A stretch of 64,000 bases of DNA, taken from positions 35,589 to 99,588 of the forward strand of contig CAYFZH010000001.1 of the NCBI GenBank assembly GCA_964347785.1, given 5' to 3'. This document shows, piece after piece, positions 1 through 64,000 of this stretch. This DNA is from an uncultured Candidatus Saccharibacteria bacterium (GTDB lineage Bacteria > Patescibacteriota > Minisyncoccia > Phycocordibacterales > Zambryskibacteraceae). The position numbers were made by a program, and so were the translations under genes. The notes under the pieces were generated by a model. The model ran no database searches. It saw only the letters and a program-made list of their open reading frames with translations, and was not told the origin of the DNA. Positions within the stretch are counted from its first letter, which is position 1, and each line of letters opens with the position of its first letter.

Positions 1-225
1 GTCGCACCTTAAGACCTTGGACCTTTCGCCATCTCTAGCACACATTCTCTTCAAATCTGCGTAAGAGTCAATAGTGGATAAGTGGTTGCATAAGCCAGAT
101 ATCGTGGTAGGATATTTTTTATGCAAGGATTTTGGCAGACATTTACCTACGTAAAGCCTCTCTTTCTCATCATTGAGAAGGGGCTCGTTGGTGTCGCCTA
201 AATCCCGAATCTAGACGAAACCAGA

Positions 226-264
226 GACGAGCCCCGAACTAGTTCGGGGCTCGTCATGTTTTTG
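226..264 (+). terminator. Rho-independent terminator: perfect hairpin gacgagccccgaac/gttcggggctcgtc followed by a TTTTTG tract
   Basis: Perfect inverted repeat followed by a T-tract, read directly from the sequence. It probably terminates a plus-strand gene ending upstream of or at the window edge. Confidence 0.6.
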
Positions 265-302
265 TCTCAGTAGTTTTTAGTTCTTTCAACCAAGGAGAGC
301 GT

Positions 303-587
303 ATGATTGATGAACGAGTGTTCTTCACCACAAAGCACGGTGACAAGCGTGTCACGGTCAAGGACTTGATTCGCAAGAAGGGTCACAAGGGGTGTCTCCA
401 CGGGCGAACGGTCTGGCTTGAGCTTCCCGATGGAAGCAGAGAGGCGCATCAGTACGATGTCTACGCTGTCGATTTTCTGTCGGTCCCTGTCTTTCAGGGG
501 AAACAGAAGATTCGCAGGGAAGCTCGTCGTCTTGATCGTTCTCAGAGAGCTCGTGGATCTGTGTACGAGTATAGATTCGCTCTCTAA
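303..587 (+). CDS. Hypothetical small protein (94 aa)
   Basis: ORF with SD AAGGAGAG about 5 nt upstream of the ATG and a terminator hairpin immediately downstream. The overlapping antisense ORF 267..605 has an S/T/L/R-rich composition typical of a spurious antisense frame. Confidence 0.5.
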   Translation: MIDERVFFTTKHGDKRVTVKDLIRKKGHKGCLHGRTVWLELPDGSREAHQYDVYAVDFLSVPVFQGKQKIRREARRLDRSQRARGSVYEYRFAL

Positions 588-594
588 TCGATTC

Positions 595-626
595 GCGGCG
601 GACACAGTTGTCCGCCGCTTTCTTAT
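595..626 (+). terminator. Rho-independent terminator: hairpin gcggcggacacagttgtccgccgc followed by TTTCTT
   Basis: Inverted repeat with 8-bp arms followed by a T-rich tract, directly after the stop of ORF 303..587. Confidence 0.6.
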
Positions 627-653
627 TGGTAAGAAAGTCTTATACTAAGCGCA

Positions 654-2669
654 ATGTCAGTTTTCAAAATCAATAACGAATTCTCACCAGCTGGAGATCA
701 GCCTAAGGCGATCAAGGAGCTAGTGTCAGGTCTTAAGTCTGGTCTCTCACACCAGACTCTTCTGGGTGTCACAGGCTCTGGTAAGACCTTCACCGCGGCG
801 AACGTCATCGCAGAGATAGGTAAACCCACTCTTGTCATAGCCCACAACAAGACTCTTGCAGCTCAACTCGCACAGGAGTACCGAGAGTTCTTCCCAGACA
901 ACGCAGTGCATTACTTCGTCTCTTACTACGACTACTATCAGCCAGAAGCCTACATCCCTCACTCCGATACTTATATCGAGAAGGAGGCGATGATCAACGA
1001 AGAGATCGAGCGTCTGCGACATGCCTCGACTCAAGCACTGCTTACGAGGAAGGATGTCATTATCGTCGCCTCGGTGTCTTGTATCTACGGCTTGGGTGAC
1101 CCGATAGAATACGAAAAAGTGAATTTGAAAATCTCGAAGGGGGATGTCAGGAGTCGAGCGGACTTTATCCGAGAGCTGATCGACATCCACTATACTCGCA
1201 CTAACTCTGACTTGAAGTCAGGACAGTTCCGCGCACTGGGCAATGTCATCGAGATCATGCCTGTCTCTGAGCGGATCATTTATCGCATCGAGCTTGAGGC
1301 TGGGCAGGTGAGTGCCATCAAGCGGATCGATGCTACTTCTCGCACTATTATCAATGAAGTGGAAGTTTTCTTCCTCTTTCCTGCGAAGCACTTCATCACT
1401 GGAGATAAGGCACAGGAGAAGGCTCTCAAGAGTATCAAGACTGAGCTCGATAAGCGTCTGGTCGAACTCCAAGATGGAGGCAAGCTTCTCGAAGCTGAGA
1501 GGCTCAAGCGACGCACGAGCTATGACCTCGCTATGATCCGCGAGGTGGGCTATACCAACGGGATCGAGAACTACTCCAGACACTTCACCGGCAAGTCTGC
1601 AGGGGAAGCACCCTATACTCTCCTCGACTACTTTCCCAAGAAGGCGGACGGCTCAGCAGACTTCCTCACTATCATCGACGAGTCGCACGTCTCTGTGCCA
1701 CAGATTGGTGGTATGTATGCTGGAGACAGATCTCGCAAGGAGACTCTGGTGGAGCATGGCTTCCGTCTCCCAAGTGCCAAGGACAACAGACCGCTCAAGT
1801 TCGACGAGTTCGAGAAGCGAGTGGGTCAAGTGATCTTCACCTCTGCCACTCCGAGTAAGTATGAGAAGGAGAAGAGTCAGAAAGTGGTGGAGCAGATCAT
1901 CCGTCCGACAGGACTGATCGACCCAGAGATTATCGTCCGTCCTATACAAGAGAAGGGAAGTTACAAGGGGCAGATCGTAGACTTCATCGCCGAGGCAGAG
2001 AAGGCGATAGAGAAGGGGGGTCGTGTCATCGCTACCACTCTGACCAAGAGGATGGCAGAAGATCTCTCTGAATATCTCAAAGAGAAGAAAATCAAAGCAG
2101 AGTATCTACATAGTGACATCAAGACTATCCAGCGTATCGAAATTTTGACCAGTTTACGCAAGGGAGAGTTCGATGTCATCGTGGGAGTAAACCTCCTCCG
2201 GGAAGGGCTCGACTTACCCGAAGTGACACTGATCGGTATTCTCGACGCAGACAAGGAAGGTTTCCTCCGTAGTGAATCGGCACTTATCCAGATCATTGGT
2301 CGTGCAGCGAGAAATGTCCTCGGGCGAGTGATCCTCTACGCAGATAACATGACAGGCTCGATGAAGAACGCGATAGACGAGACAGCTCGACGTCGTGCTA
2401 TCCAGACTGCATATAATACGAAGCATGGGATCACTCCCAAGACGATTATCAAGAAGATCAAGGACATTACAGAAACGCTAGAGCGTGAGCACCACCAAGC
2501 AGTGAACCTGCTTCTAGAGACAGATGAGAAACTTTTCAAAAAAGCTCCAAAGAAAGTGATCAAGGAGAAGACTCGGGAGATGGAGGAAGCGGTCAAGAAC
2601 CTCGACTTCGAGACTGCAGCTATCATCCGTGATGAGATCAAGGCACTTGAAAGTAGGTTGAAAAAGTAG
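654..2669 (+). CDS. uvrB: Excinuclease ABC subunit B (UvrB)
   Basis: 671 aa with a Walker A motif (GVTGSGKTF), helicase motifs and a C-terminal UvrB/UvrC interaction coil. TATACT lies 7 nt upstream of the ATG, suggesting a leaderless start. Confidence 0.95.
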   Translation: MSVFKINNEFSPAGDQPKAIKELVSGLKSGLSHQTLLGVTGSGKTFTAANVIAEIGKPTLVIAHNKTLAAQLAQEYREFFPDNAVHYFVSYYDYYQPEAYIPHSDTYIEKEAMINEEIERLRHASTQALLTRKDVIIVASVSCIYGLGDPIEYEKVNLKISKGDVRSRADFIRELIDIHYTRTNSDLKSGQFRALGNVIEIMPVSERIIYRIELEAGQVSAIKRIDATSRTIINEVEVFFLFPAKHFITGDKAQEKALKSIKTELDKRLVELQDGGKLLEAERLKRRTSYDLAMIREVGYTNGIENYSRHFTGKSAGEAPYTLLDYFPKKADGSADFLTIIDESHVSVPQIGGMYAGDRSRKETLVEHGFRLPSAKDNRPLKFDEFEKRVGQVIFTSATPSKYEKEKSQKVVEQIIRPTGLIDPEIIVRPIQEKGSYKGQIVDFIAEAEKAIEKGGRVIATTLTKRMAEDLSEYLKEKKIKAEYLHSDIKTIQRIEILTSLRKGEFDVIVGVNLLREGLDLPEVTLIGILDADKEGFLRSESALIQIIGRAARNVLGRVILYADNMTGSMKNAIDETARRRAIQTAYNTKHGITPKTIIKKIKDITETLEREHHQAVNLLLETDEKLFKKAPKKVIKEKTREMEEAVKNLDFETAAIIRDEIKALESRLKK

Positions 2670-2696
2670 TACCGTGATTTCTGGACTGGAGGGTCT

Positions 2697-2918
2697 ATGT
2701 TTGCAAAGATTGTCGCTGTCGTCGTCTCCGTATTTTTCTTCGGGATGGTGTATCAGAACATCGCCTATCCCGTGCAACCTGTCGATCATCAGGAGTTGAC
2801 GATGTGGTGGGTGCTCGGAGTTCCGGGGTCCATCTTTTTTTCCTGCCTGCTCATGACCGTGCTGAGGATTCAGCAGGATGACAGACAGCGTGTCAGTTCT
2901 AAGGGCGGGTCATCGTGA
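2697..2918 (+). CDS. Small hydrophobic membrane protein (73 aa), co-transcribed with uvrB
   Basis: ORF with two predicted TM helices and a GGAGGG 3 nt upstream. No terminator separates it from uvrB, and a hairpin terminator overlaps its stop codon. Confidence 0.45.
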   Translation: MFAKIVAVVVSVFFFGMVYQNIAYPVQPVDHQELTMWWVLGVPGSIFFSCLLMTVLRIQQDDRQRVSSKGGSS

Positions 2919-2934
2919 CCCGCTTTCGTTTTAT
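2905..2934 (+). terminator. Rho-independent terminator: hairpin gcgggtca-tcg-tgacccgc followed by TTTCGTTTT
   Basis: 8-bp stem followed by a T-tract, at the end of the uvrB / small-ORF transcription unit. Confidence 0.6.
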
Positions 2935-3008
2935 AAAAATAGTCTATGTGTTAGTATCTACCTGTTCTATATACCCCCTATAGCCTAAGTGGCAGGGGAT
3001 TTACCTGT

Positions 3009-5606
3009 ATGAAAAAGGACCATAAATCGGAGGACAAAATAATCGTACGAGGTGCTCGTACTCACAACCTTAAGAACATTACGGTTGAGATGCCGCGCAA
3101 CAAGATGGTGGTCTTTACAGGACTCTCGGGCTCGGGCAAGTCATCTCTTGCCTTCGATACCATCTTCGCCGAAGGTCAGCGTCGTTATGTCGAGTCGCTC
3201 TCAAGCTATGCGAGGCAGTTCCTCCGTCAGATGCAGAAGCCAGATGTAGACGAGATCGTAGGTCTCTCTCCGGCTATCTCTATCGACCAGAAGTCGCGCT
3301 CCAACAATCCTCGCTCGACTGTCGCCACCATCACCGAGATCTACGACTATCTGCGTATCCTCTATGCGCGTATCGGTAGACCACATTGTCTAGTCTGTGG
3401 GACGGAGATCAAGAAACTAAGTAACGAAGAGATCAAGAACTTCGTCTTGGAGAAAATTTCTGAATACCAAGCCAGTAAGCCGAAAGCCAAGAAGCTTGAG
3501 TTGCCAATCTACGCAGAGATCTTCTCTCCGATAGTGCGTGGGAGGAAGGGTGAGTACTACCAGCTTCTCTACGACCTCTTGGGTAAGGGTTACTCAGAAG
3601 TGCTTGTCGACGGCGAGAGGAAGTCTCTCCGTGAGCGTATTGCACTTACCAAGACCAAGAAGCATGAGATCTCTGTCCTCGTCGACTCTATCTCAGTAGA
3701 AGATTTTAAGAGTGATGAGAAGTCAGCCCATGAGCGTTTGAGTGAGGCGATAGAGAAGGCTGTGAGTGAGTCTGATGGACTCCTTGTCCTGAAGTTCAGA
3801 GACATGAGCTTGAAAGAGCAGAGTAAGGAAGAGTTCCTGATGTCTGCCAAGTGGGCGTGCCCCAAGGATGGCTTCTCCTTCCCCGAGATTGAGCCGAGAC
3901 TCTTCTCCTTCAACTCGCCTTACGGTGCGTGTCCGACTTGTAACGGCTTGGGGACCAAGTACCTCTTCGGTACAGAACCGTGTGAAGCTTGTGAGGGTAA
4001 GCGTCTGAGAGCAGAGGCTCTCCACGTGCTTGTCGGAGGCAAGAATATCGTCGACCTCACTGCCATGTCTATCAAGGAAGCAGATGAGTTTTTCAAGAAG
4101 CTCAAGCTTACTGCGAGAGAGAAAAATATTTCTAAAGTGGTGACCAAGGAGATTGAGGCACGACTCTCCTTCATGCTCAACGTGGGTATAGACTATCTCT
4201 CTCTCAGCCGTCGCGCACACACACTCTCTGGTGGTGAGGCTCAGCGTATCCGTCTTGCCTCACAACTTGGTTCTGGACTCGTGGGTGCACTCTACGTGCT
4301 CGACGAGCCGACTATCGGTCTCCACTCTAGAGACAACGACAGACTGATCCAGACCTTGCTCAATCTCCGCGACCTCGGCAACACCATCCTCATCGTCGAA
4401 CACGACGAGGACACTATCTATGCATCAGATTATCTCATCGATATAGGACCGGGGGCTGGTACGCACGGTGGTGAGGTTGTGGTGGCAGATTATCTCGACG
4501 ATCTCCTGACAGCTCCGAAGAACAAGAGCGGGTCTCTCACCCTTTCTTATCTGCGTGGTGAGACCAAGATAGATTTACCAGAGAAGCGTCGTGAGTCAGA
4601 GAAGGGGATGATCCAGATTAGAGCTGGGAAAATTTTCAATATCAAACACTTAAACGTCGACATCCCACTCCACAGACTCATCGTCGTGACTGGTGTCTCG
4701 GGCTCTGGTAAGTCCTCCTTCGTCTACGAGATCCTTTATAAAAACTTACAGGCTCGTCTCGATAGGCGATACAGAAGTGCACAGACTTATAACTGTCAGA
4801 GCTTCAATGGCTCAGAGTATCTGGGTCGAGCTATCATGATCGACCAGTCGCCCATCGGTCGCACTCCTCGCTCGAACCCCGCGACATATACGGGTGCGTG
4901 GACCTTTATCCGAGAGCTCTTCGCCGAGTCGTCTGAGGCGCGAGCGCGTGGTTGGAAGCCGAACAGGTTCTCCTTCAACGTGAAGGGTGGTAGGTGTGAG
5001 ACTTGTCAGGGTAACGGGATGATAGAGGTGGAGATGCACTTCCTCCCGACAGTCTATGTGCCTTGTGATGTCTGTGGTGGTAAGAGGTTTATGAAAGAGA
5101 CTCTGGAGGTGAAGTACAAGGGCAAGAATATCCACCAAGTGCTTGAGATGACTATCGAGGAGGCACTAAGCTTCTTCGAAGATATCCCAGCTATCTACGA
5201 CAGACTCAAGTCGATGAACGACGTGGGTCTCGGATACCTTGCACTCGGTCAGTCTGCGACTACTCTCTCTGGTGGTGAGGCACAGAGAGTGAAGGTGGCA
5301 TCAGAACTCTATCGTCCTCATGTGGAGAAGACGATCTATATCCTCGACGAGCCGACTATCGGTCTCCACTACGAAGATGTGAGAAAGCTCATCGAGATCC
5401 TCCAGAAGCTCGTGGACAAGGGCAACACCGTGCTCGTCATCGAGCACAATATGGATGTCATCAAGAGTGCAGACTATATCCTCGACATCGGTCCTGAGGG
5501 AGGTGATGGGGGAGGTGATCTTGTTGCCAAGGGTACTCCAGAAGAAGTGGCGGGAGCTGATACGCATACAGCAAAATATCTTAGGAAAGCTTTGAAGAAG
5601 AAATAA
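3009..5606 (+). CDS. uvrA: Excinuclease ABC subunit A (UvrA)
   Basis: 865 aa with two ABC ATPase modules (GLSGSGKSS; GVSGSGKSS), LSGGE signature motifs and zinc-finger cysteines. Confidence 0.95.
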
Positions 5607-5611
5607 AAACC

Positions 5612-5637
5612 GACCCGAGCAGTCGTTGCTCGGGCCG
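5612..5637. terminator. Hairpin terminator shared by the convergent uvrA and minus-strand ORF
   Basis: Hairpin cccgagca..tgctcggg. Reading the minus strand it is followed by a T-tract (TTTTTATTT), so it is mainly the terminator of the minus-strand gene. Confidence 0.5.
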
Positions 5638-5647
5638 TCTCTCAGAA

Positions 5648-5914
5648 CTAGTAGGCGTCCGCGTAGTACGGATGCCGGAGTCCGGCCTCATAGTCGAGGT
5701 CGTCATACTCGTAGGGATCGTATCTCCTGAGCGCAGGCTCCTCTTCATCGAAGAAGGGGTAGATGTGCCCATCCTCGCGCTCAGATTCGAAAAAGTGGTC
5801 AAGTTCCTCCGCATCTTCCTGCTCCTCCTGGAGACTGAGACGGAGTTCCTCTTTCTTGCTGATCTGAAAGCGGTTCGCCTTGAGAATGCCCTTCTGTGCC
5901 ATGCCAGCCTCCAT
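5648..5914 (-). CDS. Highly acidic, aromatic-rich hypothetical protein (88 aa)
   Basis: GC-rich ORF (about 58% GC) with a D/E/Y-rich C-terminus. It is convergent with uvrA and divergent from uvrC, and followed by its own terminator hairpin. No SD was seen. Confidence 0.45.
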   Translation of the reverse strand: MEAGMAQKGILKANRFQISKKEELRLSLQEEQEDAEELDHFFESEREDGHIYPFFDEEEPALRRYDPYEYDDLDYEAGLRHPYYADAY

Positions 5915-5941
5915 GAATCGAAGCGGTTGAAAATGTCTCTA

Positions 5942-5957
5942 TATAGTATATACTATA
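5942..5957. promoter_or_regulatory. Perfect 16-bp palindrome TATAGTATATACTATA in the divergent promoter region, overlapping the -10 box (TATAAT 5954..5959) of uvrC
   Basis: Seen directly in the sequence. It is a candidate operator or divergent promoter element between ORF 5648..5914 and uvrC. Confidence 0.35.
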
Positions 5958-5961
5958 ATAG

Positions 5962-7179
5962 ATGAAAAGTCAAGAGCTCAAGAATTTTAACTTACCAGAT
6001 GCGCCGGGGGTGTATTACTTCTTAGATAAAAAGGGGAAGATTTTGTATGTAGGCAAAGCAACTTCCTTGAAGGATAGGGTCAAGAGTTACTTCGCTCGAG
6101 ATATCTTGATGACACGTGGACCGAAGATCCAGAAGATGCTCGAGGATGCGGTGAGAGTCGAGTACAAGCAGACTGACTCGGTACTTGAGGCACTTATACT
6201 TGAGGCGAACGAGATCAAGCGACTTCAACCTCCTGCCAACTCCAAGGACAAAGATGACAAGAGTTACAACTTCGTCGTGATTACCAAAGAGGATTTCCCA
6301 CGGGTACTAATAAAACGCGGTAGAGAGTTAGAAACAAACACTATGATATATCATAGTGTCTTCGGTCCGTTCCCGAACTCGGGGGAACTCAAAGAGGCTT
6401 TGCGAATAGTCAGGAAGATTTTTCCCTTCAGAGATGAGAAGTGCAAGATCACTGATAAACACAAACCTTGCTTCAACGCACAGCTAGGTCTCTGTCCGGG
6501 ACCTTGTGCGGGATGGATTACGAAGACGGACTACAAGAAGCAGATTAGGAATATCAAAATGTTTCTCGAAGGCAAGAAGCCCAAGCTTATCAAGTCTCTA
6601 GAGCAAGAGATGAAAGCGTTTGCCAAGAAGCACGAGTTTGAGAAAGCGGATGAGATCAAGAAAAAGATTTTTGCCCTCGATCACATTCAAGATATCGCTT
6701 TGATAAAGGCTGACATTACGACCTACGACGAACGACCAACGACATTTAGAATTGAAGCTTATGACATCGCCCATCTCTCGGGTAAAGATGTGGTAGGGGT
6801 GATGACTGTGGTTGAGGATGGAGAGACTGCGAAGAGTCAGTATAGGAAATTTAAAATCAAGCTAGACAAGAACGACGATACCAAGAACCTGAGGGAAGTC
6901 CTCGAGAGACGTCTCAACCACAGAGAGTGGCGACTACCTGAGCTCATCGTTGTAGATGGAGGAGTGGGTCAGATCAACGTCGCGAAGAGTGTGCTCAAGG
7001 AGAGAGGTCTCAAGATTAATGTAGTCTCGGTGGTCAAGGATGATCGGCATAAGGCTCGAGAAATCTTGGACCTCAAGGATAAGACTCTCGAGAAAGCGAT
7101 CATCCTCGCCAATGCAGAAGCGCATCGCTTCGCCATCGGTTATCACAGGAAGCTCCGTGGGAAAGGATTTCGTATATAA
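5962..7179 (+). CDS. uvrC: Excinuclease ABC subunit C (UvrC), short form lacking the C-terminal (HhH)2 domain
   Basis: N-terminal GIY-YIG motif (GVYYF..GKILYVGKA), a Cys-rich segment, the UvrB-interaction region and an RNase H-like endonuclease domain. At 405 aa it is shorter than the typical ~600 aa. Confidence 0.85.
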   Translation: MKSQELKNFNLPDAPGVYYFLDKKGKILYVGKATSLKDRVKSYFARDILMTRGPKIQKMLEDAVRVEYKQTDSVLEALILEANEIKRLQPPANSKDKDDKSYNFVVITKEDFPRVLIKRGRELETNTMIYHSVFGPFPNSGELKEALRIVRKIFPFRDEKCKITDKHKPCFNAQLGLCPGPCAGWITKTDYKKQIRNIKMFLEGKKPKLIKSLEQEMKAFAKKHEFEKADEIKKKIFALDHIQDIALIKADITTYDERPTTFRIEAYDIAHLSGKDVVGVMTVVEDGETAKSQYRKFKIKLDKNDDTKNLREVLERRLNHREWRLPELIVVDGGVGQINVAKSVLKERGLKINVVSVVKDDRHKAREILDLKDKTLEKAIILANAEAHRFAIGYHRKLRGKGFRI

Positions 7180-7186
7180 TAAGTTC

Positions 7187-8083
7187 ATGTCGAAGATAAA
7201 AGTTGGTGTGCTCCGTGGTGGACCATCACACGCGTATGATGATTCGCTCAAGACTGGTGGCTATGTACTCTCGCTCTTGCGAAAGATGCCAGAGACTTAT
7301 GAACCAGTCGATCTCTTTGTCTCGAGAAATGGGGACTGGCACTCTGCTGGGCTTGTGACAGAACCTCACGACGTCTTGAGTAAGGTCGATGTGGTGTGGA
7401 ACGCAGTCCACGGTCCTTACGGAGAAGATGGTCAGGTGCAGAAACTCTTCGATAACCTCATGGTTCCATATATTGGTCCGTCCTCATTTTCCTCAGCTCT
7501 GTCTTACAACAAAGACTTCTCCAAAAAGCTTTATACAGAACACTCCCTCCTGACCCCTAGGTCATATGTCTTGAGCGAGGAGAGCGTGAGTGAAGATGAA
7601 TTGGTCAAGGTCTTCCACGCCTTCGTCTACCCTGTGGTGGTAAAGCCTGCCACAGGCTCTCGGGCTCTAGGGGTGAGACTGGCTCACACCTTCCAAGAAC
7701 TCAAGGACTTGGTCAAGAGAACTTTCTCCCACGCCCCTAAGGTGCTAGTTGAGGAGTATGTGAAGGGGAGAGTCTCGACTTGTACAGTAATCGAGGATGC
7801 AAAGGGGGAGAGACTCTACGCACTCCTACCTACAGGTAGACAACCGGTCGAGGTGAACAAGAAGATTGAGGAGATGGCGAAGAAGGCTCATGAGATCCTG
7901 GGTCAGAGACATTTCTCGAGTTCTGACTTCATCATCACTCCGAGAGGGAAGGTGTATATCCTCGAGACCAACTCTGTACCGGTCTTCTACGAAGGTTCAC
8001 ATTTGCATCAGTCTCTAGAGTCTACCGGTTGGCAACCGCAAGACTTCGTCGAACATTGTCTGAAGCTGACTCTCAAGAGTTAG
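7187..8083 (+). CDS. ddl: D-alanine--D-alanine ligase
   Basis: Ddl N-terminal motif (KIKVGVLRGGPSHAYDDSLKTG) and ATP-grasp motifs. The ORF-track start at 7040 is an out-of-frame extension into uvrC. The ATG at 7187 gives 299 aa. Confidence 0.85.
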   Translation: MSKIKVGVLRGGPSHAYDDSLKTGGYVLSLLRKMPETYEPVDLFVSRNGDWHSAGLVTEPHDVLSKVDVVWNAVHGPYGEDGQVQKLFDNLMVPYIGPSSFSSALSYNKDFSKKLYTEHSLLTPRSYVLSEESVSEDELVKVFHAFVYPVVVKPATGSRALGVRLAHTFQELKDLVKRTFSHAPKVLVEEYVKGRVSTCTVIEDAKGERLYALLPTGRQPVEVNKKIEEMAKKAHEILGQRHFSSSDFIITPRGKVYILETNSVPVFYEGSHLHQSLESTGWQPQDFVEHCLKLTLKS

Positions 8084-8089
8084 ATATGA

Positions 8090-8127
8090 GAAAGGGCGCC
8101 CGCTGTGTATAAGCCGAGCGCCCTCTA
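8090..8127. terminator. Bidirectional hairpin terminator (agggcgc..gcgccct) between the convergent ddl and minus-strand ORF
   Basis: 7-bp GC stem seen directly in the sequence. Confidence 0.45.
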
Positions 8128-8376
8128 ACGATACTCACGACTCTTCTTGTTTTCTGTATAGTATGTGTCACCGATACTTCGGCGACACCGCGGACAGAGA
8201 TCGTGATCCTTGTCCGTCTTCACAAATCTCTTTTTACACAAAACGACAACACCATCCCTCGTTCTCCGACTCCTTCTGATGAAAATCGCTTTATTGGGAC
8301 ACCACGCACAGACCTTCTTGGTCTGTTTGTTCAAAACCCTTGTCCTACCTTTTCTGTTGGGCTTGATCGGGCGCAT
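8125..8376 (-). CDS. Small, very basic zinc-ribbon protein (83 aa; CxxC-x35-CxxC)
   Basis: Strong SD AGGAGGTG 4 nt upstream of the ATG. Two CxxC pairs, K/R-rich. Function unknown. Confidence 0.55.
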   Translation of the reverse strand: MRPIKPNRKGRTRVLNKQTKKVCAWCPNKAIFIRRSRRTRDGVVVLCKKRFVKTDKDHDLCPRCRRSIGDTYYTENKKSREYR

Positions 8377-8540
8377 CGTGCACCTCCTGCTGGACAGGAT
8401 AGCATAGGTATCCTTTTATTCAATTGGGTGGAGTTGGACTATGCCTTTTGGAACAAATTCACAATAGAATGCGGGAGGTTGGCTCAGATTTTGAAAGAAA
8501 TATAATACGAAAGACCCGTTGATATTATCTCAGGGTCTTT

Positions 8541-8813
8541 TTAGTCTTTGAACGGGATCTCCTTGTGCAACTTATGAACAACATCCCACTGTTCCTTACG
8601 GGTGAGTCTCGAGAGTTCCTCCCACAGCGAATCCGTGTACTCTGCCATTGGAGAGAATACCATTAACTCCTCCCCGTCGATGCGGAGTACTGGAATTGGT
8701 GTTCTGGCTTGTGAGAGCGGAGTGGTTCCTAGGAAGACCCCGATCTTCAAGGGCTCATCCTCGTTGCTTCTTACGATATACGAAACGCCTTCTTTGTAAG
8801 CTCTGCCCTTCAC
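8541..8813 (-). CDS. Hypothetical protein (90 aa)
   Basis: GTG start preceded by GAGGAGG. It has its own promoter (TTGACA-17-TAATGT) and a downstream terminator hairpin (8508..8545). Confidence 0.5.
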   Translation of the reverse strand: MKGRAYKEGVSYIVRSNEDEPLKIGVFLGTTPLSQARTPIPVLRIDGEELMVFSPMAEYTDSLWEELSRLTRKEQWDVVHKLHKEIPFKD

Positions 8814-8838
8814 ACAACCTCCTCTCTATCTGCTATAA

Positions 8839-8867
8839 ACATTAGCACGCTTTAATACTTATGTCAA
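8839..8867 (-). promoter_or_regulatory. Sigma-70-like promoter TTGACA-17-TAATGT driving ORF 8541..8813
   Basis: Consensus -35 and extended -10 (TGCTAATGT) on the minus strand. The same TGCTAATGT motif recurs at 10152..10161. Confidence 0.5.
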
Positions 8868-9043
8868 GCATTATGAAAACTGACCCATATCAGACCAGAG
8901 TGGTACATGTTGGGATAAATATTTGTATGCTTCGCATGCAGATCTAGTGGATCACAAATAAATTTCCTGACGGAAATTTTTCGCGACCCCCGCTCGCAAT
9001 TTTTGCCTTTCGCTTCGCTCAAACAAAAATATAGCTGCGCGCT

Positions 9044-9093
9044 CCACAAAATAAGAAAAGACTGGAGCAGTCCAGTCTTTTCTTATTTTGTGG
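9044..9093. terminator. Perfect 23-bp-arm palindrome (ccacaaaataagaaaagactgga-gcag-tccagtcttttcttattttgtgg), a bidirectional terminator abutting the 3' end of tRNA-Ala(UGC)
   Basis: Exact inverted repeat with a 4-nt loop. The outer arm includes the tRNA 3' end (..TGG). Confidence 0.6.
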
Positions 9094-9163
9094 ACCCTAC
9101 CGGGATCGAACCGGTCACCTCCTCATTGCAAATGAGGCGCTCTACCAGATGAGCTAAGGGCCC
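9091..9163 (-). tRNA. tRNA-Ala (anticodon UGC)
   Basis: 73-nt cloverleaf folded by hand: acceptor GGGCCCU/AGGGUCC with a G3:U70 pair, D-arm GCUC/GAGC containing GG, anticodon loop UUUGCAA, and T-loop UUCGAUC. CCA is not encoded. Confidence 0.85.
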
Positions 9164-9222
9164 TAAATTTCTAACCGATTGATTCTAGTATAAAAATGGA
9201 GCAAAATAAAGCCCTAATAAAA

Positions 9223-9293
9223 GGGCCCATAGTATAGTAGTAACACGCATCCATGGCATGGATGAGTCCGGAGTGCGATTCTCCGTGGGTCCA
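9223..9293 (+). tRNA. tRNA-Ala (anticodon GGC), noncanonical D- and T-loops
   Basis: 71 nt: acceptor GGGCCCA/UGGGUCC with G3:U70, and anticodon stem CAUCC/GGAUG with loop AUGGCAU. The D-loop lacks the conserved GG and the T-loop reads UGCGAUU (G at position 55). CCA is not encoded. Confidence 0.6.
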
Positions 9294-9317
9294 CAAAAGC
9301 GCGGGGCGCTTTTGTGG
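9291..9317 (+). terminator. Perfect palindrome ccacaaaagcgc-ggg-gcgcttttgtgg including the tRNA-Ala(GGC) 3' end
   Basis: 12-bp arms with a T-tract in the 3' arm. It shares the CCACAAAA/TTTTGTGG outer motif with the palindrome at 9044..9093. Confidence 0.5.
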
Positions 9318-9329
9318 CGTGTTCACAAG

Positions 9330-9405
9330 GGACGATTAGCTCAGTTGGTTAGAGCGTACGATTCACATTCGTAAGGTCACAGGTTCAATTCCTGTATCGT
9401 CCACC
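9330..9405 (+). tRNA. tRNA-Val (anticodon CAC)
   Basis: Acceptor GGACGAU/AUCGUCC fully paired, D-arm GCUC/GAGC with GG, anticodon loop UUCACAU, and T-loop UUCAAUU. Discriminator A followed by CC. Confidence 0.85.
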
Positions 9406-9440
9406 CAAGGTTTCCCACCTCAATATGTTAGTATTCCAGT

Positions 9441-10124
9441 ATGAAGAAAGTCGCTATATTTGACGTAGATGGGACCATCTTCCGATCGAGTCTACTCATC
9501 GAGCTGGTCAATGTGCTCATAGACAAGAAGCTTTTTCCCGCGGATTCTTACACAGAGTATAACAAGGAGTACTTGGCTTGGATGGATAGGAAGGGGACAT
9601 ACGAGGAGTACATCATGGCGGTGGTGAGAGTCTTTATGAAATATATTGTGGGGATTAGCTACACAGATCTGCAAGAAGTTTCTAGGATCGTGGTGGCACA
9701 TCACGCGGATCGTACATATAGATATACGCGGGACCTGATCAAGGAACTCAAGGAGAAGGACTACTATATCCTCGCCATCTCGCACTCGCCGAAGACAGTC
9801 CTAGACGAGTTCGCGAAGAAGATGGGCTTCGACAAGGTCTACGGTATGCGTTATGAGGTGGACGCAGATGGTAAGTATACGAGTACAATCTTGGACGAAG
9901 AGATCATCAGGAACAAGAACAAGGTTCTCGAGAGAGCAGTAGAGAAGGAGGGTCTCACTCTAGAGGATTCTGTGGGAGTGGGGGATACTGAGTCTGATAT
10001 CAAGTTCTTGAGCATGGTGGCGAAGCCGATCTGCTTCAACCCTAACAGTGGTCTATACAAACATGCGAAGGAAGCAGGCTGGAAGGTGGTCGTAGAGAGG
10101 AAGGATGTGGTTTATGAACTGTAA
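9441..10124 (+). CDS. HAD-superfamily hydrolase (HAD-IB / phosphoserine-phosphatase-like)
   Basis: N-terminal DxD motif (FDVDGTIF) and C-terminal GDTESD motif. An extended -10 (TGTTAGTAT) lies 6 nt upstream of the ATG. Confidence 0.7.
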   Translation: MKKVAIFDVDGTIFRSSLLIELVNVLIDKKLFPADSYTEYNKEYLAWMDRKGTYEEYIMAVVRVFMKYIVGISYTDLQEVSRIVVAHHADRTYRYTRDLIKELKEKDYYILAISHSPKTVLDEFAKKMGFDKVYGMRYEVDADGKYTSTILDEEIIRNKNKVLERAVEKEGLTLEDSVGVGDTESDIKFLSMVAKPICFNPNSGLYKHAKEAGWKVVVERKDVVYEL

Positions 10125-10133
10125 GAGAGATAG

Positions 10134-10161
10134 TTGACTTTATATAAAAATGTGCTAATGT
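10134..10161 (+). promoter_or_regulatory. Sigma-70-like promoter TTGACT-16-TGCTAATGT for the response-regulator gene
   Basis: -35 and extended -10 consensus. SD GGAGGG at about 10185 and a GTG start at 10200. Confidence 0.5.
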
Positions 10162-10199
10162 TTCGTCTGAACAAACAAGCCTTTGGAGGGGCTTAAAAA

Positions 10200-10553
10200 G
10201 TGAAGAGAATCCTCATCGTGGACGACGAAGAAGGGATTCGTGAGATTCTGAGTCGGGTGTTATCGGCTCACCAACTTACGGTGCTTGCAAGTGCCGAGGA
10301 GGCGGTCGTTGAGCTCATGGCGGGGAAACGCTACGATGCCATCATCACCGATGTGGATATGTCTCCAGGCATATCTGGCATCGAGCTTATCCGTATCGCT
10401 CGGGCCAATAATCTTCTGGGTGGGGCGAACATCTTCGTGATGACAGGACTTCCTACCCCGGAGAGGGTCGACTTCTGCGATGAGATCGGGGCTGTGCTTC
10501 TGACAAAGCCGTTCAACATCCAGAGGTTCGCTTCTCTCGTCTCCGGAGTCTAG
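10200..10553 (+). CDS. Single-domain response regulator (CheY-like receiver only)
   Basis: 117 aa with the acidic pocket DDEEG, the phospho-acceptor Asp in ITDVDM, and a conserved T/K (TKPF). No output domain. GTG start. Confidence 0.8.
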   Translation: MKRILIVDDEEGIREILSRVLSAHQLTVLASAEEAVVELMAGKRYDAIITDVDMSPGISGIELIRIARANNLLGGANIFVMTGLPTPERVDFCDEIGAVLLTKPFNIQRFASLVSGV

Positions 10554-10567
10554 CTTCTCCGGCAGTA

Positions 10568-10600
10568 CCCCCACGCGAAGAGTCGCGTGGGGGTCTTATT
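10568..10600 (+). terminator. Rho-independent terminator ccccccacgcga-agag-tcgcgtggggg followed by TCTTATT
   Basis: 11-bp GC-rich stem followed by a T-tract, after the response-regulator gene. Confidence 0.7.
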
Positions 10601-10610
10601 ATATAAAGTT

Positions 10611-10634
10611 AAACCCACCCGTAAGGGTGGGTTT
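10611..10634 (-). terminator. Hairpin aaacccaccc-gtaa-gggtgggttt, terminator for the minus-strand SWIB gene
   Basis: 10-bp stem with U-rich flanks in both directions. It forms a convergent-gene terminator pair with 10568..10600. Confidence 0.55.
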
Positions 10635-10661
10635 AACTAACTTTTGTTCTCGAGTCTTAGA

Positions 10662-10916
10662 TTACTTCAAGTGTCCTGAAGCAAGCTTGGTCATCTCAAA
10701 CATTGTTACCTCCTTCTTGCCGAAGATAGGCATAAGCTTGTCATCAGCGAAGATGTTGCGCTTGTTAGCAGGATTCTGAAGATCGTTCTTCTTGATGTAT
10801 TCCCACATCTTCTTGACGACTTCTCCACGAGGCATAGGACCCTTGCCAACCACGGCTTCAAGCTCTGGTGAGAGGGTCATCGGCTTCATAAGGGCCGCGT
10901 TTGCAGTTCTAACCAT
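10662..10916 (-). CDS. SWIB/MDM2-domain protein
   Basis: 84 aa matching the bacterial SWIB consensus (..LSPELEAVVG..PMPRGEVVKKMWEYIKKNDLQNPANKRNIFADDKL..). Confidence 0.75.
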   Translation of the reverse strand: MVRTANAALMKPMTLSPELEAVVGKGPMPRGEVVKKMWEYIKKNDLQNPANKRNIFADDKLMPIFGKKEVTMFEMTKLASGHLK

Positions 10917-11009
10917 AAATTAATTTAAATTTATTGTAATTAAGTCCTAGTAAACTTGGACGGAGTCCATTATACCATAGAATTATGCATGCTAGAATAG
11001 TGTCAACCT

Positions 11010-11918
11010 ATGTTAGACCTACTGAGCTCCATCTGGCTTACCTTGGTATCGCTTCTTGGACTGAGCCATTTTGTACCAGAAAGAGCTATTTTTTCTTGTT
11101 CTGAACCCATCTCATACTCTATCGGGACCTTCGATAGACGGTTTGGAGTGAGCTTCGAGGATTTCCTCAAGGCTCTACAGGAGGCTGAGGAGATATGGGA
11201 AAGCTCTTCAGGGAAAAATCTTTTTACTTACTCTCCAGAGAATGCCACACTTCCAGTGAATCTGGTCTATGACTACAGACAACAGGTGACACAAGTGCTC
11301 GACGATATCGAGGATACGGTCAAGACAAATGACGTCAGATACAAAGAGCTCCAAGCTCGCTACTTACAGATGAAGAGTTCCTATGAGTCAGCCAAAATTT
11401 CTTATGATTCAAAGGTGGACATCTTTGACCAACACAATAGAGAATACGAACAGGCGGTGAAGGATTGGAACACTGGCCCTAGAGGCTCACGCTCTGAGTT
11501 CGAGGCTCTCGAGAAGAAGCGTGTCGAGTTACAAGCAGAGCTTGTGGTCCTGAAGGAGTCTGAGAAGAAGATCAACGCTCTCGCAGAAGAGATCAACGCT
11601 GTAGTCTCAGAGCTCAACCCCTTGGCCAAGGAACTCAACCTTACTGTCGAGGAGTACAACACTATCGGAGCTTCTCGCGGGGAGACCTTTGCTGGAGGGA
11701 CTTATACACAGGATGAGAGTGGGGAACGTATAGATATCTTCGAGTTCAGTAACCACGATAAGCTGGTGAGACTCTTGGCACATGAGCTCGGGCATGCACT
11801 GGGTCTGGAGCACATCTCAGACTCACAGGCTATTATGTATGAGCTCAATAAGGGTACGGCAGGTAAGGCGACCGAGGCGGATCTCCTCGCGCTCGAAGCA
11901 CTTTGCCAGAGTAAATAA
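11010..11918 (+). CDS. Metzincin-type zinc metallopeptidase (matrixin-like HExxHxxGxxH with Met-turn), N-terminal signal/TM and a central coiled-coil insertion
   Basis: HELGHALGLEH followed by a Met-turn (IMY). A hydrophobic N-terminus and a heptad-repeat region of about 120 aa lie between the N- and C-terminal catalytic segments. Confidence 0.7.
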   Translation: MLDLLSSIWLTLVSLLGLSHFVPERAIFSCSEPISYSIGTFDRRFGVSFEDFLKALQEAEEIWESSSGKNLFTYSPENATLPVNLVYDYRQQVTQVLDDIEDTVKTNDVRYKELQARYLQMKSSYESAKISYDSKVDIFDQHNREYEQAVKDWNTGPRGSRSEFEALEKKRVELQAELVVLKESEKKINALAEEINAVVSELNPLAKELNLTVEEYNTIGASRGETFAGGTYTQDESGERIDIFEFSNHDKLVRLLAHELGHALGLEHISDSQAIMYELNKGTAGKATEADLLALEALCQSK

Positions 11919-11919
11919 T

Positions 11920-12636
11920 ATGAACAAACTAATTTTCCTAGATACAGAGTCCACAGGCAACGAACCTCTCAAGGATCGTCTAGTGCAAGTGTGTTACAAG
12001 GTGGACGGAGTGGTGAGGACAGAATACTTCAAACCACCGATTCTCATGTCGGTGAAGGCGATGAGTGTGACTCACATTACGAACAAGATGCTTGTAGACA
12101 AACCTCCCTTCGAAGGCTCTCTGATGCAGAATGACTTACAGGAACTTCTGAAGGAAGAGGTGCTCGTCGCGCACAATGCTCTCTTCGACATCGCGATGCT
12201 CAAGGCGGACGGAGTCTCGGTGCATAAGTTTATCGACACTCTACGTGTCGCGAGATACTTGGACCCAGACAACAAGATCCCAGAATACAACCTTCAGTTC
12301 CTACGATACTTCTTGGAACTTGAGATAGAGGGTTCTGCTCACGACGCGGAGGGAGATGTGCTGGTGCTTGAGGGGATCTTCAAGAGACTTTTCGCCAAGA
12401 TACGAGAGAGCGAGGAGTCAGATGAGGATACGATAGACAAGATGGTCGAGATCTCGGGTCGCCCAACTCTCTTCAAATATATGATCTTCGGCAAACATAA
12501 GGGTAAGACTATGGAAGAAGTGTTGAAGACGGACAGACGTTACCTAGAGTGGCTCCTGAGTACCAAGCTGGAGAACGAAGAAGGCGAGGAGGATTGGATC
12601 TATACACTGAGGCATTATTTGGAGAAAACAGCCTGA
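11920..12636 (+). CDS. DnaQ-like 3'-5' exonuclease (DEDDh) with a C-terminal FGKHKG..YLEWL extension
   Basis: Exo motifs FLDTESTG, HNALFD and H..D. Its ATG lies 1 nt after the metzincin stop. The ORF-track start at 11782 is an upstream extension. Confidence 0.75.
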   Translation: MNKLIFLDTESTGNEPLKDRLVQVCYKVDGVVRTEYFKPPILMSVKAMSVTHITNKMLVDKPPFEGSLMQNDLQELLKEEVLVAHNALFDIAMLKADGVSVHKFIDTLRVARYLDPDNKIPEYNLQFLRYFLELEIEGSAHDAEGDVLVLEGIFKRLFAKIRESEESDEDTIDKMVEISGRPTLFKYMIFGKHKGKTMEEVLKTDRRYLEWLLSTKLENEEGEEDWIYTLRHYLEKTA

Positions 12637-12653
12637 CTTGGTAATATCAAGAA

Positions 12654-12887
12654 ATGGGAATCAAAGATTTCTTCCTCAAACAAGCTCTGAAGCACAAGAT
12701 GAAGGATGTGCCCGAGGAGCAGAGAGACATGCTTCTCAAGGCTATGGAGGCGCATCCAGACTTCTTCAACAAGATTGGAGAGGAGGTGCAGAGGAGAGTT
12801 AAGGGTGGTCAGAGTGAGATGGTGGCGACACTTGCTGTGATGCGAGAGCATCAGTCAGAGCTTCAGAAGATTATGACCAATAGATAG
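12654..12887 (+). CDS. Hypothetical small helical protein (77 aa)
   Basis: ORF only; charged and helical. Confidence 0.35.
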   Translation: MGIKDFFLKQALKHKMKDVPEEQRDMLLKAMEAHPDFFNKIGEEVQRRVKGGQSEMVATLAVMREHQSELQKIMTNR

Positions 12888-12893
12888 TTTTAT

Positions 12894-13484
12894 ATGTTCT
12901 CAAACAAGAAAAAGAAAATTTTCATATTGCTCGGTCATCCAGACGAAGATAGCTTCAACTGCACGCTCGCAGATGAGTACCAGCGTGGAGCAGAGGAAGC
13001 GGGTCACGAAGTGAGGAGGGTCAATATTTCTGACATGTCCTTCGACCCTATCCTTCACCATGGTTATCGTCTGAAGCAGGAGCTTGAGCCTGACCTCCTC
13101 TCCTTCCAAGAAGATGTGAATTGGTGTGACCACTTCGTCATCTTCTACCCGTCTTGGTGGTCTACTATGCCAGCTCTCCTCAAGGGACTCTTCGACCGAG
13201 TGTGGCTCCCAGGGTTTGCTTACAAGTTTACCAGTGACTTCAGTTGGGAGAAGCTCCTGAAGGGCAAGAGTGCGACTATGGTTATCACTTCAGACACTAT
13301 CCCGCTAGTGCAGAGGATTATCTTCGGCGATACGACCAACGAGCTTAGGAAGGGGATACTTTGGTTCGCGGGGTTCTCTCCTATCCGTGTCTACAAGTTC
13401 GGTTATCTCAAGCACTTCCACTCCACCGGTCGTCGAGAGAGGATTAAGAGAAAAGTATTTAACTACGGTAAGAAAGTAAAATAA
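12894..13484 (+). CDS. Flavodoxin-like NAD(P)H-dependent oxidoreductase (NQO1 / MdaB / general stress protein 14-like)
   Basis: Flavodoxin_2-like motifs (ILLGHP.E.SFN..L, YPSWWSTMPALLKGLFDRVW). Confidence 0.65.
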   Translation: MFSNKKKKIFILLGHPDEDSFNCTLADEYQRGAEEAGHEVRRVNISDMSFDPILHHGYRLKQELEPDLLSFQEDVNWCDHFVIFYPSWWSTMPALLKGLFDRVWLPGFAYKFTSDFSWEKLLKGKSATMVITSDTIPLVQRIIFGDTTNELRKGILWFAGFSPIRVYKFGYLKHFHSTGRRERIKRKVFNYGKKVK

Positions 13485-14497
13485 TGAAAACGAAAGTGAT
13501 CGCAACAATCGGACCCAAGTCCGAGAATGAGTTAGTTTTGTCCAAATTGGTCGAGGCTGGTATCGACGTGGCTCGTATGAACTTCTCTCACTGTACAGAA
13601 GAAGAGTTTATTAAGCGTGTGGAGATTATCCGCCGAGAGAGTGAGCGTCTAGGGAAGAAAGTTTCTATTCTCCAAGATCTCCAAGGTCCTAGGATCCGTG
13701 TAGGGAAGCTCCCAGAAGATGGTCGGGAACTAGAGAAGGGGGAGAAGGTCATTTTCACCGTGGCTCATGAGGAGGAAGGCAAGATCTTCGTCGACGAGGC
13801 GTCACTTATAGAGAGTATCGAGGTGGGGCACCCGATTTTCCTCTCGAGTGGTGAGATGGAGCTTATGGTCATAGAGAAGGGTAGAGAGGAGTTCACTGCG
13901 GAGGTGGTGCGAGGCGGGACACTCTTCTCTAGGAAGGGCGTCAATGTGCCGGAGACTCCGCTCAAGTTCAACGGACTGACAGAGAAGGATCTCAAGGACT
14001 TGGAGTTCGGGCTCTCTCAAGGAGTGGACTATGTGGCGATCTCCTTCGTCCAGTCGGCTGAAGATGTGCGACGTGTACAAGAGATAGTACGAGGTCGTGC
14101 GAGAGTGGTGTCGAAGATCGAGTCCTCTCAAGCTCTGCGTAACATCGACGAGATCATCCGCGAGTCAGACTGCATCATGATCGCTCGAGGAGATCTCGGG
14201 GTCGAGGTACCTATGGAGAGAGTGCCATTTATCCAGAAGAACCTCATCCGCCAAGCTCACTGGCACAACAAGGGTGCGATAGTGGCGACTCAGATGCTTC
14301 TCTCGATGGTCAGCAACAAGAAGCCCACTCGTGCAGAAGTTTCTGACGTGGCAAACGCCGTCCTCGACGGAGCAGATGCGGTGATGCTCTCAGATGAGTC
14401 AGCAGGAGGGCATTACCCTATAGAATCTGTAGAGATGATGATCAAGATTGCTCGCGAGACCGAGCGCATCTTCCATGAGACGGACAATTTGCTCTAA
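13484..14497 (+). CDS. pyk: Pyruvate kinase, short form lacking the C-terminal allosteric domain
   Basis: TKIVATIGP, MIARGDLGVEVP and ATQMLLSM motifs. At 337 aa it is shorter than the typical ~470 aa. The TAATGA start overlaps the upstream gene. Confidence 0.85.
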   Translation: MKTKVIATIGPKSENELVLSKLVEAGIDVARMNFSHCTEEEFIKRVEIIRRESERLGKKVSILQDLQGPRIRVGKLPEDGRELEKGEKVIFTVAHEEEGKIFVDEASLIESIEVGHPIFLSSGEMELMVIEKGREEFTAEVVRGGTLFSRKGVNVPETPLKFNGLTEKDLKDLEFGLSQGVDYVAISFVQSAEDVRRVQEIVRGRARVVSKIESSQALRNIDEIIRESDCIMIARGDLGVEVPMERVPFIQKNLIRQAHWHNKGAIVATQMLLSMVSNKKPTRAEVSDVANAVLDGADAVMLSDESAGGHYPIESVEMMIKIARETERIFHETDNLL

Positions 14498-15018
14498 ACA
14501 ATATTCTTGAGTGCTGAGCCGACGCCGTAGGCGACAGAGGCTGCGATGATACCGATGAGGCACGTCTGGAGAGAGGTCTTCAGACTAGAAGCCCTTGCCA
14601 CTCTGCCTCGGATAAGTCCGATGATAAAGAAGGTGAGCAGTGTGAGAACCGATGCTGTGTAGAATTCATCTCTGATAAGCTCGGGGTAGAAATAACTCAC
14701 GACATAAGAGATGAGTGGTATGGAGCCCACGGTGACAAAGGAGACGAAGGTAGCAACAGCAGTCTTCCAAGGGGAGATAAATGAGTGACCCAAGCTCTTG
14801 TGCTGGTCTTGATGTGACTCCTCGGAGAGATAGTTGGAGGAGGCCATGGAGAAACCGTCTGCGAGGACATTCGAGAACCCGAGGATGAGGACGATAGAGG
14901 AACTGAGGTTCGCTCCTGCCACGCCGGCGATGATGGCGAAGGTGGTGACAGTGCCGTCTATGGAGCCATAAACAAACTCGGGCAAATATTTCCAAAACTT
15001 TTTCAGTATCTTTTGCAT
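14494..15018 (-). CDS. VIT1/CCC1-family membrane protein (iron/manganese transporter-like)
   Basis: N-terminal GSIDGTVTTFAIIAGVAG signature plus TM helices. TATTAT lies 6 nt upstream of the ATG on the minus strand. Confidence 0.7.
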   Translation of the reverse strand: MQKILKKFWKYLPEFVYGSIDGTVTTFAIIAGVAGANLSSSIVLILGFSNVLADGFSMASSNYLSEESHQDQHKSLGHSFISPWKTAVATFVSFVTVGSIPLISYVVSYFYPELIRDEFYTASVLTLLTFFIIGLIRGRVARASSLKTSLQTCLIGIIAASVAYGVGSALKNIV

Positions 15019-15068
15019 TTGGACATAATACTATAAATCTAAGTCAAAATAAGCTACTCTAGAGTCCT

Positions 15069-15890
15069 ATGTCCAAACTTTCTGTCGGCATTGTCGGTCT
15101 ACCAAACGTGGGGAAGTCCACGCTCTTCAACGCGTTGACGAAGAAGGGGGTGCCAGCGGAGAACTACCCCTTCTGCACCATCGACCCTTCGGTCGGTATA
15201 GTGCCCGTACCCGATGAGAGACTCCAGAAACTCTCTGACCTAAGTAAGTCGAAGAAGACTATCCCTGCGGTAGTAGAGTTCGTCGACATCGCAGGGCTCG
15301 TGAAGGGAGCTTCAGAGGGAGAAGGTCTGGGCAACAAGTTCCTTTCACATATCCGCGAGGTGGATGCGATCATCATGATGGTGCGCACCTTCGAGGACTC
15401 AGACATTATCCATGTGCACAACAAGGTGGATCCGCTCTTCGACATTGAGATTATCAAGATGGAGCTCGAGAAGGCGGGGATAGATAAACCGATTCTCTAC
15501 GTGCTCAATGTCTCTGAAGTCAACGGGCAGATCTCACCAGAATTTAAAGATAAGATCCCCGGACCATATCTCGAAGTGGACCCAGTCTTCGGCACCGGAC
15601 TCGACAAACTCATCGTCGAGGCGTACAAACTCCTCGACCTGATCACCTTCTTCACCACAGGAGAGGACGAGTCGAGGGCGTGGACGACTAAGAGGGATGC
15701 CACTGCACCAGAAGCGGGGAAGAGTATCCACACAGACTTCCAAGAGAAGTTTATCCGCGCCCAAGTAGTCTCGTACGAAGATCTCATTGGCAACGGCTCT
15801 ATGACTAAGGCTCGAGAGAAGGGACTCCTGCGTACAGAAGGTCGAGACTACATCGTGCAGGACGGAGATGTCATAGAATTTTTGATATAA
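15069..15890 (+). CDS. ychF: Ribosome-binding ATPase YchF (Obg-like), short form
   Basis: G1 motif [10 protein letters not shown]3 and G4 motifs, and a C-terminal TGS domain. At 273 aa it is shorter than the typical ~363 aa because the central helical insertion is missing. Confidence 0.85.
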
Positions 15891-15894
15891 GAAA

Positions 15895-15926
15895 ACCGGT
15901 ATCTCGTCGTGTGACGTGATACCGGC
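15895..15926. terminator. Hairpin accggtatc..gataccgg. A T-tract on the minus-strand side makes it the terminator of the minus operon 15930..16693
   Basis: Inverted repeat seen directly in the sequence. It may also terminate ychF. Confidence 0.5.
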
Positions 15927-15929
15927 TGG

Positions 15930-16166
15930 TCAGTGTTGTGTCGGCTTCTTCTTCTTGCCGATGACAATCTTGACCTTACTTTCACCCTTCGCCCCGACGC
16001 AGTCGGGGCACCCAGAGGAGAACTCGATCTTGGCGTAGAGTACTTCGCCAGACCTCTCCTTCTTGTTGAGTTCCTTGCAGGGCTTTGCGGAGAGGAATCT
16101 TTTGAACTCCTTCTCCGTTAGCTCCCGGACTCGCTTGCACTTCTGACAGAAGGAGTGGTAAGTCAT
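15930..16166 (-). CDS. Small zinc-ribbon protein (78 aa; CxxC..CxxC), lysine-rich C-terminus
   Basis: Four Cys arranged as two CxxC pairs. A 4-nt ATGA overlap couples it to the upstream gene. Confidence 0.5.
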   Translation of the reverse strand: MTYHSFCQKCKRVRELTEKEFKRFLSAKPCKELNKKERSGEVLYAKIEFSSGCPDCVGAKGESKVKIVIGKKKKPTQH

Positions 16167-16645
16167 CGCACTCCTCCTGCCAGTCGCTTCGCCACTTCCG
16201 GAGCGGCGAATGCGATCGCCGCGTCCCGGTAGCTACAGTTGACCACGAGGTCAGCCTTCGCTACCTGCTTCGATGAGTTGATCGTCAGATCGATAGTGAC
16301 GATCTTCCCCTTGAAGCAGAAGAAGCAGTCCACTCCGTGGAAGAAGTCCAGAGGACTCCCCACCGCGGTATAGAACTCGAGCCCTGACCAGTCATCGAGC
16401 CCGAGTGCGAGCGCCACACTTGCGTGCAGGTCACTTGCGAATCTCGGCTCGGGGTCAGACGGGTCCCACGGCTGGTGAGACTTCACTGCCCGGAGGCTCT
16501 GATGGAAAGGAACGTACTGACCGTTCCAACTCACCAGAGCGTGACCGATGACTTCTTCCTCCACTTCCGTGCCGGTCGGGCACGTGGGTCTCCAAGACAT
16601 CTCGCTCTCCTCTCTGGTTGCCGGAATGGCTACTATGTCTATCAT
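16163..16645 (-). CDS. Hypothetical protein (about 160 aa), GC-rich, no recognisable domain
   Basis: GC-rich ORF (about 58%) translationally coupled to the zinc-ribbon ORF. The start is uncertain: the ATG at 16645 is preferred over the GTG at 16693, and no SD was seen. Confidence 0.45.
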   Translation of the reverse strand: MIDIVAIPATREESEMSWRPTCPTGTEVEEEVIGHALVSWNGQYVPFHQSLRAVKSHQPWDPSDPEPRFASDLHASVALALGLDDWSGLEFYTAVGSPLDFFHGVDCFFCFKGKIVTIDLTINSSKQVAKADLVVNCSYRDAAIAFAAPEVAKRLAGGVR

Positions 16646-16741
16646 AGCATATTCTATACCTAATGTCAAGTAGCTAAAACAGCCTATAAACACGGCTTAA
16701 GGTGTGTTACTAAAAGGGTCAAATTTTGCTATATTATCTAT

Positions 16742-17281
16742 ATGAACACATCAAACATCGGCAGGTGGTCTATCATCTTCGGGATTATCATCGTACTCAA
16801 CCTCTTCTTCAACTACGCGATCTCGCTCGCTTACAAGGCTCCTGAGTACGAAGCTTTTTGCCCTACATCTCAAGTAGTAACCCAACCAGACAATCAGAAG
16901 TCCTGTACAGACCAAGGTGGTCAGTGGACAGACAACGCTTACTACTCTAAACCTATGCCAGCTAGTGAGGTAGAACCTCGTGGTTACTGCGACCTCCAGT
17001 ACACCTGTAGGCAGGAGTATGAGACTGCCAACAAGACTTACAATCAGAACGTCTTCATCATCCTCGTCGTCCTCGGCGCACTCTCTGTAGCAGTAGGGAA
17101 CTTCTTCGCCGGTAACGAGATCATCTCGAGCGGGCTCTCTCTCGCAGGTGTACTCTCCTTCGTCATCGCCTCAGTGCGTTACTGGAGTTCGGCAAACGAC
17201 ATCATCCGTCTAGTTATCCTTGCTATTGCTCTCGGACTTCTCTTCTGGGTAGCGATGAAGAAATTTGGTAGTAAGAAGTAA
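16742..17281 (+). CDS. Hypothetical membrane protein (179 aa; N-terminal TM, Cys-containing extracytoplasmic segment, 2-3 C-terminal TM helices)
   Basis: Hydrophobicity pattern. An extended -10 (TGCTATATT) lies 6 nt upstream of the ATG. Confidence 0.5.
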   Translation: MNTSNIGRWSIIFGIIIVLNLFFNYAISLAYKAPEYEAFCPTSQVVTQPDNQKSCTDQGGQWTDNAYYSKPMPASEVEPRGYCDLQYTCRQEYETANKTYNQNVFIILVVLGALSVAVGNFFAGNEIISSGLSLAGVLSFVIASVRYWSSANDIIRLVILAIALGLLFWVAMKKFGSKK

Positions 17282-17306
17282 GGAGTAGGAAGTAAGAATA
17301 ATAAAA

Positions 17307-19607
17307 GTGAAAGATTACGATCCGAAAGAAATAGAGAAGAAGTGGCAAGCAGAGTGGGAGAAGTCGGAGACCTCTAAGGCTCAAGAAGAAAGCGATGTGC
17401 CCAAGGAGTATCTCTTAGTAGAGTTCCCTTATCCGTCTGGCAACCTCCACGTCGGTCACTGGTACGCTTTCTCTGTGCCTGATATCAAGGCGAGGTTCGA
17501 GAGGATGAGAGGGAAGAACGTCTTTTTCCCTATAGGGTTCGACGCGTTCGGTCTCCCAGCAGAGAACGCAGCTATCAAGCGTGGACTCAACCCTCGTACT
17601 TGGACTCTCGACAACATCGCTTATATGAGAAACCAGCTTCGCTCGATGGGGGCGTCCTTCGACTGGTCTAGGGAGGTTATCACTTGTGAGCCGGAGTACT
17701 ACAAGTGGACACAGTGGCTCTTCCTCCAACTTTTCGACAAGGGTTTGGTCTACCAAGCAGAGAGGGAGGTGAACTGGTGTCCCAAGGACCTGACCGTGCT
17801 TGCTAACGAGCAGGTGATAAACGGTAAGTGCGAGCGTTGCGATACACTAGTCGAGAAGCGCAACATGCTCCAGTGGAATATAAAAATTACAGACTATGCT
17901 GACAGATTGATTGATGATCTCGAGGCGCTTGATTGGCCAAGGGCGATCAAGGAAAGTCAGAAGAACTGGATAGGCAGAAGTGAGGGAGCAGAGATAGAGT
18001 TCTCAATTCTCAATTCTCAATTTTCAGTTAAGGTCTTCACCACTCGACCCGACACAATCTATGGTGCGACTTATATGGTCCTTGCACCGGAGCATGAGCT
18101 GGTAGGGAAATTGAAATCAGAGATTTCTAACTTCTCTGAAGTTGAAGTTTATATCAACAAGACCAAGAACAAGACGGATATAGAGAGAAGTGCGGAGGGT
18201 AAGGAGAAGACAGGTGTCGAGCTCAAGGGAGTAAAAGCTATCAATCCTGCTAACAAAGAGGAGATACCTGTCTTTATCGCAGACTATGTCCTCCCTCACT
18301 ACGGTACGGGAGCGATCATGGCGGTACCTGCAGATGACGAGAGAGATAGAGAATTTGCCGAGGCTTATAAGTTGCAAATTGTTAAGGATTATCCAGAAGC
18401 AGGCTTCGAAGATTTCGGTCATAAGGTGACTAAGTTCAAACTCCGTGACTGGGTGGTCTCGAGGCAACGTTACTGGGGGGTACCGATACCTATGGCGCAT
18501 TGTGAGTCTTGTGGAGTTGTTCGTATACCAGATACTGATCTCCCTGTAGTCTTGCCCGAGATAGACGACTATCTACCCCACGACGACGGCAAGTCACCAC
18601 TTGCGAAGGCAGAATCTTGGGTAAATGTTAAATGTCCGAAGTGTGGAGGCTCGGCACAGAGAGACACAGATACGCTCGACACCTTCGTCGACTCTTCTTG
18701 GTATTACCTTAGATACACGGATCCAAAAAATACTGAAGCCTTCGCCTCTAGAGAACAGCTCGATAAATGGTTGCCCGTAGATCTCTACTCGGGCGGCTCG
18801 GAGCATACTACTATGCACCTTCTCTACTCGCGCTTCTGGCACAAGGCTCTCTATGACTGTGGACTAGTGCCACAGAGCGAACCATATCTCAAGAGGATGA
18901 ACAGAGGTCTCATCATGGGTCCAGATGGGCAGAAGATGAGTAAGTCCAAGGGCAACGTTATCGACCCAGACAAGGAGGTCGAGCGTCTAGGTGCTGACAC
19001 AGTGCGTATGTACCTCGCTTTCATCGGTCCTTACAACGAGGTCGGCTCTTATCCTTGGAACCCAGACGGCGCAGTGGGGGTGAGAAGGTTCCTCGAGAGA
19101 GTTTGGAGATTGGGACAGAAAGTTTCTAATTCTCCACTCCCAATTTCCAATGAATTTTCAATGCATCAGACGATAAAAAAAGTTGGAGAAGAAATTTCGT
19201 CAATGAAGATGAATACAGCAGTCTCTGCCCTGATGATCTTTACTAACGAACTCGACAAGAGAGAGAAAATTTCTCAAGAAGAATACGAAACCTTACTCAA
19301 GCTTCTCGCGCCGTTCGCTCCACACATGTCAGAAGAGCTTTGGCACACGCTGGGCCACACTACATCTATCCACACTGAAATCTGGCCGAAGTGGGATGAA
19401 AGCAAGCTCGTGTCGGACCAAGTTACACTCGTGGTACAGATAGACGGCAAGGTCAGGGCGCAGTTTCTCGCCTCTCCTGAGATGGCAGAAGATGAGGCTT
19501 ACCAGAGAGCACTTGAGTTGCCAGATGTGCAAAAGTGGGTTGGGGATAAGGAGGTCAAAAGGCGGGTCTATGTGAAGGGGAAATTGGTCAATCTGGTGGT
19601 ATCTTGA
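17307..19607 (+). CDS. leuS: Leucyl-tRNA synthetase
   Basis: HIGH (HVGH) and KMSKS motifs, plus CP1 editing-domain motifs (TTRPDT, GTGAIMAVPADDERD). 766 aa. GTG start. Confidence 0.95.
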   Translation: MKDYDPKEIEKKWQAEWEKSETSKAQEESDVPKEYLLVEFPYPSGNLHVGHWYAFSVPDIKARFERMRGKNVFFPIGFDAFGLPAENAAIKRGLNPRTWTLDNIAYMRNQLRSMGASFDWSREVITCEPEYYKWTQWLFLQLFDKGLVYQAEREVNWCPKDLTVLANEQVINGKCERCDTLVEKRNMLQWNIKITDYADRLIDDLEALDWPRAIKESQKNWIGRSEGAEIEFSILNSQFSVKVFTTRPDTIYGATYMVLAPEHELVGKLKSEISNFSEVEVYINKTKNKTDIERSAEGKEKTGVELKGVKAINPANKEEIPVFIADYVLPHYGTGAIMAVPADDERDREFAEAYKLQIVKDYPEAGFEDFGHKVTKFKLRDWVVSRQRYWGVPIPMAHCESCGVVRIPDTDLPVVLPEIDDYLPHDDGKSPLAKAESWVNVKCPKCGGSAQRDTDTLDTFVDSSWYYLRYTDPKNTEAFASREQLDKWLPVDLYSGGSEHTTMHLLYSRFWHKALYDCGLVPQSEPYLKRMNRGLIMGPDGQKMSKSKGNVIDPDKEVERLGADTVRMYLAFIGPYNEVGSYPWNPDGAVGVRRFLERVWRLGQKVSNSPLPISNEFSMHQTIKKVGEEISSMKMNTAVSALMIFTNELDKREKISQEEYETLLKLLAPFAPHMSEELWHTLGHTTSIHTEIWPKWDESKLVSDQVTLVVQIDGKVRAQFLASPEMAEDEAYQRALELPDVQKWVGDKEVKRRVYVKGKLVNLVVS

Positions 19608-19652
19608 CACGGTATTGACATATAAGTAGTGTAATGATACAAATAAGATTAC

Positions 19653-20690
19653 ATGATAGAAAAAACAGCCAGCTTCAAACCGAAGGAAGCCACCAAGAAA
19701 CTCTTGGGCGTCCTCACTAAGCGTGCTCAGGACGTGATTGTCTCTCGCTATGGTCTCGGTTCCAAGGCCACTCGTCTCACTCTCGACGCTATCGGCAAGA
19801 AGTACAGCATCACTCGCGAGCGTGTCCGCCAGATCGAGAACCACTCTCTCGTCACCATCAGGAAGTCCAAGGCTTATAAGGACCTCGAACCCGTCTTTAC
19901 CGAACTCAAGGCAATACTCATCGAGCTTGGTGGTCTAGTCTCTGAGAAGGATCTCCTCAAGCACCTGAGCAAGGACGTCTCTACACAGAACCATTTCCAC
20001 TTCCTACTTGTCATCGGCGAAGAGTTCAAGAAGGAGAAGGAAGACGACGAGTTCAAGCACCGCTGGCACGTGGACCCACAACTTCAGGGCAAGATTGAGT
20101 CTGCTCTCCGCAAACTTTACTCCAAGCTCTCTGACGACGAACTCGTCGTAGAAGGTGATCTGATCGAGGACTTCCTCGAAGAGGTCAAGGATATGAATGA
20201 GAAGTACAAGAACGAGGAAGTGATCAAGCGTTGGCTCTCTATCTCACACAAGATTGGCAAGAACCCTCTAGGTGAGTGGGGCAAGACCTCTTCTCCAAAT
20301 GTGAATGCCAAGGGTATGCGTGACTACGCCTTCCTCGTCATCAGGAAGCACGGTTCCCCAATCCACTTCAAGGAAGTGGCGAAGGCTATCGGTCAGTATT
20401 TCAATAAAAAGGCTCACGTTGCCACTACTCACAACGAGCTGATCAAGGATCCACGCTTCGTCCTTGTAGGACGCGGTCTCTATGCACTTGCTGAGTGGGG
20501 TTATATGTCTGGGGTAGTTAAGGATGTCATCCGTAAGATCATCGACAAGGACGGTCCTCTCACCAAGGAGAAGATTATCGACAAGGTACTCAAGGAGCGT
20601 TATGTGAAGGAGAACACTATTCTCGTCAATCTCCAGAACCCAAAGTTCTTCAAGAAGGACAAGGAAGGCAGGTATTCCAACGCGAGCTAA
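19653..20690 (+). CDS. Sigma-70 region-4 HTH protein with a C-terminal HARE-HTH-like winged helix
   Basis: N-terminal region-4.2-like segment (ITRERVRQIENHSLVTIRKS). C-terminal segment (HFKEVAKAIG..FVLVGRGLYALAEWGY) resembles HARE-HTH. No sigma regions 2 or 3. Confidence 0.6.
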   Translation: MIEKTASFKPKEATKKLLGVLTKRAQDVIVSRYGLGSKATRLTLDAIGKKYSITRERVRQIENHSLVTIRKSKAYKDLEPVFTELKAILIELGGLVSEKDLLKHLSKDVSTQNHFHFLLVIGEEFKKEKEDDEFKHRWHVDPQLQGKIESALRKLYSKLSDDELVVEGDLIEDFLEEVKDMNEKYKNEEVIKRWLSISHKIGKNPLGEWGKTSSPNVNAKGMRDYAFLVIRKHGSPIHFKEVAKAIGQYFNKKAHVATTHNELIKDPRFVLVGRGLYALAEWGYMSGVVKDVIRKIIDKDGPLTKEKIIDKVLKERYVKENTILVNLQNPKFFKKDKEGRYSNAS

Positions 20691-20732
20691 GTTTCTCTCT
20701 TCTAACTTTTAGTTTTAGTGTAGAATAAAGTC

Positions 20733-21977
20733 ATGTTCGAAGACTTGTTCGCACTTTTCAAACACCCTTATTTCATCAAGGCTTTACGCATCTTCTGGTC
20801 TCTCTGGCCAGTGTGGGCACCTATCATCGCAGTCAAGGTTGCTTGGGAGTATTGGATGGACTATGTAAGACGCCTCTGGATACAGAAGAAGGGTTACCTC
20901 CTGCTTGAGATTAAGTTACCCAAAGACCAGCCCAAGAGTCCGGCGGCTATGGAGTTTGTCCTCCAAGGTATCTGGGAGAACGCTGGTATCTCTACTCCAG
21001 CAGATGCCTTCTGGGAAGGTAAGCTCCGTGAATGGTTCTCTCTCGAGATAGTGGCAGTGGGGGGAGAGGTGAGGTTCTTTATCTGGACCTTCCCTAGGTG
21101 GAAGAAGATTATCGAAGCGAGAATCTACGCCCAGTACCCAGGAGCGGAGGTCTATGAGGTCGACGACTATGCACTCAAGCTTCACTACGATCCTACTAAG
21201 GTAAGCATCTTTGCCGTCAATACTGAGCTCGTCAAGCCAGACGCGTATCCTATCAAGACATACATCGAGTATGAGCTCGACAAGAAGAAGGGAGATGAAC
21301 AAGAAGAGATTGTGGACCCTCTCACACCGGTGATCGAGTACCTAGGCACACTTGGACCAAGTGAGGTGGCGGGGATTCAGATTATGATCAGAGCTCATGC
21401 TTCCGAAGACTATATGTATGGTCGTCTGAGCAAGAAGAAGGACTGGCAGGGAGGTATCAAGGATGAGATCAAGAAGATGCTCAAGGAAGAGTCTCTGGTC
21501 GAGCAAGACAAGGACAAGCCAGCCAGCTTCCTCAACCTCACTAAGCTCCAGACCGACACGGTAAATGCTATCCAGAGGAACGCGGGCAAGCTCGCCTTCG
21601 ACACGATGATCCGCCTGCTCTACGTGGCACCCAAGGACACCTTCGAGAGTACGAGAGGGATGGGGATCATCGGCTCGATGCGCCAGTTCGGCTCGAGCAA
21701 TATGAACGGGATCAAGCCGAAGTTCTTCTCTACCACGCACGCATGGGAAGACTTCAACGACAGGACCAAGAGAGAGCGTCAGTCTACGTTTGTCGACGCT
21801 TACAAGAGGCGTTCCTTCTTCAGCACTCCGCACCAGAACTTGTTTGGCAAACCCTACATTCTCACTACAGAGGAGCTTGCTACACTCTTCCATCTCCCAG
21901 GAGCCGTCGCTACCACTCCGAGCCTTCGTCGTGCTCCAAGCAAGAAGGCCGAAGCCCCAGCCAATCTCCCTGTCTAG
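20733..21977 (+). CDS. Hypothetical protein (414 aa), N-terminal TM, translationally coupled to mltG
   Basis: ORF only. Its stop codon lies 2 nt before the mltG ATG. TAGAAT lies 6 nt upstream of the ATG. Confidence 0.5.
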   Translation: MFEDLFALFKHPYFIKALRIFWSLWPVWAPIIAVKVAWEYWMDYVRRLWIQKKGYLLLEIKLPKDQPKSPAAMEFVLQGIWENAGISTPADAFWEGKLREWFSLEIVAVGGEVRFFIWTFPRWKKIIEARIYAQYPGAEVYEVDDYALKLHYDPTKVSIFAVNTELVKPDAYPIKTYIEYELDKKKGDEQEEIVDPLTPVIEYLGTLGPSEVAGIQIMIRAHASEDYMYGRLSKKKDWQGGIKDEIKKMLKEESLVEQDKDKPASFLNLTKLQTDTVNAIQRNAGKLAFDTMIRLLYVAPKDTFESTRGMGIIGSMRQFGSSNMNGIKPKFFSTTHAWEDFNDRTKRERQSTFVDAYKRRSFFSTPHQNLFGKPYILTTEELATLFHLPGAVATTPSLRRAPSKKAEAPANLPV

Positions 21978-21979
21978 CA

Positions 21980-22861
21980 ATGATCGACCCGAAGCAGAAG
22001 AAATTTATAGTTCTAGGAGTGGTGTCGATTCTTTTTTTATTTCTAATTTGGAGTATTGCTCCACCGAGAAATTTCCCCAAGGATTCTATCTTGAGTATCC
22101 CCGATGGTTCGGGGCTCTACGTGGTAGGACAACTGCTAGAGCAAGAAGGGTTTATCCGCTCGCCATTCTGGTTCCGGAGCGTGGCTATTATGCTCTCTGG
22201 TGAGAGGAGGATGAAGGCGGGGCAATACTTCTTCGACACTCCAGAAAGCTCTGTGAAGCTCGCGTGGCGTATCCTCCACGGGGATTACAAGGTGGAGACG
22301 GTCAAGCTTACTATCCCAGAAGGATTTACAAACGAGAAGATCTCAGACCTCTTTGGAGAAAGGTTTACTCTCTTCGACAACACCACCTTCCTTGTCACGG
22401 CTCCAGAGGGATACCTCTTCCCTGACACATACTTCATCCAACTTACTGCAACGGCTTCCTCGACTATCAAACTAATGCAGGACAACTTCGATCGTAAGGT
22501 CTTGCCTCTCTTGCCCGAGATAGAGAAGTCCAAACATACGCTCCACGACATTGTGGTGATGGCGTCACTGATCGAAGGTGAGACTAACAATCAGAAGGAT
22601 AGGGAGATGGTCTCGAGTATTCTCTGGAAGAGACTAAGACTCGGGATGTTACTCCAAGTAGACGTAGAGAGGAAGACGTATGAGTTCAAGGGTCTACCAG
22701 AGAAACCTATCAATAACCCCGGACTCGCATCTATCAAGGCTGCTATCTATCCCACCACTACTCCGTATCTCTACTATTTGACAGGCAATGATGGGAAAAT
22801 GCATTATGCGAAGACATTTGATGAACACAAACAAAATATTGTGAAATACTTGACAAGATAG
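21980..22861 (+). CDS. mltG: Endolytic murein transglycosylase MltG (YceG family)
   Basis: N-terminal TM plus YceG motifs (EGYLFPDTY, MASLIEGE, NPGLASIKAA, YLYY). The ORF-track start at 21743 is an out-of-frame upstream extension. Confidence 0.8.
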   Translation: MIDPKQKKFIVLGVVSILFLFLIWSIAPPRNFPKDSILSIPDGSGLYVVGQLLEQEGFIRSPFWFRSVAIMLSGERRMKAGQYFFDTPESSVKLAWRILHGDYKVETVKLTIPEGFTNEKISDLFGERFTLFDNTTFLVTAPEGYLFPDTYFIQLTATASSTIKLMQDNFDRKVLPLLPEIEKSKHTLHDIVVMASLIEGETNNQKDREMVSSILWKRLRLGMLLQVDVERKTYEFKGLPEKPINNPGLASIKAAIYPTTTPYLYYLTGNDGKMHYAKTFDEHKQNIVKYLTR

Positions 22862-22899
22862 GCATTTGAGTGTATTTTCATGAAAGGAGGCTAAGTTAG

Positions 22900-23307
22900 A
22901 TGAAAAAGTTCATGCTGTTCCTCGTACTGCTGGTATATGCCATCGGTGTGAATTTCTGTGGAAGCTGGCTTCTCAGTGGTCACTTCAGACTCACAGACAT
23001 CCGTAATCCTGGCGATGTCGTACTTCTGGTGGTGGAGACAATCATTCTCCTCATCTTTTGTAAGGGGAGCTGGGCAAATCATGAAATCCCGTTTTCTCGA
23101 ACGATCACTGTGGTCTTTGGCATTGCCGGGCTCATGGTCAGTAATTATCTCGCTATCGTGTTTGTCGACGGAGGTTTCTCTACGAGCATGGCGTTGGAGT
23201 GGTACTACTTCCGTTTGTACCTACTCATGATCCTGCCGGTGGCGTTTTTTGGTCATCACACCGGCACGGTCTGGGTGGGTAACCTGGGTTGCCCATCAAA
23301 AGTCTAG
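22900..23307 (+). CDS. Hypothetical 4-TM membrane protein (135 aa)
   Basis: SD AAGGAGG, hydrophobic helices and a downstream terminator. Confidence 0.5.
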   Translation: MKKFMLFLVLLVYAIGVNFCGSWLLSGHFRLTDIRNPGDVVLLVVETIILLIFCKGSWANHEIPFSRTITVVFGIAGLMVSNYLAIVFVDGGFSTSMALEWYYFRLYLLMILPVAFFGHHTGTVWVGNLGCPSKV

Positions 23308-23321
23308 TTGTGGTATCAAGT

Positions 23322-23352
23322 GGCACTGGAGAAATCCAGTGCCTTTCGTTTT
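23322..23352 (+). terminator. Rho-independent terminator ggcactgga-gaaat-ccagtgcc followed by TTTCGTTTT
   Basis: Hairpin followed by a T-tract after ORF 22900..23307. Confidence 0.65.
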
Positions 23353-23384
23353 GGAAAAATACGTTAACAGACTATACTCATTTC

Positions 23385-24521
23385 ATGAAAAAGGTTTTTG
23401 TTGGACTTTCTGGTGGGGTAGATAGCGCTGTGTCAGCGGCGCTACTACAGGAGCAGGGGTATGACGTCACGGGCGTCTTTATCCGTGCATGGCAACCGGA
23501 CTGGCTTCCTTGTACTTGGCGAGAGGAGAGACGAGATGCGATGAAGGTGGCTATCGCTCTCGGCATACCGTTCCTCTTCCTCGACCTTGAGAAGGAGTAC
23601 AAGCAGGAGGTGGTAGATAAGATGCTCGATGAGTACAAGAAGAACAGGACGCCGAACCCAGACGTGCTTTGTAACAGAGAGATCAAGTTCGGTCACTTCT
23701 GGAAGTTCGCGAAGGAGATGGGTGCAGATTTTATTGCAACTGGTCATTATGCGAGAGTCGCACATGATTCTACTCGAAAAAACGCGCTATCGTCGTCTGC
23801 TGACGACGCACGCTCCACTGAGTCCGGTGACGTTTTTTCTCTGCAGAATCATGTGCTCTTAGAAAGTTTTGATAAAGAGAAAGATCAGTCCTACTTCTTG
23901 TGGACTTTGACAAAAAATGATTTGGAACACGTTTTGTTCCCTGTTGGAGATTTACAAAAGTCTGAGGTAAGGAAGCTGGCGAAGAAATTCAATTTGCCTG
24001 TTGCAGAGAAGAAGGATAGTCAGGGGATCTGCTTCATGGGCAATGTTTCTATGGAGGAGTTTCTCTCGCACTTCATCGAGACTAAGTCAGGGAAAGTTTT
24101 GAACACTGACGGAGAGGTGATCGGCAAGCACAAGGGTCTCGTCTACTACACCATCGGTGAGCGACACGGCTTCGAGGTGACGAAGAAGAGTGCTACCAGT
24201 GGTCCCTTCTATGTTGTGGGGAAAGATGTTAAGAAAAATATTCTAGTCGTCTCTGATAAGGAGTCAGAGATAGTGGAACTCTCGCCACGCAAGATCGCTC
24301 TCACCAAGGCAAGTTGGTCTCAAGTGCCAGATGTACCCAACCTCACTGCGCGCATTCGTTATAGGGGAGAGAAGCTACCTTGCAAACTCTCGCTTAAGGG
24401 TAAGAGACTTATGGTCGAGTTTGCTGAGCCGGTCCGCGGACTCTCGCTCGGGCAGTCTATCGTCTTCTATTCTGATGAAATCTGTCTCGGAGGAGCAGTG
24501 ATGGATAAAATAGTTTCTTGA
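23385..24521 (+). CDS. mnmA: tRNA-specific 2-thiouridylase MnmA
   Basis: PP-loop SGGVDSAV, catalytic Cys residues and KDQSYFL. TATACT lies 6 nt upstream of the ATG. The ORF-track start at 23289 is an upstream extension. Confidence 0.85.
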   Translation: MKKVFVGLSGGVDSAVSAALLQEQGYDVTGVFIRAWQPDWLPCTWREERRDAMKVAIALGIPFLFLDLEKEYKQEVVDKMLDEYKKNRTPNPDVLCNREIKFGHFWKFAKEMGADFIATGHYARVAHDSTRKNALSSSADDARSTESGDVFSLQNHVLLESFDKEKDQSYFLWTLTKNDLEHVLFPVGDLQKSEVRKLAKKFNLPVAEKKDSQGICFMGNVSMEEFLSHFIETKSGKVLNTDGEVIGKHKGLVYYTIGERHGFEVTKKSATSGPFYVVGKDVKKNILVVSDKESEIVELSPRKIALTKASWSQVPDVPNLTARIRYRGEKLPCKLSLKGKRLMVEFAEPVRGLSLGQSIVFYSDEICLGGAVMDKIVS

Positions 24522-24534
24522 TATACTTAGGGCT

Positions 24535-25374
24535 ATGTTAAGCGAGGCAGAAGATATCATTATAGTTAAGGAGAATGGCAAGCATGAGAGCTTCGACTCA
24601 GAGAAGCTTCGCTTCTCACTTCTGCACTCGGGTGCCTCAGAAGAATCTGTGGAGGAGGTGATGAGTCGTGTAGTCCCAGAGCTCAAGAGTGGTATGACCA
24701 CTCAAGATATCTACTCGCACGCCTTCGCTGTGCTCGAAGGGTTGAACAAGAAAGTGGCAAGGAGTTACTCACTTCGCCGAGCAGTGATGCAACTTGGACC
24801 CTCTGGCTTTCCCTTCGAGGACTTCGTAGCAGAGATCTTGCGTGCCAAAGGTTTCGAGTGCAAGACTCGTCAGACTGTGCTCGGTGGTTGCGTCCCACAC
24901 GAAGTGGACGTGGTCGCTTACAATGAGAAGAAGCTCATCATGGTCGAGGCGAAGTTCCACAACGAGCTTGGTATCAAGTCCGATATCAAGGTGGCACTCT
25001 ATATCAAGGCACGCTTCGATGATATAAGGGAAAACGTCTTCAACTACGGTAGAGACAACCGCAAGGTGACAGACAGCTGGCTTATCACCAATACCAAGTT
25101 CTCCTCTACTGCTATCCACTACGGCGAGTGCAACAACATGACCCTTATCGGATGGAACTATCCTGAGCATGGTAGTCTCCAAGATATGATCGAGAGTGAG
25201 CGGCTACACCCTCTCACTTGTCTCACCACCCTTTCTGATACAGAGAAGAAGAAACTTCTCGAGAGTGGGGTCGTACTCTGTAGTAATATTAAGTCTGATC
25301 CGGAGGTGCTGAAGAGACTTCTGGGGCAAGAATTTATCATCGAACCTGTGCTTAATGAAATAAACGAATTATGA
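24535..25374 (+). CDS. ATP-cone domain fused to a PD-(D/E)xK (Mrr-like) nuclease-fold domain
   Basis: N-terminal ATP-cone (IIVKENGKHESFDSEKLRFSL). Central candidate D..ExK motif (HEVDVVAY..LIMVEAKFH). TATACT lies 7 nt upstream of the ATG. Confidence 0.6.
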   Translation: MLSEAEDIIIVKENGKHESFDSEKLRFSLLHSGASEESVEEVMSRVVPELKSGMTTQDIYSHAFAVLEGLNKKVARSYSLRRAVMQLGPSGFPFEDFVAEILRAKGFECKTRQTVLGGCVPHEVDVVAYNEKKLIMVEAKFHNELGIKSDIKVALYIKARFDDIRENVFNYGRDNRKVTDSWLITNTKFSSTAIHYGECNNMTLIGWNYPEHGSLQDMIESERLHPLTCLTTLSDTEKKKLLESGVVLCSNIKSDPEVLKRLLGQEFIIEPVLNEINEL

Positions 25375-25823
25375 CCTTAAACCTTTTGACCTCGGGACCC
25401 TTTGTATATCTGGTAGTAGCTCTTCTCCTCGGTGCCGTCTTGGGACTCGAGAGAACTCTGGCTCACAAGACTGCCGGTGTGCGTACTTACGGACTAGTCT
25501 CGATGGGAGCGTGCCTCTTCGTCACTCTTGCTCGGATAGTGAGTCCAGCTGTCGACTTGTCTGCTCCGGGACAGATGTATATCTTGCAAGGGTTGATCAT
25601 CGGGATTGGGTTCGTCGGCGGAGGAGCTATCCTCCATGCACGAGATCATCACCAAGACCACACCTCGGGTCTCACTACCGCGGCGGGTCTCTGGGTGGCA
25701 GCAGGTATCGGCGCTACTGTGGGTTATGGACTCATGCAACTAGCCCTCTTTACCACTCTGGCTACACTAGTTGTCTTTACTCTTTTCTGGTTTATCGAAC
25801 ACAGAGTTCTAGCAGACAAATAA
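25371..25823 (+). CDS. mgtC: MgtC/SapB-family membrane protein
   Basis: MgtC N-terminal motif (GAVLGLERTLAHKTAGVRTYGLVSMGACLF). 4-nt ATGA overlap with the upstream gene. Confidence 0.7.
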   Translation: MTLNLLTSGPFVYLVVALLLGAVLGLERTLAHKTAGVRTYGLVSMGACLFVTLARIVSPAVDLSAPGQMYILQGLIIGIGFVGGGAILHARDHHQDHTSGLTTAAGLWVAAGIGATVGYGLMQLALFTTLATLVVFTLFWFIEHRVLADK

Positions 25824-25838
25824 TCCCTTCTCCTATGT

Positions 25839-26426
25839 ATGAGCGATAAGATTCTGGAGCTCAAGAAGATTGAGGAAGAAGTACTCGTTCTCAAGGATTC
25901 TCCCCTCTACTCTCTACGTGTGGACAATAGTTATCTCCCTGTTACAGGAGAGGGGAGTTGTGATGCACGAATTATGTTTGTCGGCGAAGCTCCGGGGGAG
26001 AATGAGGCGAAGACGGGGAGACCCTTCTGTGGGCGATCTGGCAAACTTCTCGACACCCTTCTTGAGTCTGTGGGTGTACGGCGCGAAGATGTCTATATCA
26101 CGAACATCGTGAAGGACCGTCCACCCAAGAACCGTGACCCTCTTCCAGAGGAGATTTCTCTCTACGCACCCTTCCTCGATCGGCAGATAGAGATCATTAA
26201 GCCTAAGGTGGTAGTCACTCTCGGACGCTTCTCTATGATGTATGTGATGAGTCGTTACGGATTTGAGAGTGAGCTTGCTCCTATAGGTGAGCTTCATGGC
26301 AAAGTATTCCAAGGTCAGACCTTTAAACTCATCCCGCTCTATCACCCAGCAGCCGCTATTTATAATCAGAAACTTCTAGAAACTCTTCGGAGTGATTTCC
26401 AAATTTTGAAAAGAGTGGTAATCTAG
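25839..26426 (+). CDS. Uracil-DNA glycosylase, family 4
   Basis: UDG family-4 motifs (GEAPGENEAKTGRPFCGRSG, HPAA). Confidence 0.8.
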   Translation: MSDKILELKKIEEEVLVLKDSPLYSLRVDNSYLPVTGEGSCDARIMFVGEAPGENEAKTGRPFCGRSGKLLDTLLESVGVRREDVYITNIVKDRPPKNRDPLPEEISLYAPFLDRQIEIIKPKVVVTLGRFSMMYVMSRYGFESELAPIGELHGKVFQGQTFKLIPLYHPAAAIYNQKLLETLRSDFQILKRVVI

Positions 26427-26459
26427 TGGATTAGACATGTTCCCAAGGAGGGTCTGTCT

Positions 26460-26687
26460 ATGTGTGTGCATCCACCATCGCTTCTACGGCGTACCGAAAC
26501 CCCTGGTATTACGCGGTGTCTCGAATGTGGTGACACGCACAAGTGCGATCACCCTCAGTCTCGACAGACGGCAGGTCACGAGATCACCGTTTGCGCTGCT
26601 TGCGACGAGATCACGGCGTTCGACAGGGTCGTGCTCGTCGCACAGCCTTCGAGGATGGTTTACCCACCAAGCCATCTTCACCACTGA
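26460..26687 (+). CDS. GC-rich micro-protein with a CxxC-x17-CxxC zinc ribbon (75 aa), tentative
   Basis: Strong SD AAGGAGGG 7 nt upstream of the ATG, and a terminator immediately downstream. The region is about 60% GC with ORFs open in several frames, so a structured RNA cannot be excluded. Confidence 0.4.
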   Translation: MCVHPPSLLRRTETPGITRCLECGDTHKCDHPQSRQTAGHEITVCAACDEITAFDRVVLVAQPSRMVYPPSHLHH

Positions 26688-26693
26688 TTCCAC

Positions 26694-26735
26694 CGGCACC
26701 CCACGCGCGAAGCGTCGGGTGCCGTTCTATTTTTA
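26694..26735 (+). terminator. Rho-independent terminator (compound hairpin ccggcaccc..gggtgccg followed by TTCTATTTTT)
   Basis: Hairpin followed by a T5 tract just upstream of alaS. Confidence 0.6.
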
Positions 26736-26760
26736 GTGCCGAAATGCTATATTTCTAAGC

Positions 26761-28023
26761 ATGAATTCAAAAGAAATAAGAAAACGATTTGCAGATTTTT
26801 TTGAAAAGAGGGGACACGCTGTCATCCCTTCCGCTTCTCTCGTGCCTGATCAGAACGACAAGTCAGTACTCTTCAACACTGCAGGGATGCAACCTCTCCA
26901 ACCTTACCTTATGGGTGCAGAGCATCCGAAGGGTAAGCGCTTGGTCAACATTCAGAAGTGCGTCCGCACTCAAGATATCGAAGAAGTGGGGGACAAGACG
27001 CATGACACCTTCTTCGAAATGCTTGGTAACTGGTCTCTCGGTGATTATTTCAAAGAAGAGGCGATCAAGTGGAGTTTCGAGCTCCTTACTTCCAAGGAAG
27101 AGGGTTTCGGTCTCGATCCAAAGAGACTTTATGTCACCGTCTTCGAAGGAGATGATAACGCTCCTAAGGATACAGAGGCCTTCGAGATTTGGAAGAAGTA
27201 TATGCCAGAGAATCGTATCTATTTCCTCGGGGCAGATAAGAACTGGTGGAGTGTGGGACCCAATGGCCCATGTGGTCCTGATACAGAGATGTACTACGAC
27301 GTGACTCCAGAAGGTCTCGGTGATCTTAGTTTGGAGGAGTTCAAGAAGGTGGACGACGAGCAGAAGGTGGTCGAGATCTGGAACGACGTCTTCATGCAAT
27401 ATGAGAAGAAGGATGGCAGTATTGTAGGCAGGCTTTCTCAACAGAATGTCGATACCGGTGCCGGTCTTGAGCGTCTGGTTATGGCTCTGCAGAACAAGGA
27501 CAACATCTTCGATACAGATCTCTTTGCACCGCTCATGGCGATACTGCCGAAGGAGAAGGACCTCAAGTCCGCTCGAGTGGTCGCCGACCACATGCGTACA
27601 TCCGTTTTCATGATTGCTGATGGTGTAACTCCATCGAACACCGATAGGGGTTATATCCTCCGTCGACTATTACGCCGTTCGTATGTCCATGCGAGAAAAC
27701 TGGGAGCTAGTCCAGAAGTTCTTGAGTCTGTAGCAGAGCTCGTGGTGTCGCATGAGAGTTATAAGGGTCTCTACAGCTTCAACCCTGATACCATAAAGAT
27801 AATCAGAGAAGAAATAGAGAAGTTCAAGAAAGCTCTTGAAGCTGGACTAAAGCAAGTGGAGAAAGGAGCCGATCCCTTCACCCTCTTTACCAGTTATGGT
27901 TTGCCACTCGAGATTATCGAAGAGGTAACAGCAGTAGATCGGGAGAAGTTTGCGAAACAACTGGCTGAACACAAACAAATGTCCAGTGTGGCGGGTGAGC
28001 AGAAATTTAAAAGTACGTTATAA
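26761..28023 (+). CDS. alaS: Alanyl-tRNA synthetase, catalytic/tRNA-recognition N-terminal fragment only (420 aa; no editing or C-Ala domains)
   Basis: AlaRS N-terminal motifs (FFEKRGH, FNTAGM, KCVRT.DIE, LGNWS.GDYFK). The ORF ends with a TAA stop and the next gene is unrelated. Confidence 0.85.
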   Translation: MNSKEIRKRFADFFEKRGHAVIPSASLVPDQNDKSVLFNTAGMQPLQPYLMGAEHPKGKRLVNIQKCVRTQDIEEVGDKTHDTFFEMLGNWSLGDYFKEEAIKWSFELLTSKEEGFGLDPKRLYVTVFEGDDNAPKDTEAFEIWKKYMPENRIYFLGADKNWWSVGPNGPCGPDTEMYYDVTPEGLGDLSLEEFKKVDDEQKVVEIWNDVFMQYEKKDGSIVGRLSQQNVDTGAGLERLVMALQNKDNIFDTDLFAPLMAILPKEKDLKSARVVADHMRTSVFMIADGVTPSNTDRGYILRRLLRRSYVHARKLGASPEVLESVAELVVSHESYKGLYSFNPDTIKIIREEIEKFKKALEAGLKQVEKGADPFTLFTSYGLPLEIIEEVTAVDREKFAKQLAEHKQMSSVAGEQKFKSTL

Positions 28024-28030
28024 TTTGTCT

Positions 28031-29365
28031 ATGCCAAAAAATATCGACGATGTAATCTTGCCAGAAAGGAGGAAAAGCATCAGGAATATCCCCATCCCTG
28101 AAGGTCGGAGCAAAAAGGGTGAGAAAGTTGCTCTCGACGGTGTTAAGCGTCCTGCACGAGTAGCAGAAGATAGAGAAGAAGTTTCTCACGAAGCAGAACG
28201 TCACGAGTCATCTCGTCGTACACACAATCCCAAGAAGAAGATCTGGCTCGCTTCAGGTTTCGCCATCTTGGTACTCATCTTCTCTGTCCTCTCAATGTTT
28301 AAGGGTGGCACTCTCTCCTATGTGCCTAAGTCGGTAGATCTCAAGTTTGCAAACGACATCTTCTCTGCGGTCAAGACTGGTGAGGATAAGCTCACTTATA
28401 GTGTGGTCAAGCTCTCTGGGGATAAGGGAGTGAGTGTCCCTGCTACGGGAGAACAGGCGGTGAGTCGTAAGGCTTCCGGTATGATCGTGGTCTACAACGA
28501 CGCTTCAGCCGAACCTCAGAAGTTGGTCGAGAACACTCGTTTCGAGTCCCCAACAGGCAAGATCTACCGTATCGCTACAGCTATCACTATCCCCGGCAAG
28601 AAGACTGTGGCGGGTAAGTCTCAACCAGGGAGTATTGAGGTCAAGGTCAACGCAGATGTCGCTGGTGCTGAATACAACTCGGAGCCTACTGACTTTACCG
28701 TCCCCGGGCTCAAGGGATCTCCTCGTTACACCACTATCTATGCTCGTTCCTCCACTGCTATCTCTGGAGGGTTTGTGGGCAAGGAGAAGGCTGTCGCTCC
28801 AGCAGACTTAGAGAAGGCTAAGGCAGAGCTCAAGACTTCCCTCAGCCAAGGACTTCTAGCCAAGGCGCAAGCCGAGGTGCCGTCTGAGTTTATCCTCTTC
28901 CCCACACTCTCATCCGTCAGTTTTGAGGACCTACCACAGAGCAATACTGGTAGTGGGAGCACTGTGACGGTCAATCTCCGCGGTCACCTATACGGTATTA
29001 TGTTTAAGAAGAACGACCTCTCCCACGAGCTAGGCAAGAAGAAGGCCTCTCTGGCGAAGGATGATTCTGTTGAGCTCGTCTCCTTCGATTCTCTAGAACT
29101 AGCCTTCGCCGGTGTCGCACCAACCAACCTTCTCTCTCTCAATGAGATTAGCTTCAAGGTTACTGGAGAAAGTAAGCTCGTCTGGCGTACTGACGAGGTG
29201 GCTCTCAAGTCAGATATCCTAGGACGCAAGAAGTCTGAACTCTCTACTATCCTGAAGAATTACCCTACAATCTCATCCGCCTCTGCCACACTTAGACCAT
29301 TTTGGAAGACGACTTTTCCTCTAGAGGGTGATAAGGTGTCCGTGAAGAAATTAGAAATCAAATAA
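28031..29365 (+). CDS. Hypothetical membrane-anchored protein (444 aa; charged N-terminus, one TM, large beta-rich ectodomain)
   Basis: The ORF-track start at 27950 is out of frame. The ATG at 28031 lies 7 nt after the alaS stop. TAATG overlap with infA. Confidence 0.5.
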   Translation: MPKNIDDVILPERRKSIRNIPIPEGRSKKGEKVALDGVKRPARVAEDREEVSHEAERHESSRRTHNPKKKIWLASGFAILVLIFSVLSMFKGGTLSYVPKSVDLKFANDIFSAVKTGEDKLTYSVVKLSGDKGVSVPATGEQAVSRKASGMIVVYNDASAEPQKLVENTRFESPTGKIYRIATAITIPGKKTVAGKSQPGSIEVKVNADVAGAEYNSEPTDFTVPGLKGSPRYTTIYARSSTAISGGFVGKEKAVAPADLEKAKAELKTSLSQGLLAKAQAEVPSEFILFPTLSSVSFEDLPQSNTGSGSTVTVNLRGHLYGIMFKKNDLSHELGKKKASLAKDDSVELVSFDSLELAFAGVAPTNLLSLNEISFKVTGESKLVWRTDEVALKSDILGRKKSELSTILKNYPTISSASATLRPFWKTTFPLEGDKVSVKKLEIK

Positions 29366-29580
29366 TGGACAACAAGAAAGACTTAGAGAAGACAGGTGTG
29401 GTGGTAGAATCCCTGCCGAACATCATGTTTAGAGTAAGGCTAGACGGTACAGAGGAGGAGATTCTCACCTACCTTTCAGGCAAGATGAGACTCCACCGTA
29501 TACGTGTCTTGGTAGGGGATAAGGTCCTCCTAGAGCTTGAACCTTATGGGGGTAAGGCTCGTATTATCAAGCGACTTTAG
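29365..29580 (+). CDS. infA: Translation initiation factor IF-1
   Basis: 71-aa S1-like OB fold (GVVVESLPN.MFRVRLDG..E.L.YLSGKMR...IRVL.GDKV). Confidence 0.9.
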   Translation: MDNKKDLEKTGVVVESLPNIMFRVRLDGTEEEILTYLSGKMRLHRIRVLVGDKVLLELEPYGGKARIIKRL

Positions 29581-29628
29581 CCTCAGACTAGACAAGAAAC
29601 AGGGCTTGGGTTAGAATACACCTTTGCT

Positions 29629-29745
29629 ATGAAAGTAAAGGCGGCAGTAAAGAAAATCTGTGCAAAGTGTCAGATAGTCCGAAGAAAGGGCTATGTTTAT
29701 GTAGTCTGTAAGGCAAATCCCCGCCATAAGCAAAGGCAAGGCTAA
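29629..29745 (+). CDS. rpmJ: 50S ribosomal protein L36
   Basis: Hand-translated as [38 protein letters not shown] (38 aa; C..C..C..H zinc ribbon). It is absent from the ORF track because it is under 60 aa. Its stop overlaps the rpsM start (TAATG). Confidence 0.9.
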
Positions 29746-30125
29746 TGAGAATACTCGGCATCACCATCCCAGACGAAAAGCGTCTTGAAATCGGCTTGAC
29801 TACGCTCTACGGCGTAGGCCGTTCTCGCGCACAGGCCATCCTCAAGGAGGCTGGAGTTCCTTATGAACTTAAGGTGAAGGACGTAACTATCGATCAGGAG
29901 AACAAGATACGCTCCATCATAGAGACCGTTACGCTCGAAGGTGACTTGAAGAGAGAGACTGCCAGTAACATCAAGCGTCTCAAGGATATCAAGGCTTACA
30001 GAGGAGTGAGACATATGAGAAGCCTCCCAGTCCGCGGTCAGAGGACCAAGACCAACTCTCGTACTCGCCGTGGTAACGTCAGGAAGACCATGGGTACCGG
30101 TAGAAAGATCGCTGAGAAGAAATAA
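29745..30125 (+). CDS. rpsM: 30S ribosomal protein S13
   Basis: MRILGI.IP..K....LT.IYGVG consensus. Confidence 0.95.
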   Translation: MRILGITIPDEKRLEIGLTTLYGVGRSRAQAILKEAGVPYELKVKDVTIDQENKIRSIIETVTLEGDLKRETASNIKRLKDIKAYRGVRHMRSLPVRGQRTKTNSRTRRGNVRKTMGTGRKIAEKK

Positions 30126-30130
30126 TCAAT

Positions 30131-30577
30131 ATGGGCAAGAAGAAAATCACCACAACCGAAGAGAAGACAGAGAAGAAAGTAGAAGCCACTACTGAGGCTG
30201 TTGCTACCCCTACCAAGATCAAGGGTAAGCGTATCGACACAGGTATTCTCTGTGTAGAATCCACATATAACAACACCAAGCTTGTACTCACAGACATTAA
30301 GGGTGGAACTCTCGCTTGGTCTTCTTCTGGTTCGTTGGGCTTCAAGGGTGCTAAGAAGGGCACCCCTTTTGCTGCCGCAAAGGTGGGTGAGACTCTGGCT
30401 ACCAAGGCTCAGACCTTCGGAGTCAAGGAGGTGAGAGTGGTGGTCAAGGGCGTAGGTTCTGGACGCGAGTCAGCTATCAGAGGATTTATCTCCAAGGGGA
30501 TCAACCTCACTACTATCCAAGATATGACTCCAGTGCCTCACAATGGCCCAAAGCCTCCTAAGCCTCGTCGCACATAA
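30131..30577 (+). CDS. rpsK: 30S ribosomal protein S11
   Basis: S11 consensus (..NTKLVLTDIKGGTLAWSSSGSLGFKG.KK.TPFAA). Confidence 0.95.
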   Translation: MGKKKITTTEEKTEKKVEATTEAVATPTKIKGKRIDTGILCVESTYNNTKLVLTDIKGGTLAWSSSGSLGFKGAKKGTPFAAAKVGETLATKAQTFGVKEVRVVVKGVGSGRESAIRGFISKGINLTTIQDMTPVPHNGPKPPKPRRT

Positions 30578-30588
30578 TTTAAATATCT

Positions 30589-31194
30589 ATGAAAATCGGA
30601 CCTAAATTCAAAATAGCCCGCCGCCTTGGAGCCCCTGTCTTTGAGAAAACTCAGACTGCCAAGTTTGCCCTCTCACTCTCTCGCAAGGAGCGTGCTGGTA
30701 CCGTTCCTCCTCGTGCCAAGAGTGAGTACGGTCAGGCTCTTACTGAGAAGCAGAAGGCTCGTTATACTTACGGTCTCTCTGAGAAGCAGTTTAGAAGTTA
30801 TGTAGATAAGGCTCTCAAGTCTACTAACCCAACTGGGAAGCTCTTCACCTCACTTGAGTCTCGTCTCGACAATGTCCTCTTCCGCTCTGGTCTTGCGAAG
30901 ACTAGATCCTCTGCCCGCCAGATCGCGAGCCACGGTCACACTCTCGTCAATGGTAGACGAGTGGACGTGCCTTCTGTCCTCTTGAGAAACGGAGACAAGG
31001 TGAGCTTGCGTGACGCTTCGGCAGGGAGCGCGCTGTTCGCTGAGACAGCAGAGAGGATGAAGGCGATGAACGTACCGGCTTGGCTTAAGGTCAACGCAGA
31101 GACTCGAGAAGTCTCTGTCGTCGGCGAGCCGGTATATGAGCGTGGAGCACACGTCTTTGACCTGGGCGTGGTGATCGAGTTCTATAACAGATAA
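30589..31194 (+). CDS. rpsD: 30S ribosomal protein S4
   Basis: S4 N-terminal region plus S4 RNA-binding domain. Confidence 0.95.
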   Translation: MKIGPKFKIARRLGAPVFEKTQTAKFALSLSRKERAGTVPPRAKSEYGQALTEKQKARYTYGLSEKQFRSYVDKALKSTNPTGKLFTSLESRLDNVLFRSGLAKTRSSARQIASHGHTLVNGRRVDVPSVLLRNGDKVSLRDASAGSALFAETAERMKAMNVPAWLKVNAETREVSVVGEPVYERGAHVFDLGVVIEFYNR

Positions 31195-31219
31195 TTTTAA
31201 ATATTTAAACTTTATAACA

Positions 31220-32182
31220 ATGGCGGATTACACAATACATCTACCCTCCAAGCCCCGAGTGGTCGAAGAAGTTGGAGATAGCGGAGTCTTCGAGATTGAG
31301 GGACTATACCCTGGTTATGGCCACACCCTTGGCAACAGTCTTCGACGCATCATCCTTTCCTCACTTCCTGGAGTAGCTATCACTTCGGTCAAGATTTCTG
31401 GTGTTCAGCACGAGTTCTCTACTATCGACGGTATCAAGGAAGATGTCGTTACTATCCTTCTCAATCTTAAGAAGATTAGAATGCGTTTCTCTACAGACGA
31501 GGCTCAGATTATCACTCTCAAGGTTAAGGGTGAGAAGGCTGTTACTGCGAGAGACCTAGAGGTCCCTGGTCAGGTTGAGGTTCTTACCCCAGATGCTCCT
31601 ATTGCTACCCTTACTTCCAAGACAGCAACTCTCGAGATGGAGATCAGAGCAGAGAAGGGTCTCGGCTTTATGCCGAAGGAGATGGTCGACAAGAACCGTG
31701 TCGAGATCGGGGCTATCGCACTCGATGGTATCTTTACCCCTATTCGTCGCGCTTCCTACGAAGTAGAGAATATGCGCGTAGGTGACAGGACAGACTTCAA
31801 CAAGCTTAAGGTCTTTATCGAGACTGACGGCACTGTCACTCCGACTGTCGCTCTCTCAACTGCTATCGAGATTATGATCAACCAGCTCAAGGCTGTGGTC
31901 GGCTTCAAGGAGGAAGAGCCTGAGGTCGAAGAAGATGCTCCCAAGGAGTCCGCTTCCTCTGCTACTCGTTCTGAGGTTGACCCTGAGGTCTTGAAGACTC
32001 GTATCGAGTCTCTTGAACTCTCAGCTCGTACTGCAAACGCACTCACTAGCGCCAACATCCGCACTGTCGGAGGGCTTGCTCGCAAGAAGGAGAAGGATCT
32101 CCTCGAAGTCGAGGGTCTAGGTGCTAAGGGTATCCAAGAGATCAGGAAGGCCCTCGGTGAGTTCGGTATCACACTTAAGTAA
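31220..32182 (+). CDS. rpoA: DNA-directed RNA polymerase subunit alpha
   Basis: Alpha N-terminal domain (GYGHTLGNSLRR) and C-terminal HhH domain. Confidence 0.95.
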   Translation: MADYTIHLPSKPRVVEEVGDSGVFEIEGLYPGYGHTLGNSLRRIILSSLPGVAITSVKISGVQHEFSTIDGIKEDVVTILLNLKKIRMRFSTDEAQIITLKVKGEKAVTARDLEVPGQVEVLTPDAPIATLTSKTATLEMEIRAEKGLGFMPKEMVDKNRVEIGAIALDGIFTPIRRASYEVENMRVGDRTDFNKLKVFIETDGTVTPTVALSTAIEIMINQLKAVVGFKEEEPEVEEDAPKESASSATRSEVDPEVLKTRIESLELSARTANALTSANIRTVGGLARKKEKDLLEVEGLGAKGIQEIRKALGEFGITLK

Positions 32183-32188
32183 ACCAAC

Positions 32189-32536
32189 ATGGCGTACCAC
32201 AAGGCAAAAAGAAAATTCGGTCGAGAGAAGAACCAGAGAGTAGCTCTGATGAAGTCCTTGGTCTACGCGCTTGCTACTGAGGAGAAGATCGTCACTACCG
32301 AGGCGAAGGCTAAGTCTCTCCGCCCAATGATCGAGAAACTCGTAACTCTAGGCAAATCTGGTACACTAGCATCTCGTCGTCTTCTAGAGAGTCGTGTCGG
32401 AGCTATCGCAGCCAAGAAGATTGCAACTGACATTGCTCCTAGGTATAAAGAGAGGGCGGGAGGATACACTCGTATCACCAAGATGGTACGTCGTGCCTCA
32501 GACGGTGCCACTCGAGCCGTAATCGAGTTCGTATAA
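32189..32536 (+). CDS. rplQ: 50S ribosomal protein L17
   Basis: L17 consensus. Confidence 0.95.
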   Translation: MAYHKAKRKFGREKNQRVALMKSLVYALATEEKIVTTEAKAKSLRPMIEKLVTLGKSGTLASRRLLESRVGAIAAKKIATDIAPRYKERAGGYTRITKMVRRASDGATRAVIEFV

Positions 32537-32541
32537 CCAAC

Positions 32542-32889
32542 ATGCAGAAATACACTATAGACGCCAAGGGAAGAGTGCCAGGAAGAATTGCTACAGAAGT
32601 GGCAGTTATCCTCATGGGGAAGAATCGCACTGACTTTTCCAAGAACACTATCCCTGCAGTAGAGGTAGAGGTGCTCTCTGCTTCTACTATGAAGCTCGAC
32701 AGCAAGAAGCTCGTCGACAAGGAGTACCACCGCCATACTCTCTACCCTGGAGGTTTGAAGACTCAGAGTATGCAACAGGTGATTGCAGAGAAGGGCGCCA
32801 AGGAGATCCTCAGACGCGCAGTCTATGGTATGCTACCCAAGAACAAGCTCCGCCCACGTATGATGAAGAACCTGAAGATCAAGGACTAA
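32542..32889 (+). CDS. rplM: 50S ribosomal protein L13
   Basis: L13 consensus. Confidence 0.9.
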   Translation: MQKYTIDAKGRVPGRIATEVAVILMGKNRTDFSKNTIPAVEVEVLSASTMKLDSKKLVDKEYHRHTLYPGGLKTQSMQQVIAEKGAKEILRRAVYGMLPKNKLRPRMMKNLKIKD

Positions 32890-32890
32890 T

Positions 32891-33292
32891 ATGACTGTCA
32901 CCAAAGAAAACAAGTATATAGAGACCGTAGGAAGAAGGAAGACTTCTGTGGCTCGTGTTCGCATCACTCCTGCTGCCAAGACTACTATCGTTGTCAACGA
33001 ACGCGAATTTGAAAACTATTTCCCAACCAAGGAGTTGCAGAATGTCGTCCTTGCCGTCTTTGCTGATGCCACTGAGAACTTCACTGTCACTGCCAAGCTC
33101 GTCGGAGGTGGAGTGTCCTCTCAAGCACAGGCTCTAAGACACGGTCTCGCTCGTGCTCTAGAGAAGAATGCTCCAGAGCTCCGTACCAAGCTCAAGGTTA
33201 AGGGTTACCTCAAGCGTGACCCTCGTGCCAAGGAACGCCGTAAGTTCGGTCTCAAGAAAGCAAGAAAGGCCCCTCAGTGGTCTAAACGCTAA
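32891..33292 (+). CDS. rpsI: 30S ribosomal protein S9
   Basis: S9 consensus with C-terminal ..RRKFGLKKARKAPQWSKR. Confidence 0.95.
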   Translation: MTVTKENKYIETVGRRKTSVARVRITPAAKTTIVVNEREFENYFPTKELQNVVLAVFADATENFTVTAKLVGGGVSSQAQALRHGLARALEKNAPELRTKLKVKGYLKRDPRAKERRKFGLKKARKAPQWSKR

Positions 33293-33296
33293 AGCG

Positions 33297-33330
33297 AAAA
33301 ACCAGACTCGAAAGAGTCTGGTTTTGTTTT
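33297..33330. terminator. Bidirectional rho-independent terminator aaaaccagactc-gaaa-gagtctggtttt followed by GTTTT
   Basis: Perfect 12-bp stem flanked by A- and T-tracts. It ends the ribosomal-protein operon. Confidence 0.75.
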
Positions 33331-33333
33331 GGA

Positions 33334-33444
33334 CCACTGAGGGTGAGAAAGGGGTCGGGAAAACTCCGGTTTTCCCGTGGAGGAAGGCAGGGCGAAGCCC
33401 GTTGGAAAACCGTGGGTTTCCAAAGAGCGGGAGCGACTCAGTGG
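33334..33444 (+). ncRNA. GC-rich structured element of about 111 nt, closed by the helix ccactgag/ctcagtgg, with internal hairpins built on GGAAAAC/GTTTTCC repeats. Class unknown, strand uncertain.
   Basis: Long-range 8-bp closing helix and two or three internal hairpins (gggaaaac-tccg-gttttccc; tggaaa..tttcca; gggc-gaa-gccc). It lies between two bidirectional terminators with no plausible ORF. Class and strand are unconfirmed. Confidence 0.3.
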
Positions 33445-33452
33445 AGCAAGAG

Positions 33453-33495
33453 ATATAAAAAGAATCGGGCGAGCCACAGTGGCTCGCCCTTTTCA
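33453..33495. terminator. Bidirectional terminator gggcgagcc-acagt-ggctcgccc flanked by U-rich tracts
   Basis: 9-bp GC stem with TTTTC on the plus side and ATTCTTTTTATA on the minus side. It terminates minus-strand gene 33509..34159. Confidence 0.65.
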
Positions 33496-33508
33496 CACAG
33501 AAGAACTT

Positions 33509-34159
33509 CTACCAGCTCGGCCACCACGTGACGTTCGCACGCAGTTTCCGGTTGTGGGTGCTGTACGCGTCGACCTCGAGGCGAGCTTCGGCGTTGTCGC
33601 TGAACCGTCTCGCGGCTCCGACGACCACTCCGAGGTAAGGCCGGTGACCCTCTTCCGGCTTCAGTTCGAGCCAGTCGCCAGAAACGCAGAGGTATACGTC
33701 GAGACAGGTCCTCGACTTGTACATCTCGTACGCCTTGTGGTTGGTGACGAGTGCCACTCCGCCGAAGACGCCCGCGATCGGTCGGATGCCGAGCTTGTCG
33801 AGTACCTTCGGTCTCGGCGTTTCCCATGTCATCTGACCACGGACTGCGAGGTTGCTCGAGCGGACAACTCCGCCCTTGCTGTAGCTCACCGGACCGTAGT
33901 CTGAACCGCCCATCTCGTGGACGTCGACCTTCTCGTTGATGGAGAAGCGTTCGACGACGAGGCTTGCCCGAAGGGGCTTGTCGCGGTCGGCGAACATGAT
34001 GCCGATGGACCATGGCTTGATCGGCTCAGCTTCTCCATAGAAGTTGAGATCCGATGACGAGCCCAAGGTGTACACCGTGCCAGTGATGCCGATAGTGCGC
34101 TCCTCGGCCTTGGCCACAGATGCGACCAGCAGGACCAGAAGAATCATGAGATATTTCAC
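33509..34159 (-). CDS. Secreted beta-rich protein with signal peptide and a C-terminal aromatic residue (..VTWWPSW), resembling small outer-membrane beta-barrel proteins
   Basis: GTG start at 34159 with SD GGAGGT. Signal peptide KYLMILLVLLVASVAKA, alternating hydrophobic pattern, and a terminal W. About 58% GC. The ORF-track start at 34228 is an upstream extension. Confidence 0.5.
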   Translation of the reverse strand: MKYLMILLVLLVASVAKAEERTIGITGTVYTLGSSSDLNFYGEAEPIKPWSIGIMFADRDKPLRASLVVERFSINEKVDVHEMGGSDYGPVSYSKGGVVRSSNLAVRGQMTWETPRPKVLDKLGIRPIAGVFGGVALVTNHKAYEMYKSRTCLDVYLCVSGDWLELKPEEGHRPYLGVVVGAARRFSDNAEARLEVDAYSTHNRKLRANVTWWPSW

Positions 34160-34199
34160 TTCTCTACCTCCAAGGGGTGAGCGGGATGCTCTGTGTGCT

Positions 34200-34228
34200 A
34201 TACTAGCATAAATTATATAGATTGTCAA
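34200..34228 (-). promoter_or_regulatory. Sigma-70-like promoter TTGACA-17-TAGTAT for minus-strand gene 33509..34159
   Basis: Consensus hexamers with 17-nt spacing on the minus strand. Confidence 0.5.
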
Positions 34229-34240
34229 GTAATCACTTGA
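34225..34240. promoter_or_regulatory. Inverted repeat TCAAGT-aatc-ACTTGA overlapping the -35 of the minus promoter and upstream of grpE. Candidate operator.
   Basis: 6-bp perfect IR with a 4-nt spacer between the divergent gene 33509..34159 and the grpE-dnaK-dnaJ operon. It does not match CIRCE. Confidence 0.3.
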
Positions 34241-34274
34241 TTTAAGCCCTATTTTAAGTTATCTTGTGTGCACC

Positions 34275-34802
34275 ATGCAGGATGATGAAAAAGATATTGA
34301 GTTAGATAAGGAGGGTATAGACGACTCGGTCATCTCTGAAGAATACCAAGGTGATACTATCGCTAAGCTCAAGGGTAAGGTGAAGGACGCCGAGGCGAAG
34401 GCGAAGGAGTACCTAGATGGATGGCAGAGGGCACAGGCAGAGTTTGTAAACATTCGCAAGAGAGACGAGGAGGCGAAGGGTGAGTTCCTCAAGTTCGCCA
34501 AAGCTGATCTTGTGGAGCAACTTATGCCGGTCCTCGACAGTCTAGAGCTCTCTCTACCTCACGGGAACAAGGAGCTCGAGGTCATATCCAAGCAGTTCCT
34601 CTCTATCTTGAAGGCAAACGGTTTCGAGGAGGTAAACCCTCTCGGTGAGAAGTTCGACCCGAGACTTCACGAGTCTATAGGGACAGAGTCTGTGAAGAGT
34701 GAGGAGGAGGATCACAAGATTCTTGAAGTGATGCAGAAAGGTTATATACTATCAGGGAAAATTATTAGACCCGCCAAGGTAAAAATAGGCGAATTTAATT
34801 AA
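34275..34802 (+). CDS. grpE: Nucleotide exchange factor GrpE
   Basis: GrpE coiled coil and C-terminal beta domain (..EFVNIRKR.....[18 protein letters not shown]..). An alternative GTG start lies at 34266. Confidence 0.85.
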
Positions 34803-34810
34803 ACAAAACT

Positions 34811-36709
34811 ATGGCAAAAATAATCGGCATTGATCTAGGTACAACTTTCTCAGCAGTGGCTGTGATGGAGGCAGGTGCGCCCAAGATTCTCGAGAACGCC
34901 GAAGGCGTCCGCACCACTCCGTCTATTGTTGCTGTGTCTAAGACTGGTGAGCGTCTCGTCGGTCTCCTCGCCAAGCGTCAGGCTGTGACGAACCCGAAGA
35001 ACACCGTCTTCGGTATCAAGCGCTTCATCGGACACACCTTCTCTGACCCTGCAGTACAGAAGGACAAGACCACTGTGCCTTATGAGGTCAAGGAGGGTGC
35101 GGGTGGTGGAGTCGTAGTGCAGATGTCTGACAAGGACTTCCGCCCAGAAGAGATCTCCGCTCAGATTCTCCAGAAGCTAAAGAGCGATGCAGAAGCCAAG
35201 CTTGGAGAGAAGGTGACTCAAGCGATCATCACTGTGCCAGCTTACTTCAACGACTCACAGAGACAGGCGACCAAGGATGCTGGTCAGATCGCTGGACTCG
35301 ATGTCTTGCGTATCATCAACGAACCTACAGCTGCAGCTCTCGCATATGGATTTAATAAAAAGAAGAATGAGAAGATAGCCGTCTTCGACTTCGGTGGAGG
35401 GACCTTCGACGTCTCGATACTTGAAGTGGGTGACGACGTCGTCGAGGTGAAGAGTACAGACGGAGACTCACATCTCGGAGGCAAGGATATCGACCAGAAG
35501 ATACTGAACTTCATCGCAGAGGAGTTCAAGAAGGAGTCTGGTATCGACGTGCGTTCAGACGCTCTCGCTCTCCAGAGACTAGACGAAGCTGCCGAGAAGG
35601 CGAAGATCGAACTCTCGACCGCTACAGAGACCGAGATCAATATCCCGTTCATCACTTCTGACGCTTCTGGACCTCGCCACCTCCTGATGAAGATGACTCG
35701 TGCCAAGCTCGAGGAGCTCTCGAGAGAATTCGTCGACCGCGCTATGGAGATCACCAAGAGAGCGGTAGAAGCCTCACCCTTCAAGGTCTCTGAGATAGAC
35801 GAAGTGATCCTCGTCGGTGGTCAGACTCGTATGCCTGCCATCGCAGAGGCAGCCAAGAACTTCTTCGGCAAGGAACCGAACAAGAGTATCAACCCAGACG
35901 AGGTGGTCGCTCTCGGTGCCGCTATCCAAGGAGGTATTCTCGCTGGTGATGTGAAGGACGTGCTTCTCCTAGACGTCATCCCACTTTCTCTCGGTATCGA
36001 GACTATGGGTGGTGTGGCTACCAAGCTTATAGAGAAGAACACCACCATCCCTTCTGCTAAGTCGCAGGTCTTCTCTACCGCAGCAGACAACCAGACCTCG
36101 GTCGAGATCCACATCGTCCAAGGTGAGCGTGCCATGGCTTCTGACAACAAGTCTCTGGGCAAGTTTATCCTCGACGGGATCCCACCATCTCCTCGTGGTA
36201 TGCCACAGGTCGAGGTGACCTTCGACATAGATGCGAACGGTATCCTCAATGTGAAGGCGAAGGACAAGACTTCTGGCAAGGAACAGTCTATCCGCATCGA
36301 AGCAAGCTCCGGTCTCTCGAAGGAGGAGATAGAGAAGATGCAGAAGGATGCAGAGGCAAACGCTGTCGAAGATGAGAAGAAGAAGTCTCTCATCGATGCC
36401 AAGAACACTGCAGAGCAACTCATCTATACAGCAGAGAAGGCGCTCAAAGATGCTCCAACAGTTCCAGAAGATATAAAAACTGGTGTGACAAGTAAGATCG
36501 AATCTCTGAAGAAAGAGAAGGACGGTGGCACTCTTGAGACTATCAAGACTGCGACAGAAGGTCTCTCGACCGAACTCTCGAAGATTGGAGAGTGGATGTC
36601 TAAGAATTCACAACAGACAAATGACAACTCACAACAGACGACCAATCCAGATGTGAAGGATGCAGAGGTGAAAGAAGAGAAGAAAGACGAAGGTACACCT
36701 AATGCCTAA
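34811..36709 (+). CDS. dnaK: Chaperone DnaK (Hsp70)
   Basis: Hsp70 signatures ([27 protein letters not shown]). 632 aa. Confidence 0.97.
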
Positions 36710-37565
36710 AGATTACTACAAGATTCTTGGTGTAGAGAAAGGCGCTTCCGAAGACGAGATCAAGAAGGCTTTTCGTAAGCTTGCTCACGCTTACCACCCG
36801 GACAAGAGTGGTGGAGATGAGGCGAAGTTCAAGGAAGCTTCCGAGGCTTACTCTGTCCTCTCGGACAAGAAGAAGAGACAGCAGTACGATACTTACGGTT
36901 CTGCCGGAGCGGGAATGGGCGGAGGGTTCCAAGGAGGATTTAATCCAAACGACTTCGGGTTCGACTTCTCTGGATTCGGTACACAAGGTTTCGACTCTGG
37001 AGATTTGAACGACATCCTCTCATCTATCTTCGGCGGACGTCGTGTGCGTCGTGGGAGAGATGTAGCGGTAGATATCGAACTTTCTTTCCAAGACTCAATC
37101 TTCGGCACAGAGAGGAAGGTGGTGATCAATTCTAAATTTGTGAAGCAGAAGGAAGTCTCTATCTCTGTCCCTGCTGGGATAGATGACGGTCAGATGATCC
37201 GTCTCACAGGTATGGGCGAGACCCTCGAGGGAGGAGTCCCGGGAGATCTTTATGTGAAGGTCCACGTCAGGAAGCATCCTTATCTTAGGAAGGAAGGCTA
37301 CAATCTGGTGATGGACTTGTCTCTCAAGCTCACCGAAGCACTTCTCGGTAGTGAGAGACCTATCGCCACTCTAGAAGGAGAGATTACTCTCAAGGTGCCC
37401 GCTGGTACCAAGCACGGCACCATACTGAGGGTGAAGGGTAAGGGTGTGCCCATGAGTAAGGACAAGAAGGGTGATCTCTATGTACGTACCCTGATAAATT
37501 TCCCAGAAAAACTTTCCAAAGAAGAGAAGAAGGTGGTAGAAGAACTTAAGAAACTTGGTCTCTAA
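36702..37565 (+). CDS. dnaJ: DnaJ-class co-chaperone without a zinc-finger domain (CbpA/type II-like)
   Basis: J-domain with HPD, a G/F-rich linker and C-terminal substrate-binding domains, but no CxxCxGxG repeats. 8-nt overlap with dnaK. Confidence 0.85.
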
Positions 37566-37573
37566 TCTAACTT

Positions 37574-39334
37574 ATGTCAAAAATTCAAAATTCTTGGAAC
37601 CTCAAACTCTTCTACAAGAGCGACACCGACCCAGAGATAGAGCAGGATATGCAGGCGATAGAGGAAGCCTGTCTTAAGTTTGAGAAGAAGTATCGGGGCA
37701 AGGACTTCACCTCTTCGGTCGACAAACTTCTTAAGGCTCTCAAGGATTCTGAGAATCTGGACAAGATCTTCAAGGGATACAAACCTCTGGTCTACTTCAA
37801 CTACAAGAGAGATTTGAATTCCAAGGATTCTGCTGTAGTAGCCAAGGCAACGCAACTAGAAGTCCGCCTGACGAGAGCTGGTAATAGACTCACCTTCTTC
37901 TCTCTTGAGCTCGGTAAGATTCCGAGTAAGTTGCAGAAGCAGTTTCTCAAAGATGCGAGACTTGCTTCGTATCATTATCTTCTGAAAACTATTTTCGACA
38001 AAGCCAAGTACAACCTCACGGAGAAGGAGGAACAGCTTGCAAGCCTACTTTCTCAACCTGGGTATGGTATGTGGGTAGATGGTCAGGACAAGCTCGCAAG
38101 CTCTCAGATGGTCAAGCACAAGGGTAAGTCTATACCTCTGGCAGAAGCGTCTGGTATCTTGTCGGGAGAGAGTAAGCCCTTGCGCCAAGCTCTGTACAAA
38201 GAGATCACCAAGACCTTGAAGAATATCAGTCACTTCGCCGAGGCGGAGATCAACGCTATCTACAACTTCAAGAAGATTATGGATGAGAGGAGAGGGTTCA
38301 AGCACCCATATAGTGCGACAGTGCTTGGTTATGAGAATGATGAGAAGACGATTGAGGGTCTAGTGGCTCTGGTGACCAAGAGCTTCAAGATTAGTCAGCG
38401 GTTCTACAAGCTCCACGCCAAGCTTCTCAAGGAGAAGAAGATTACTCTCGCAGACAGGGGAGTCTCTATCGGTAAGATTGATAAGAAGTTTGACTTCAGA
38501 GCATCGGTTGAGATTGTGAAGAGAGCCTTCGGCAAGATTGATCCTAAGTATGTGGAAATCTTTGAGAACTTTCTTGAGAATGGGCAGCTCGACGTCTTCC
38601 CCAAGAAGGGTAAGACCGGCGGAGCCTACTGTTCGCACGGAGGAGACAACCCTACTTTTGTCTTACTAAACCATACCGACAACATCCGTTCGGTCGAGAC
38701 TATTGCTCACGAGATGGGGCATGCCTTCCACAGTGAGTTTAGTAAGACTCAGCCTCACCACTACAGAGAGTATTCTACTGCGACAGCCGAAGTGGCTAGT
38801 ACTTTCTTCGAACAAGTGACTCTCGCAGAGATGGAGAAGGAGCTCGACAAGAAGGAGTACGCTATCCTCCTCCACAACAAGATTATGGGAGACGTCTCAA
38901 CCATCTTTAGACAAGTGGCGTGCTTCAACTTCGAGCTTGAGTTGCATCAGAGGATTAGACAAGAGGGTCAGCTCTCGGGCGAGGAGATGGCGAAGCTTAT
39001 GAGCAAGCACCTCCGCTCGTATCTCGGTGACTCAGTAGAGGTGACAGATGATGACGGTTACTTCTTCGTCTATTGGTCGCATATCCGTAGGTTTTTCTAC
39101 GTCTACTCATATGCATACGGGCAGATAATTAGCCGAGCTCTCTTCGAGAAGTGGAGCGAGGACAAGAGTTATGCGAAGAAGATTGAGCAGTTCCTACACG
39201 CTGGAGGCTCGATGAGTCCCAAGGACATCTTCAAATCTATCGGCATCAACACCTCTGACCCCAATTTTTTCCTCACTGGTCTTAAGGGGATAGAGAAGGA
39301 TATCAAGAAGCTAGAAAGGCTGACGGCAAAATAG
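37574..39334 (+). CDS. pepF: Oligoendopeptidase F (M3B family)
   Basis: HEMGHAFH zinc motif in an M3-like fold. 586 aa. Confidence 0.8.
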   Translation: MSKIQNSWNLKLFYKSDTDPEIEQDMQAIEEACLKFEKKYRGKDFTSSVDKLLKALKDSENLDKIFKGYKPLVYFNYKRDLNSKDSAVVAKATQLEVRLTRAGNRLTFFSLELGKIPSKLQKQFLKDARLASYHYLLKTIFDKAKYNLTEKEEQLASLLSQPGYGMWVDGQDKLASSQMVKHKGKSIPLAEASGILSGESKPLRQALYKEITKTLKNISHFAEAEINAIYNFKKIMDERRGFKHPYSATVLGYENDEKTIEGLVALVTKSFKISQRFYKLHAKLLKEKKITLADRGVSIGKIDKKFDFRASVEIVKRAFGKIDPKYVEIFENFLENGQLDVFPKKGKTGGAYCSHGGDNPTFVLLNHTDNIRSVETIAHEMGHAFHSEFSKTQPHHYREYSTATAEVASTFFEQVTLAEMEKELDKKEYAILLHNKIMGDVSTIFRQVACFNFELELHQRIRQEGQLSGEEMAKLMSKHLRSYLGDSVEVTDDDGYFFVYWSHIRRFFYVYSYAYGQIISRALFEKWSEDKSYAKKIEQFLHAGGSMSPKDIFKSIGINTSDPNFFLTGLKGIEKDIKKLERLTAK

Positions 39335-39392
39335 GTTTCCACACGTTTCTCCTTGAAATAAGCCATATAAATGGTACTGTATTCACTTGTCT

Positions 39393-41174
39393 ATGGAAAA
39401 AGTTACGCACAAGATTGGTGTTCTAGATGTTTTCAAGGCTTATTGGCAAGGAGCTAAGCATCAGAAGGGGGCAGTGTTCTTCACCGTCTTCGCTTGGACG
39501 GTGGCGAATACTCTCCTCATATCTATACCGTTATTTTATAAACGGTTTTTCGACATACTCACTCTAAATGAAGTAAACCACAGTGTGGTCGTATCTCTGG
39601 TGCGGATTATCTTGATAATCTTGGGTATTAACTTAGTAGTGATGGCACTTCTTCGAGTCGGCTTTGTATTTCTCAATAGTCTTGAATCTAGGACTATGTC
39701 TCGTCTCAAACAAATGTCCTTCGACTATATGATCAATCACTCTTATACCTTCTTTACCAACAACTTCACTGGCTCACTCGTCCAGAGAGTTAGTCGCTTC
39801 AGTCGTTCTTTCGAAAGGATTTATGACACGCTCGTCTTCCAGATCATCCCTCTTGCTGTGACTATCGTGGGATCCCTGGTGGTTATCTGGCTCAACAAAC
39901 CTCTCATCGCTGTTGTGATGCTGGCTTGGCTTGTGGTCGTGATGACCTTTAATTTCTTCTTCTCTCGCTGGAAACTTAAGTACGATATCGCTTCTGCCAA
40001 GGCAGATTCTCATACCACAGCAGTTCTTGCAGATGACGTGACCAACCAAAATGCGATAGTACTCTTCAATAACTTTAATCAAGAGGCAGAGATTTTTAGA
40101 AAGACGACCGACGAACAAGCGGCTGCACAGAGACTGACTTGGAACTTGTCTTCCATTGCTGATGGTGTTCAGATCTTCTGTATGGTGGTGGTAGAGTTTG
40201 TCATCTTCTACTACGCACTCAAGTACTGGGAGGTGGGTAGTATTACTATCGGCACCTTTGTCCTTATCCAGAGCTACATCATCGGACTCTCTAACAAGTT
40301 GTGGGACTTCGGACGGATTATCAGAAACTTACATGAAGCTCTTGCTGACTCTAAGGAGATGCTTGAGATACTCAAACTACCTCATGAGATCAAGAACCTT
40401 CCTAATGCTAAGGATCTTGAGGTGAGTGAGGGTGGTATCCAGTTCGATAAGGTTCAGTTCAACTTCAATGAGACGAGAGCTGTGCTCCAAGACTTCAACC
40501 TTAGTATCAAGGGTGGAGAGAAGGTGGCGCTCATCGGTCCTTCTGGTGCCGGCAAGTCAACTATCATCAAGACTCTACTTCGTATGTACGACTTAACTGG
40601 TGGAGCGATCCTCATAGACGGTCAGGATATCAAACGCGTCACTCAAGAGAGTTTGCGACAGAATGTGAGTCTGGTCCCACAGGATCCAGTGCTATTCCAC
40701 AGGAGTCTGATGGAGAACATCCGCTACGGTAGGACATCGGCTACAGATGAGGAAGTATACAGAGCTGCCAAGCTCGCACATTGTGATGACTTTATCGACT
40801 CACTACCTCTCAAGTATGAGACTCTGGTAGGTGAGAGGGGGATCAAGCTCTCGGGTGGCGAGAGACAGCGTATCGCTATCGCTCGCGCGATACTCAAGAA
40901 CGCTCCTATACTCGTACTCGACGAGGCGACATCAAGTCTTGACTCACATTCTGAGTCGCTTATCCAAGATGCCTTGGAAGTACTTATGAAAGGGAAGACC
41001 AGTATCGTTATCGCCCACAGGCTCTCGACTATCAGGAAGATGGATAGGATAGTGGTGATAGAAGACGGTAAGGTGGTTGAGGATGGTGACCACGAGTCTC
41101 TTCTCAAGAAGACTGATGGTCTCTACAACAAACTTTGGACTCTTCAGGCAGGCGGGTTTATCCAAGGAGAATAA
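39393..41174 (+). CDS. ABC transporter, fused permease-ATPase (type I exporter, MsbA-like)
   Basis: 6-TM domain followed by Walker A GPSGAGKST, LSGGERQR and Walker B ILVLDEATS. The ORF-track TTG at 39387 is probably an upstream extension. Confidence 0.85.
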   Translation: MEKVTHKIGVLDVFKAYWQGAKHQKGAVFFTVFAWTVANTLLISIPLFYKRFFDILTLNEVNHSVVVSLVRIILIILGINLVVMALLRVGFVFLNSLESRTMSRLKQMSFDYMINHSYTFFTNNFTGSLVQRVSRFSRSFERIYDTLVFQIIPLAVTIVGSLVVIWLNKPLIAVVMLAWLVVVMTFNFFFSRWKLKYDIASAKADSHTTAVLADDVTNQNAIVLFNNFNQEAEIFRKTTDEQAAAQRLTWNLSSIADGVQIFCMVVVEFVIFYYALKYWEVGSITIGTFVLIQSYIIGLSNKLWDFGRIIRNLHEALADSKEMLEILKLPHEIKNLPNAKDLEVSEGGIQFDKVQFNFNETRAVLQDFNLSIKGGEKVALIGPSGAGKSTIIKTLLRMYDLTGGAILIDGQDIKRVTQESLRQNVSLVPQDPVLFHRSLMENIRYGRTSATDEEVYRAAKLAHCDDFIDSLPLKYETLVGERGIKLSGGERQRIAIARAILKNAPILVLDEATSSLDSHSESLIQDALEVLMKGKTSIVIAHRLSTIRKMDRIVVIEDGKVVEDGDHESLLKKTDGLYNKLWTLQAGGFIQGE

Positions 41175-41200
41175 ATTTATTTTTGTTATATAATAAGGTC

Positions 41201-41530
41201 ATGTTTTGGCCACTAGTAATATTGGTTGGATTTCTGGGTTCTGGAGCAGATATCGTTCTTCAGGGCTGGAGTAAGAATCTGACTTTGAATTCGTGGTTGG
41301 TGAGTGTCATACCGTATCTAATCTTTATGACCGGACTCGGCTTTGTTATCCGCCTAGGAGAGACTGGCAAGGTACCACTGACTATCGCTGTGCTTCTTGT
41401 GGTGGTGGTCAATGTAGCGGGACTTGCTGTATGGGACAGCTATAAGGGAGCTCCATTCTCCTTGATGCAATGGGCAGGAGTACTTCTTGCCCTAGGGGCT
41501 ATCGCTTGTATTGAGTTTGGACGCGCTTAG
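41201..41530 (+). CDS. Small 4-TM membrane protein (about 110 aa; SMR/DMT-like topology)
   Basis: Four hydrophobic helices. The ATG at 41201 is preferred over the ORF-track start at 41135. Its 3' end overlaps the convergent gene by 4 nt. Confidence 0.45.
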   Translation: MFWPLVILVGFLGSGADIVLQGWSKNLTLNSWLVSVIPYLIFMTGLGFVIRLGETGKVPLTIAVLLVVVVNVAGLAVWDSYKGAPFSLMQWAGVLLALGAIACIEFGRA

Positions 41531-41910
41531 ACTCTAGCGACTACGGTGTGGATGGCGCCTTTTGCCTTCCAGAACTCTTTGCAGAAGTTTAGTGCATCGT
41601 CTGGGTTGAATTCTTTGCAGGAGAAGATGTTGAGGTAGACGGCGTTCTTCATAGGGATGGGGTGGCAGACTATAGTACTTGTCTCGATAAATTGGACCGC
41701 GGAGATGCCGTGGAGATGAGGGATACCAGAATAGTCTTCCCAGTATATAGGGTCGCCGTGCCGGGTCATCTTTATGAGGTCGCACAGCTCTACCAAGAAC
41801 TTGCCCAACTTCTCTTTGCTCAGATCTCCAAGTTCGCATTCGTGGAGGTCTGCTACTAGCTCGAGACCGTAGCCTCCTTTGTATCCAAATTCTTGATTTG
41901 CTTCTGACAT
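41527..41910 (-). CDS. S-adenosylmethionine decarboxylase proenzyme-like (SpeH/SpeD bacterial small type), with Thr in place of the pyruvoyl-forming Ser
   Basis: Recalled B. subtilis SpeH [27 protein letters not shown] aligns with GISAVQFIETSTIVCHPIPM..NIFSCK here. The ES-H processing site is replaced by ET-S. Confidence 0.6.
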   Translation of the reverse strand: MSEANQEFGYKGGYGLELVADLHECELGDLSKEKLGKFLVELCDLIKMTRHGDPIYWEDYSGIPHLHGISAVQFIETSTIVCHPIPMKNAVYLNIFSCKEFNPDDALNFCKEFWKAKGAIHTVVARV

Positions 41911-41952
41911 TGTTGGTTGCGTTCATTTTACTAACATTCTAAGATAGTATCA

Positions 41953-42756
41953 ATGGCCAAGACCCTCAGTTCCATCTACTTCGTGACCCTCATTGCTTGG
42001 TGTGTGCTTACCTTCCAGACTGGGCATACAGAGCACTCAGCTGGACTCTACCTACAGATCATCCTCTTCCTCGTACCATTTCTGGGAGCGATCTTCGGAC
42101 TGGTGAATGCTCGTGCTTGGGGTGGTCTAAGAAGTGCTGTGGGTAAGGCTGTGACCTTCCTCTCACTCGGCACCCTTACATGGTCTCTAGGGATGTTTGC
42201 TTGGAATTACTACATCTTTGTCGCGATGGTCGAAGTGCCGTATCCTTCGTTTGCTGACATCTTCTTCATCATCAGCTGGCCTTTGTGGGCTCTGGGAGTG
42301 TTCTTCCTCTCCCATGCTACTGGGGTGAAGTTTGCCCTCAGACAGAGCAAGGGTAAGATGCTTGTGGTGGCAGTCCCTCTGATAGCCATCGTTGCCTCGT
42401 ATTACATGCTAGTGGTGGTGGCACGTGGTGGAGCATTAGATCTTGAGGGTGTGAATGGGTGGAAGCTCTTCTTCGACCTCTTCTATCCGATAGGGACAGC
42501 GGTGATCTTGGCGATGGCTCTGACCTTCTTTAGTCTCTCGGCAGAGTTTCTGGGAGGAGTTTATAAGAAGCCGATTATTATTCTCATCTTGGGCTTTCTC
42601 GCAAATTATTTGTCTGACTTTACCTTCTCTCTTACTACTACCAACGAAACTTATTTCAACGGACATTTCGTCGATATCCTTTTCCTCACGGCAATGTACC
42701 TTCTGTCTATTAGCATCTCAGAACTTTCTCCTAGAAAAGAGATCGAGACAAAATAG
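41953..42756 (+). CDS. Polytopic membrane protein (7-8 TM), candidate sensor module of a split histidine kinase
   Basis: Hydrophobicity pattern. It lies in a tight 3-gene array (3-4 nt spacers) ending in a histidine-kinase core. Confidence 0.5.
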   Translation: MAKTLSSIYFVTLIAWCVLTFQTGHTEHSAGLYLQIILFLVPFLGAIFGLVNARAWGGLRSAVGKAVTFLSLGTLTWSLGMFAWNYYIFVAMVEVPYPSFADIFFIISWPLWALGVFFLSHATGVKFALRQSKGKMLVVAVPLIAIVASYYMLVVVARGGALDLEGVNGWKLFFDLFYPIGTAVILAMALTFFSLSAEFLGGVYKKPIIILILGFLANYLSDFTFSLTTTNETYFNGHFVDILFLTAMYLLSISISELSPRKEIETK

Positions 42757-42759
42757 AAT

Positions 42760-43047
42760 ATGAATACTATGGAACAAATAGCCTCAAAGATTATCAAAGA
42801 GCAGGAACTGATCATAGGACCATTGGCTTGGGATAGAGCAGAGAAGGTTGTAGGGCTCCACGTCGTAGACAAGAAGTCTGGAGTGGTATCTATAGACTCT
42901 GGAGTAGATGTGCGTATGGTCATAGATAATTTGGTAAAAGTTTATGAGCACCTCTTCGGTCGAGCTTCACACGAAGTTTGTAGAGAAGTGGCAAGACCTT
43001 TTCTGATCAATCTGACTCCAGCAGAGATACCGATGAGCCTACAGTAA
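42760..43047 (+). CDS. Hypothetical small cytoplasmic protein (95 aa) between the membrane module and the kinase core
   Basis: ORF only, with tight spacing to both neighbours. Confidence 0.45.
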   Translation: MNTMEQIASKIIKEQELIIGPLAWDRAEKVVGLHVVDKKSGVVSIDSGVDVRMVIDNLVKVYEHLFGRASHEVCREVARPFLINLTPAEIPMSLQ

Positions 43048-43051
43048 AGAT

Positions 43052-43873
43052 ATGCCAGAAGATACTCAACCCATTTCTCCAGAGGAGTACAAAAAGGTTA
43101 CCGAAGATCTCTATAAGCAAAATTTGGAAGTGGTTCGACTTTATAAAGAAGTCGAGAAGCTCAATGCGGATCTCCGTGTGGCAAACGAGGGTCAAGCGGA
43201 CCTGCTCCATATCTTGAACCACCAGATCAAGGGTTATCTGACTAAGGCACGCCTCATCTTCGACGATCTCTTGGAAGATACGAGTTATGGTCTCTCGGAG
43301 AAGGCGAAGCCTATGGTCAAGCAAGGGTTCGACTCGGTGACTGAGGGGGTCAACTTCGTACAAGATTTCCTAAATGCTTCAAACATCGAGAAAGGGACAT
43401 TTACTTACAATATGGTGCCAACAGACCTTAGACTTATTGTCTCTGAGGAAGCCGAGGGTCAGCGGGGAGTAGCGACAGAGAAGGGGTTGTCTTTCGACCT
43501 TGAGATTGAGGAGGGTCTCTATAACCTTACTGGCGACACTGCTGAGCTTAGACAGGCGGTAAAGAATCTTATCGACAACTCGATCAGATATACTCCGAAG
43601 GGAAGAGTCAATGTACAATTGACAATGAACAATGGTAAGGCGCAACTCAAGGTGGAAGATACGGGAGTTGGTCTCTCAGAGGAAGTGAAGCCGAAGCTCT
43701 TTACCAAGGGAGGGAGAGACAAGGATAGCCAGAAGATCAATATAAACTCGACCGGCTTCGGCCTCGCCTTCGTGAAGGGCGTGGCAGAGGCTCACAAGGG
43801 GAGAGTCTGGGCTGAGTCCGCTGGGGTGGGTCAGGGTTCTCAGTTCTATATGGAGTTGCCACTCAAATCCTGA
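43052..43873 (+). CDS. Histidine kinase core (coiled coil + DHp H-box + HATPase_c), no TM or sensor domain
   Basis: H-box LLHILNHQIKGYL, N-box LRQAVKNLIDNSIRYT, and G-boxes DTGVGL, GFGLAFV. Confidence 0.75.
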   Translation: MPEDTQPISPEEYKKVTEDLYKQNLEVVRLYKEVEKLNADLRVANEGQADLLHILNHQIKGYLTKARLIFDDLLEDTSYGLSEKAKPMVKQGFDSVTEGVNFVQDFLNASNIEKGTFTYNMVPTDLRLIVSEEAEGQRGVATEKGLSFDLEIEEGLYNLTGDTAELRQAVKNLIDNSIRYTPKGRVNVQLTMNNGKAQLKVEDTGVGLSEEVKPKLFTKGGRDKDSQKININSTGFGLAFVKGVAEAHKGRVWAESAGVGQGSQFYMELPLKS

Positions 43874-43888
43874 TAATATAGGCTCCAT

Positions 43889-44839
43889 ATGGCAAAGAAG
43901 ATTCTCCTCTCCGGTATCCAACCCACAGCTAAGCCTCATATAGGTAACTACTTCGGTGCGATGAGGCAGTTCGTCGATCTCCAGTCAGAGTACGAGAGCT
44001 ACGTCTTCATCGCGGACTTACACGCTCTCACTACTGTCAAAGACAAGAAACAACTCGAGGAGAATACTCTCGGAGTGATCCTCGACTATATGGCGATAGG
44101 ATTGGATCCAAAGAACGTCACACTCTACAAGCAATCCGATGTGCCACAGGTGACAGAACTTGCATGGATATTTAACTGTCTTACTACCGTACCTTATCTA
44201 GAGCGAGCACACGCTTATAAAGACGCTATCGCGAACGGCAAGGAATCAAGTGTGGGACTTTTTACCTACCCGCTTCTCATGGCGGCAGATATCCTCATCC
44301 AAGATGCAGACGTAGTCCCTGTTGGACAGGATCAGAAGCAACACGTCGAGATTGCTCGAGACACTGCAGAGAAGTTCAACAACGCCTTCGGCGATGTCTT
44401 CAAGCTTCCTCTGCCTATGATCCCCGCTGAAGTGGCAGTGGTCCCCGGTACAGATGGCAGGAAGATGAGCAAGAGTTACGGTAACACTATCCCACTCTTC
44501 GCTACCGACGAGGAGATAGAGAAGGCCGTGATGAGTATCGTCACAGACTCGGGCTCTGATATCCCGACCAATGTCTACGCTATCCACTCACTCCTCCGAG
44601 ACAAGACCGAGCTCGACTCTCTCTACGCAGAGCACAAGGGTCAGTACAAGAAGTTGAAGGAGCTCCTCATAGAAGATTTGAAGGTGTTTATCAAACCTAT
44701 GAGAGACAGGCGCCAAGCACTCGAAGAGGACAAGGAAGCCGTGCTCGAAGTACTCAAGGCTGGGGGTAAGGTGGCTCGTGAGAGAGCGGAGCAGAAGATG
44801 GAGAAGGTGAGAGAACTTGTCGGTCTTAAACTCTATTAA
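43889..44839 (+). CDS. trpS: Tryptophanyl-tRNA synthetase
   Basis: HIGH-like motif (PHIGNY), KMSKS, and a class Ic fold of 316 aa. Confidence 0.85.
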   Translation: MAKKILLSGIQPTAKPHIGNYFGAMRQFVDLQSEYESYVFIADLHALTTVKDKKQLEENTLGVILDYMAIGLDPKNVTLYKQSDVPQVTELAWIFNCLTTVPYLERAHAYKDAIANGKESSVGLFTYPLLMAADILIQDADVVPVGQDQKQHVEIARDTAEKFNNAFGDVFKLPLPMIPAEVAVVPGTDGRKMSKSYGNTIPLFATDEEIEKAVMSIVTDSGSDIPTNVYAIHSLLRDKTELDSLYAEHKGQYKKLKELLIEDLKVFIKPMRDRRQALEEDKEAVLEVLKAGGKVARERAEQKMEKVRELVGLKLY

Positions 44840-44852
44840 TAAATATTAGTAA

Positions 44853-46640
44853 ATGAAAGGGATTAGAGATTATTTTTCGAGTGTGTGGTTTGCTTTAGGA
44901 TTTTCTTTCCGTTTCGTACCCAGATCTACCGCACTCATGGGGGTGATGAATGGAGTAGTGGGAGTTTTGCCATATCTCAATGCTTTTATCTTGGGCAAAC
45001 TTGTAAATAATATTGTCGATGGAGCTCAAAATGGGCAGTTTGGAAATGTTTGGCAGTTAGTTTTCCTATACGCTTTTCTTGGTACGTTGCCAGCCTTGTT
45101 TAGTAACCTGCTTATGTATGTAAACAGGTATAGAATGCTCACTCTTCAGATGGAGACCGATCTCAGTATCTTGAAACGTAGGGAGGAAATCGATATAGCT
45201 CGCTACGAAGATCCAAAATTTCAAGATCTCATCCAGCGTACATTTAGAAATGGTCCCAACCCTACGTTTCAGTTGAGTAATGCCCAGTTCGATCTTATTA
45301 GGGCAGTAGTAGGATTTGCTGTGGGTACTACATTATCTATCAACTTTAGTCCGTGGGTGTACTTTCTAGTAATTGGGGCTGCGGTACCCGCTTTCTTTAT
45401 GGATATAAAGTATGCAGGTAAGGCTTGGAGTATCTGGGCTAAGGATTCCCCAGAACAACGTCGGCTTGGAGATCTGCGTCAACACATCACATCTAGATAT
45501 AATCTTATCGAGACAAAGTTACTTCAGTCTGGGGAGAAACTTTTTTCTTGGATGAGAAAGATTTTCGTAGATTTCTCTGATATCCAGAGAAAATTAGAAA
45601 AGAATAGGGTTTGGCAAAATTCAGCCGCGGATCTAGTCGCCTTCCTTGGGTTTGCTGGTGGGCTTGTGTTGATAGTTAGAAGTGTGATGGGCGGAGAATC
45701 ATCAGTGGGTACTCTAGTCTATATGATGGGTACTCTGGGAAGTGTGCGAAACTCCATCGCCAATCTTCTAGAGACTATCTCAGGACAATATGAGAACCAT
45801 TTGGTCGTCCAGGATTTGAAGGAATTTATGGAGACAAAGCCTGTTATCACCGAGACTAAAGAGCCTAGATTTTTGGATATCAAATCTGCTCCAGAGATTG
45901 TCTTCGAGAAAGTGAGTTTCAAATATTTCGGTTCTGACACTTGGAGTCTGAGACATTTGAGTTTGACCATGAGAGCAGGAGACAAGATTGGTCTCGTGGG
46001 TAACAACGGTGCGGGTAAGACCACTTTCGTCAAACTTCTCTGTCGTATCTATGACCCCACAGAGGGGAGGATTCTGGTCAATGGAGTAGATCTGAGAGAA
46101 ATCTCGATCAAGGAGTGGTGGTCGTATCTGGGAGTGATGTTCCAAGACTATGCGACATATGATTTCAAGGCTAAGGAGGCTATCGCTATAGGTCGTCCAA
46201 GTGGGAAGCTCGATATGAACCGTGTCAGAGAGTCTGCCCAGATTAGTCAGGCATCAGGATTTATCGAACAGTGGAAGGATGGGTTCGACCAGCAGATTGG
46301 AGTGGAGTTCTCTGGTGTAGAGCCGTCTAAAGGTCAGAGACAGAAGCTCTCTATTGCCAAGGTGATCTATCGTGATGCTCGTATCATGATCCTCGACGAA
46401 CCGACAGCTTCTGTAGACGCAGAGTCGGAGGCGAAGATCTTCAACTCTCTCGAGAACCTCTCCAAGGACACCACAGCCCTACTCATCTCGCACGACTTCT
46501 CGACCATCTCTCAGTGTGACCAGATCTTCGTACTAGAAGAAGGTAAGCTCATCGAGGAGGGTAACCACAAGGAGCTTATGAAGCACAAGGGTAAGTACGC
46601 TGAGCTCTACGACCTCCAAGCAGAGAGGTTTAGAAAATAG
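44853..46640 (+). CDS. ABC transporter, fused permease-ATPase (type I exporter)
   Basis: TM domain followed by Walker A GNNGAGKTT, signature SKGQRQKLSIAK and Walker B IMILDEPTA. Confidence 0.85.
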   Translation: MKGIRDYFSSVWFALGFSFRFVPRSTALMGVMNGVVGVLPYLNAFILGKLVNNIVDGAQNGQFGNVWQLVFLYAFLGTLPALFSNLLMYVNRYRMLTLQMETDLSILKRREEIDIARYEDPKFQDLIQRTFRNGPNPTFQLSNAQFDLIRAVVGFAVGTTLSINFSPWVYFLVIGAAVPAFFMDIKYAGKAWSIWAKDSPEQRRLGDLRQHITSRYNLIETKLLQSGEKLFSWMRKIFVDFSDIQRKLEKNRVWQNSAADLVAFLGFAGGLVLIVRSVMGGESSVGTLVYMMGTLGSVRNSIANLLETISGQYENHLVVQDLKEFMETKPVITETKEPRFLDIKSAPEIVFEKVSFKYFGSDTWSLRHLSLTMRAGDKIGLVGNNGAGKTTFVKLLCRIYDPTEGRILVNGVDLREISIKEWWSYLGVMFQDYATYDFKAKEAIAIGRPSGKLDMNRVRESAQISQASGFIEQWKDGFDQQIGVEFSGVEPSKGQRQKLSIAKVIYRDARIMILDEPTASVDAESEAKIFNSLENLSKDTTALLISHDFSTISQCDQIFVLEEGKLIEEGNHKELMKHKGKYAELYDLQAERFRK

Positions 46641-46665
46641 GTCATTTTGTGGTAAAATCGCTCAA

Positions 46666-47964
46666 ATGATAACTAGAACACAGGTCAAGGATATCTCGAA
46701 GGAAGCTGGCAAGGAGTGCTCTGTAGCCGGCTTCGTCCACGCACTCCGTGTGCAGTCGAAGATCGTCTTTATCGTCCTGCGAGACATTACAGGAGTAGTC
46801 CAAGTGGTGGTCACTGCGGACAACTCACAGTTCGAGATAGCGAAGTCTCTCACTCTCGAGTCTGTCATCCGTGTGACGGGTATGGTCAAGGAGTCCGCTC
46901 AGGCACCCGGAGGCTTCGAGATCGAGCCGGTGACATCTATAGAGATCCTCAGTGCATCCGCTCCAGAGCTCCCGATACCGGTCGTGGTGAAGGGGAACGA
47001 TGAGGAGACAGAGGCACCTACTCGCTTCGACTACCGCTGGTTAGATCTACGCAAGCCAGAGAAGACCAAGATATTCAAGGTCTGGACCGAGTTCGAGAAG
47101 GGTTGGCGTGAGTATTGGGACAAGAATAACTATATCCAACTCTACCCACCAGCCTTTATGTCCACACCATCCGAGAGTGGGGCAGATGTCTTCGAGGTGA
47201 AGTACTTCGACAGGAAGGCATACCTCGCTCAGTCTCCGCAGTTTTACAAACAGATGGCGCAGTCGGCAGGGCTCGAGAGAGTCTTCATGGTGGCACCAGT
47301 CTTCCGTGCGGAAGAGTCCTTTACCACACGACATATGACCGAGTTTACTGGCTGGGACTTCGAACTCTCATATATCGAGAACCACCATGACATCATGGAC
47401 GAAGAAGAGGGGATGATAGTCGCTGGGTTCGAGAGACTAGAGAAGATGTTCCCTGAGCTCAATATCACTGTACCTACTCAACCCTTCCCCCGCATCACCA
47501 TGCTTGAGGCGAAGCAAATCTTGTCGACACTCGGTGTCAACAGTCCAGAAGAGCACGATCTCTCTCCAGAAGAAGAGCGGGCCATATCGGAGTATGTGCA
47601 TAAGGAGCACAATCACGAGTTCGTCTTCATCACCGAGTATCATAAGTCGAAGAGTGCCTTCTACCATATGCGTCTCGAGGAAGGCTCTGACAGATCTCGT
47701 CGCGCAGACCTGCTCTACCGAGGGATCGAGGTAACTACTCTCGCTCAACGTGAGCACAGACCAGAGATTCTCGAGAAGCAAGCAGTAGAGAAGGGGATGA
47801 ATCTTGAGTCTCTCAAGGACTATCTCAACTTCTTCCGCTACGGCTGTCCTCCACACGGTGGTGCTGGAGTCGGTCCAGCAAGGTTTATCATGAAGATCCT
47901 CGACCTCTCAAACGTCCGCGAAGCGACGTACCTCCCAAGGGATGTGAAGAGGTTGAATCCGTAA
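46666..47964 (+). CDS. aspS: Class IIb aminoacyl-tRNA synthetase, short archaeal/eukaryal-type. Probably aspartyl-tRNA synthetase; AsnRS is not excluded.
   Basis: N-terminal OB anticodon-binding domain, QSPQFYKQ, motif 2 FRAEESFTTRHMTEFTGWDFE and motif 3 GGAGVGPARFIM. The D in ..GWDFE favours AspRS. Confidence 0.65.
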   Translation: MITRTQVKDISKEAGKECSVAGFVHALRVQSKIVFIVLRDITGVVQVVVTADNSQFEIAKSLTLESVIRVTGMVKESAQAPGGFEIEPVTSIEILSASAPELPIPVVVKGNDEETEAPTRFDYRWLDLRKPEKTKIFKVWTEFEKGWREYWDKNNYIQLYPPAFMSTPSESGADVFEVKYFDRKAYLAQSPQFYKQMAQSAGLERVFMVAPVFRAEESFTTRHMTEFTGWDFELSYIENHHDIMDEEEGMIVAGFERLEKMFPELNITVPTQPFPRITMLEAKQILSTLGVNSPEEHDLSPEEERAISEYVHKEHNHEFVFITEYHKSKSAFYHMRLEEGSDRSRRADLLYRGIEVTTLAQREHRPEILEKQAVEKGMNLESLKDYLNFFRYGCPPHGGAGVGPARFIMKILDLSNVREATYLPRDVKRLNP

Positions 47965-48006
47965 CATTTCCTTACTCAGTAGGGTTTTATATAAAGGAGG
48001 TGCGAT

Positions 48007-48381
48007 ATGAAGAAGGTTCCATATCCACATTCGTTTGAGGCTGGAACTGAATGGCAGGATGGCTATGTTCATCCAGAAGGGTTTAAAGTTAAGCTTAAAG
48101 CTCGTTTCCCAGACTGGTCTGGCTTACACGGACTTCTTGATAGTGAAGACAAGTGTGTGTGGGAGCTCCTTTGGATCTATCAAGGAAGACTCGGTACAAT
48201 CAAAGCTGAAGAAATTGTCGCTGCTGATGACAATGGCACCTTGAAGGAGATTGTCGCCAGAGTACGGGAAGCTCTTGAGCTTCACAACTGGCTCAACGAC
48301 CTTGAGAAGGAATTCTTCCCAGAAGAAATCGCTCGTCGTGAGGAGCGAAGGAAAAGAGATCTCGAGAGCTGGTTTTATTAG
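48007..48381 (+). CDS. Hypothetical protein (124 aa)
   Basis: SD AAGGAGGTG upstream. No known motif. Confidence 0.45.
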   Translation: MKKVPYPHSFEAGTEWQDGYVHPEGFKVKLKARFPDWSGLHGLLDSEDKCVWELLWIYQGRLGTIKAEEIVAADDNGTLKEIVARVREALELHNWLNDLEKEFFPEEIARREERRKRDLESWFY

Positions 48382-48407
48382 CAACAACTGAATCATCCTA
48401 TAAATCA

Positions 48408-48429
48408 GCGCCCGGCTTATGCCGGGCGC
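48408..48429. terminator. Hairpin gcgcccggc-ttat-gccgggcgc between convergent genes
   Basis: 9-bp GC stem with U-rich flanks on the minus side. Confidence 0.5.
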
Positions 48430-48447
48430 GTTGTAGTCTCACTGGGT

Positions 48448-48690
48448 TTAGGTTGAGCGTACCTCTGTTGGTATTCTCCTCGACACGAAGGCGTGGTCCA
48501 GTGGCACGATATATGCCTGCTGTTCCGTCCTCCTGTCGGAGGACTCTCTTTTGAATTGCCCATGAGAGTGCTCGGTGAATCCTCTCCGAGTCAGTTCGTT
48601 ACGGGCTACTTGCTCGCTACCGTATGGGCCAAAATTGCCATCTTCTCTTGTAGAGAAACTATAAGTGGTGATCTGCACACAGACTCTCAT
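48448..48690 (-). CDS. GC-rich small hypothetical protein (80 aa)
   Basis: Strong SD GGAGGTGG 5 nt upstream of the ATG at 48690. About 58% GC. The ORF-track start at 48738 is an upstream extension. Confidence 0.4.
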   Translation of the reverse strand: MRVCVQITTYSFSTREDGNFGPYGSEQVARNELTRRGFTEHSHGQFKRESSDRRTEQQAYIVPLDHAFVSRRIPTEVRST

Positions 48691-48771
48691 GGTGCCACCT
48701 CCGCTGGATAATGTAACACCAGATATTCTATAAAACAAACTAGGTTATATTAAAATTATTTGTAAGATAAT

Positions 48772-48800
48772 TTGACTTGTTACTATAAATAGTGTATAAA
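48772..48800 (+). promoter_or_regulatory. Sigma-70-like promoter TTGACT-17-TATAAA
   Basis: Consensus hexamers with 17-nt spacing in an AT-rich intergenic region. Followed by TGTGCTATG. Confidence 0.5.
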
Positions 48801-48806
48801 TGTGCT

Positions 48807-48985
48807 ATGCCTAGAGCATATTACAGTGCACATATGAATTCCTGCGGGCTCGGTCAGAAGATCGACGCCTCTTTTGCCGTATCTACCCAGAACGGATTCA
48901 TATTGTGTTCAGCTGTAATTGTCTAATCTCTCTAACTAAAAAGAATTTGGAAAACTGGAGCTGAACAGAAGCTTCAGTTTTTGTT
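48807..48985 (+). ncRNA. Roughly 180-nt promoter-to-terminator transcript without an ORF: candidate sRNA or cis-regulatory attenuator leader of the GNAT gene
   Basis: No ORF of 30 aa or more. Long-range helix atatgaattcc/ggattcatat, and an intrinsic terminator (ctgaa..ttcag + TTTTTGTTT at 48958..48985) about 40 nt upstream of the GNAT start, with no promoter between them. Confidence 0.4.
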
Positions 48986-49024
48986 TAGCAGTTGTTCTTT
49001 CACTTCAACACAGAGGATACGAAG

Positions 49025-49594
49025 ATGGTGACAGGAAAAGTGGTTTTTCTCCATGGTAAGAATGTGGTCCTACGTCCGGTTGAGAAGAGTGACGTGCCGA
49101 ACCTTGTCAGGTGGATCAACGATCCTGATGTGCGGCGGTTCCTCAATAACTCCTTTCCTCAGAATGAGCGTGACGAGGAAGAGTGGGTGAGTTCTCTGAG
49201 CAAGAAGACAAATAACATCGTCTTTGCTTTGGAGACTCTCTCTGGCTCTCCGATCGGAGTTATGGGACTTCACAACATCAAGTGGCGTGACGGTGTGGCG
49301 ACCACAGGAGCGTTTATCGGGGAGAAGGAGTATTGGGGCAAGGGTCTGGGGTCTGAGGCTAAACTGCTTCTCCTCGACTACGCCTTCAACACTCTGAATC
49401 TCAGGAAGATTTGCTCCGATGTTATCGCCTTCAACGAGAGGAGTTACAAGTACAGTCTCAAGTGTGGCTACAAGGAAGAGGCGAGACTCAAGTCCCACAT
49501 CTTCCGCGCTGGTCGCTACTGGGACATGATCCTCTTGGCAGTCTTCCGCGAAGACTTCGAGTCTGTTTGGGAGAAGTATCAGAAGGGAATCTAG
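49025..49594 (+). CDS. GNAT-family N-acetyltransferase (RimJ/RimL-like)
   Basis: GNAT motif A (IGEKEYWGKGLGSEAKLLLLDYAF). The ATG at 49025 has an AGAGGA SD-like sequence upstream. The ORF-track TTG at 48992 is an extension. Confidence 0.75.
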   Translation: MVTGKVVFLHGKNVVLRPVEKSDVPNLVRWINDPDVRRFLNNSFPQNERDEEEWVSSLSKKTNNIVFALETLSGSPIGVMGLHNIKWRDGVATTGAFIGEKEYWGKGLGSEAKLLLLDYAFNTLNLRKICSDVIAFNERSYKYSLKCGYKEEARLKSHIFRAGRYWDMILLAVFREDFESVWEKYQKGI

Positions 49595-49600
49595 TGTGCA

Positions 49601-49637
49601 AAAGCCTGTGGTCTACACGACCACAGGCTTTTTTATA
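49601..49637 (+). terminator. Strong rho-independent terminator aaagcctgtggtc-tacac-gaccacaggcttt followed by TTTAT
   Basis: 13-bp stem followed by a T-tract after the GNAT gene. Confidence 0.8.
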
Positions 49638-49675
49638 TTATATAAAAGAAAAGGACCACCCTGGAAAGAAAAACT

Positions 49676-49872
49676 TCCATAGGTGGCCCCGCGAACGAGC
49701 GAACGAGCGAACGAGATTGAGACGAAGGACGAGCCCCCGGTCCGCGCGAGAGGTCCGCGGGGACCGAACAGTGTCGGCGCCACGGTGAGCTACTCGCCGC
49801 GAACCGGGGTAAGTCAGGTGGAGAGGCTATGCCGTCGAATGAATCACCCGGCGGACACGCCCCGTCGCCACC
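49676..49872. other. GC-rich (about 65%) non-coding island of about 200 nt with an 8-nt x3 tandem repeat (gcgaacga, 49691..49714) and several GC hairpins. Unknown element.
   Basis: Composition shift against about 35% GC flanks. Contains the direct repeat ggtccgcg x2 and long-range complementarity ggccccgcg/cgcggggacc. Only junk-like ORFs overlap it. Confidence 0.3.
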
Positions 49873-50000
49873 CTTATCTATATCCTATCATACATCACAT
49901 TTTTTGTCAAGCATTTGTTATATATCATCTAGAAATGGCTCAGATTAGCCCTCCTTGAGACTTGGGGGATAGAGGAAGAAAAGCTATAATACTAGGACTT

Positions 50001-50741
50001 ATGGAGGGAACTTATACGGTAAAAACACATGTCTTCGAAGGTCCTCTAGATCTACTACTAGAGCTTGTGACCAAGAGGAAACTCTTTATCAACGACGTCT
50101 CTCTGGCACAGGTGGCAGATGACTTCATCAAGTACTTAGATGAGCACGAAGAATTCCCTATAGCTGAGAGTGCGGAGTTTATCCTCGTGGCCTCGACCCT
50201 CATGCTCATCAAGAGTCGCTCGCTCCTACCGATGCTAGAGCTGACTCAGGAGGAAGAGGAGAGTATCCACGACCTTGAGAGTCGTCTTGAGATCTATGCG
50301 AGAGTGAAGGAGCTTGCAGGGGAGCTCAGACTTATCTTCGGCAAGAAGATGATCTATGAGAAGGAGTCGAGGAGAAACGAGACTATCATCTTCTCCCCAG
50401 ATGCGAAGACCGACAAGGAGAACCTCCTCCTCTCGCTAGAGAGAGTGATCGACTCTCTACCCAAGAAAGAGTTCCTGCCCAAAGTGATGGTGAGGAAGGT
50501 GGTCAGTCTCGAGGAGATGATCGAGCGACTCGCCGAGAGGGTGAGTAAGGCGAACAAACTCTCCTTCACCAGCTTCCACGGAGCGAAGGGTGCTCTTACT
50601 CCAGAGAAGAAAGTTTCTATCATTGTTGGTTTCCTTGCTATGCTGGAGCTTGTGAAGAGGGGAGCTATCCGCGTGAGTCAGGAGGAAGGAGGGGAGATCC
50701 ACATGGAGACAGAGATGGTCAATACACCGAACTATGCTTGA
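50001..50741 (+). CDS. scpA: Segregation and condensation protein A
   Basis: ScpA N-terminus (FEGPLDLLLELV.KRKL.I.DVSLAQVADDF). The ATG at 50001 is preferred, and TATAAT lies 10 nt upstream. The ORF-track TTG at 49962 is an extension. Confidence 0.8.
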   Translation: MEGTYTVKTHVFEGPLDLLLELVTKRKLFINDVSLAQVADDFIKYLDEHEEFPIAESAEFILVASTLMLIKSRSLLPMLELTQEEEESIHDLESRLEIYARVKELAGELRLIFGKKMIYEKESRRNETIIFSPDAKTDKENLLLSLERVIDSLPKKEFLPKVMVRKVVSLEEMIERLAERVSKANKLSFTSFHGAKGALTPEKKVSIIVGFLAMLELVKRGAIRVSQEEGGEIHMETEMVNTPNYA

Positions 50742-51273
50742 GAAAAAAATCGAATCAATCTTATTCTTCCGTAACGAACCGGTGACTATCGCCGAGCTTG
50801 CCAAGATACTCGGAGAGTCGCGAGAAAATTTACAATTATCAATTTCCAATTTACAAAAGGAATACCAAGATAGGGGGATAGTCCTCATCACCGATGGAGA
50901 GCAGGTGAGTTTCGGTACTCATCCAGAGAATGCTGATCTTATCGAGAAGTTACAGAAGGAGGAGTTCTCTCGAGAGCTTGGGCGAGCGGGGCTTGAGACT
51001 CTGGCAGTCATCGCTTACCGCGGACCGATCTCAAGGAGGGAGATAGATCAGATCCGTGGGGTCAACTCAGGATTTATCCTCCGTACCTTGCTTATTCGAG
51101 GATTGATTGAGAGAGTCGAAAGCTCGACAGGCGAGAGAAGCTTTACCTACAAACCAACTCTCAAACTCTTCCAACACCTAGGCGTCTCTTCTAGAGAAGG
51201 TTTGCCCCAGTATGAGAGCGCCTTCAAGAAGATAGAAGAGTTTGTAAAGACTGAACCAGAACAAGATGCCTAA
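50734..51273 (+). CDS. scpB: Segregation and condensation protein B
   Basis: ScpB tandem winged-helix motifs (IESILF....PV....LA.IL; LETLAVIAYRGPISRREID.IRGV). 8-nt overlap with scpA. Confidence 0.85.
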   Translation: MLEKKIESILFFRNEPVTIAELAKILGESRENLQLSISNLQKEYQDRGIVLITDGEQVSFGTHPENADLIEKLQKEEFSRELGRAGLETLAVIAYRGPISRREIDQIRGVNSGFILRTLLIRGLIERVESSTGERSFTYKPTLKLFQHLGVSSREGLPQYESAFKKIEEFVKTEPEQDA

Positions 51274-52216
51274 CGAATTCCTTGCCAGACGTGATCAGGA
51301 GATTAGACTCGCCGTCATCTTGGTTGTTATCCTTGCACTCATGTTTATACTCTCATCTATCTTCGGTGTGCGAGTACAGAGAGATGACCACTCTGTGCCG
51401 ACACAGGTAGCGGTGGGAACCTTCCCAGAAGTAGAGCTCGAGGCGAAGTCTGCTTACGTCTTCGACGTGAGGACCGAGACCGTCCTCTACGCTCTCGAGG
51501 AGAACAAGCGTATGCCACTAGCATCTCTTACCAAGATTATGTCTGCTCTGGTAGCAGAAGACCTCTCACCTTCGTACGGTACGGTGACTGTGACAAGTGA
51601 GGCACTGAAGAGTGAGGGAGATAGTGGACTTAGAGTGGGTGAGAAGTGGAGACTCAGGGACTTGCTCGACTTCTCTCTGGTAAGTTCTTCTAACGACGGG
51701 ATACGAGCAGTAGCTCTCGCTCTCGGAGCACTCGATAGTGCTATCGCCACAGATGAGGAGATTATCTCTGACTTCGTGAGGAGGATGAACGCTAAGGCTC
51801 TCGAGCTCGATCTCAAGAACACTTACTTCTGGAACGAGACAGGTCTCGATGAGTCAGAGGTGAAGGGTGGTGCATATGGTACAGCCAAGGATATAGCTAC
51901 TCTCATGACTCACATCGTGAGATACCATCCAGAGACTCTCTCGGCTACTAGAGAATCTCTAGCCACTCTGACCTCTCTCAACAATCTCGAGCATAAGACC
52001 AAGAACACCAACCTCATCACTGGGTCTATCCCTGGCCTTCTTGCATCCAAGACCGGATTTACCGATACTGCTGGAGGGAACCTTGCCTTCGTCTTCGACC
52101 CAGAGATCGGACGCCCTATAGTGGTCGTGCTTATGGGCTCGACTGTCGATGGGAGGTTCGCTGATGCAGAGAAGCTAGTCTCTGCCAGTGTGCAATATAT
52201 AAACGGAATAGAATAA
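51266..52216 (+). CDS. D-alanyl-D-alanine carboxypeptidase (low-MW PBP, S11 family)
   Basis: SxxK (ASLTK), SxN (SSNDG) and KTG (KTGFT) motifs, plus an N-terminal TM. Confidence 0.8.
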   Translation: MPNEFLARRDQEIRLAVILVVILALMFILSSIFGVRVQRDDHSVPTQVAVGTFPEVELEAKSAYVFDVRTETVLYALEENKRMPLASLTKIMSALVAEDLSPSYGTVTVTSEALKSEGDSGLRVGEKWRLRDLLDFSLVSSSNDGIRAVALALGALDSAIATDEEIISDFVRRMNAKALELDLKNTYFWNETGLDESEVKGGAYGTAKDIATLMTHIVRYHPETLSATRESLATLTSLNNLEHKTKNTNLITGSIPGLLASKTGFTDTAGGNLAFVFDPEIGRPIVVVLMGSTVDGRFADAEKLVSASVQYINGIE

Positions 52217-52220
52217 ATAT

Positions 52221-54059
52221 ATGTGTGGTATCACCGGTATAACCGACAGCAGAATAGGGAGACTCGAGGAATCTATCCAGAAGATGAACCGTGCCATAGC
52301 GCACCGTGGACCAGACGACGATGGCTTCTTCGTCGACGTCTACGTGGCACTTGGGATGCGCCGACTCGCTATCATCGATCTAGACAAGGGACGCCAGCCC
52401 ATCTCCTCTACCGATGGGCGCTTCCTTATCTTCTTCAACGGAGAGATTTATAACTACAAGGAGCTCAAGAAGGAGCTCTCGGACTACGTCTTCAAAACGG
52501 AGAGTGATACTGAAGTGATCTTGGCAGGGTTTATCAAGTGGGGCGCAAACGGCGTACTCAGCCGTTTGCGCGGGATGTTCGCTCTCGCTATCTACGACAC
52601 AGAGGAGCACAAGATCCTCCTCGCTCGAGATCCATTTGGCATCAAGCCACTCTACTACTGGAAGGAGGATGGCAGGGTGAAGGCCTTCTCCTCGGAGATC
52701 AAGAGTTTCCTCGAGCTTTACTCCTTTAGACCTGAGGTCAATGACAGAGCTGTGGTCAACTTCCTCTCATACCAATACAATCCGCTCGATGAGACCTTTT
52801 TCAAAAATGTTTACAAACTTGCACCCAACCACTTACTCGCCATCGATCTGAAGACGGGCGTCTTCGACATAGAGTCTTATGGGCAGTTCAACTTCTCTCC
52901 GGATGAGAAGCTAGAAGAAGAACCGACCAAGCAGAAGATCCTCGAGACGATGGAGGACTCGGTCTCTCATCATATGATCGCCGATGTGCCAGTGGGGTCC
53001 TTCCTCTCTGGCGGGATAGATTCTTCTATCATTGCCACTCTGATGCAAAAGATTCGTGGAGAGAAGAAGATCAAGACATTTACTGTTGGATTCGAGAGTC
53101 TCTCGGAAGGAAATGAGGCCAAGGAAACAGCAGACCCTCTCGGGACCGAACACATTGAGATCACCGTGACTTCCGATGAATACTTCCAAGCCTTGCCTCA
53201 AGCGGTATGGCACTTCGACGAGCCGGTGGGGGATCCTTCGGCACTTGGACTCTATTTCCTTGCGAGAGAAGCGAGGAAGTCGGTCAAGGTGGTGCTCTCG
53301 GGAGAGGGGTCTGATGAGCTCTTCGGCGGGTACAATATATACCTTGCACCTCTAGCTCGAGCCAAGATGGCTTGGCTTCCACACTGGCTTCTAAGACTCT
53401 GTGTCAGTCTACCTTTCGAATACTATGGTAAGAACTATCTGCGTCGTGTGGAGATGAAGCTCTCGGAATGGTACTTCGGTCAGAAGTACTTCAACGAGTC
53501 TATCTTCCAGAGAGAAGAGATTGGTAAACTTTGGAAGGGGAAACCACAAGAGTTTCTCTCTCTTGAATCCTTATACAAGGATATTGCCCACTTGAGCGAC
53601 TCTACTCAGATGCAGTATATCGATATCCACACATGGCTTGTCGGAGACATCTTGGCGAAGGCAGATAAGATGACGATGGCTCACTCGCTTGAGCTCCGCG
53701 TGCCCTTCCTCGACAAGGAGGTGGCAAGACTCTCTGAGACTCTGCCTGACAGGTTTAAGTGGCGTGGGGGTGTGACCAAGTATCTCTTGCGAGAGGCTTT
53801 TAGATCCGTGCTTCCAGAATCTACGAGGAATAGGAGGAAGCTCGGTTTCCCCACTCCGGTCAAGAACTGGTTTACTAGAGATAGGCAGGATATCTACGAC
53901 TTCATCTTGGAGAACGCTTATGTCAAATCACACTTAGATACTGACATTATCAAGAAATTGGTGGAAGATCACCTGTCTCAAAAGAGAGATAACTCAAGGA
54001 AAATTTACCTCCTTCTACAGCTCAGCCTCTGGTACAATACCTTTATCGAAAGAAAATAA
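52221..54059 (+). CDS. asnB: Asparagine synthetase B-type glutamine amidotransferase
   Basis: N-terminal Cys2 (MCGI), a GATase-2 domain, and PP-loop SGGIDSS. 612 aa. Confidence 0.85.
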   Translation: MCGITGITDSRIGRLEESIQKMNRAIAHRGPDDDGFFVDVYVALGMRRLAIIDLDKGRQPISSTDGRFLIFFNGEIYNYKELKKELSDYVFKTESDTEVILAGFIKWGANGVLSRLRGMFALAIYDTEEHKILLARDPFGIKPLYYWKEDGRVKAFSSEIKSFLELYSFRPEVNDRAVVNFLSYQYNPLDETFFKNVYKLAPNHLLAIDLKTGVFDIESYGQFNFSPDEKLEEEPTKQKILETMEDSVSHHMIADVPVGSFLSGGIDSSIIATLMQKIRGEKKIKTFTVGFESLSEGNEAKETADPLGTEHIEITVTSDEYFQALPQAVWHFDEPVGDPSALGLYFLAREARKSVKVVLSGEGSDELFGGYNIYLAPLARAKMAWLPHWLLRLCVSLPFEYYGKNYLRRVEMKLSEWYFGQKYFNESIFQREEIGKLWKGKPQEFLSLESLYKDIAHLSDSTQMQYIDIHTWLVGDILAKADKMTMAHSLELRVPFLDKEVARLSETLPDRFKWRGGVTKYLLREAFRSVLPESTRNRRKLGFPTPVKNWFTRDRQDIYDFILENAYVKSHLDTDIIKKLVEDHLSQKRDNSRKIYLLLQLSLWYNTFIERK

Positions 54060-55105
54060 TGGACATCCTCAAGGTTATCATCCCCACAGTGCTCACCTTC
54101 TCGATAGGGATACTTATCACCCCGATCTTTTCTCGTTATTTCTATAAGTACAAGATGTGGAAGAAGTCTGCTCGTATCCACTCCGATACATCAGAGGCCT
54201 TCGGCGCCATACATAACACCGAGCACGAGGTTTCGACTCCGCGCATTGGTGGGGTGATTATCTGGGTAGCGGTCTTCCTCACTGTGTTTGCTATCTATGC
54301 TCTCTCGAGACTCTTCCCCACAGAGCTTGCTCTGGGGGTAGACTTCTTTAGCCGTTCGCAGACAGTGGTACCGCTCGGAGCCTTCTTCCTCGCAGCACTC
54401 ATTGGACTCTTCGACGACCTCCTCCAGATCTTCGGGCATGGTAGTTATGCCAAGGATCCTCTCATCTACCGCAAGGTCAAGATTTTCTTCATCACACTCA
54501 TTGGACTCTCTATCGCACTCTGGTTCTACTACAAGCTTGACTTCGTCTCAGTGTACGTACCGTTTGTCGGAGAATGGTTCCTCGGGATGTGGTTTGTACC
54601 ATTCTTTGTCCTCGTGATGCTTGCCACCTTCTCTACCTCTGTCATCGACGGGATAGACGGTTTGTCTGGCGGTGTCTTGGCTTCATGCTTCACTGCCTTC
54701 GCGGTGATCGCCTTCATCGGTGCACAGTACGACATCTCGGCACTCGCTGGTGCTATCGCGGGAGGTATACTGGCCTTCCTCTGGTTCAACATCCCACCAG
54801 CGAGGTTCTATATGGGGGAGACAGGTATGCTCTCGCTCACGGTCGTGCTCTCGGTGATCGCCTTCCTGACAGACTCAGTTCTCCTCCTGCCTCTTATCGG
54901 ACTCCCGCTTGTAGCCACTTCTGCTTCTGTCATCATCCAGACGAAGGTCTATCGATATTGTGGAGGTAGGAGAGTGTTCAAGGTGGCACCACTCCACCAC
55001 CACTTCCAAGCACTCGGCTGGCCGAGAGAGAAGGTGGTGATGAGGTATTGGATCGTCTCCGTCATCTGCGCTATCACCGGTGTGATCTTATATATAGTAA
55101 GCTAA
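54059..55105 (+). CDS. mraY: Phospho-N-acetylmuramoyl-pentapeptide transferase MraY
   Basis: 10-TM protein with DDxxQ-like DDLLQ, IDGIDGL and the C-terminal PLHHHFQALGW motif. Confidence 0.8.
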   Translation: MDILKVIIPTVLTFSIGILITPIFSRYFYKYKMWKKSARIHSDTSEAFGAIHNTEHEVSTPRIGGVIIWVAVFLTVFAIYALSRLFPTELALGVDFFSRSQTVVPLGAFFLAALIGLFDDLLQIFGHGSYAKDPLIYRKVKIFFITLIGLSIALWFYYKLDFVSVYVPFVGEWFLGMWFVPFFVLVMLATFSTSVIDGIDGLSGGVLASCFTAFAVIAFIGAQYDISALAGAIAGGILAFLWFNIPPARFYMGETGMLSLTVVLSVIAFLTDSVLLLPLIGLPLVATSASVIIQTKVYRYCGGRRVFKVAPLHHHFQALGWPREKVVMRYWIVSVICAITGVILYIVS

Positions 55106-55109
55106 ACGA

Positions 55110-56195
55110 GTGACCAAGCTTAAAAAGCTTAAGAGTTGGTACGAAGAACATGAGAAGCATATCTCTACTTCTTCACTTATCTTCGGATTCGTCTTCGACG
55201 CGCTGACACTCAAGCGTATCGACTCGCTCCTCGACAACCTCTGGTTGGGGGTCAACCTGTTCGCGGTGGCACTCTGTATCCTGCTTATCAACAGAGCAGA
55301 GAACTCGGGTAAGTTTTCTGAGTGGAAACATTTCTGGTACTTCAACACCTTACAATTCTCATTCGGAGCGCTTCTCGGTGCATCATTTATCTTCTACTTC
55401 CGTTCGGCAACTCTTGCGGTCAGTTGGCCCTTCCTCCTCATCCTCCTTGGAGCGATGGTGGGCAACGAGGTGTTGAAGAAGCATTACGATAGGCTCACCT
55501 TCCAACTCTCGTTTCTCTTCCTCTCGATCTTCGTCTTCGCCATCTTCCTCATACCGGTACTGATGCACAAGGTAGGGGCACCCATCTTCCTCTTGAGTGG
55601 GGGAGTGAGCCTGTTGCTTATCTATCTCTTCGTCTCTGCGCTCAAGAAGTTTGCCAAGGAGAAATTCCGCAAGGGTAGTTCTGAGCGTATCTGGGTCTCC
55701 ATCTTCTCAATCTTCTTTATCATCAATGCGTTGTACTTCACCAACCTTATCCCGCCTATCCCGCTCTCACTCAAGGATGCCGGTGTGTATCACTCGATCG
55801 CTGTCGGTAGTCGCGGAGAGTATCTAGTCTCAGAAGAAGAGAGGGTAGGTTGGAAGAGATATCTAGAACTTAGACAGAAGGTACACCTCCTCCCCAATGA
55901 ACCTCTCTATGCCTATGCGGCCATCTTTGCCCCTGGCTCTCTCAATACTCGAGTAGTCCACGAGTGGCAGTACAGAAACGAGTTCGGTGAGTGGGTGACT
56001 GCAACTAGGATCTCGATCACTCTCTCGGGTGGGCGTGACCAAGGCTTCCGCACTTACTCGAACAAGACGAGCCTTACCCCTGGAATCTGGAGAGTAAACA
56101 TCGAGAACCCACGAGGTCAGCTCATCGGGAGGGTCAACTTCGAGATTATTGCTGTAGATACTCAAGTCCCACTTGTGACCACGGTAAAGGATTGA
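55110..56195 (+). CDS. Hypothetical membrane protein (6 TM + C-terminal beta-rich soluble domain) inside the cell-wall cluster
   Basis: Hydrophobicity pattern. Position between mraY and ftsW. Confidence 0.5.
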   Translation: MTKLKKLKSWYEEHEKHISTSSLIFGFVFDALTLKRIDSLLDNLWLGVNLFAVALCILLINRAENSGKFSEWKHFWYFNTLQFSFGALLGASFIFYFRSATLAVSWPFLLILLGAMVGNEVLKKHYDRLTFQLSFLFLSIFVFAIFLIPVLMHKVGAPIFLLSGGVSLLLIYLFVSALKKFAKEKFRKGSSERIWVSIFSIFFIINALYFTNLIPPIPLSLKDAGVYHSIAVGSRGEYLVSEEERVGWKRYLELRQKVHLLPNEPLYAYAAIFAPGSLNTRVVHEWQYRNEFGEWVTATRISITLSGGRDQGFRTYSNKTSLTPGIWRVNIENPRGQLIGRVNFEIIAVDTQVPLVTTVKD

Positions 56196-56226
56196 TTTAA
56201 TCCAAATATGTTGTATTATATGTTTT

Positions 56227-57267
56227 ATGAAAAAGTGGCTCAAGAGACACTTCATACCCAGAGAGGAGAACGGTTATAGACCTGAGTTTCTCTCTGCACG
56301 CAACATGCGTCACATAGCGGGTGTGGCACTCTTCTTCGAGCTGATTCTCTTCGTCCTACCGTTTCTCAACACCACCACTTACTTCAGTAACCTTGATCTC
56401 TCTGCCGTCCTCCCTGGGGTACTCTCGACTATCACCAATGAAGAGAGGGAGAAGATGGCTCTACCAGAGCTAGTGGAGAACCCTGTGCTCGACAAGGTGG
56501 CACAGATGAAGGCTGAGGATATGGCAAGCAAGGGGTACTTCGCTCACACTTCTCCAGAAGGGAAGAGCCCTTGGTACTGGTTCGATAAGGTTGGTTACAA
56601 ATATCTCTATGCGGGAGAGAACTTGGCGGTTAACTTCTCTGACTCAAGAGAAGTGGCACGCGCTTGGATGAATTCTCCGAGTCACAAGGAGAACATTGTG
56701 AACGCTGGATACACAGAAGTCGGCACAGGGATCGCCTCTGGCGTCTATGAGGGTCGAGAGACTATCTTCGTCGTACAGGTGTACGGATCTCCGTCTGCAA
56801 GAAATGTAGTCGCAAAAGCTAGTAGTGATTTCTTCGCGCTTAACCCTCTCTCCGGGGGCTCCGACACGACTCAGAAATCACAACTAGCTCCTGCTCCTCA
56901 ATCTTTGGCTAAGACTAGCGAGGTGACTACCGAAGTTCTCGGTGCTTCAGAAGTGTCTGTGGCTAAGGTCAATGTCACCGAGAGACTGATGAAGAGTCCT
57001 AGCTTCTGGCAGAAGGCGCTGACTTCTCCAAGTCAGACGACTAGGGCCGTTTTCTACACCATCCTTTCTATTCTCTTTATCGCACTTTTCTTCAATATCG
57101 TGATCCACTTCGAGCGTCAGTATCCAGATCTCATCACCAATGGTCTCGTAGTGGCAGCTCTCATACTCGCTTTCAACATAGGTAACGACATCATCGCCAA
57201 GAGTCGCCTTGAGACCTCCTTTGTCGCCTTCAACAACACCACAGTATCAAGTGTCCCTACAGAGTAG
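56227..57267 (+). CDS. CAP/SCP/PR1-domain protein with N-terminal and C-terminal TM anchors
   Basis: CAP domain motifs (GYFAHTSPEG, GENLA, W.NSPSHKENI, YTEVGTGI). Confidence 0.65.
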   Translation: MKKWLKRHFIPREENGYRPEFLSARNMRHIAGVALFFELILFVLPFLNTTTYFSNLDLSAVLPGVLSTITNEEREKMALPELVENPVLDKVAQMKAEDMASKGYFAHTSPEGKSPWYWFDKVGYKYLYAGENLAVNFSDSREVARAWMNSPSHKENIVNAGYTEVGTGIASGVYEGRETIFVVQVYGSPSARNVVAKASSDFFALNPLSGGSDTTQKSQLAPAPQSLAKTSEVTTEVLGASEVSVAKVNVTERLMKSPSFWQKALTSPSQTTRAVFYTILSILFIALFFNIVIHFERQYPDLITNGLVVAALILAFNIGNDIIAKSRLETSFVAFNNTTVSSVPTE

Positions 57268-57276
57268 TGCTATAAT
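57268..57276 (+). promoter_or_regulatory. Extended -10 promoter TGCTATAAT for the ftsW transcript
   Basis: Perfect TATAAT with an upstream TG, immediately after the CAP-gene stop. Confidence 0.45.
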
Positions 57277-57288
57277 CTGTCATCATGG

Positions 57289-57410
57289 TCCCGTTAGAAG
57301 CCTCGGTCACGGTTTCAATAGGAGCCATAAGTAAATATGAAAAACAATAAAAAATTTATCAGAAATATCATTAAGCAAAGCTCGCTGACCGAGACCTGCT
57401 TCTAACGGGA
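57289..57410 (+). promoter_or_regulatory. About 120-nt structured ftsW 5' leader: 20-25-nt imperfect inverted repeat (tcccgttagaagcctcggtca / tgaccgagacctgcttctaacggga) enclosing an AT-rich loop, with the 3' arm ending at the ftsW ATG
   Basis: The long-range IR closes over the ribosome-loading region. The loop contains a 22-codon micro-ORF (MKNNKKFIRNIIKQSSLTETCF). Confidence 0.4.
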
Positions 57411-58519
57411 TGGCAGTTAGTCGGATAAAGGTGGACAAAAGTTTCCTCTTCGTCACCGTCACGCTCATCGTAGCGGGCTTCTTTATCTTCTCTTCGGCAT
57501 CCTTGGGACTCTTGGCGAAAGAGAGTTCCAACTACTCGAGCGTCGCCTTCTCTCAGACAGTGCTCGGGCTCTTCTTGGGAACTCTCGCGATGATCGTTGC
57601 CACAAGGCTCGATGTGAAGTTCTGGAAGACGTGGGCCTTCTACATATTTGTCCTTGGGATTGTCCTCAACGTGCTCGTACTCTTCCCCCAGATTGGATGG
57701 GAGCATGGTGGTGCAAGACGTTGGATCAAGCTGGGGACATTTTCCTTCCAACCTTCTGAGATTCTCAAGTTCGGTTTCGTAGTCTACTTCGCTGCGTGGT
57801 GTGCCTCGGTCAAGAGTAAGATGGAGAGCTTCTCTCATGGATTTCTACCACTCGTAATGTTGCTCGGTATCTGCGGAGGTCTGCTTCTCCAGCAACCAGA
57901 TACAGATACATTTCTCATCATCGTCGTGACTGGTCTGGCTATGTATCTGGCAGGGGGAGGGAGGTGGCGTTACGTCTTCCTCGTCGGTCTTGTGGGAGTG
58001 ATGGGGCTTGGGTTCCTCGCCTTCACCCGACCTTATGTGATGCAACGTATCGAAACATTCTTCAACCCTACGGCGGATGCTCTGGGAGCGAGTTACCAGA
58101 TCCAGCAGTCTCTCATCGCTATCGGCTCTGGAGGAGTTTTCGGGCGAGGGTTCGGTCAGAGTGTGCAGAAGTTTACTTACTTGCCTGAGCCAGTGGGGGA
58201 CTCAATCTTCGCTGTGGCAGCAGAGGAGTTCGGCTTCGTCGGCTCGGTGGTACTCATAGGACTCTTCCTCCTCTTCGCCATGAGGGGGCTCAAGATCGCA
58301 TCTGCGGTCTCAAATATGCAAGCTCGACTGGTGGTGGTCGGAATTGTTACAATGATCATATCCCAAGCGTTCGTCAATATTGGCGCCATGCTGGGAGTCT
58401 TGCCACTCTCGGGTATTACACTGCCTTTCGTCAGTCACGGGGGCACATCACTCTTCATCAGTCTCTTCGAAGTGGGAGTGTTGCTCTCTATCTCTAAAAT
58501 TCAGAAACAATCCTCATGA
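57410..58519 (+). CDS. ftsW: Peptidoglycan glycosyltransferase FtsW/RodA (SEDS family)
   Basis: 10-TM SEDS consensus (..PSE..K....Y.A.W; GHGGTSL..). 369 aa. Confidence 0.85.
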   Translation: MAVSRIKVDKSFLFVTVTLIVAGFFIFSSASLGLLAKESSNYSSVAFSQTVLGLFLGTLAMIVATRLDVKFWKTWAFYIFVLGIVLNVLVLFPQIGWEHGGARRWIKLGTFSFQPSEILKFGFVVYFAAWCASVKSKMESFSHGFLPLVMLLGICGGLLLQQPDTDTFLIIVVTGLAMYLAGGGRWRYVFLVGLVGVMGLGFLAFTRPYVMQRIETFFNPTADALGASYQIQQSLIAIGSGGVFGRGFGQSVQKFTYLPEPVGDSIFAVAAEEFGFVGSVVLIGLFLLFAMRGLKIASAVSNMQARLVVVGIVTMIISQAFVNIGAMLGVLPLSGITLPFVSHGGTSLFISLFEVGVLLSISKIQKQSS

Positions 58520-59661
58520 GAATCTTATTTACCGGCGGAGGGACAGGAGGACACTTCTACCCTATCATCTCTGTAGCTCAAGAGCTCAACGCCTTGGCTA
58601 AGGAGAAGAAACTTCTCGATCTCGAGCTGTTCTATATGGCACCGACACCGTACAACCCTGGTGTCCTCTTCGAGAACAATATTACTTATAAGAAAAATAG
58701 TGCCGGCAAACTCCGCCGGTCTGCTGGTGTGGTGAGCTCCCTTAGAAACTTCTTCGACTTATTCAAAACTGCGTGGGGAGTCTTTACCTCCGTGGTGCAA
58801 GTCTATCGTCTTTACCCAGACGTCATCTTCGGCAAGGGTGGCTACGCCTCATTCCCAGCACTTCTTGCTGGGCGGATTCTCCGTATACCAGTAGTGATCC
58901 ACGAGTCTGACACCGTACCGGGGAGAGTGAACTTGTGGGCGGGGAAGTTTGCCCAGCGAGTCGCTGTCTCGTATCGAGACGCGGCGAAGTACTTCGCATC
59001 AGAGAAGGTGGCTTATACAGGGCAACCTCTCCGACCTGAGATTACTCACCCGCTGACAGAAGGAGCCAGAGACTTCTTGAAGATTGAGAACGATATCCCT
59101 GTCGTACTCGTCCTCGGAGGTTCTCAAGGTGCTCAGAAGATCAACGACACTATCCTCGAGTCCCTGAAGCCTCTAGTAGAGAAGTACGTGGTCGTACACC
59201 AGACTGGTCCCAACAATATCCTCGAGGCCAAAGCCACTGCTGATGCTGTCCTCCACAGCTCACCGCACAAGGACCGTTATAAACCTTTCGACTACCTCAA
59301 CCCCCTAGCGCTCCGTATGTCTGCTGGAGTGGCAAGTGTGGTGGTCTCGAGAGCGGGCTCAACTATATTCGAGATCGCTTCTTGGGAAGTGCCGGCGATC
59401 ATCATTCCTATCAACGAGAAGGTCAGTCGTGACCAGCACACAAATGCTTTCGCCTTCGCTCGGGCGGGAGGCTGTGAGGTGATTGAGGAGAAGAACCTCC
59501 GTCCCAATATCCTCCAAGCAGAGATCGAACGCTTGGTGACCAATAAGGAAGTGAGAGACAAGATGCGCGAAGCGGATAAGATATTTTACAAACCAGATGC
59601 AGGCAAGCTCATCGCCGAAGAAGTGCTCAAGATTGCCCTAAGTCACGAGATAGAGAAATAA
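58516..59661 (+). CDS. murG: Undecaprenyldiphospho-muramoylpentapeptide beta-N-acetylglucosaminyltransferase MurG
   Basis: GT28 N-terminal motif (ILFTGGGTGGHFYP) and C-terminal motifs. 4-nt overlap with ftsW. Confidence 0.9.
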   Translation: MRILFTGGGTGGHFYPIISVAQELNALAKEKKLLDLELFYMAPTPYNPGVLFENNITYKKNSAGKLRRSAGVVSSLRNFFDLFKTAWGVFTSVVQVYRLYPDVIFGKGGYASFPALLAGRILRIPVVIHESDTVPGRVNLWAGKFAQRVAVSYRDAAKYFASEKVAYTGQPLRPEITHPLTEGARDFLKIENDIPVVLVLGGSQGAQKINDTILESLKPLVEKYVVVHQTGPNNILEAKATADAVLHSSPHKDRYKPFDYLNPLALRMSAGVASVVVSRAGSTIFEIASWEVPAIIIPINEKVSRDQHTNAFAFARAGGCEVIEEKNLRPNILQAEIERLVTNKEVRDKMREADKIFYKPDAGKLIAEEVLKIALSHEIEK

Positions 59662-59698
59662 AAATGTTAAAGGGCGCGGTCCCGTAGGATCCGCGCCC
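59659..59698. terminator. Bidirectional terminator gggcgcgg..ccgcgccc preceded by a T-tract on the minus side
   Basis: 8-bp GC stem. It terminates minus-strand gene 59714..60256 and may also terminate murG. Confidence 0.55.
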
Positions 59699-59713
59699 AG
59701 TCTTGCTACTCGA

Positions 59714-60256
59714 TCAGGCGATCCGCTCGCGAATCCTGTAGATCCGCTCGCGAATGTCTCGTCTGATGAGTTTGTACATCTCCCCGATGAGGTCCCGCAG
59801 GTGGCGAAACGGCGGAGGCACCTGCTCGCTCTCGTAGTCGAGCGCCGGCCAGATTTGGCCGAGCCTGATGAGCTGGTAGAGCTCACGCAGATCCGAGATG
59901 TTCTTGGCTCGGAGCTTCACATGGTAGTGGCGATCTCTGTTCGAACTGATTTCTTCGAGACTCGCACTCGCCGACATGAGTCGATAGTGGCCGAGACGTC
60001 GACGGGGGGAGAGTCCTTCACCGAAGTTGTCGTAGTAGCTGACCTCCTCGACGAATTCCCGAAGAACCTTCGGAACGTCCGTGAGCAGGTCATCAAGATA
60101 GATGGTGATCTTCCCGTTACCGTAGTCTGCTACCTCGACCTCGTTGATGGTCAGCACATCGTGCTGACGTCGATTGTCACCGCTCCCGCCCCATCGTTGG
60201 GAAACTGAAGCCCCGGCATTCAACAGGGCCTCTCGATTGAGATAGGCTTGCAACAT
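59714..60256 (-). CDS. GC-rich orphan hypothetical protein (180 aa; Arg-rich, C-terminal RIRERI repeats)
   Basis: About 59% GC against about 46% in flanking genes. Opposite strand to all neighbours, with its own terminator. No recognisable domain. Confidence 0.45.
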   Translation of the reverse strand: MLQAYLNREALLNAGASVSQRWGGSGDNRRQHDVLTINEVEVADYGNGKITIYLDDLLTDVPKVLREFVEEVSYYDNFGEGLSPRRRLGHYRLMSASASLEEISSNRDRHYHVKLRAKNISDLRELYQLIRLGQIWPALDYESEQVPPPFRHLRDLIGEMYKLIRRDIRERIYRIRERIA

Positions 60257-60466
60257 GGGTCACCTTTCTTCTTTCTGCCTCCGGCTTTGTTTCCGGTGGT
60301 CAGTGAGTGGTCTAAAGAACACACGCTTTCGGGCGTGACCGGTTACTTAGATTTCACCAGTACTTACATAATACACCCAAATTAGTACTTTGTCAAGTAA
60401 ACCACAAAATAAGCCTAGAAATAAGGGTGTCTTAAGAGATGATTGGTCTATGCTAAAATATTCTTC

Positions 60467-61666
60467 ATGAATGAGAAAATCGTAGTTCGCATACCACCAT
60501 CCCCGACAGGGAACCTGCATATCGGTACAGCTCGTACTGCTCTCTTCAACTACCTCTTTGCCAAGAAGCATGGGGGCAAGGTATTACTCCGTAGTGAGGA
60601 CACAGACAAGGAGAGGTCTAAGAAAGAATTCGAAGACAATATTATAGAAGGTCTGGCTTGGCTTGGTGTCGAGTATGACGGTGAGATGGTCAGACAGTCG
60701 GAGAGAACTGAGATTTATATTAAGTATCTCAAGCAAATGATTGAGGGTGGTACCGCTTATGTTTCTAAAGAGGAACCCAAGGAAGAGGGTCAGAGAGCAG
60801 AAGTGATACGACTTAGGAATCCCAACAAGAAGGTGAAGTTTAACGACCTCGTCCGCGGAGAGATCGAGTTCGACACGACCGAGCTCAAGGACTTCGTCAT
60901 AGCGAAGAGTCTTGAGGAGCCACTCTACCACCTCGCTGTAGTAGTGGATGATCACGAGATGGGTGTGACACACATCATCCGTGGAGAAGACCATATCTCA
61001 AACACTCCCAGACAGATCTTGATCCAAGAAGCATTGGGTCTGCCACGCCCTGAGTATGCTCACATTCCTCTTATCCTTGCTCCAGATCGCTCCAAACTCT
61101 CTAAGAGGCACGGCGCTACTTCTCTCGCTGAATACAAAGAGAAGGGTTATCTTCCACAAGCGATGGTGAATTATCTGGCACTCCTCGGTTGGAACCCGGG
61201 TACAGAGCAAGAAATCTTCTCTATGTCAGAGCTTATCGAGCAGTTCGACCTCAAGAAGATTCAGAAGGGGGGAGCGATCTTCGACGAGAAGAAGCTGGAG
61301 TGGGTCAACAAGGAGCATGTAAAGCTCTTGCCACCCGAGGAGCAGAGAGCTCGACTACTCGCCTCGATACAGGATGAGCCATATATGAAGGGTGTACCAG
61401 AACTAGATTTGTCGAAGATTTGTTGGAAGGAGGTTAGTAAGGAAGATACCAAGAATCACTTGGCTAAGGTCAAGGAAATGCTAGGAGACCCAGATGCTAC
61501 AATGAAGTACGCAGAACAAGTGGGGAAGGGGAATGTCCTCTGGCCTCTGCGCTACGCTCTCTCTGGTCTTGAGAAGTCTCCGGACCCGTTTACTTTGCTC
61601 TCGATTCTCGGTCAAGAAGAATCCCTCAGGCGTGTTGAGAGAGCGATCGAAGCCCTCAACCAATAA
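60467..61666 (+). CDS. gltX: Glutamyl-tRNA synthetase (short)
   Basis: HIGH (PSPTGNLHIGTAR) and KMSKS-like KLSKR motifs. An extended -10 (TGCTAAAAT) lies 7 nt upstream of the ATG. The ORF-track TTG at 60443 is an extension. Confidence 0.85.
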   Translation: MNEKIVVRIPPSPTGNLHIGTARTALFNYLFAKKHGGKVLLRSEDTDKERSKKEFEDNIIEGLAWLGVEYDGEMVRQSERTEIYIKYLKQMIEGGTAYVSKEEPKEEGQRAEVIRLRNPNKKVKFNDLVRGEIEFDTTELKDFVIAKSLEEPLYHLAVVVDDHEMGVTHIIRGEDHISNTPRQILIQEALGLPRPEYAHIPLILAPDRSKLSKRHGATSLAEYKEKGYLPQAMVNYLALLGWNPGTEQEIFSMSELIEQFDLKKIQKGGAIFDEKKLEWVNKEHVKLLPPEEQRARLLASIQDEPYMKGVPELDLSKICWKEVSKEDTKNHLAKVKEMLGDPDATMKYAEQVGKGNVLWPLRYALSGLEKSPDPFTLLSILGQEESLRRVERAIEALNQ

Positions 61667-62970
61667 TGCAGGACAAAGTATTTCTCTTAGTATTTCCTAT
61701 AATTTTCTCATTGACTCTCCTTGGGTTAGAACCAGAGAGATTGTTTGCTGTGACTAATACTGATTCTCTCTCGACACAGATAGAGTCTGTGAGACGACAG
61801 CGTGAGGCTCTAGTCGACGAGCAGAAGCGTCTCCAAGATGAGCTCGACAAACTCTCGACTCAGAGTGCCAACCTCGGCACGGCAGTGAAGTCGCTCGATG
61901 CGACGAGGAAGAAGCTTGCTTCTGATATAAAGGTGACTCAATCCAAGATTTCTTCTACCGATCTAAACATCAAGGTCCTTGAGAACAGCGTCAATGCTGC
62001 GGAGAGGAAGATCGACACACATCAGAGCGCTATCGCCAGTGCGATCAAGGCCTTATACAACTATGATTCTAGTCCGCTCTGGATCAATCTACTCGCATCT
62101 GAGAATCTCTCAGATGCTTGGCGAGACAGAACTCAACTCGAAGGTCTAAATGTTTCTCTCGAAGACGAGATAGATGGTTTGCGAGAAACCAAGACCAAGC
62201 TAACCAAGGAGAAGGAGAAGAAGGAGGAAGCGAAGAAAGAGATCGTCTCTCTGAGTAAGGAGCTGACAGGGCAGAAGACTGTGGTAGAGCAGACCAAGAA
62301 GGCCCAAGAACAACTCCTCGCCCAGACCAAGAGTAAGGAAGCACTCTACCAAGAGATGCTGAAGGAAAATCTCGAGCGACAGAAACAGACCGAGCAGGAT
62401 CTCTACAGCTTGGAGTCAGAGCTCAACATCGCTATCGACCCCACTCTCATCCCGAAGCCGAAGCTGGGTGTGCTCTCTTGGCCACTCGACAAGGTCTATA
62501 TCACTCAACGTTTCGGTAGGACGGCTGGGGCATCTAGACTCTATGCCTCGGGGAGTCACAATGGGATAGACTTCCGTGCTACGCAAGGGACGAGGGTCCT
62601 CGCTATGCTCTCTGGGGTGGTCGAGGGTACTGGTAACACAGACGAGCAGAAGGGTTGTTACTCGTATGGTCGCTGGGTCCTGATCAAGCACGCGAACGGT
62701 CTCTCGAGCGTCTACGCGCACCTCTCCGCCTCTACGGTCTCTAAGGGGCAAGTGGTGGGTACTGGTGAGGTTATAGGCTATTCTGGAGGTCTGCCAAGAG
62801 TCTTCGGCTCAGGGTACTCTACGGGTCAACACTTGCACGTAGGCCTCTTTGCCAGCCAAGGAGTCAAGGTGGAGAGGTTTGTCACCAGTAAGGGTTGTAA
62901 GCAGGTGGTGGTCCCTATCGTCGACATCAAGGCTTATCTTGACCCTCTTGCGTATCTACCGTCTATTTAA
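61666..62970 (+). CDS. M23-family peptidase with an N-terminal coiled coil (EnvC/NlpD-like murein hydrolase activator)
   Basis: Signal/TM, long heptad region and C-terminal LytM motifs (HNGIDF, HLHVGLF). 1-nt overlap with gltX. Confidence 0.8.
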   Translation: MQDKVFLLVFPIIFSLTLLGLEPERLFAVTNTDSLSTQIESVRRQREALVDEQKRLQDELDKLSTQSANLGTAVKSLDATRKKLASDIKVTQSKISSTDLNIKVLENSVNAAERKIDTHQSAIASAIKALYNYDSSPLWINLLASENLSDAWRDRTQLEGLNVSLEDEIDGLRETKTKLTKEKEKKEEAKKEIVSLSKELTGQKTVVEQTKKAQEQLLAQTKSKEALYQEMLKENLERQKQTEQDLYSLESELNIAIDPTLIPKPKLGVLSWPLDKVYITQRFGRTAGASRLYASGSHNGIDFRATQGTRVLAMLSGVVEGTGNTDEQKGCYSYGRWVLIKHANGLSSVYAHLSASTVSKGQVVGTGEVIGYSGGLPRVFGSGYSTGQHLHVGLFASQGVKVERFVTSKGCKQVVVPIVDIKAYLDPLAYLPSI

Positions 62971-62982
62971 TAAACTTTACAT

Positions 62983-63270
62983 ATGACTAATCTAAAGCGT
63001 GAGACGAATAGGGGATTTGTAATGATTGTCGTTCTCATCATCGCCGGTCTTGCTGCTCTTAAGTACTTCTTGAACTGGGACATCTTCGACGCTGCTTCCT
63101 CTGAGCAGGGTCAGAGTACTATCGGGTATATACGTGACCTCGTGAACACTGTCTGGTCATACCTCGAGGCACCAGTAAGGTTTGCTTGGAACGAAGTGGC
63201 TTGGCCGATACTTCTCTTCGCTTGGCACAGTCTTCAGCAATTAATCAGTATGGGTCGCGCTAACGCTTAA
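62983..63270 (+). CDS. Small membrane protein (95 aa)
   Basis: ORF with one TM and W-rich amphipathic segments. Confidence 0.4.
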   Translation: MTNLKRETNRGFVMIVVLIIAGLAALKYFLNWDIFDAASSEQGQSTIGYIRDLVNTVWSYLEAPVRFAWNEVAWPILLFAWHSLQQLISMGRANA

Positions 63271-63394
63271 GCTCTAAATTATTTATGAAATTTCTCAAAC
63301 TTGTTCTCTTCTTCGCCCTCTCTCCACTCTATGTGCCAGCGTATCTCCTGATGAACTTCTCCTTCAAATGGTGGACGAGTCTCTTGGAGTGATC

Positions 63395-64000
63395 TTACTC
63401 GACAACTTTCTCTAGACGCATACCTCTTGAACCCTTGACCAGTACGGTCCAATCCTTCCAATCTTCTTCTGTAAACCATTCGCGAGCTTTCTCTGAGCTT
63501 TCGAACCAGAGAGATTTGAGAGTAACGTACTCTAGGGTTTTCTTGAAATTTTCTCCGACTAGTATTGTGCGCTCGATATTTTGCTTCGCAAGATATTCTA
63601 ATATTTCTCGATGGTAGTGATCAGAATAGTCTCCAAGCTCAAGCATGTCACCCAATACAACAGCGCGAGGAGGAACTGCAGAGCTTATAAAACTTTCTAG
63701 GGCGAGTCTCAAGCTGGTGGGGTTTGCGTTGTAACAGTCGAGGATTATCTTGGTCCCGTCCTTTTCTACTAGCTGACTTCTCTTGAGAGTGGGGGAGTAG
63801 TGGGTTATAGCCTCGAGAGATTCCTTTGTGTCCAATCCAAATTCTTGTCCTATAGATAGAGCTGAAATAATGTTCTCTAGATTATAATCACCGAAAAGTT
63901 GCGTCTTGTATTCTGAGTCTTCGTATCTGAGAGTGAGGGGTAGGGAAGAGGTCTTTTCTAAATTTATTGGCATCTTGTGTATCACCACTTTTCCCTGCTC
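63395..64000 (-). CDS. murF: UDP-N-acetylmuramoyl-tripeptide--D-alanyl-D-alanine ligase MurF (C-terminal part only; the gene continues beyond the window)
   Basis: Mur-ligase C-terminal domain motifs (DCYNANP.S, VVLGDMLELG). The frame stays open to the window edge. Confidence 0.75.
   Translation of the reverse strand, partial: EQGKVVIHKMPINLEKTSSLPLTLRYEDSEYKTQLFGDYNLENIISALSIGQEFGLDTKESLEAITHYSPTLKRSQLVEKDGTKIILDCYNANPTSLRLALESFISSAVPPRAVVLGDMLELGDYSDHYHREILEYLAKQNIERTILVGENFKKTLEYVTLKSLWFESSEKAREWFTEEDWKDWTVLVKGSRGMRLEKVVE

Follow-up and report, generated by a model that had tools for sequence, protein, structure and literature searches.

A probable leader-peptide transcription attenuator on a predicted leaderless mRNA upstream of a GNAT acetyltransferase gene in Patescibacteria

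Introduction

In a genome of an uncultured Candidatus Saccharibacteria bacterium, a GNAT acetyltransferase gene is preceded by a promoter, a strongly structured leader and an intrinsic terminator, which raises the question of how the gene is expressed past that terminator. The locus lies in a 64,000-nt stretch of contig CAYFZH010000001.1, hereafter the window. An earlier note on this DNA reported the promoter, a long-range helix, the terminator and a promoter-free gap before the gene, all of which we confirm; its description of about 180 nt without an ORF was wrong, since ATG 48807 opens a 39-codon ORF (48807-48926). Of its interpretation, control of GNAT through regulated read-through stands, whereas a ligand- or tRNA-responsive riboswitch is not supported.

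CPR bacteria (Patescibacteria) are mostly uncultured and their gene regulation is nearly unstudied; our literature search found no papers on CPR promoters or on CPR leaderless initiation. By comparative sequence analysis, the leader is a widespread cis-regulatory family that occurs over several CPR groups, is supported by covariation and is absent from Rfam. We propose that it is probably a ribosome-dependent leader-peptide transcription attenuator, with its sensor ORF on a leaderless mRNA. The features of the region are collected in Table 1.

Table 1. Sequence features of the leader and the GNAT gene (window coordinates)
Feature	Position	Strand	Details
Sigma-70-type promoter	48772-48800	+	-35 TTGACT 48772-48777, 17-nt spacer, -10 TATAAA 48795-48800; read directly
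Leader ORF (predicted sensor)	48807-48926	+	39 codons, MPRAYYSAHMNSCGLGQKIDASFAVSTQNGFILCSAVIV, then TAA 48924-48926; ATG 6 nt past the -10 box; no Shine-Dalgarno
Segment 1, P1 5' strand (anti-antiterminator)	48812-48847	+	contains ATATGAATTCC; MFE pairs and covariation
Inner hairpin at the P1 tip, variable region	48851-48879	+	fold; gappy, poorly conserved columns 40-112
P1 3' strand	48886-48925	+	segment 2 (switch strand) is its 3' half, about 48904-48931
Segment 3, antiterminator partner of segment 2	48942-48969	+	overlaps the terminator 5' arm and loop
Intrinsic terminator	48951-48986	+	stem 48951-48962 / 48970-48981, loop GAACAGA, T-tract 48978-48986
Segment 5, directly past the T-tract	48982-48989	+	TGTTTAGC; complementary to GCTGAACA 48960-48967
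GUUCUUU(C/A)AC motif, GNAT 5' UTR	48994-49003	+	conserved in alignments A3 and half3
Shine-Dalgarno and GNAT gene	49013-49594	+	GAGGA 49013-49017; ATG 49025, stop 49594; 189 aa; Acetyltransf_3

Results

Promoter and predicted transcription start

The TTGACT-17-TATAAA promoter described earlier is borne out in the sequence. Our promoter consensus scan skipped it for the sole reason that the scan demanded a T as the sixth base of the -10 box. At the sensitivity of that scan, no other promoter-like site occurs on the + strand between 48800 and 49025, including the interval between terminator and GNAT, in line with the earlier claim.

The arrangement was then followed in 69 distinct Patescibacteria regions upstream of orthologous GNAT genes with a test blind to the ORF, in which a promoter counted as clear when it matched 9 or more of the 12 consensus positions. 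A TTGACA-like -35 box with 16-18 nt spacing was found in 52 of them. The distance from the -10 box to the ATG is 3-11 nt in 43 of these 52 clear promoters, and falls within 6-9 nt in all but one of the 43 (42 cases). At a distance of 6-9 nt, transcription is expected to start at or beside the A of the ATG, and on the same grounds the mRNA of the window is predicted to be leaderless. Two full-length genes in the window (5962 and 19653) have the same promoter-to-ATG spacing, so leaderless initiation may be in use in this genome. Here and below, the leader transcription start, the translation of the ORF and the termination event are deduced from the sequence.

Leader ORF

The leader ORF spans the entire long hairpin P1 and had been predicted by one metagenome gene caller (locus L001, 2783-2902). 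Frame 0 remains open over 25 codons or more in every one of the 43 promoter-anchored cases (median 39 codons), whereas frames +1 and +2 of the same cases have median open lengths of 7-8 codons. Among relatives the leader ORFs range from 26 to 52 codons. The ATG is invariant (columns 1-2) in alignment A3, a MAFFT alignment of 32 leaders that was not fitted to structure, and a 9-nt indel between the window and the relative locus L004 keeps the frame. By these sequence comparisons, the leader holds a short ORF that is kept open by selection.

The peptide sequence, on the other hand, is weakly conserved among relatives. The pN/pS ratios of the ORF span 0.17-1.1, a mixed result that RNA structure confounds, with values of 1.03 between the window and L004 and 0.17 between L006 and L080. 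Moreover, lineages differ in the frame that they use for the homologous segment 2 nucleotides, which gives CSAVI in one and FSRD in another. This weak constraint on the peptide, together with the frame shifts between lineages, suggests that selection acts on translation itself and not on a protein product. In the middle of the peptide there is a Gly-x-hydrophobic motif, in frame and semi-conserved. Neither a recognisable arrest motif nor a Cys tract was found in the leader peptides, and the ORF product has no Pfam match. A profile of 35 leader peptides, searched against 5.8 billion proteins, gave one match, which also has the GNAT after it; such short ORFs are seldom called, so the search is uninformative on other gene contexts.

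Alternative helices

The 10-bp helix described earlier (ATATGAATTCC 48832-48842 with GGATTCATAT 48894-48903) exists but is merely the middle of a longer hairpin, P1, in which 48812-48847 pairs with 48886-48925. The fold energy of the ORF region is -40.5 kcal/mol, and for 48803-48985 the z-score is -4.76, none of 200 shuffles reaching a fold as stable. A 28-nt block in the region of the P1 3' strand is identical between the window and L004, whose GNAT proteins are just 67% identical. The terminator was also confirmed as a AAAACTGGAGCT/AGCTTCAGTTTT hairpin (48951-48981) followed by the T-tract TTTTTGTTT, 38 nt before the GNAT start codon.

Two alternative partners are available to segment 2, namely segment 1 and the 5' arm and loop of the terminator, and pairing with the latter forms an antiterminator whose core joins TGTTCAGCT (48906-48914) to AGCTGAACA (48959-48967). 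The antiterminator hairpin 48904-48969 is more stable than the terminator (-19.6 versus -14.5 kcal/mol). The stretch 48890-48990 folds as the antiterminator when segment 1 is left out, and P1 prevails when segment 1 is present.

All three helices covary among relatives, as the earlier note had suggested checking in the upstream regions of related GNAT genes. In alignment A3, the pairs of P1 and terminator are jointly 72.6% paired, compared with 38-47% when slid, and both sides have changed in 26 of 32 pairs; none of 500 shuffles attains the observed value. For P1 separately, changes on both sides occur in 17 of 20 pairs. The lower stem of P1 is just 56% paired in this unfitted alignment, partly because of misalignment. 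The terminator stem is 87-93% paired over the 32 leaders, with compensatory changes. For the antiterminator, the paired share of cells is 79.6% and falls to 35-41% on sliding, and two-sided changes are seen in 13 of its 17 pairs. At columns 130:223, for instance, 23 leaders have C-G, 9 have U-A and none is unpaired; at columns 134:219, A-U and G-C each occur in 11. Folded sequence by sequence, the antiterminator duplex has a median z of -3.1 (z < -2 in 30 of 41 leaders), and its complementarity is kept even among lineages with unrelated terminator sequences. On this comparative evidence, P1, antiterminator and terminator are three mutually exclusive helices that are conserved and covarying. 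Together with the absence of a promoter after the terminator, they support the earlier suggestion that GNAT expression relies on a regulated terminator being read through.

Lineages differ in how long the P1 interior is and in its sequence; the columns that are conserved belong to the terminator, segment 2 and the ATG. In 31 of 32 leaders the stop codon is placed at or past the P1 3' end, 4-45 nt (median 15 nt) beyond segment 2. The median distances are 27 nt from stop codon to terminator and 44 nt from terminator to the GNAT ATG.

Distribution and linkage to GNAT

Dozens of diverged genomes have the same layout before orthologous GNAT genes, which is more than expected by chance. About 53 of 80 orthologous GNAT loci carry the main leader form, about 15 more have variant leaders and about 12 have no leader. 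Within the loci, which were gathered by GNAT-anchored genome and metagenome scans, the element was seen solely before this GNAT family, and the window holds one copy. No neighbouring regulator gene is conserved at these loci.

By profile, the GNAT ranks closest to SpeG (E 3.5e-23), followed by AAC(6') (1.7e-14) and by RimJ and MccE (5.7e-11), and it stays below all NCBIfam equivalog cut-offs. An MccE-like identity was rejected, as MccE was found by profile alone and much more weakly than SpeG.

Further conserved elements

Two elements between the terminator and the GNAT gene are conserved and have no role in the attenuator model, namely segment 5 and the GUUCUUU motif. The partner of segment 5 (GCTGAACA) comprises the upper 5' arm and loop of the terminator. 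The longest complementary run of segment 5 is 8.0 nt compared with 5.2 in shuffles, its duplex energy is -11.3 versus -6.1 kcal/mol, and z is below -2 in 20 of 32 leaders. Changes in segment 5 are G-U compatible, which indicates pairing at the RNA level on the + strand. The GUUCUUU motif is complementary to the spacer AAAGAAU (48940-48946), which does not align across leaders. In per-sequence folding, the motif pairs with the Shine-Dalgarno stretch within the MFE structure of many relatives and not clearly in that of the window; it may be an anti-Shine-Dalgarno element.

Discussion

Proposed mechanism and its polarity

An ORF that is always open, with its start codon where transcription is predicted to begin, points to the ribosome as the sensor, and the leader ORF is presumably translated. 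In the attenuator that we regard as probable, transcription would begin at or within a few nucleotides of ATG 48807, and the 39-codon ORF would carry a ribosome across both strands of P1 to a stop just past it. With no ribosome on the leader, or once the ribosome has gone, P1 would form and sequester segment 2; the terminator would then form, transcription would stop at about 48986 and GNAT would be off. A ribosome arrested within P1, either in segment 1 or in the variable middle, would block P1. The segment 2 thus freed would pair with the terminator 5' arm and loop as antiterminator, and RNA polymerase would read into GNAT. This polarity, from stalling to read-through, we infer by analogy with attenuators of the trp and erm type.

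The helices and the ORF fit equally well with the opposite polarity, in which active translation of the leaderless ORF would open P1 and allow read-through, and failure of initiation would lead to P1 and the terminator. GNAT would then report the capacity for leaderless translation, not stalling. Given the median distance between segment 2 and the stop codon, a ribosome at the stop would mostly not cover the core of segment 2, so that a terminating ribosome could free this segment and block the foot of P1. However, a stop at or past the end of P1 in nearly all leaders also suits a ribosome that leaves and lets P1 re-form; P1 is far stabler than the antiterminator (-40.5 versus -19.6 kcal/mol), and both of its strands are present before segment 3 is transcribed. 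Characterised attenuators of such a layout, for example the trp, erm and whiB7 uORF attenuators, also respond to stalling. We therefore consider the opposite polarity unlikely.

Other readings of the leader

Could the leader bind a metabolite or an ion instead? P1 would then close an aptamer, and a ligand that stabilises P1 would favour the terminator. The strong fold of the region, the P1/antiterminator/terminator arrangement, which is a typical expression platform, and the position upstream of an enzyme gene are all compatible with a riboswitch. However, the interior of P1 varies in both length and sequence, as the range of ORF lengths illustrates, and A3 contains no conserved aptamer core with invariant unpaired nucleotides. 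Rfam 15, searched with the window (gathering thresholds), with 48300-49100 (E up to 10) and with 15 related loci (gathering), gave tRNAs and chance matches alone and no riboswitch-class match, so that the Rfam check proposed by the earlier note yielded no known family for the leader in the window or in the related loci. A riboswitch would also leave unexplained the invariant ATG at the predicted start and the ORF open in every promoter-anchored case. Since the ORF points to the ribosome, and neither an Rfam or T-box match nor an aptamer core was found, the ligand- or tRNA-responsive attenuator of the earlier note is not supported, and we judge a riboswitch very unlikely.

A trans-acting product is another way to read the conserved ORF: the 39-aa peptide or the terminated RNA of about 180 nt would be the product of an independent small gene or sRNA with its own terminator, and read-through into GNAT would be incidental. 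Attenuator-derived sRNAs and leader peptides with roles in trans are known from rnTrpL/peTrpL (PMC6614838, PMC7298713), some lineage pairs such as L006 and L080 have pN/pS well under 1, and the Gly-x-hydrophobic motif is kept in frame. On the other side, the C-terminal part is read in differing frames by lineage, pN/pS is close to 1 between the window and L004, and the product lacks a Pfam match. Nor does such a product account for the covariation of the antiterminator, which marks a regulated terminator, or for the strict linkage to GNAT among the GNAT-anchored loci. This reading is highly improbable in our estimate. The least credible of these readings has a protein or a tRNA bring about antitermination (T-box, PyrR, TRAP or LicT type): the alternative helices could serve whatever factor acts to stabilise or disrupt P1, but P1 carries no conserved repeat or binding motif, no conserved regulator gene lies nearby, the ORF is left unexplained and no Rfam cis-regulatory family matches, T-box sensing of tRNA being rejected as neither an RF00230 match (window and 15 related loci) nor the motif was found.

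Candidate signals

For the leader-peptide attenuator, candidate stall signals are general translation stress or antibiotics, a shortage of Asn/Asp-tRNA, and polyamines, the last in view of the GNAT's proximity to SpeG. Asn accounts for 8.0% of leader residues compared with 2.6% off-frame. The most conserved codon of the peptide, which lies within segment 1, is Asn at codon 9 or 10 (29 of 42 leaders), with Asp instead in a few lineages; N or D occurs within codons 7-14 in 38 of 42. No tandem run of one codon, the classic regulatory-codon run, was found in the leader ORFs. The AAUA at the Asn codon pairs and covaries with segment 2, so RNA pairing can account for the recurrence of Asn. The Asn enrichment is real but inseparable from RNA pairing, as the codon lies in covarying pairs.

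It is nevertheless conceivable, if rather doubtful, that the leader senses Asn/Asp decoding and that the GNAT is an inducible antidote to aspartyl-tRNA synthetase inhibitors. A hungry-codon stall at the Asn codon in segment 1 would open P1. The AspRS of the window passes the NCBIfam cut-off as a non-discriminating aspartate--tRNA(Asn) ligase and thus probably serves both tRNA-Asp and tRNA-Asn. In Chloroflexi, GNAT homologues are found immediately downstream of AspRS; in several CPR lineages, the window included, they lie near it. In one archaeal locus a GNAT comes after an apparent IleRS C-terminus, as judged by eye. MccE/RimL-type GNATs acetylate toxic aspartyl-adenylate mimics, e.g. processed microcin C. 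If true, the element would be a codon-level alarm for attack by aaRS inhibitors. An alternative would be a polyamine-sensing nascent-peptide loop that governs a SpeG-like enzyme.

Significance

The leader suggests that CPR bacteria would use both leaderless translation and ribosome-mediated attenuation. It would represent a compact natural sensor of translation state and flags a conserved GNAT as a gene that would be switched on under some translational stress, which offers a lead to the antibiotic, polyamine or aaRS-inhibitor physiology of these bacteria. Annotations should list neither the 30-50-codon ORF as a hypothetical protein nor the region as a riboswitch.

Comparison with known systems

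The classical attenuators of Proteobacteria and Actinobacteria (trp, his, leu and ilv) likewise have a short leader ORF in which the position of the ribosome picks the fold, three exclusive helices (1:2, 2:3 and 3:4) and an intrinsic terminator just before the regulated gene. In contrast to these, the ORF described here is predicted to be leaderless and lacks a Shine-Dalgarno sequence and a tandem single-codon run. It crosses segments 1 and 2 and ends past the hairpin, whereas the classical ORF ends between the segments. The target gene codes for a GNAT acetyltransferase instead of belonging to an operon for amino-acid biosynthesis, and segment 5 and the GUUCUUU motif are extra conserved elements.

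In the mycobacterial 'Cys ribulon', a ribosome stalled in a leaderless short ORF breaks an inhibitory duplex and turns the gene on (bioRxiv 10.1101/834739). The sensor ORF is at the 5' end of the transcript there, as is predicted here. However, the mycobacterial elements use a polycysteine tract and sequester the downstream ribosome-binding site, i.e. act by translational control; the present leader belongs to a different phylum, has no Cys tract and combines an intrinsic terminator with a covarying antiterminator. A weak candidate for sequestration of the ribosome-binding site by an anti-Shine-Dalgarno element is found in some relatives alone, control here being centred on the intrinsic terminator.

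The uORFs that respond to stress or antibiotics (ermC/ermB, msrD, tlrB, whiB7 and toiL) often encode loosely conserved peptides, as here, and the toiL uORF precedes topAI-yjhQ, in which yjhQ codes for a GNAT. Arrest in a short uORF relieves premature termination or sequestration of a stress or resistance gene in ermC/ermB, msrD (PMC10314930), yxjB/tlrB (PMC6851288), whiB7 (PMC10274678) and toiL (PMC12121999). Such uORFs are generally led by a Shine-Dalgarno sequence, and several work through Rho or sequestration of the ribosome-binding site. The GNAT studied here, by comparison, is nearer by profile to SpeG than to a known resistance enzyme.

SpeFL (ornithine) and TnaC (tryptophan) are metabolite-sensing nascent peptides with highly conserved arrest sequences that act on Rho-dependent termination, whereas the present leader has a poorly conserved peptide and an intrinsic terminator. 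They share with the present leader an ORF of about 25-40 codons that gates termination before a gene of small-molecule metabolism, and feedback of the SpeFL/TnaC kind would fit a SpeG-like polyamine acetyltransferase.

Leader organization and predicted leaderless start

The stretch between promoter and GNAT acetyltransferase gene (the leader) contains the structural parts of a leader-peptide attenuator, namely an ORF, a terminator, an antiterminator and an anti-antiterminator hairpin (P1), and is predicted from its sequence to act like one. The source genome belongs to Patescibacteria (CPR), and the nearest GNAT-bearing contigs in a GNAT-anchored genome scan are titled Patescibacteria, Saccharibacteria, Parcubacteria, Nomurabacteria or Paceibacterota MAGs. 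The promoter described in the earlier note can be read in the sequence, and a promoter scan agreed with it that no further plus-strand promoter-like sites lie between terminator and GNAT. Its statement that the transcript has no ORF proved wrong: an ORF of 39 codons begins at an ATG located 6 nt past the -10 box and was already called in one metagenome annotation.

Features of the leader, of the window and of related loci
Feature	Position	Strand	Remark
-35 box TTGACT	48772-48777	+	spacer 17 nt
-10 box TATAAA	48795-48800	+	
Leader ORF	48807-48926	+	39 codons
P1	48812-48847 with 48886-48925	+	encloses inner hairpin
Antiterminator hairpin	48904-48969	+	-19.6 kcal/mol
Spacer AAAGAAU	48940-48946	+	
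Terminator hairpin	48951-48981	+	-14.5 kcal/mol
T-tract	48978-48986	+	GNAT ATG 38 nt further on
Segment 5 TGTTTAGC	48982-48989	+	8 nt directly after T-tract
GUUCUUU(C/A)AC motif (GUUCUUUCAC)	48994-49003	+	conserved
GNAT	49025-49594	+	
GC-rich island	49596-49876	-	between GNAT stop and scpA
Island promoter	49910..49882	-	TTGACA-17-TAGGAT with TG
Island terminator	49600-49632		bidirectional
80-aa gene	48448-48690	-	GGAGGTG ribosome-binding site
GC hairpin	48408-48429		adjoins 124-aa gene at 48007-48381
AspRS	46666-47964		1 kb upstream; GNAT-aaRS neighbourhood
GNAT-aaRS neighbourhood, L017, L018, L020	about 2975-3005		
GNAT-aaRS neighbourhood, L014	about 2350		
GNAT-aaRS neighbourhood, L038/L039; L004/L036; L111			
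tRNA cluster	9091-9403	both	three genes
Possible leaderless start, 405-aa gene	5927-5964		ATG at 5962
Possible leaderless start, 345-aa gene	19615-19655		ATG at 19653

In an ORF-blind test of 69 distinct GNAT-upstream regions, where the best promoter was chosen first and ORFs were ignored, a promoter agreeing with the consensus at 9 or more of 12 positions was found in 52 regions. An ATG occurs 3-11 nt downstream of it in 43 of these 52, the distance being 6-9 nt in 42 of the 43. Each of the 43 promoter-anchored ORFs remains open for 25 codons or more (median 39), whereas in the other two frames a stop is reached after 7-8 codons at the median. When 32 leaders were aligned by MAFFT, the ATG was the sole invariant feature of the 5' end. 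The same -10-to-ATG spacing was observed in two full-length genes of the window, with the ATG 7-9 nt past the -10 box and no room for a Shine-Dalgarno sequence; because of these genes, leaderless initiation may be normal or common in the source organism.

Distribution among related loci

Every related locus was found via GNAT, and the leader occurrences are thus those known from GNAT-anchored searches: 32 loci came from a scan of genomes, one per species, and 80 more, with GNAT identities of 48-67%, from a metagenome scan. All eight Patescibacteria loci of the genome scan share one arrangement, in which a TTGACA-type promoter is followed by an ATG a few nt past the -10 box, an ORF of 30-42 codons, a terminator, a Shine-Dalgarno and GNAT; this arrangement was not seen in the more distant GNAT homologues of Chloroflexi, Firmicutes and archaea. 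According to a sequence profile of the leader 3' half, which has one match in the window (48902-48985), the main leader form immediately precedes GNAT in 53 of the 80 eligible loci. Judged by eye, variant leaders with other terminator sequences occur in roughly 15 further loci, and the leader is absent in about 12.

Three alternative RNA helices

The previously described long-range helix ATATGAATTCC/GGATTCATAT is present as part of the much longer P1, and the terminator hairpin with its T-tract was recovered as well. The computed fold energy of the ORF region is -40.5 kcal/mol, and region 48803-48985 has a folding z of -4.76. The comparative covariation test suggested for GNAT upstream regions supported P1, terminator and antiterminator alike. 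Helices were tested by column on the plain MAFFT alignment of 32 leaders, which was not fitted to structure, with the partner slid by 1-3 columns as control. For P1 and the terminator, 72.6% of cells are in standard pairs (38-47% when slid) and 26 of 32 pairs show both-side changes; the observed values were reached by none of 500 shuffles, a count whose significance is overstated because related sequences are not independent, and the slid-partner controls and both-side changes are the stronger evidence.

The antiterminator joins segment 2, the switch strand within the P1 3' strand, to segment 3, the terminator 5' arm and loop. This helix is paired in 79.6% of cells (35-41% when slid), with both-side changes in 13 of 17 pairs. 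For instance, columns 130:223 are paired in every leader, as C-G in 23 and as U-A in 9; columns 125:228 are U-A in 12 and C-G in 11, and columns 134:219 are A-U in 11 and G-C in 11. The complementarity is kept even where terminator sequences are unrelated (median z of -3.1 against dinucleotide shuffles, below -2 in 30 of 41 leaders). Without segment 1, the 5' strand of P1, window region 48890-48990 adopts the antiterminator fold, in which core TGTTCAGCT pairs with AGCTGAACA; when segment 1 is included, P1 (-40.5 kcal/mol) captures segment 2. The three helices, each backed by covariation, are thus mutually exclusive.

Ribosome as the probable sensor

The earlier suggestion of a ligand riboswitch fits poorly with the alignment, where conservation falls on the ATG, segment 2 and the terminator, nothing resembles an aptamer core, and the P1 interior is variable in length (ORFs of 26-52 codons) and sequence. 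The proposed Rfam search matched no family in the window leader, even at E up to 10, and none in 15 related loci. The leader ORF, on the other hand, always spans both P1 strands, and in 31 of 32 leaders its stop codon is placed at or past the P1 3' end, 4-45 nt beyond segment 2. The leader peptide is weakly constrained (pN/pS 0.17-1.1, and 1.03 between the window and its closest relative, L004). Homologous segment 2 nucleotides (GTTCAGCTGTAAT in the window, ATTTAGCCGTGAT in the main lineage) are read in different frames, giving CSAVI in one lineage and FSRD in the other. An indel of 9 nt between the window and L004 leaves the frame intact; across switch strand and terminator the two sequences match almost completely in nucleotides, even though their GNAT proteins share only 67% identity. 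Given this weak constraint, the frame-keeping indel and the frame differences, what selection appears to preserve is a frame that stays open for translation, together with the RNA helices, rather than a protein product.

Proposed mechanism

We infer the following steps from sequence. Transcription would start at or beside the A of ATG 48807. A ribosome would load at the 5' AUG, unwind P1 and exit at the stop codon just past the hairpin, after which P1 would re-form and hold segment 2, the terminator would form and GNAT would be off; the outcome would be the same without ribosome loading. If a ribosome instead stalled on segment 1 or within the variable middle, P1 would stay open, and free segment 2 would pair with nascent segment 3, allowing the polymerase to read through. 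The ORF would have to end outside P1, because a ribosome terminating within the hairpin would give constitutive read-through. An attenuator with the opposite polarity is a rival explanation; read-through upon stalling is proposed by analogy with trp- and erm-type attenuators and from the relative stabilities.

For the signal behind such stalling, one lead, by analogy, is general translation stress or antibiotics, as with the uORFs of msrD (PMC10314930), yxjB (PMC6851288), whiB7 (PMC10274678) and toiL (PMC12121999). Another lead is Asn/Asp decoding. Of the leader residues, 8.0% are Asn, compared to 2.6% in off frames and 5.5% in GNAT; 29 of 42 leaders have it at codon 9 or 10, with Asp instead in a few, and N or D falls within codons 7-14 in 38 of 42. 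Such a position would suit a sensor codon, yet RNA pairing alone can explain the Asn codon, because AAUA sits in covarying pairs with segment 2. The nearby AspRS scores above the NCBIfam cut-off for the non-discriminating type. In three Chloroflexi loci a GNAT homologue directly follows an archaeal-type non-discriminating AspRS, in several CPR lineages one lies within 0.2-1 kb of AspRS, and in one archaeal locus a GNAT comes, by eye, after an apparent IleRS C-terminus. GNAT also weakly matches the NCBIfam IleRS-with-GNAT-domain model (E 2.5e-7, far under cut-off). These neighbourhoods and this match suggest a functional link between GNAT and aaRS genes. MccE/RimL-type GNATs detoxify aspartyl-adenylate mimics (PMC4010828, PMC3817062). 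A further lead is polyamines: the nearest profile to GNAT is SpeG (E 3.5e-23), ahead of AAC(6'), RimJ and MccE. GNAT falls under every NCBIfam equivalog cut-off.

Elements outside the switch and other window features

Segment 5 and the GUUCUUU motif have no part in the proposed model. Segment 5 is complementary to the upper 5' arm and loop of the terminator, and this G-U tolerant complementarity covaries across lineages (longest run 8.0 nt on average versus 5.2 when shuffled; z below -2 in 20 of 32 leaders). In relatives, the GUUCUUU(C/A)AC motif is frequently paired to the GNAT Shine-Dalgarno; it is also complementary to spacer AAAGAAU, which hints at a second, translational control layer, and GUUCUUUCAC may pair with either partner. 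In the attenuator-less orthologues L065 and L107, the promoter directly precedes a GTTCTTAAA- or GCTCTTTTTAAAA-like motif and a Shine-Dalgarno. Since it is present there without the attenuator, this motif is part of the GNAT 5' UTR proper rather than of the attenuator.

The GC-rich island may encode a structured RNA of about 280 nt that is missing from the annotation; it has a strong sigma-70-like promoter, a fold of -130.9 kcal/mol (z = -6.0) and three tandem GAACGAGC repeats. Its only Rfam match is a sub-threshold trpB-motif (E 0.055), and ARAGORN predicted neither a tRNA nor a tmRNA in it. The 80-aa gene, divergent from the leader promoter, has DUF6316 as its sole match, weak and under cut-off, and the adjacent GC hairpin looks like a bidirectional terminator common to this and the 124-aa gene. 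The clustered tRNA genes are the sole Rfam gathering-level matches in the window.

Comparison with known attenuators

A literature search found neither a description of this element nor one of attenuators in CPR bacteria, and the element is not in Rfam. For CPR bacteria the leader offers a first cis-regulatory family with good support, and it is a pointer to GNAT function. Leaderless short-ORF attenuators are known in mycobacteria (10.1101/834739); these involve control of RBS access and Cys tracts. In contrast to described leader-peptide attenuators, the element presented here is predicted to be leaderless and is without a codon run, its ORF covers the entire anti-antiterminator hairpin, it carries segment 5 and anti-SD-like additions, and the gene it would control is GNAT.

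What the first reader, a model, noticed from the sequence alone, without database searches (positions are those of the whole stretch)
49676..49872. Roughly 200-nt GC-rich non-coding island with an 8-nt x3 tandem repeat
The island is about 65% GC with AT-rich flanks. It contains (gcgaacga)x3, the direct repeat ggtccgcg x2, and long-range complementarity (ggccccgcg / cgcggggacc; ggtggc / gccacc near the ends). It sits between the GNAT terminator and scpA.

I tested it against tmRNA, RNase P and SRP consensus features. There are only weak partial resemblances, such as a GAACCGGGGUAAG P4-like string, and no coherent match.

It may be a novel stable RNA, a degenerate remnant of one, or a tiny mobile or repeat element.
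Basis: seen in the sequence. Interest (0 to 1): 0.5.

Follow-up and report, generated by a model that had tools for sequence, protein, structure and literature searches.

The report
Orphan small-RNA gene candidate, minus strand
The GC-rich island is real and is best read as a lineage-specific, roughly 230-nt structured small-RNA gene on the opposite strand, with its own promoter and terminator, in an uncultivated Patescibacteria (CPR) genome; it matches no known RNA family, no relative of it was found, and its function is unproven.

Summary
Positions 49676-49872 are 67.5% GC against 35-38% flanks, the most GC-rich stretch of the window. The repeats and complementarities described are all present.

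On the minus strand:
- A near-consensus sigma-70 promoter (TTGACA-17-TGnTAGGAT, 49910-49882) puts the start at about 49875, the island edge.
- A strong hairpin plus UUUUCUUUU (49690-49644) ends the unit.
- In between lie two stable hairpins and a 38-nt linker, mostly unpaired and C/U-rich, that carries the 8-nt repeat.
- There is no usable ORF.
- The whole 238-nt transcript folds better than every shuffle (z = -3.7) and better than the plus strand.

Rfam at E<=10 and ARAGORN give no tmRNA, RNase P, SRP or 6S match.

No second copy or homologue turned up in the window, 50 related or matched loci, phage and plasmid records, viral contigs or JGI metagenomes. A six-frame translation found nothing among 5.8 billion proteins.

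Relatives carry other cargo, or nothing, in this slot between the GNAT gene and scpA.

Verdict: a plausible orphan sRNA gene. Its transcription signals are well supported; expression and function are untested. Interest is modest.

The parts
49882..49910 (-). Sigma-70-type promoter: -35 TTGACA (49910-49905), 17-nt spacer ending in TGA (extended -10), -10 TAGGAT (49887-49882)
   Evidence: scores it 10/12 with TG. One search finds only 10 sites this good in 128 kb of both strands. The three other minus-strand sites with a perfect TTGACA -35, 17-nt spacing and at least 10/12 all sit in front of real minus-strand genes.
49873..49875 (-). Inferred transcription start (A49875, A49874 or G49873), 7-9 nt after the -10 and exactly at the GC-rich edge
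   Evidence: Inferred from promoter geometry and the sequence. Not measured.
49816..49873 (-). H1: 58-nt irregular 5' hairpin closed by GGGUGG:CCACCU. It contains GGGGCGUG...UUCGACGG, a short chance-level resemblance to a tmRNA 5' end.
   Evidence: -27.4 kcal/mol with 5 G-U pairs on the minus strand, against 1 on the plus strand.
49728..49815 (-). H2: 88-nt rod-like hairpin with a 12-bp basal stem, CCCCGGUUCGCG:CGCGGACCGGGG.
   Evidence: -51.0 kcal/mol, z = -4.1, 1 of 300 shuffles as stable; inverted repeat I3.
49691..49727 (-). Mostly unpaired pyrimidine-rich linker between H2 and the terminator, with UCGUUCGC x3 (49715-49691) and one degenerate unit upstream. Proposed interaction region.
   Evidence: The MFE leaves the first 18 nt unpaired and places only a weak 5-bp hairpin over the repeat; the centroid leaves the whole linker unpaired. 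TRF. The same 8-nt unit occurs as a plain microsatellite in unrelated viral contigs.
49653..49690 (-). Terminator hairpin GGGGCCACCU-AUGGAAG...CUUUCC-AGGGUGGUCC: 16 bp, of which 4 are G-U
   Evidence: -23.0 kcal/mol on the minus strand against -15.5 on the plus strand, z = -4.8; 6th strongest of only 17 hairpin-plus-T-tract sites in 128 kb.
49644..49652 (-). U-tract UUUUCUUUU directly after the hairpin; inferred 3' end of the RNA
   Evidence: Sequence.
49600..49632 (+). Context: intrinsic terminator of the convergent GNAT gene. It is not part of the RNA, but would stop any read-through from the minus strand.
   Evidence: (inverted repeat I1).
49985..49990 (+). Context: scpA's own -10 (GCTATAAT), 10 nt before its ATG and conserved in relatives. 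It shows the island is not the scpA leader.

Best explanation
The island is the body of an independently transcribed, non-coding small RNA of about 230 nt on the minus strand. It is divergent from scpA and convergent with the GNAT gene.

Shown from the sequence:
- A near-consensus extended -10 promoter places the 5' end at the base of the first hairpin.
- The RNA folds into two GC-rich hairpins, H1 (58 nt) and H2 (88 nt).
- These are followed by a 38-nt C/U-rich linker, mostly unpaired, that carries the 8-nt repeat.
- The unit ends in a canonical intrinsic terminator.

Inferred mechanism:
- The hairpins stabilise the RNA. The exposed pyrimidine-rich linker (…GUCCUUCGUCUC…UCGUUCGC x3) is the working surface.
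- Most likely it base-pairs with purine-rich mRNA segments, such as Shine-Dalgarno-like GAAGGA/GGAGGA or GCGAACGA-like strings. This is how the C-rich regulatory sRNAs of Gram-positive bacteria act.
- Alternatively it binds a protein.

The gene is lineage-specific cargo in a slot between GNAT and scpA that differs from genome to genome.
For: Promoter:
- TTGACA-17-TAGGAT with TG lies at 49910-49882 on the minus strand.
- It is one of only four minus-strand sites with a perfect TTGACA -35, 17-nt spacing and at least 10/12. The other three precede real minus-strand genes.
- A fifth minus-strand promoter match (TTGACT-17-TATACT, 5973-5945), paired with a terminator, likewise brackets a real 88-aa gene.

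Terminator:
- The hairpin is -21 to -23 kcal/mol and is followed by UUUUCUUUU.
- It ranks 6th of only 17 such sites in 128 kb.
- Four G-U pairs make it markedly better on the minus strand.

Fold:
- The 238-nt transcript has an MFE of -105.6 kcal/mol, z = -3.7, and no shuffle reaches it (0 of 200; 0 of 300). The plus strand gives -92.1.
- The minus strand has 11 G-U pairs against 3 on the plus strand.

Coding potential:
- No ORF with a usable start exists in any frame.
- No Pfam match reaches a gathering score.
- No protein among 5.8 billion resembles any of the six frames.

Other:
- The stretch has the highest GC in the window. High-GC intergenic regions are enriched for structured RNAs; this is the GC-IGR rationale, taken from the abstract of PMC8723152 (abstracts listed; see also PMC6429828 and PMC8632094). 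The papers themselves were not read.
- scpA has its own conserved -10 next to its ATG, so the island is not its leader.
Against: - No expression data were available.
- No homologue was found anywhere, so there is no covariation support and no evidence of purifying selection.
- Without the terminator, the island's fold is not clearly better than shuffles: z = -1.2 for the body and -1.9 for H1. Only H2 and the terminator stand out.
- The proposed working region is a short microsatellite. The same unit occurs in unrelated viral DNA, which argues for neutral slippage rather than a selected seed.
- No convincing target site was found in the 64-kb window. The best is a G-U-rich 17-mer inside grpE.
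Confidence: 0.6

Rival explanations
1. The island is non-functional inserted DNA. A GC-rich fragment of foreign or scrambled origin landed in a recombination-prone slot. The promoter and terminator are leftovers of a displaced minus-strand cargo gene, or are coincidental. Any transcript is noise.
For: - It is an orphan, absent from every relative examined. In those relatives the same slot is empty, holds a lytic transglycosylase gene, or holds unrelated minus-strand small ORFs.
- It contains a slippage-type microsatellite.
- The window holds another anomalously GC-rich gene, so foreign DNA does enter this genome.
Against: - The promoter start and the terminator fit the ends of the structured segment to within a few nucleotides.
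- Both signals are rare in this genome: 10 and 17 sites in 128 kb.
- The G-U asymmetry favours the same strand as the signals.
- No trace of a coding origin was found.
Confidence: 0.2
2. The RNA is a conditional terminator. The 5' GGGUGGC can pair either with CCACCU inside H1 or with the GCCACCU that forms the 5' strand of the terminator. A ligand or protein that shifts this choice would allow read-through and produce an antisense RNA against the 3' end of the GNAT mRNA. This would resemble riboswitch-controlled antisense RNAs, a class I recall from memory.
For: - GGGUGG and CCACCU each occur twice in the RNA.
- The island folded without the terminator's 3' strand takes the long-range pairing as its MFE (the 200-nt prefix).
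- The alternative full-length conformer, at -96.6 kcal/mol, is only 9 kcal/mol above the MFE.
- The GNAT gene is convergent and 50 nt away.
Against: - H1 forms first during transcription and the terminator conformer is clearly the more stable one.
- A 7-nt repeat pair is expected by chance in 400 nt.
- A second hairpin (49632-49600) would stop read-through before the GNAT coding region is covered extensively.
- There is no conservation with which to test the idea.
Confidence: 0.07
3. The island is a highly divergent or truncated housekeeping RNA (tmRNA, RNase P RNA, SRP RNA or 6S RNA) of a CPR bacterium that standard models miss.
For: - The size, GC richness and own promoter fit a stable RNA.
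- The minus strand has GGGGCGUG…UUCGACGG, reminiscent of a tmRNA 5' end. This comparison is from memory.
- The ends can pair, as they do in 6S RNA.
Against: - No Rfam family of these types matches, even at E<=10 in a 431-nt search. Nothing reaches a gathering score.
- ARAGORN finds no tmRNA.
- There is no T-arm motif apart from a tRNA, no ACCA acceptor end and no tag reading frame.
- The GGAAGCAGCC-type SRP motif and the GAGGAAAGUCC P4 strand are absent on inspection of the sequence.
- The closing stem is only 7 bp and there is no central bubble.
- Housekeeping RNAs would be conserved in relatives, but the locus is absent from them.
Confidence: 0.03
4. The island is a plus-strand RNA, either a long 5' leader or riboswitch of the scpAB operon, or read-through from GNAT.
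For: - It lies directly upstream of scpA on the coding strand.
- There is a weak promoter-like site at 49612-49641, scoring 9/12.
Against: - scpA has its own GCTATAAT 10 nt before the ATG. This element is conserved in relatives that lack the island.
- The GNAT terminator is strong.
- The plus strand folds 13 kcal/mol worse and loses the G-U pairs.
- Relatives have 18-170 nt here, with no comparable element.
Confidence: 0.03
5. The island is a small mobile element (MITE) or dispersed repeat, a retron ncRNA, or a type I toxin mRNA encoding the 15-aa peptide MEVFLSRVVLFFYII.
For: - A 7-nt direct repeat, CCACCCT, lies at 49656 and 49868.
- The inverted ends plus a long hairpin loosely recall a retron msr/msd.
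- A small hydrophobic ORF starts at 49679.
Against: - It is single-copy everywhere that was searched.
- There are no terminal inverted repeats.
- No reverse transcriptase or integrase lies within 5 kb.
- The 15-codon ORF lies inside the terminator hairpin. Its stop codon is beyond the U-tract, and 15 aa is too short for a membrane toxin.
Confidence: 0.04

Closest known systems
Terminator-ended trans-acting sRNAs with unpaired pyrimidine-rich regions (RoxS/RsaE and FsrA type, Firmicutes)
   Same: - It has its own sigma-70 promoter.
- It has 5' hairpins and an exposed C/U-rich stretch just before an intrinsic terminator.
- It has no ORF.
- The proposed action, pairing with purine-rich ribosome-binding regions, is the same.
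   Different: - It does not match these families. Inside the island no Rfam family of any kind matches at E<=10. In a separate search of 48350-49050, outside the island, FsrA scored only 17.5 bits against a gathering score of 80.
- It is about twice as long and much more GC-rich.
- The exposed stretch is a tandem 8-nt repeat rather than CCC motifs.
- It occurs in a CPR bacterium and no homologue was found.
6S RNA
   Same: - It is about 200 nt with its own strong promoter.
- The 5' and 3' ends can pair.
- It is GC-rich and stable.
   Different: - The closing stem is only 7 bp.
- It has two separate hairpins rather than one rod with a central bubble.
- There is no match to RF00013.
- It is not conserved in relatives.
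tmRNA (5' region)
   Same: A short string, GGGGCGUG…GAUUCAUUCGACGG, resembles the tmRNA 5' acceptor and D-loop-like segment. This comparison is from memory.
   Different: - There is no T-arm, no acceptor 3' strand with ACCA, no pseudoknots and no tag ORF.
- ARAGORN and all Rfam tmRNA models are negative.
Candidate structured ncRNAs found as long GC-rich intergenic regions (GC-IGR approach; PMC6429828, PMC8632094, PMC11109978)
   Same: It was found by the same signature: an intergenic region whose GC content far exceeds the genome's.
   Different: Those candidates are accepted on covariation across many representatives. This one has a single representative and no covariation evidence.

Membership tests
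tmRNA | tRNA-like domain: T-arm (GGUUCGAnUCC-type) and an acceptor stem ending in ACCA | tested here: not met
   The only GGTTCRANTCC in the window is in tRNA-Val. ARAGORN finds no tmRNA. The only CCACC strings in the RNA are strands of helices.
tmRNA | Match to tmRNA covariance models (standard and permuted forms) | tested here: not met
   No tmRNA-type hit at E<=10 in 49560-49990 on either strand. Nothing at gathering score.
RNase P RNA | Conserved P4 strands and a match to RNase P covariance models | tested here: not met
   No RNase P family at E<=10. GAACCGGGGUAAG pairs with CCCCGGU as the base of hairpin H2.
SRP RNA (4.5S / large bacterial) | Domain IV helix-8 motif and a match to SRP covariance models | tested here: not met
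   No SRP family at E<=10. Only a 7-nt GUCAGGU coincidence was seen, on inspection of the sequence.
6S RNA | A single long rod with a large central bubble; a match to RF00013 | tested here: not met
   The predicted fold has two independent hairpins, and the ends pair over only 7 bp. No 6S hit.
MITE / dispersed repeat | Multiple copies in the genome or in related genomes; terminal inverted repeats with a target-site duplication | tested here: not met
   - It is single-copy in the window by blastn and by covariance model.
- It is absent from 50 related or matched loci.
- The inverted ends are only 6 nt.
- The rest of the genome could not be searched.
Retron ncRNA (msr-msd) | A reverse transcriptase gene immediately downstream on the same strand | tested here: not met
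   The genes within 5 kb are aminoacyl-tRNA synthetases, an ABC protein, GNAT, ScpA/B, a peptidase, AsnB and a glycosyltransferase. What lies downstream on the minus strand is the antisense of GNAT.
Independent bacterial sRNA gene (generic kind) | Own promoter and own intrinsic terminator in the same orientation, bracketing a segment with no ORF | tested here: met
   Promoter. Terminator. No ORF or coding signal.
Independent bacterial sRNA gene (generic kind) | A discrete transcript detected | not testable with these tools
   No transcriptome data were available.
Independent bacterial sRNA gene (generic kind) | Conservation or covariation of the structure in relatives | tested here: not met
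   No homologue was found. The only other occurrences are identical copies from the same population.

The most novel reading that the evidence does not exclude
The island may be the founding member of an undescribed class of structured RNA genes carried as exchangeable cargo in a hypervariable slot next to the chromosome-condensation genes scpAB of Parcubacteria. In this reading the competing GGGUGG/CCACCU pairings act as a switch that controls read-through into antisense transcription of the neighbouring acetyltransferase gene.
Probability: 0.07. Interest if true: 0.55.

Novelty: new member of a known kind. Interest (0 to 1): 0.3.

Why it matters
To my knowledge almost nothing is known about regulatory RNAs in CPR/Patescibacteria, which are uncultivated and have tiny genomes; the one literature search tried here surfaced nothing relevant. 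A cleanly delimited, strongly promoted, highly structured orphan RNA gene would be a concrete candidate to look for in metatranscriptomes. It would also show that new RNA genes can arise or be acquired in a single lineage.

As it stands it is a single-genome prediction with no conservation and no target. It adds one candidate and does not open a new question.

Tried and rejected
Known RNA families
- Rfam at gathering score on the whole window, and at E<=10 on the island, gave nothing inside the island. The only hits were terminator look-alikes at 49592-49689.
- ARAGORN found no tmRNA in the window or in 28 relatives' loci.

Copies and homologues
- blastn of the island against the window found only chance 10-12-mers.
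- blastn and nhmmer against 24 scpA loci, and later against 50 loci, found nothing.
- A covariance model of H1+H2, run over 428 kb, found only itself.
- blastn against phage records gave no match. Against plasmid records it gave only chance hits, E 0.06-0.7, in high-GC genes.
- Three exact-pattern scans of IMG/VR were run. One pattern gave nothing. Another gave three hits that match only the 19-nt search pattern itself, with no similarity beyond it. The 24-nt repeat pattern hit unrelated (CTCGTTCG)n microsatellites lying after stop codons.
- One JGI metagenome scan with an 18-mer from H1 gave 8 hits that match only the pattern itself, about the number expected by chance.
- GNAT homologues at 65-73% identity and their contigs were examined. 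None has a GC-rich element after GNAT.

Coding origin
- Pfam and PHROGs on the island ORFs and on neighbouring genes gave nothing relevant.
- A chimeric query of all six reading frames against 5.8 billion proteins gave no hit.

Targets
- A run-length complementarity scan found no ribosome-binding-site target in the window.

Other ideas rejected
- scpA leader: rejected because of the conserved -10 next to the ATG.
- Target-site duplication CCACCCT: a 7-mer repeat is expected by chance.
- Small hydrophobic peptide: its stop codon lies beyond the terminator.

Full report
**1. The observation**

The island is real.
- Positions 49676-49872 are 67.5% GC, between flanks of 38% and 35%.
- The stretch 49724-49873 is the most GC-rich 150 nt in the 64-kb window: 0.70 against a mean of 0.49, sd 0.05.
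- TRF reports GCGAACGA x3.1 at 49691-49715 with 100% matches.
- GGTCCGCG x2, GGTGGC/GCCACC near the two ends, and the imperfect GGCCCCGCG/CGCGGGGACC complementarity are all present.
- The island lies between a RimJ/RimL-type GNAT acetyltransferase gene (49025-49594), with its terminator at 49600-49632, and scpA (50001-50741).
- The same 406-nt spacer, base for base and with the same repeat number, is found in three further contigs: one ENA assembly and two Logan assemblies of separate sequencing runs. It is not an assembly artefact. It also shows no strain variation.

**2. Organism and neighbourhood**

ScpA relatives identify a member of the Patescibacteria (CPR), close to Candidatus Zambryskibacteria. 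The best ScpA identity is 76%.

The stretch between the AsnRS/AspRS-type synthetase gene and scpA varies strikingly among relatives:
- The synthetase gene runs straight into scpA in L001 and L003.
- A lytic transglycosylase (SLT) gene precedes scpA in L002 and L005. Those two contigs end before any GNAT gene would be reached.
- In L029 and L032 the SLT gene lies between GNAT and scpA.
- GNAT abuts scpA in L050.
- Unrelated minus-strand ORFs of 80-214 aa follow GNAT in L051, L052/L054 and L032.

None of these loci has a GC-rich element. The island therefore occupies a hypervariable slot and is specific to this lineage.

**3. Which strand**

The signals are on the minus strand.

*Promoter*
- TTGACA-17 nt-TAGGAT, with a TGn extension, lies at 49910-49882.
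- In a census of both strands of the window, only ten sites reach 10/12 matches.
- The three other minus-strand sites with a perfect TTGACA -35, 17-nt spacing and at least 10/12 lie in front of real minus-strand genes, at 16669, 34228 and 60396.
- The expected start, 7-9 nt after the -10, is A49875 to G49873. That is exactly the first base of the GC-rich segment.

*Terminator*
- At the other end, GGGGCCACCU-AUGGAAG…CUUUCC-AGGGUGGUCC forms a 16-bp hairpin followed by UUUUCUUUU (49690-49644).
- It is -23.0 kcal/mol on the minus strand but -15.5 on the plus strand, because four of its pairs are G-U.
- It ranks sixth among only 17 hairpin-plus-T-tract sites in 128 kb. Most of those sit at gene ends.

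*Control.* Elsewhere in the window, a minus-strand promoter match (TTGACT-17-TATACT, 5973-5945) paired with a terminator (5654-5601) brackets a real 88-aa gene. Such pairs therefore mark transcription units in this genome.

*Chance.* I estimate the chance of finding a promoter and a terminator, in the same orientation, at the two edges of one given 230-nt segment at about 1e-4. This is the product of the two site densities.

**4. Anatomy of the predicted RNA (49875 to 49644, minus strand)**

The parts, in order, are:
- H1: a 58-nt irregular hairpin (49873-49816).
- H2: an 88-nt rod (49815-49728; -51.0 kcal/mol, z = -4.1).
- A 38-nt pyrimidine-rich linker (49727-49690). The MFE leaves its first 18 nt unpaired and puts only a weak 5-bp hairpin over the repeat; the centroid leaves all of it unpaired. 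It contains UCGUUCGC x3.
- The terminator.

For the whole 238-nt transcript:
- The MFE is -105.6 kcal/mol, z = -3.7, and no shuffle is as stable (0 of 200; 0 of 300).
- The plus strand reaches only -92.1 kcal/mol.
- The minus strand has 11 G-U pairs against 3 on the plus strand.

Two caveats apply. Without the terminator, the body alone is not significantly more stable than shuffles of the same very GC-rich composition (z = -1.2). H1 alone gives z = -1.9.

**5. Not coding**

- No frame has a start codon in a usable position.
- The one frame that is open throughout lacks any ATG, GTG or TTG until a 15-codon tail. That tail lies inside the terminator, and its stop codon falls beyond the U-tract.
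- Pfam gives nothing above its cut-off.
- A chimeric query of all six frames finds no similar protein among 5.8 billion. This also argues against a decayed foreign gene.

**6. Not a known RNA**

- Rfam 15 gives nothing at gathering score.
- It gives nothing inside the island even at E<=10 when only 431 nt are searched.
- ARAGORN finds no tmRNA.
- The minus strand has GGGGCGUG…UUCGACGG, which recalls a tmRNA 5' end. But there is no T-arm, no ACCA end and no tag frame.
- The ends pair over only 7 bp and there is no central bubble, so the RNA is not 6S-like.

**7. Not a repeat or mobile element, and no homologue found**

- The window: no second copy by blastn or by covariance model.
- 50 related or matched loci, 488 kb: nothing.
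- Phage and plasmid records: nothing.
- IMG/VR: the 24-nt repeat pattern hit only plain (CTCGTTCG)n microsatellites downstream of stop codons in unrelated contigs. A 19-mer gave hits that match only the search pattern itself, with no similarity beyond it.
- JGI metagenomes: the 18-mer scan gave eight hits that match only the pattern itself.

These pattern scans detect only near-identical copies. Diverged homologues outside the syntenic loci cannot be excluded.

**8. Not the scpA leader**

GCTATAAT lies 9-10 nt before the scpA start codon in the window and in relatives that lack the island. scpA is therefore transcribed from its own promoter with essentially no leader.

**9. Mechanism**

*Shown:* transcription signals, strand bias, stable hairpins and absence of coding potential.

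*Inferred:* the RNA is made and is stable, and its exposed C/U-rich linker is the functional surface.
- The linker probably pairs with purine-rich mRNA segments. UCCUUC is complementary to GAAGGA/GGAGGA-type ribosome-binding sites, and UCGUUCGC to GCGAACGA.
- No convincing target lies in the window. The best is a G-U-rich 17-nt run inside grpE.
- That the linker is a microsatellite weakens this inference.

*Curiosity:* GGGUGG and CCACCU each occur twice.
- The 5' end can therefore pair either within H1 or with the 5' strand of the terminator.
- The conformer that disrupts the terminator is 9 kcal/mol less stable (-96.6 against -105.6 kcal/mol).
- It is nevertheless the MFE of the 200-nt nascent RNA.
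- This permits, but does not demonstrate, conditional read-through that would be antisense to the GNAT gene.

**10. Verdict**

The interpretation 'novel stable RNA' is the best supported of the three options, but the RNA is on the other strand, and it is an orphan, lineage-specific sRNA gene candidate rather than a relative of tmRNA, RNase P or SRP.

- Confidence that it is a genuine independent minus-strand RNA gene: about 0.6.
- Confidence in the base-pairing mechanism: much lower.
- Main rival: neutral inserted DNA in a recombination hot spot, about 0.2.
- Novelty: a new member of a known kind.
- Interest: modest, 0.3. There is one genome, no conservation, no target and no expression data.

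Noticed in passing
window 33456-34228 (minus strand): A GC-rich gene (0.62-0.66 GC in a 49% GC genome) for a roughly 215-aa protein with a signal peptide (MKYLMILLVLLVASVAKA…). It has its own TTGACA-17-TAGTAT promoter (34228-34200) and terminator (33509-33456). It looks horizontally acquired.
   Followed up: partly
window 49985-50003; L001 about 1170-1195; L029 about 2730-2750; L032 about 3250-3275: scpA is preceded by a conserved GGCTATAAT only 9-10 nt before its ATG, with no Shine-Dalgarno sequence. This suggests a leaderless or near-leaderless scpA mRNA across these Parcubacteria.
   Followed up: partly
L005 170-250; L032 1830-1900; L034 2380-2445: A conserved extended hairpin (ACGAATGTGCGAGCC…GGCTCGTTTATTCGTAAGAAGTTCGCACATTC) lies directly upstream of the lytic transglycosylase (SLT) gene in three relatives. 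It may be a cis-regulatory leader. The window's genome lacks this gene at this position.
   Followed up: no
window 47965-50000 compared with L001, L003, L029, L032, L050-L054: The segment between the AsnRS/AspRS-type gene and scpA is a hot spot of gene-content variation among relatives. It is empty, or holds GNAT, SLT, or assorted minus-strand small membrane ORFs.
   Followed up: yes
window 5601-5973 (minus strand): An 88-aa, very acidic protein gene (5648-5914) has its own promoter (5973-5945) and terminator (5654-5601), between uvrA-like and uvrC-like genes.
   Followed up: partly
L038 6591-6649; L041 967-1005; L039 1596-1637; L040 9965-10006: IMG/VR viral contigs carry (CTCGTTCG)n microsatellites of 4-7 units immediately after stop codons. 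The unit is the same as in the island's repeat, but there is no other similarity.
   Followed up: partly
window 48396-48992: - This is a 600-nt stretch with few genes.
- It holds an 80-aa minus-strand ORF (48448-48690) with a weak DUF6316 match (E = 1e-4, below the cut-off).
- A bidirectional terminator lies at 48409-48430.
- A very AT-rich spacer lies at 48700-48800.
- The 124-aa ORF at 48007-48381 has no family match.
   Followed up: partly

Follow-up and report, generated by a model that had tools for sequence, protein, structure and literature searches.

Several described systems resemble the hairpin element that lies in front of the cell-division gene ftsW in the 64-kb stretch of DNA analysed here (hereafter the window). 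Like the bacterial MITEs Correia/CREE of Neisseria, RUP of Streptococcus and Nezha of cyanobacteria, the element family described below falls in the range of 100–150 bp, with terminal inverted repeats and short direct repeats. As in MITEs, the multiple copies have unrelated flanks, they lie next to genes, with which they would be co-transcribed as an RNA hairpin, and their ends are common to a longer, protein-coding element. Different from MITEs, the coding partner is an 86-aa GIY-YIG nuclease instead of a DDE, tyrosine or serine transposase, and the flanking repeat is ∼4–6 nt in length with the consensus RTNNAY, not TA; moreover, half of the copies sit on a duplicated start codon, in fixed orientation and with an ORF kept open.

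GIY-YIG homing genes (I-TevI, T4 SegA-G) are also small selfish nuclease genes, located between host genes or at their edge and showing presence/absence polymorphism at orthologous sites. Classical homing, however, does not produce terminal inverted repeats, flanking direct repeats or many host genes, whereas the cassettes of the present family have terminal inverted and direct repeats and occur at many different host genes. Compared to the homing enzymes, the nuclease has no DNA-binding extension (NUMOD and similar domains). A homing gene enters one cognate, conserved target allele through repair of a double-strand break and brings neither inverted repeats nor duplications. The window copy itself contains no GIY-YIG ORF; together with the spread over many host genes and the two kinds of repeats, this led us to reject a homing endonuclease gene as its identity. 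The UPF0213 or prokaryotic Slx1-like proteins (BH0048, PDB 1zg2; E. coli YhbQ) consist, like the nuclease described here, of one minimal stand-alone GIY-YIG domain. They have been treated as vertically inherited housekeeping proteins (PMC1564403); different from them, the present gene is part of a cassette that is bounded by repeats and has miniature derivatives. No report on mobility of the UPF0213/Slx1-like family was found in the searchable papers.

REP/REPIN sequences are likewise short, palindromic intergenic repeats forming long hairpins, and their mobilisation in trans by one single-copy nuclease-type gene flanked by the same repeats (RAYT) has a putative parallel here. However, RAYTs are HUH tyrosine (IS200/IS605-like) enzymes, not GIY-YIG; REPs have a GTAG head, lack direct repeats and are not located on start codons. 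REP/RAYT identity was rejected because a defining feature fails. The YTCTAAC and GTTAGAR ends resemble the R''/R' boxes of integrons; an attC site was rejected because the order of the boxes is inverse (GTTAGAR...YTCTAAC), whereas R''(RYYYAAC)...R'(GTTRRRY) at 57–141 bp, beside an intI/attI platform, is required. No integrase was listed among the called genes around the fetched cassette loci. In translational coupling and uORF re-initiation, a stop codon overlaps the next ATG (ATGA) or lies 4 nt before it (TAAnnATG), and the right terminus of the element resembles these systems: two of its reading frames end in a coupling stop of this kind, and the third is fused in frame to the gene. Different from operon coupling, the signal is carried by a mobile element and installed before a formerly leaderless gene, which, being leaderless, previously needed no such signal.

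As detailed below, the ftsW 'leader' is most probably a miniature, non-coding member of a Parcubacteria family of hairpin-ended mobile elements, whose full members carry an 86-aa UPF0213/bacterial Slx1-like GIY-YIG gene; it would have landed on the start of a leaderless ftsW gene, with ATGG on both sides.

The ftsW promoter and the hairpin

The features of the locus are listed in Table 1. FtsW homologues are 363–370 aa in size, and the start codon of the relatives is at the position equivalent to 57410. The typical ftsW layout in relatives is TGnTATAAT, 5–11 nt and ATGGC; a TGnTAnAAT motif was found 5–11 nt before the ftsW ATG in 45 of the 76 relatives, 37 of which also have the TG extension. 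The three closest loci (FtsW identity 82–83%) read TGyTATAAT-N8-11-ATGGC, with nothing between. In the window, TGCTATAAT is 8 nt 5' of another ATG (57285), and the gap 5' of ftsW is 142 nt, compared to mostly 2–60 nt in the 76 relatives. Because the element would have inserted into the start of a leaderless ftsW reading TGCTATAAT-N8-ATGGCA, leaving ATGG on each side, we assigned the window promoter as the old ftsW promoter; by this comparison, TGCTATAAT is the presumptive ancestral leaderless promoter of ftsW, outside the inserted element.

The extended -10 promoter had been noted at 57268–57276 in a preliminary description of this DNA, and it is indeed present there. The same description held that most genes are leaderless, which is partly supported, as a TAnA[AC]T hexamer stands 5–10 nt 5' of the ATG in at least 14 genes of the window. 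A promoter scan of 57268–57412 gave no sigma-70-type two-hexamer promoter. One -10-like TATCAT (57366–57371) in the loop is a possible alternative transcription start. We also searched for an outward promoter restoring a leaderless transcript, but there is no -10 box directly before ftsW ATG 57410, including the right arm.

Table 1. Features at the ftsW locus of the window
Feature	Position	Strand	Remarks
Stop codon of the gene 5' of ftsW	57265–57267	+	TAG
Extended -10 promoter TGCTATAAT	57268–57276	+	TG 57268–69, C 57270, TATAAT 57271–76
Left direct repeat ATGG	57285–57288	+	Ancestral ftsW start codon and next base
ORF1 MVPLEASVTVSIGAISKYEKQ	57285–57350	+	21 codons; starts at the duplicated promoter-proximal ATG, early stop
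Inserted hairpin element	57289–57410	+	Closed by the T57289:A57410 pair
Element core CCCGTTAGA...TCTAACGGG	57290–57409		120 nt
Left outer arm TCCCGTTAGAAGC	57289–57301	+	13 nt, 100% complementary to 57398–57410
Left inner arm CTCGGTCA	57302–57309	+	8/8 pairs complementary
AT-rich interior (loop)	57310–57385	+	76 nt, not conserved between copies
ORF2, micro-ORF MKNNKKFIRNIIKQSSLTETCF	57337–57405	+	22 codons, ...LTETCF; overlaps the end of ORF1
Right inner arm TGACCGAG	57386–57393	+	
3'-side bulge ACCT	57394–57397	+	4 nt, conserved, makes the element asymmetric
Right outer arm GCTTCTAACGGGA	57398–57410	+	Contains stop TAA 57403–57405
Right direct repeat ATGG	57410–57413	+	Present ftsW start codon
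ftsW	57410–58519	+	369 aa; FTSW_RODA_SPOVE domain, E = 2e-92

As described earlier, an inverted repeat spans the loop; it pairs over 13 perfect bp and one 8-bp inner stem (57289–57309/57386–57410). Its 3' arm was said to abut the start codon, and the final base of this arm is in fact the A of ATG 57410. The fold energy is -43.8 kcal/mol (z = -5.5), which was reached by none of 200 shuffles, and the opposite strand folds almost as well. The loop has a GC content of 29%, compared to 49% for the window. Like MITEs, which are smaller than ∼500 bp, the window copy is short (120-nt core, no transposase gene) and has terminal inverted repeats; it contains only ORFs of 21 and 22 codons, with no Pfam match. 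There is no terminator in 57268–57412; the hairpin has no T tract, and a terminator function was rejected for this reason. Rfam 15 gave no match in 57268–57412 even at E ≤ 10, and at gathering score the whole window yielded tRNAs only. Sub-threshold C/D-box matches on the minus strand (57114–57200) are due to chance.

The 64-kb window contains no further copies of the element: one 2-mismatch match of the 13-mer arm at 425–437 is within chance expectation, and the number of chance occurrences expected for the 20-mer arm is 0.00. The window also contains no GIY-YIG gene, so this copy would be non-autonomous. A small inverted-repeat element inserted in the UTR had been considered in the preliminary description; the inserted element stands, but there was probably no UTR before the insertion, and the element itself would have created the leader at a leaderless start codon.

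A family of mobile elements with common termini

Outside the window, at least 120 metagenome contigs carry matches to CCCGTTAGA-N85-115-TCTAACGGG. The fetched loci contain 152 copies with these termini. About half of the copies are located exactly at a start codon, which is duplicated on the other side, and 69 of 150 copies adjoin a start codon that is followed by an ORF of 60 codons or more. The commonest flanks are ATGAAT-element-ATGAA (26 copies); one locus (L171) has flanks like the window's own, CATGGT-element-ATGGCA. Direct repeats of 5 nt or more flank 72 of 153 copies, 58 with 5–6 nt (closing base excluded) and 14 with 6 nt (closing base included). The length and register of the repeat vary (4–6 nt); at 4 nt, that of the window (ATGG) is shorter than the 5–6 nt of most copies. 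The family flanks themselves fit RTNNAY. Copies flanked by GTTTAC or GTTGAC, which might for instance have occupied -35 boxes, do not keep to any consistent distance from genes.

The host genes 3' of the hairpin are unrelated; they include murG, a glycosyltransferase, an ABC transporter ATPase and small membrane proteins. Interiors that are 85–97% identical stand in unrelated flanks, among them a pair located on a single contig (L142, L106), which indicates that the element moves. Contigs L097, L103, L117 and L142 carry 2–3 copies each, compared to one copy in the 64 kb of the window. In the searchable literature, which is incomplete, we found no earlier description of such cassettes; the family is apparently widespread in Parcubacteria and undescribed.

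The window copy belongs to one subfamily of at least 13 copies, which are 113–120 nt in length and have common arms of 22–26 nt, the inner stem and the ACCT bulge. The bulged arm adjoins the host ATG in 13/13 sister copies; the orientation to the host gene is fixed in these copies. The loop of the window copy has no match among the interiors of the other copies; the arms alone match, over 24–26 nt, best to the copy at L192. In the arm alignment, 96% of the cells are paired and five pairs have double-sided changes; the covariation score was reached by none of 500 shuffles. Compensatory changes occur at four of the eight pairs of the inner stem among 14 sister copies; pairing and covariation of the outer arm are seen family-wide at positions -1, 10, 11 and 12, which were not fixed by the search. 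Covariation of the arms is also expected for terminal repeats recognised by a protein; it is compatible with either and is no proof of RNA structure.

GIY-YIG nuclease cassettes with the same ends

The same termini bound cassettes of ∼280 bp that encode one 86-aa GIY-YIG nuclease; full cassettes are organised as ATGAAT-CCCGTTAGAGAT...ATCTCTAACGGG-ATGAAT. Among 120 GIY-YIG homologues, 52 have an MxPVR-like N-terminus, mostly MNPVR (ATG AAT CCC GTT AGA), and 109 have the C-terminus L/Q/I-TG, which corresponds to the right terminus. Other GIY-YIG subfamilies carry different, matching inverted repeats. The nuclease matches 1zg2 with E = 1.4e-8 and one SLX1 homologue with E = 0.007; its sole NCBIfam match is a group I intron endonuclease model, with 21.9 bits versus a cut-off of 56. 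In another lineage, represented by L062, a full cassette is located at the ftsW ATG; ftsW is preceded there by a partial GIY-YIG ORF whose end lies in the right terminus.

The cassettes lack the inner stem and the ACCT bulge of the window subfamily. Some mini-copies are evident deletion derivatives of cassettes: the peptide of one copy (L121) keeps MNPVRDTPMFYT...SLTG, and the L062 mini-copy keeps the coding end GGTTTCCTATCTCTAACGGG. GIY-YIG nucleases are not known to act as transposases. Association with the termini suggests a role of the nuclease in mobility, which would depend on its action on the hairpin or cruciform of the terminal repeats.

ORFs through the element and translational coupling

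The 22-codon micro-ORF of the preliminary description was confirmed (ORF2), whereas ORF1, which opens 8 nt past the -10 box, had been missed. The terminal TAA, 4 nt 5' of the ftsW ATG, is the stop codon of ORF2; AGGAG (57320–57324) lies 12 nt 5' of the ORF2 ATG. The C-terminus of ORF2 (...TCF*) is the same as that of the through-ORFs of sister copies, and ORF2 is the 3' remnant of the through-ORF of the family. The window copy has no single through-ORF; it has two overlapping ORFs instead.

To count through-ORFs, we took those that end at the terminal TAA or at a TGA sharing bases with the host ATG, and those that continue in frame into the host gene. Of 56 copies, 29 have an uninterrupted through-ORF that begins at the duplicated ATG, compared to 6.7 ± 2.3 in shuffles (maximum 14), which points to selected translational coupling; the remaining forward frames are open in 0–1 of the 56 copies. 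Where the first ORF stops early, restart ORFs like ORF2 are weakly and not convincingly enriched (18/27 versus 13.2 ± 2.5). The peptide sequences are not conserved between copies. Taken together, selection appears to maintain, family-wide, an ORF that is translated through the element, because ribosomes are thereby delivered to the host start codon. We found no evidence that the RNA between the two ATGG copies is excised, or bypassed during translation, and the through-ORF signal favours ordinary translation.

In the proposed mechanism, transcription would still begin at the upstream ATG (57285) or close to it, and the ftsW transcript would now carry the element as a structured leader of ∼125 nt, with the true ftsW ATG at the foot of the stem. 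Ribosomes starting at the 5'-terminal ATG would enter the element and melt the stem; they may then terminate at the TAA of the right terminus, 4 nt short of the ftsW ATG, and re-initiate at this ATG. The route in the window copy would consist of two overlapping ORFs (57285–57350, then 57337–57405), versus one through-ORF in half of the family.

Alternative explanations

A cis-regulatory leader of ftsW, acting through structure or a leader peptide, had been suggested; such a host-evolved leader, or an attenuator, would account for the strong hairpin that sequesters the ftsW ATG and for the small ORFs in the leader; the family-wide signal for translated ORFs also implies that translation through the element matters. 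However, the hairpin is absent before ftsW in 79 Zambryskibacteria/Parcubacteria loci (76 relatives and the three closest loci), in which its conservation was checked as proposed, while the same hairpin precedes unrelated genes; neither the interior nor the peptides are conserved, and the Rfam search was negative. The comparative data thus largely refute a host-evolved leader, which we consider very unlikely, and an ftsW cis-regulatory RNA class was rejected for lack of conservation before orthologues and of an Rfam family. What stands of the earlier suggestion of control by structure or leader peptide is the apparently selected translated ORF; an ftsW-specific regulator does not. Still less credible is an independent small structured RNA gene that is transcribed from TGCTATAAT and precedes ftsW by chance. 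The promoter followed by an RNA of ∼125 nt with pairing 5' and 3' ends, and the covarying stems, would suit such a gene; the lack of a terminator and of an Rfam family, the unconserved loop, the equal folding of both strands and the flanking direct repeats do not, and this promoter is found conserved at ftsW in relatives free of the element. Short inverted repeats do arise by chance, as other repeats of the window (I2–I5) show, but a chance palindrome in the intergenic spacer is already refuted by the folding statistics, by the expected frequency of the 20-mer arm and by the hundreds of related copies.

The window copy might also have originated from a full GIY-YIG cassette at ftsW that decayed in place to 120 nt and never moved as a miniature. 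The full cassette at the ftsW ATG in the L062 lineage and the deletion derivatives (L121, L062) are in line with such decay. On the other hand, the subfamily of at least 13 copies has, besides the arms, the inner stem and the bulge that the cassettes lack, and its interiors are 85–86% identical at different loci, which indicates that the miniature form itself spreads. Decay in place is therefore unlikely, though the least improbable of these alternatives, and insertion of a mobile miniature on the ftsW start codon is the reading that we prefer.

Implications

We tentatively propose, with rather less assurance than for the window copy, an undescribed class of mobile elements in Parcubacteria (CPR), with a Slx1-like GIY-YIG gene or nothing between hairpin-forming repeats. 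Such elements would integrate at RTNNAY, above all at the ATGAAY starts of leaderless or coupled genes, take over the host promoter and start codon for their own ORF, and return ribosomes to the regenerated start via the stops of the right terminus. Under the mobile-miniature reading, an insertion placed precisely on the start codon of ftsW, an essential gene of cell division, is tolerated in a genome that is streamlined and mostly leaderless: the ATG is duplicated, and the element itself brings coupling stops. This provides a testable re-initiation model for CPR bacteria, which are not yet amenable to genetics.

The minimal GIY-YIG protein (UPF0213/Slx1-like) is abundant, and its link to repeat-bounded cassettes with miniature derivatives suggests transposition or homing chemistry built on a structure-specific nuclease. 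If this is true, UPF0213/Slx1-like proteins would be nucleases of selfish cassettes, at least in these lineages. The annotation would also be corrected: the ftsW 'leader', the micro-ORFs and the 95-aa 'MNPVR...' GIY-YIG proteins of the databases would all be products of one element family. In addition, the element may serve as a marker of recent genome change, and it is a possible source of mis-assembly and of mis-called starts in Parcubacteria MAGs.

The hairpin at the start codon of ftsW

The hairpin upstream of ftsW is located between an extended -10 box and the start codon. All features of the preliminary description, namely the -10 box, the inverted repeat, the loop, the 3' arm on the ATG and the 22-codon micro-ORF (ORF2), were recovered in the sequence. 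The loop is 76 nt in length and contains 29% GC, compared to 49% for the window; the A of the ftsW ATG is the final base of the 3' arm. The RNA fold of the region reaches -43.8 kcal/mol (z = -5.5, equalled by 0 of 200 shuffles), and the opposite strand folds nearly as stably. ORF1, absent from the preliminary description, starts 8 nt downstream of the -10 box.

Features of the ftsW site, mini-elements at murG and GIY-YIG genes with terminal repeats of their own
Feature	Locus	Positions	Strand	Remark
Stop codon TAG of upstream CAP-domain gene	window	57265-57267
Extended -10	window	57268-57276		TGCTATAAT
ORF1, 21 codons	window	ATG 57285, stop 57348-57350
Outer inverted repeat, 13 nt	window	57289-57301 / 57398-57410		perfect
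Inner stem, 8 bp	window	57302-57309 / 57386-57393
ORF2, 22 codons	window	57337-57405
3'-side bulge ACCT	window	57394-57397		between outer and inner stem
ftsW ORF	window	57410-58519		Pfam E = 2e-92
Mini-element at murG start codon, just after ftsW	L026	3593-3668		Zambryskibacteria-type lineage
Mini-element at murG start codon, just after ftsW	L053	3594-3706		Zambryskibacteria-type lineage
Mini-element at murG start codon, just after ftsW	L062	1364-1490		Zambryskibacteria-type lineage
Small UPF0213-like GIY-YIG gene	L091	1949-2197	-	CCTGTGAAATA/TATTTCACAGG
Small UPF0213-like GIY-YIG gene	L106	1601-1849		ACCCTGGTAAATA/TATTTACCAGGGT
Small UPF0213-like GIY-YIG gene	L173	2670-2930	-	ACCCCGCACCACTTTT/AAAAGTGGTGCGGGGT
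Small UPF0213-like GIY-YIG gene	L173	2098-2268	-	CCCCGCCCTCTA/TAGAGGGCGGGG
Small UPF0213-like GIY-YIG gene	L191	9333-9542	-	CCCCCACCGTTTT/AAAACGGTGGGGG

The only RNAs at Rfam gathering level in the window are three clustered tRNAs at 9090-9405: Ala-TGC (-), Ala-GGC (+) and Val-CAC (+). Inside the CAP-domain gene, 57114-57200 (-) weakly matched archaeal/eukaryotic C/D-box snoRNA models; with 9-15 bits against gathering scores of 36-45 and E = 3.8-8.3, the matches were attributed to chance.

The nearest named relatives of the window FtsW belong to Candidatus Zambryskibacteria and other Parcubacteria. The homologues are 363-370 aa in length and start at the equivalent position, indicating that ATG 57410 is the real start of ftsW; upstream of it, the frame is closed by TGA at 57386. 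For comparison, 80 ftsW loci were collected from species-representative genomes, 76 of them with usable upstream sequence. The gap between the upstream gene and ftsW is mostly 2-60 nt in these 76 loci, compared to 142 nt in the window. In 45 of the 76, the ftsW ATG is preceded at 5-11 nt by a TAnA[AC]T hexamer, with the TG extension in 37 of those 45; ftsW is therefore typically a leaderless first gene, TGnTATAAT-N-ATGGC. Within the window, at least 14 genes carry the same -10-like hexamer 5-10 nt upstream of their ATG (e.g. 654, 5962, 7187, 20733, 28031, 41201, 46666, 52221, 60467), which suggests that operon-first genes may be leaderless in this genome; most of the remaining genes abut or overlap the gene before.

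The three closest loci, which share 82-83% FtsW identity and the CAP-ftsW-murG order with the window, read GTGTTATAAT-TTCCTCCT-ATGGCA and TGCTATAAT-N11-ATGGCG, and none of the three has a hairpin upstream of ftsW. Window positions 57268-57288 keep this arrangement (TGCTATAAT-CTGTCATC-ATGG), followed by the hairpin and then by a second ATGG leading into ftsW; no -10 box was found directly upstream of ATG 57410. In the simplest reading, the hairpin would have been inserted into the start of a leaderless ftsW, leaving ATGG on both sides. The initial proposal of structural or leader-peptide control as a device specific to ftsW is not supported, since the closest relatives lack the hairpin and the same hairpin family occurs at other genes. 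Its alternative, a small inserted repeat element, holds as far as the insertion is concerned, and the site can be sharpened to the start codon of a leaderless ftsW.

Copies of the element at other genes

Inverted pairs of the termini CCCGTTAGA / TCTAACGGG are present in other ftsW loci as well. Besides its mini-element (a short non-coding hairpin) at murG, L026 contains a second copy upstream of another gene; insertions into the cell-division cluster seem to recur in its ftsW-murG part. At least 120 metagenome contigs matched CCCGTTAGA-N85-115-TCTAACGGG, and a total of 152 copies, 50-134 nt in length, was counted across the loci fetched. Leaving aside copies at contig edges, an ATG or GTG with an ORF of 60 codons or more comes directly after the element in 69 of 150 copies. 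The flanks are most often ATGAAT-element-ATGAA (26 copies), then ATGAAC-element-GTGAA (8 copies); one copy (L171) has the flanks CATGGT-element-ATGGCA, identical to those of the window. The inverted repeat reaches two bases past the searched core, with a complementary Y:R closing pair in 144 of 153 copies. Positions 10-12, left free in the search, are variable, yet Watson-Crick in 85-91% of the copies. The flanks on both sides fit RTNNAY, and direct repeats of 5 nt or more occur in 72 of the 153 copies.

Roughly half of the copies lie away from start codons (for instance L104 2307-2492 and 3094-3144, L164 12-117 and L159 273-452), with direct repeats such as GTTTAC, GTTGAC and GTAAAC and a C:G closing pair; no fixed distance to genes was found for these intergenic copies. 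Some form head-to-tail arrays split only by the hexamer, and the junction, TCTAACGGG-GTTTAC-CCCGTTAGA, resembles a recombination core site with 9-bp inverted arms and a 6-bp spacer.

Twenty copy pairs have interiors of 85-100% identity; both 100% pairs are overlapping hits in one locus. In the remaining 18 (85-97%), the 40-nt flanks match at only 8-22 of 40 positions, and such near-identical interiors within unmatched flanks indicate that the element moves. Two of these pairs lie on single contigs (L142, 95.5%; L106, 95.5%, in opposite orientation), and on several contigs 2-3 copies are found in a stretch of a few kb; no further copy was found in the 64-kb window. We consider the window hairpin very probably an inserted member of this family.

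Thirteen sister copies, 113-120 nt in length, share the architecture of the window copy: an outer stem CCCGTTAGARGC / GCYTCTAACGGG, a 3' bulge (A/T/C)CCT, an inner stem GCGGTC / GACCGC and an AT-rich, unconserved interior. In the arm alignment, 96% of the cells are paired, and double-sided changes occur at five pairs (17 cells), such as GGTC/GACC, GATC/GATC and GGAC/GTCC, or G-C to T-A in the window and L192. The covariation score was reached by 0 of 500 shuffles, and slid controls fall to 33-40% paired. In 13 of 13 copies, it is the bulged arm that adjoins the host ATG (probability ~1e-4 under random orientation). The inner stem is absent from the full cassettes, the longer forms with a nuclease gene, indicating that the miniature form is a separate lineage and more than a product of local decay.

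Proposed translation through the element

Depending on the reading frame, the right terminus offers a TAA 4 nt upstream of the host ATG (TC-TAA-CGGG-ATG), a TGA overlapping it if the host starts ATGA (GGG-A-TGA), or an in-frame read-through into the host gene (TCT-AAC-GGG-ATG). In 29 of 56 copies, the ORF from the duplicated upstream ATG is open across the whole element to one of these endings, compared to 6.7 +/- 2.3 (maximum 14 in 500) in composition-preserving shuffles; of the remaining frames in the same 56, the two forward ones are open in 0 and 1 copies and the reverse ones in 0-9. The peptides have only MNPVR and the terminal residues in common, which argues for selection on being translated, not on the product. 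Going by these sequence statistics, we read the through-ORFs as translational coupling: the leaderless 5' ATG would recruit ribosomes, translation would melt the stem burying the host ATG, and termination beside that ATG would allow re-initiation there.

GIY-YIG nuclease genes between the same ends

In L062, a partial ORF ending ...CTAACTCTAACGGG-ATG lies upstream of ftsW; the ftsW start codon is occupied by a full GIY-YIG cassette (positions 1-253, cut at the contig end). Homologues of the ORF comprise 1144 proteins at E <= 1e-5, which are GIY-YIG proteins (PF01541) from lineages of Parcubacteria, 86 or 95 aa in length. Given the same ends, long protein forms were expected to start MNPVR (ATG AAT CCC GTT AGA), and an N-terminal MxPVR-like motif, mostly MNPVR, was indeed present in 52 of the best 120 homologues. 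The C-terminus L/Q/I-TG (CTA ACG GGA), with a TGA overlapping the next ATG, was found in 109 of the same 120. The expectation was confirmed at the DNA level: the L201 cassette reads ATGAAT-CCCGTTAGAGAT-9 nt-ATG...(86 codons)...ATCTCTAACGGG-ATGAAT-ACT, with a host gene of 67 aa behind it. Variants in L207, L213 and L214 are located upstream of glycosyltransferase, GtrA/glycosyltransferase and ABC-transporter ATPase genes, respectively; the stop overlaps the host ATG in L207, and TAA lies 1-3 nt upstream of it in L213 and L214. The MNPVR codons of the 95-aa form consist of the start codon of the host gene, in its duplicated copy, and the left terminal repeat, and the 86-aa form starts at an internal Met, residue 10 of the predicted 95-aa form. 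Judged from their sequences, the 95-aa database proteins (P0121, P0122, P0138, P0149, P0153 and others) are hybrid gene calls.

The cassette protein is related to UPF0213 protein BH0048 (PDB 1zg2, E = 1.4e-8) and weakly to SLX1; its 'minimal, stand-alone' GIY-YIG group has been treated as vertically inherited (PMC1564403). Other small GIY-YIG genes on the fetched contigs are enclosed by inverted repeats of 11-16 bp, differing between genes and matching within each. The left one lies a few to ~17 nt upstream of the ATG, and the right one overlaps the gene at its 3' end. A nuclease gene paired with terminal repeats thus seems to be a general arrangement, in which the nuclease would be the cognate enzyme and not cargo. 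That a GIY-YIG nuclease mobilises the family has, in our estimate, an even chance of being correct.

The mini-element at L123 7266-7369, with CCCGTTAGA termini, is immediately adjacent to a GIY-YIG gene (7375-7623 (-)) that belongs to a more distant subfamily (57% identity to P0153), possibly as a nested or tandem insertion.

Comparison with known systems

In its mode of action the element is comparable to a bacterial MITE, most closely to the Correia elements, with which it has terminal repeats, flanking repeats, co-transcription and the formation of an RNA hairpin in common. The coding partner is similar to free-standing selfish genes of the GIY-YIG type. Different from MITEs and homing genes, the enzyme is a minimal Slx1-like GIY-YIG protein, neither a transposase nor a homing enzyme carrying a DNA-binding domain. 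Compared to both Correia-type MITEs and GIY-YIG selfish genes, the flanking repeat is RTNNAY-like and 4-6 nt in length, the element sits on start codons in fixed orientation, and it would carry a built-in coupling device. None of REP/RAYT, integron attC and classical homing fits, each being contradicted by a defining feature. No description of such elements was found in the literature covered, which included few subscription journals, so an earlier one may exist; the ftsW insertion itself is ordinary, whereas the family revealed by it is not.

Leader ORFs of the window copy

The left flank of the window copy, ATGG-T, is one base short of the usual ATGNNT, putting the upstream ATG out of the canonical frame; with this flank and the early stop of ORF1, the window copy is a somewhat degraded member. 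The ORF2 ATG is located 11 nt upstream of the ORF1 stop. ORF2 ends ...LTETCF-TAA, 4 nt upstream of the ftsW ATG, which is the canonical C-terminus (...ATCF-stop and ...AICF-stop in sister copies). AGGAG at 57320-57324 lies 12 nt upstream of the ORF2 ATG, long for Shine-Dalgarno spacing.

The ftsW gene is intact, and its presumed expression would most probably involve a hand-over in two steps, from ORF1 to ORF2 to ftsW. Instead of a hand-over, direct internal initiation at ftsW is possible, as is an internal promoter, e.g. TATCAT at 57366-57371. That FtsW translation depends on leader-ORF coupling in this copy is proposed tentatively, at slightly less than even confidence. Regarding the hand-over through ORF2, a terminal ATG-ORF of this kind occurs in 18 of the 27 copies with an early stop, compared to 13.2 +/- 2.5 in shuffles, an enrichment that is only suggestive.
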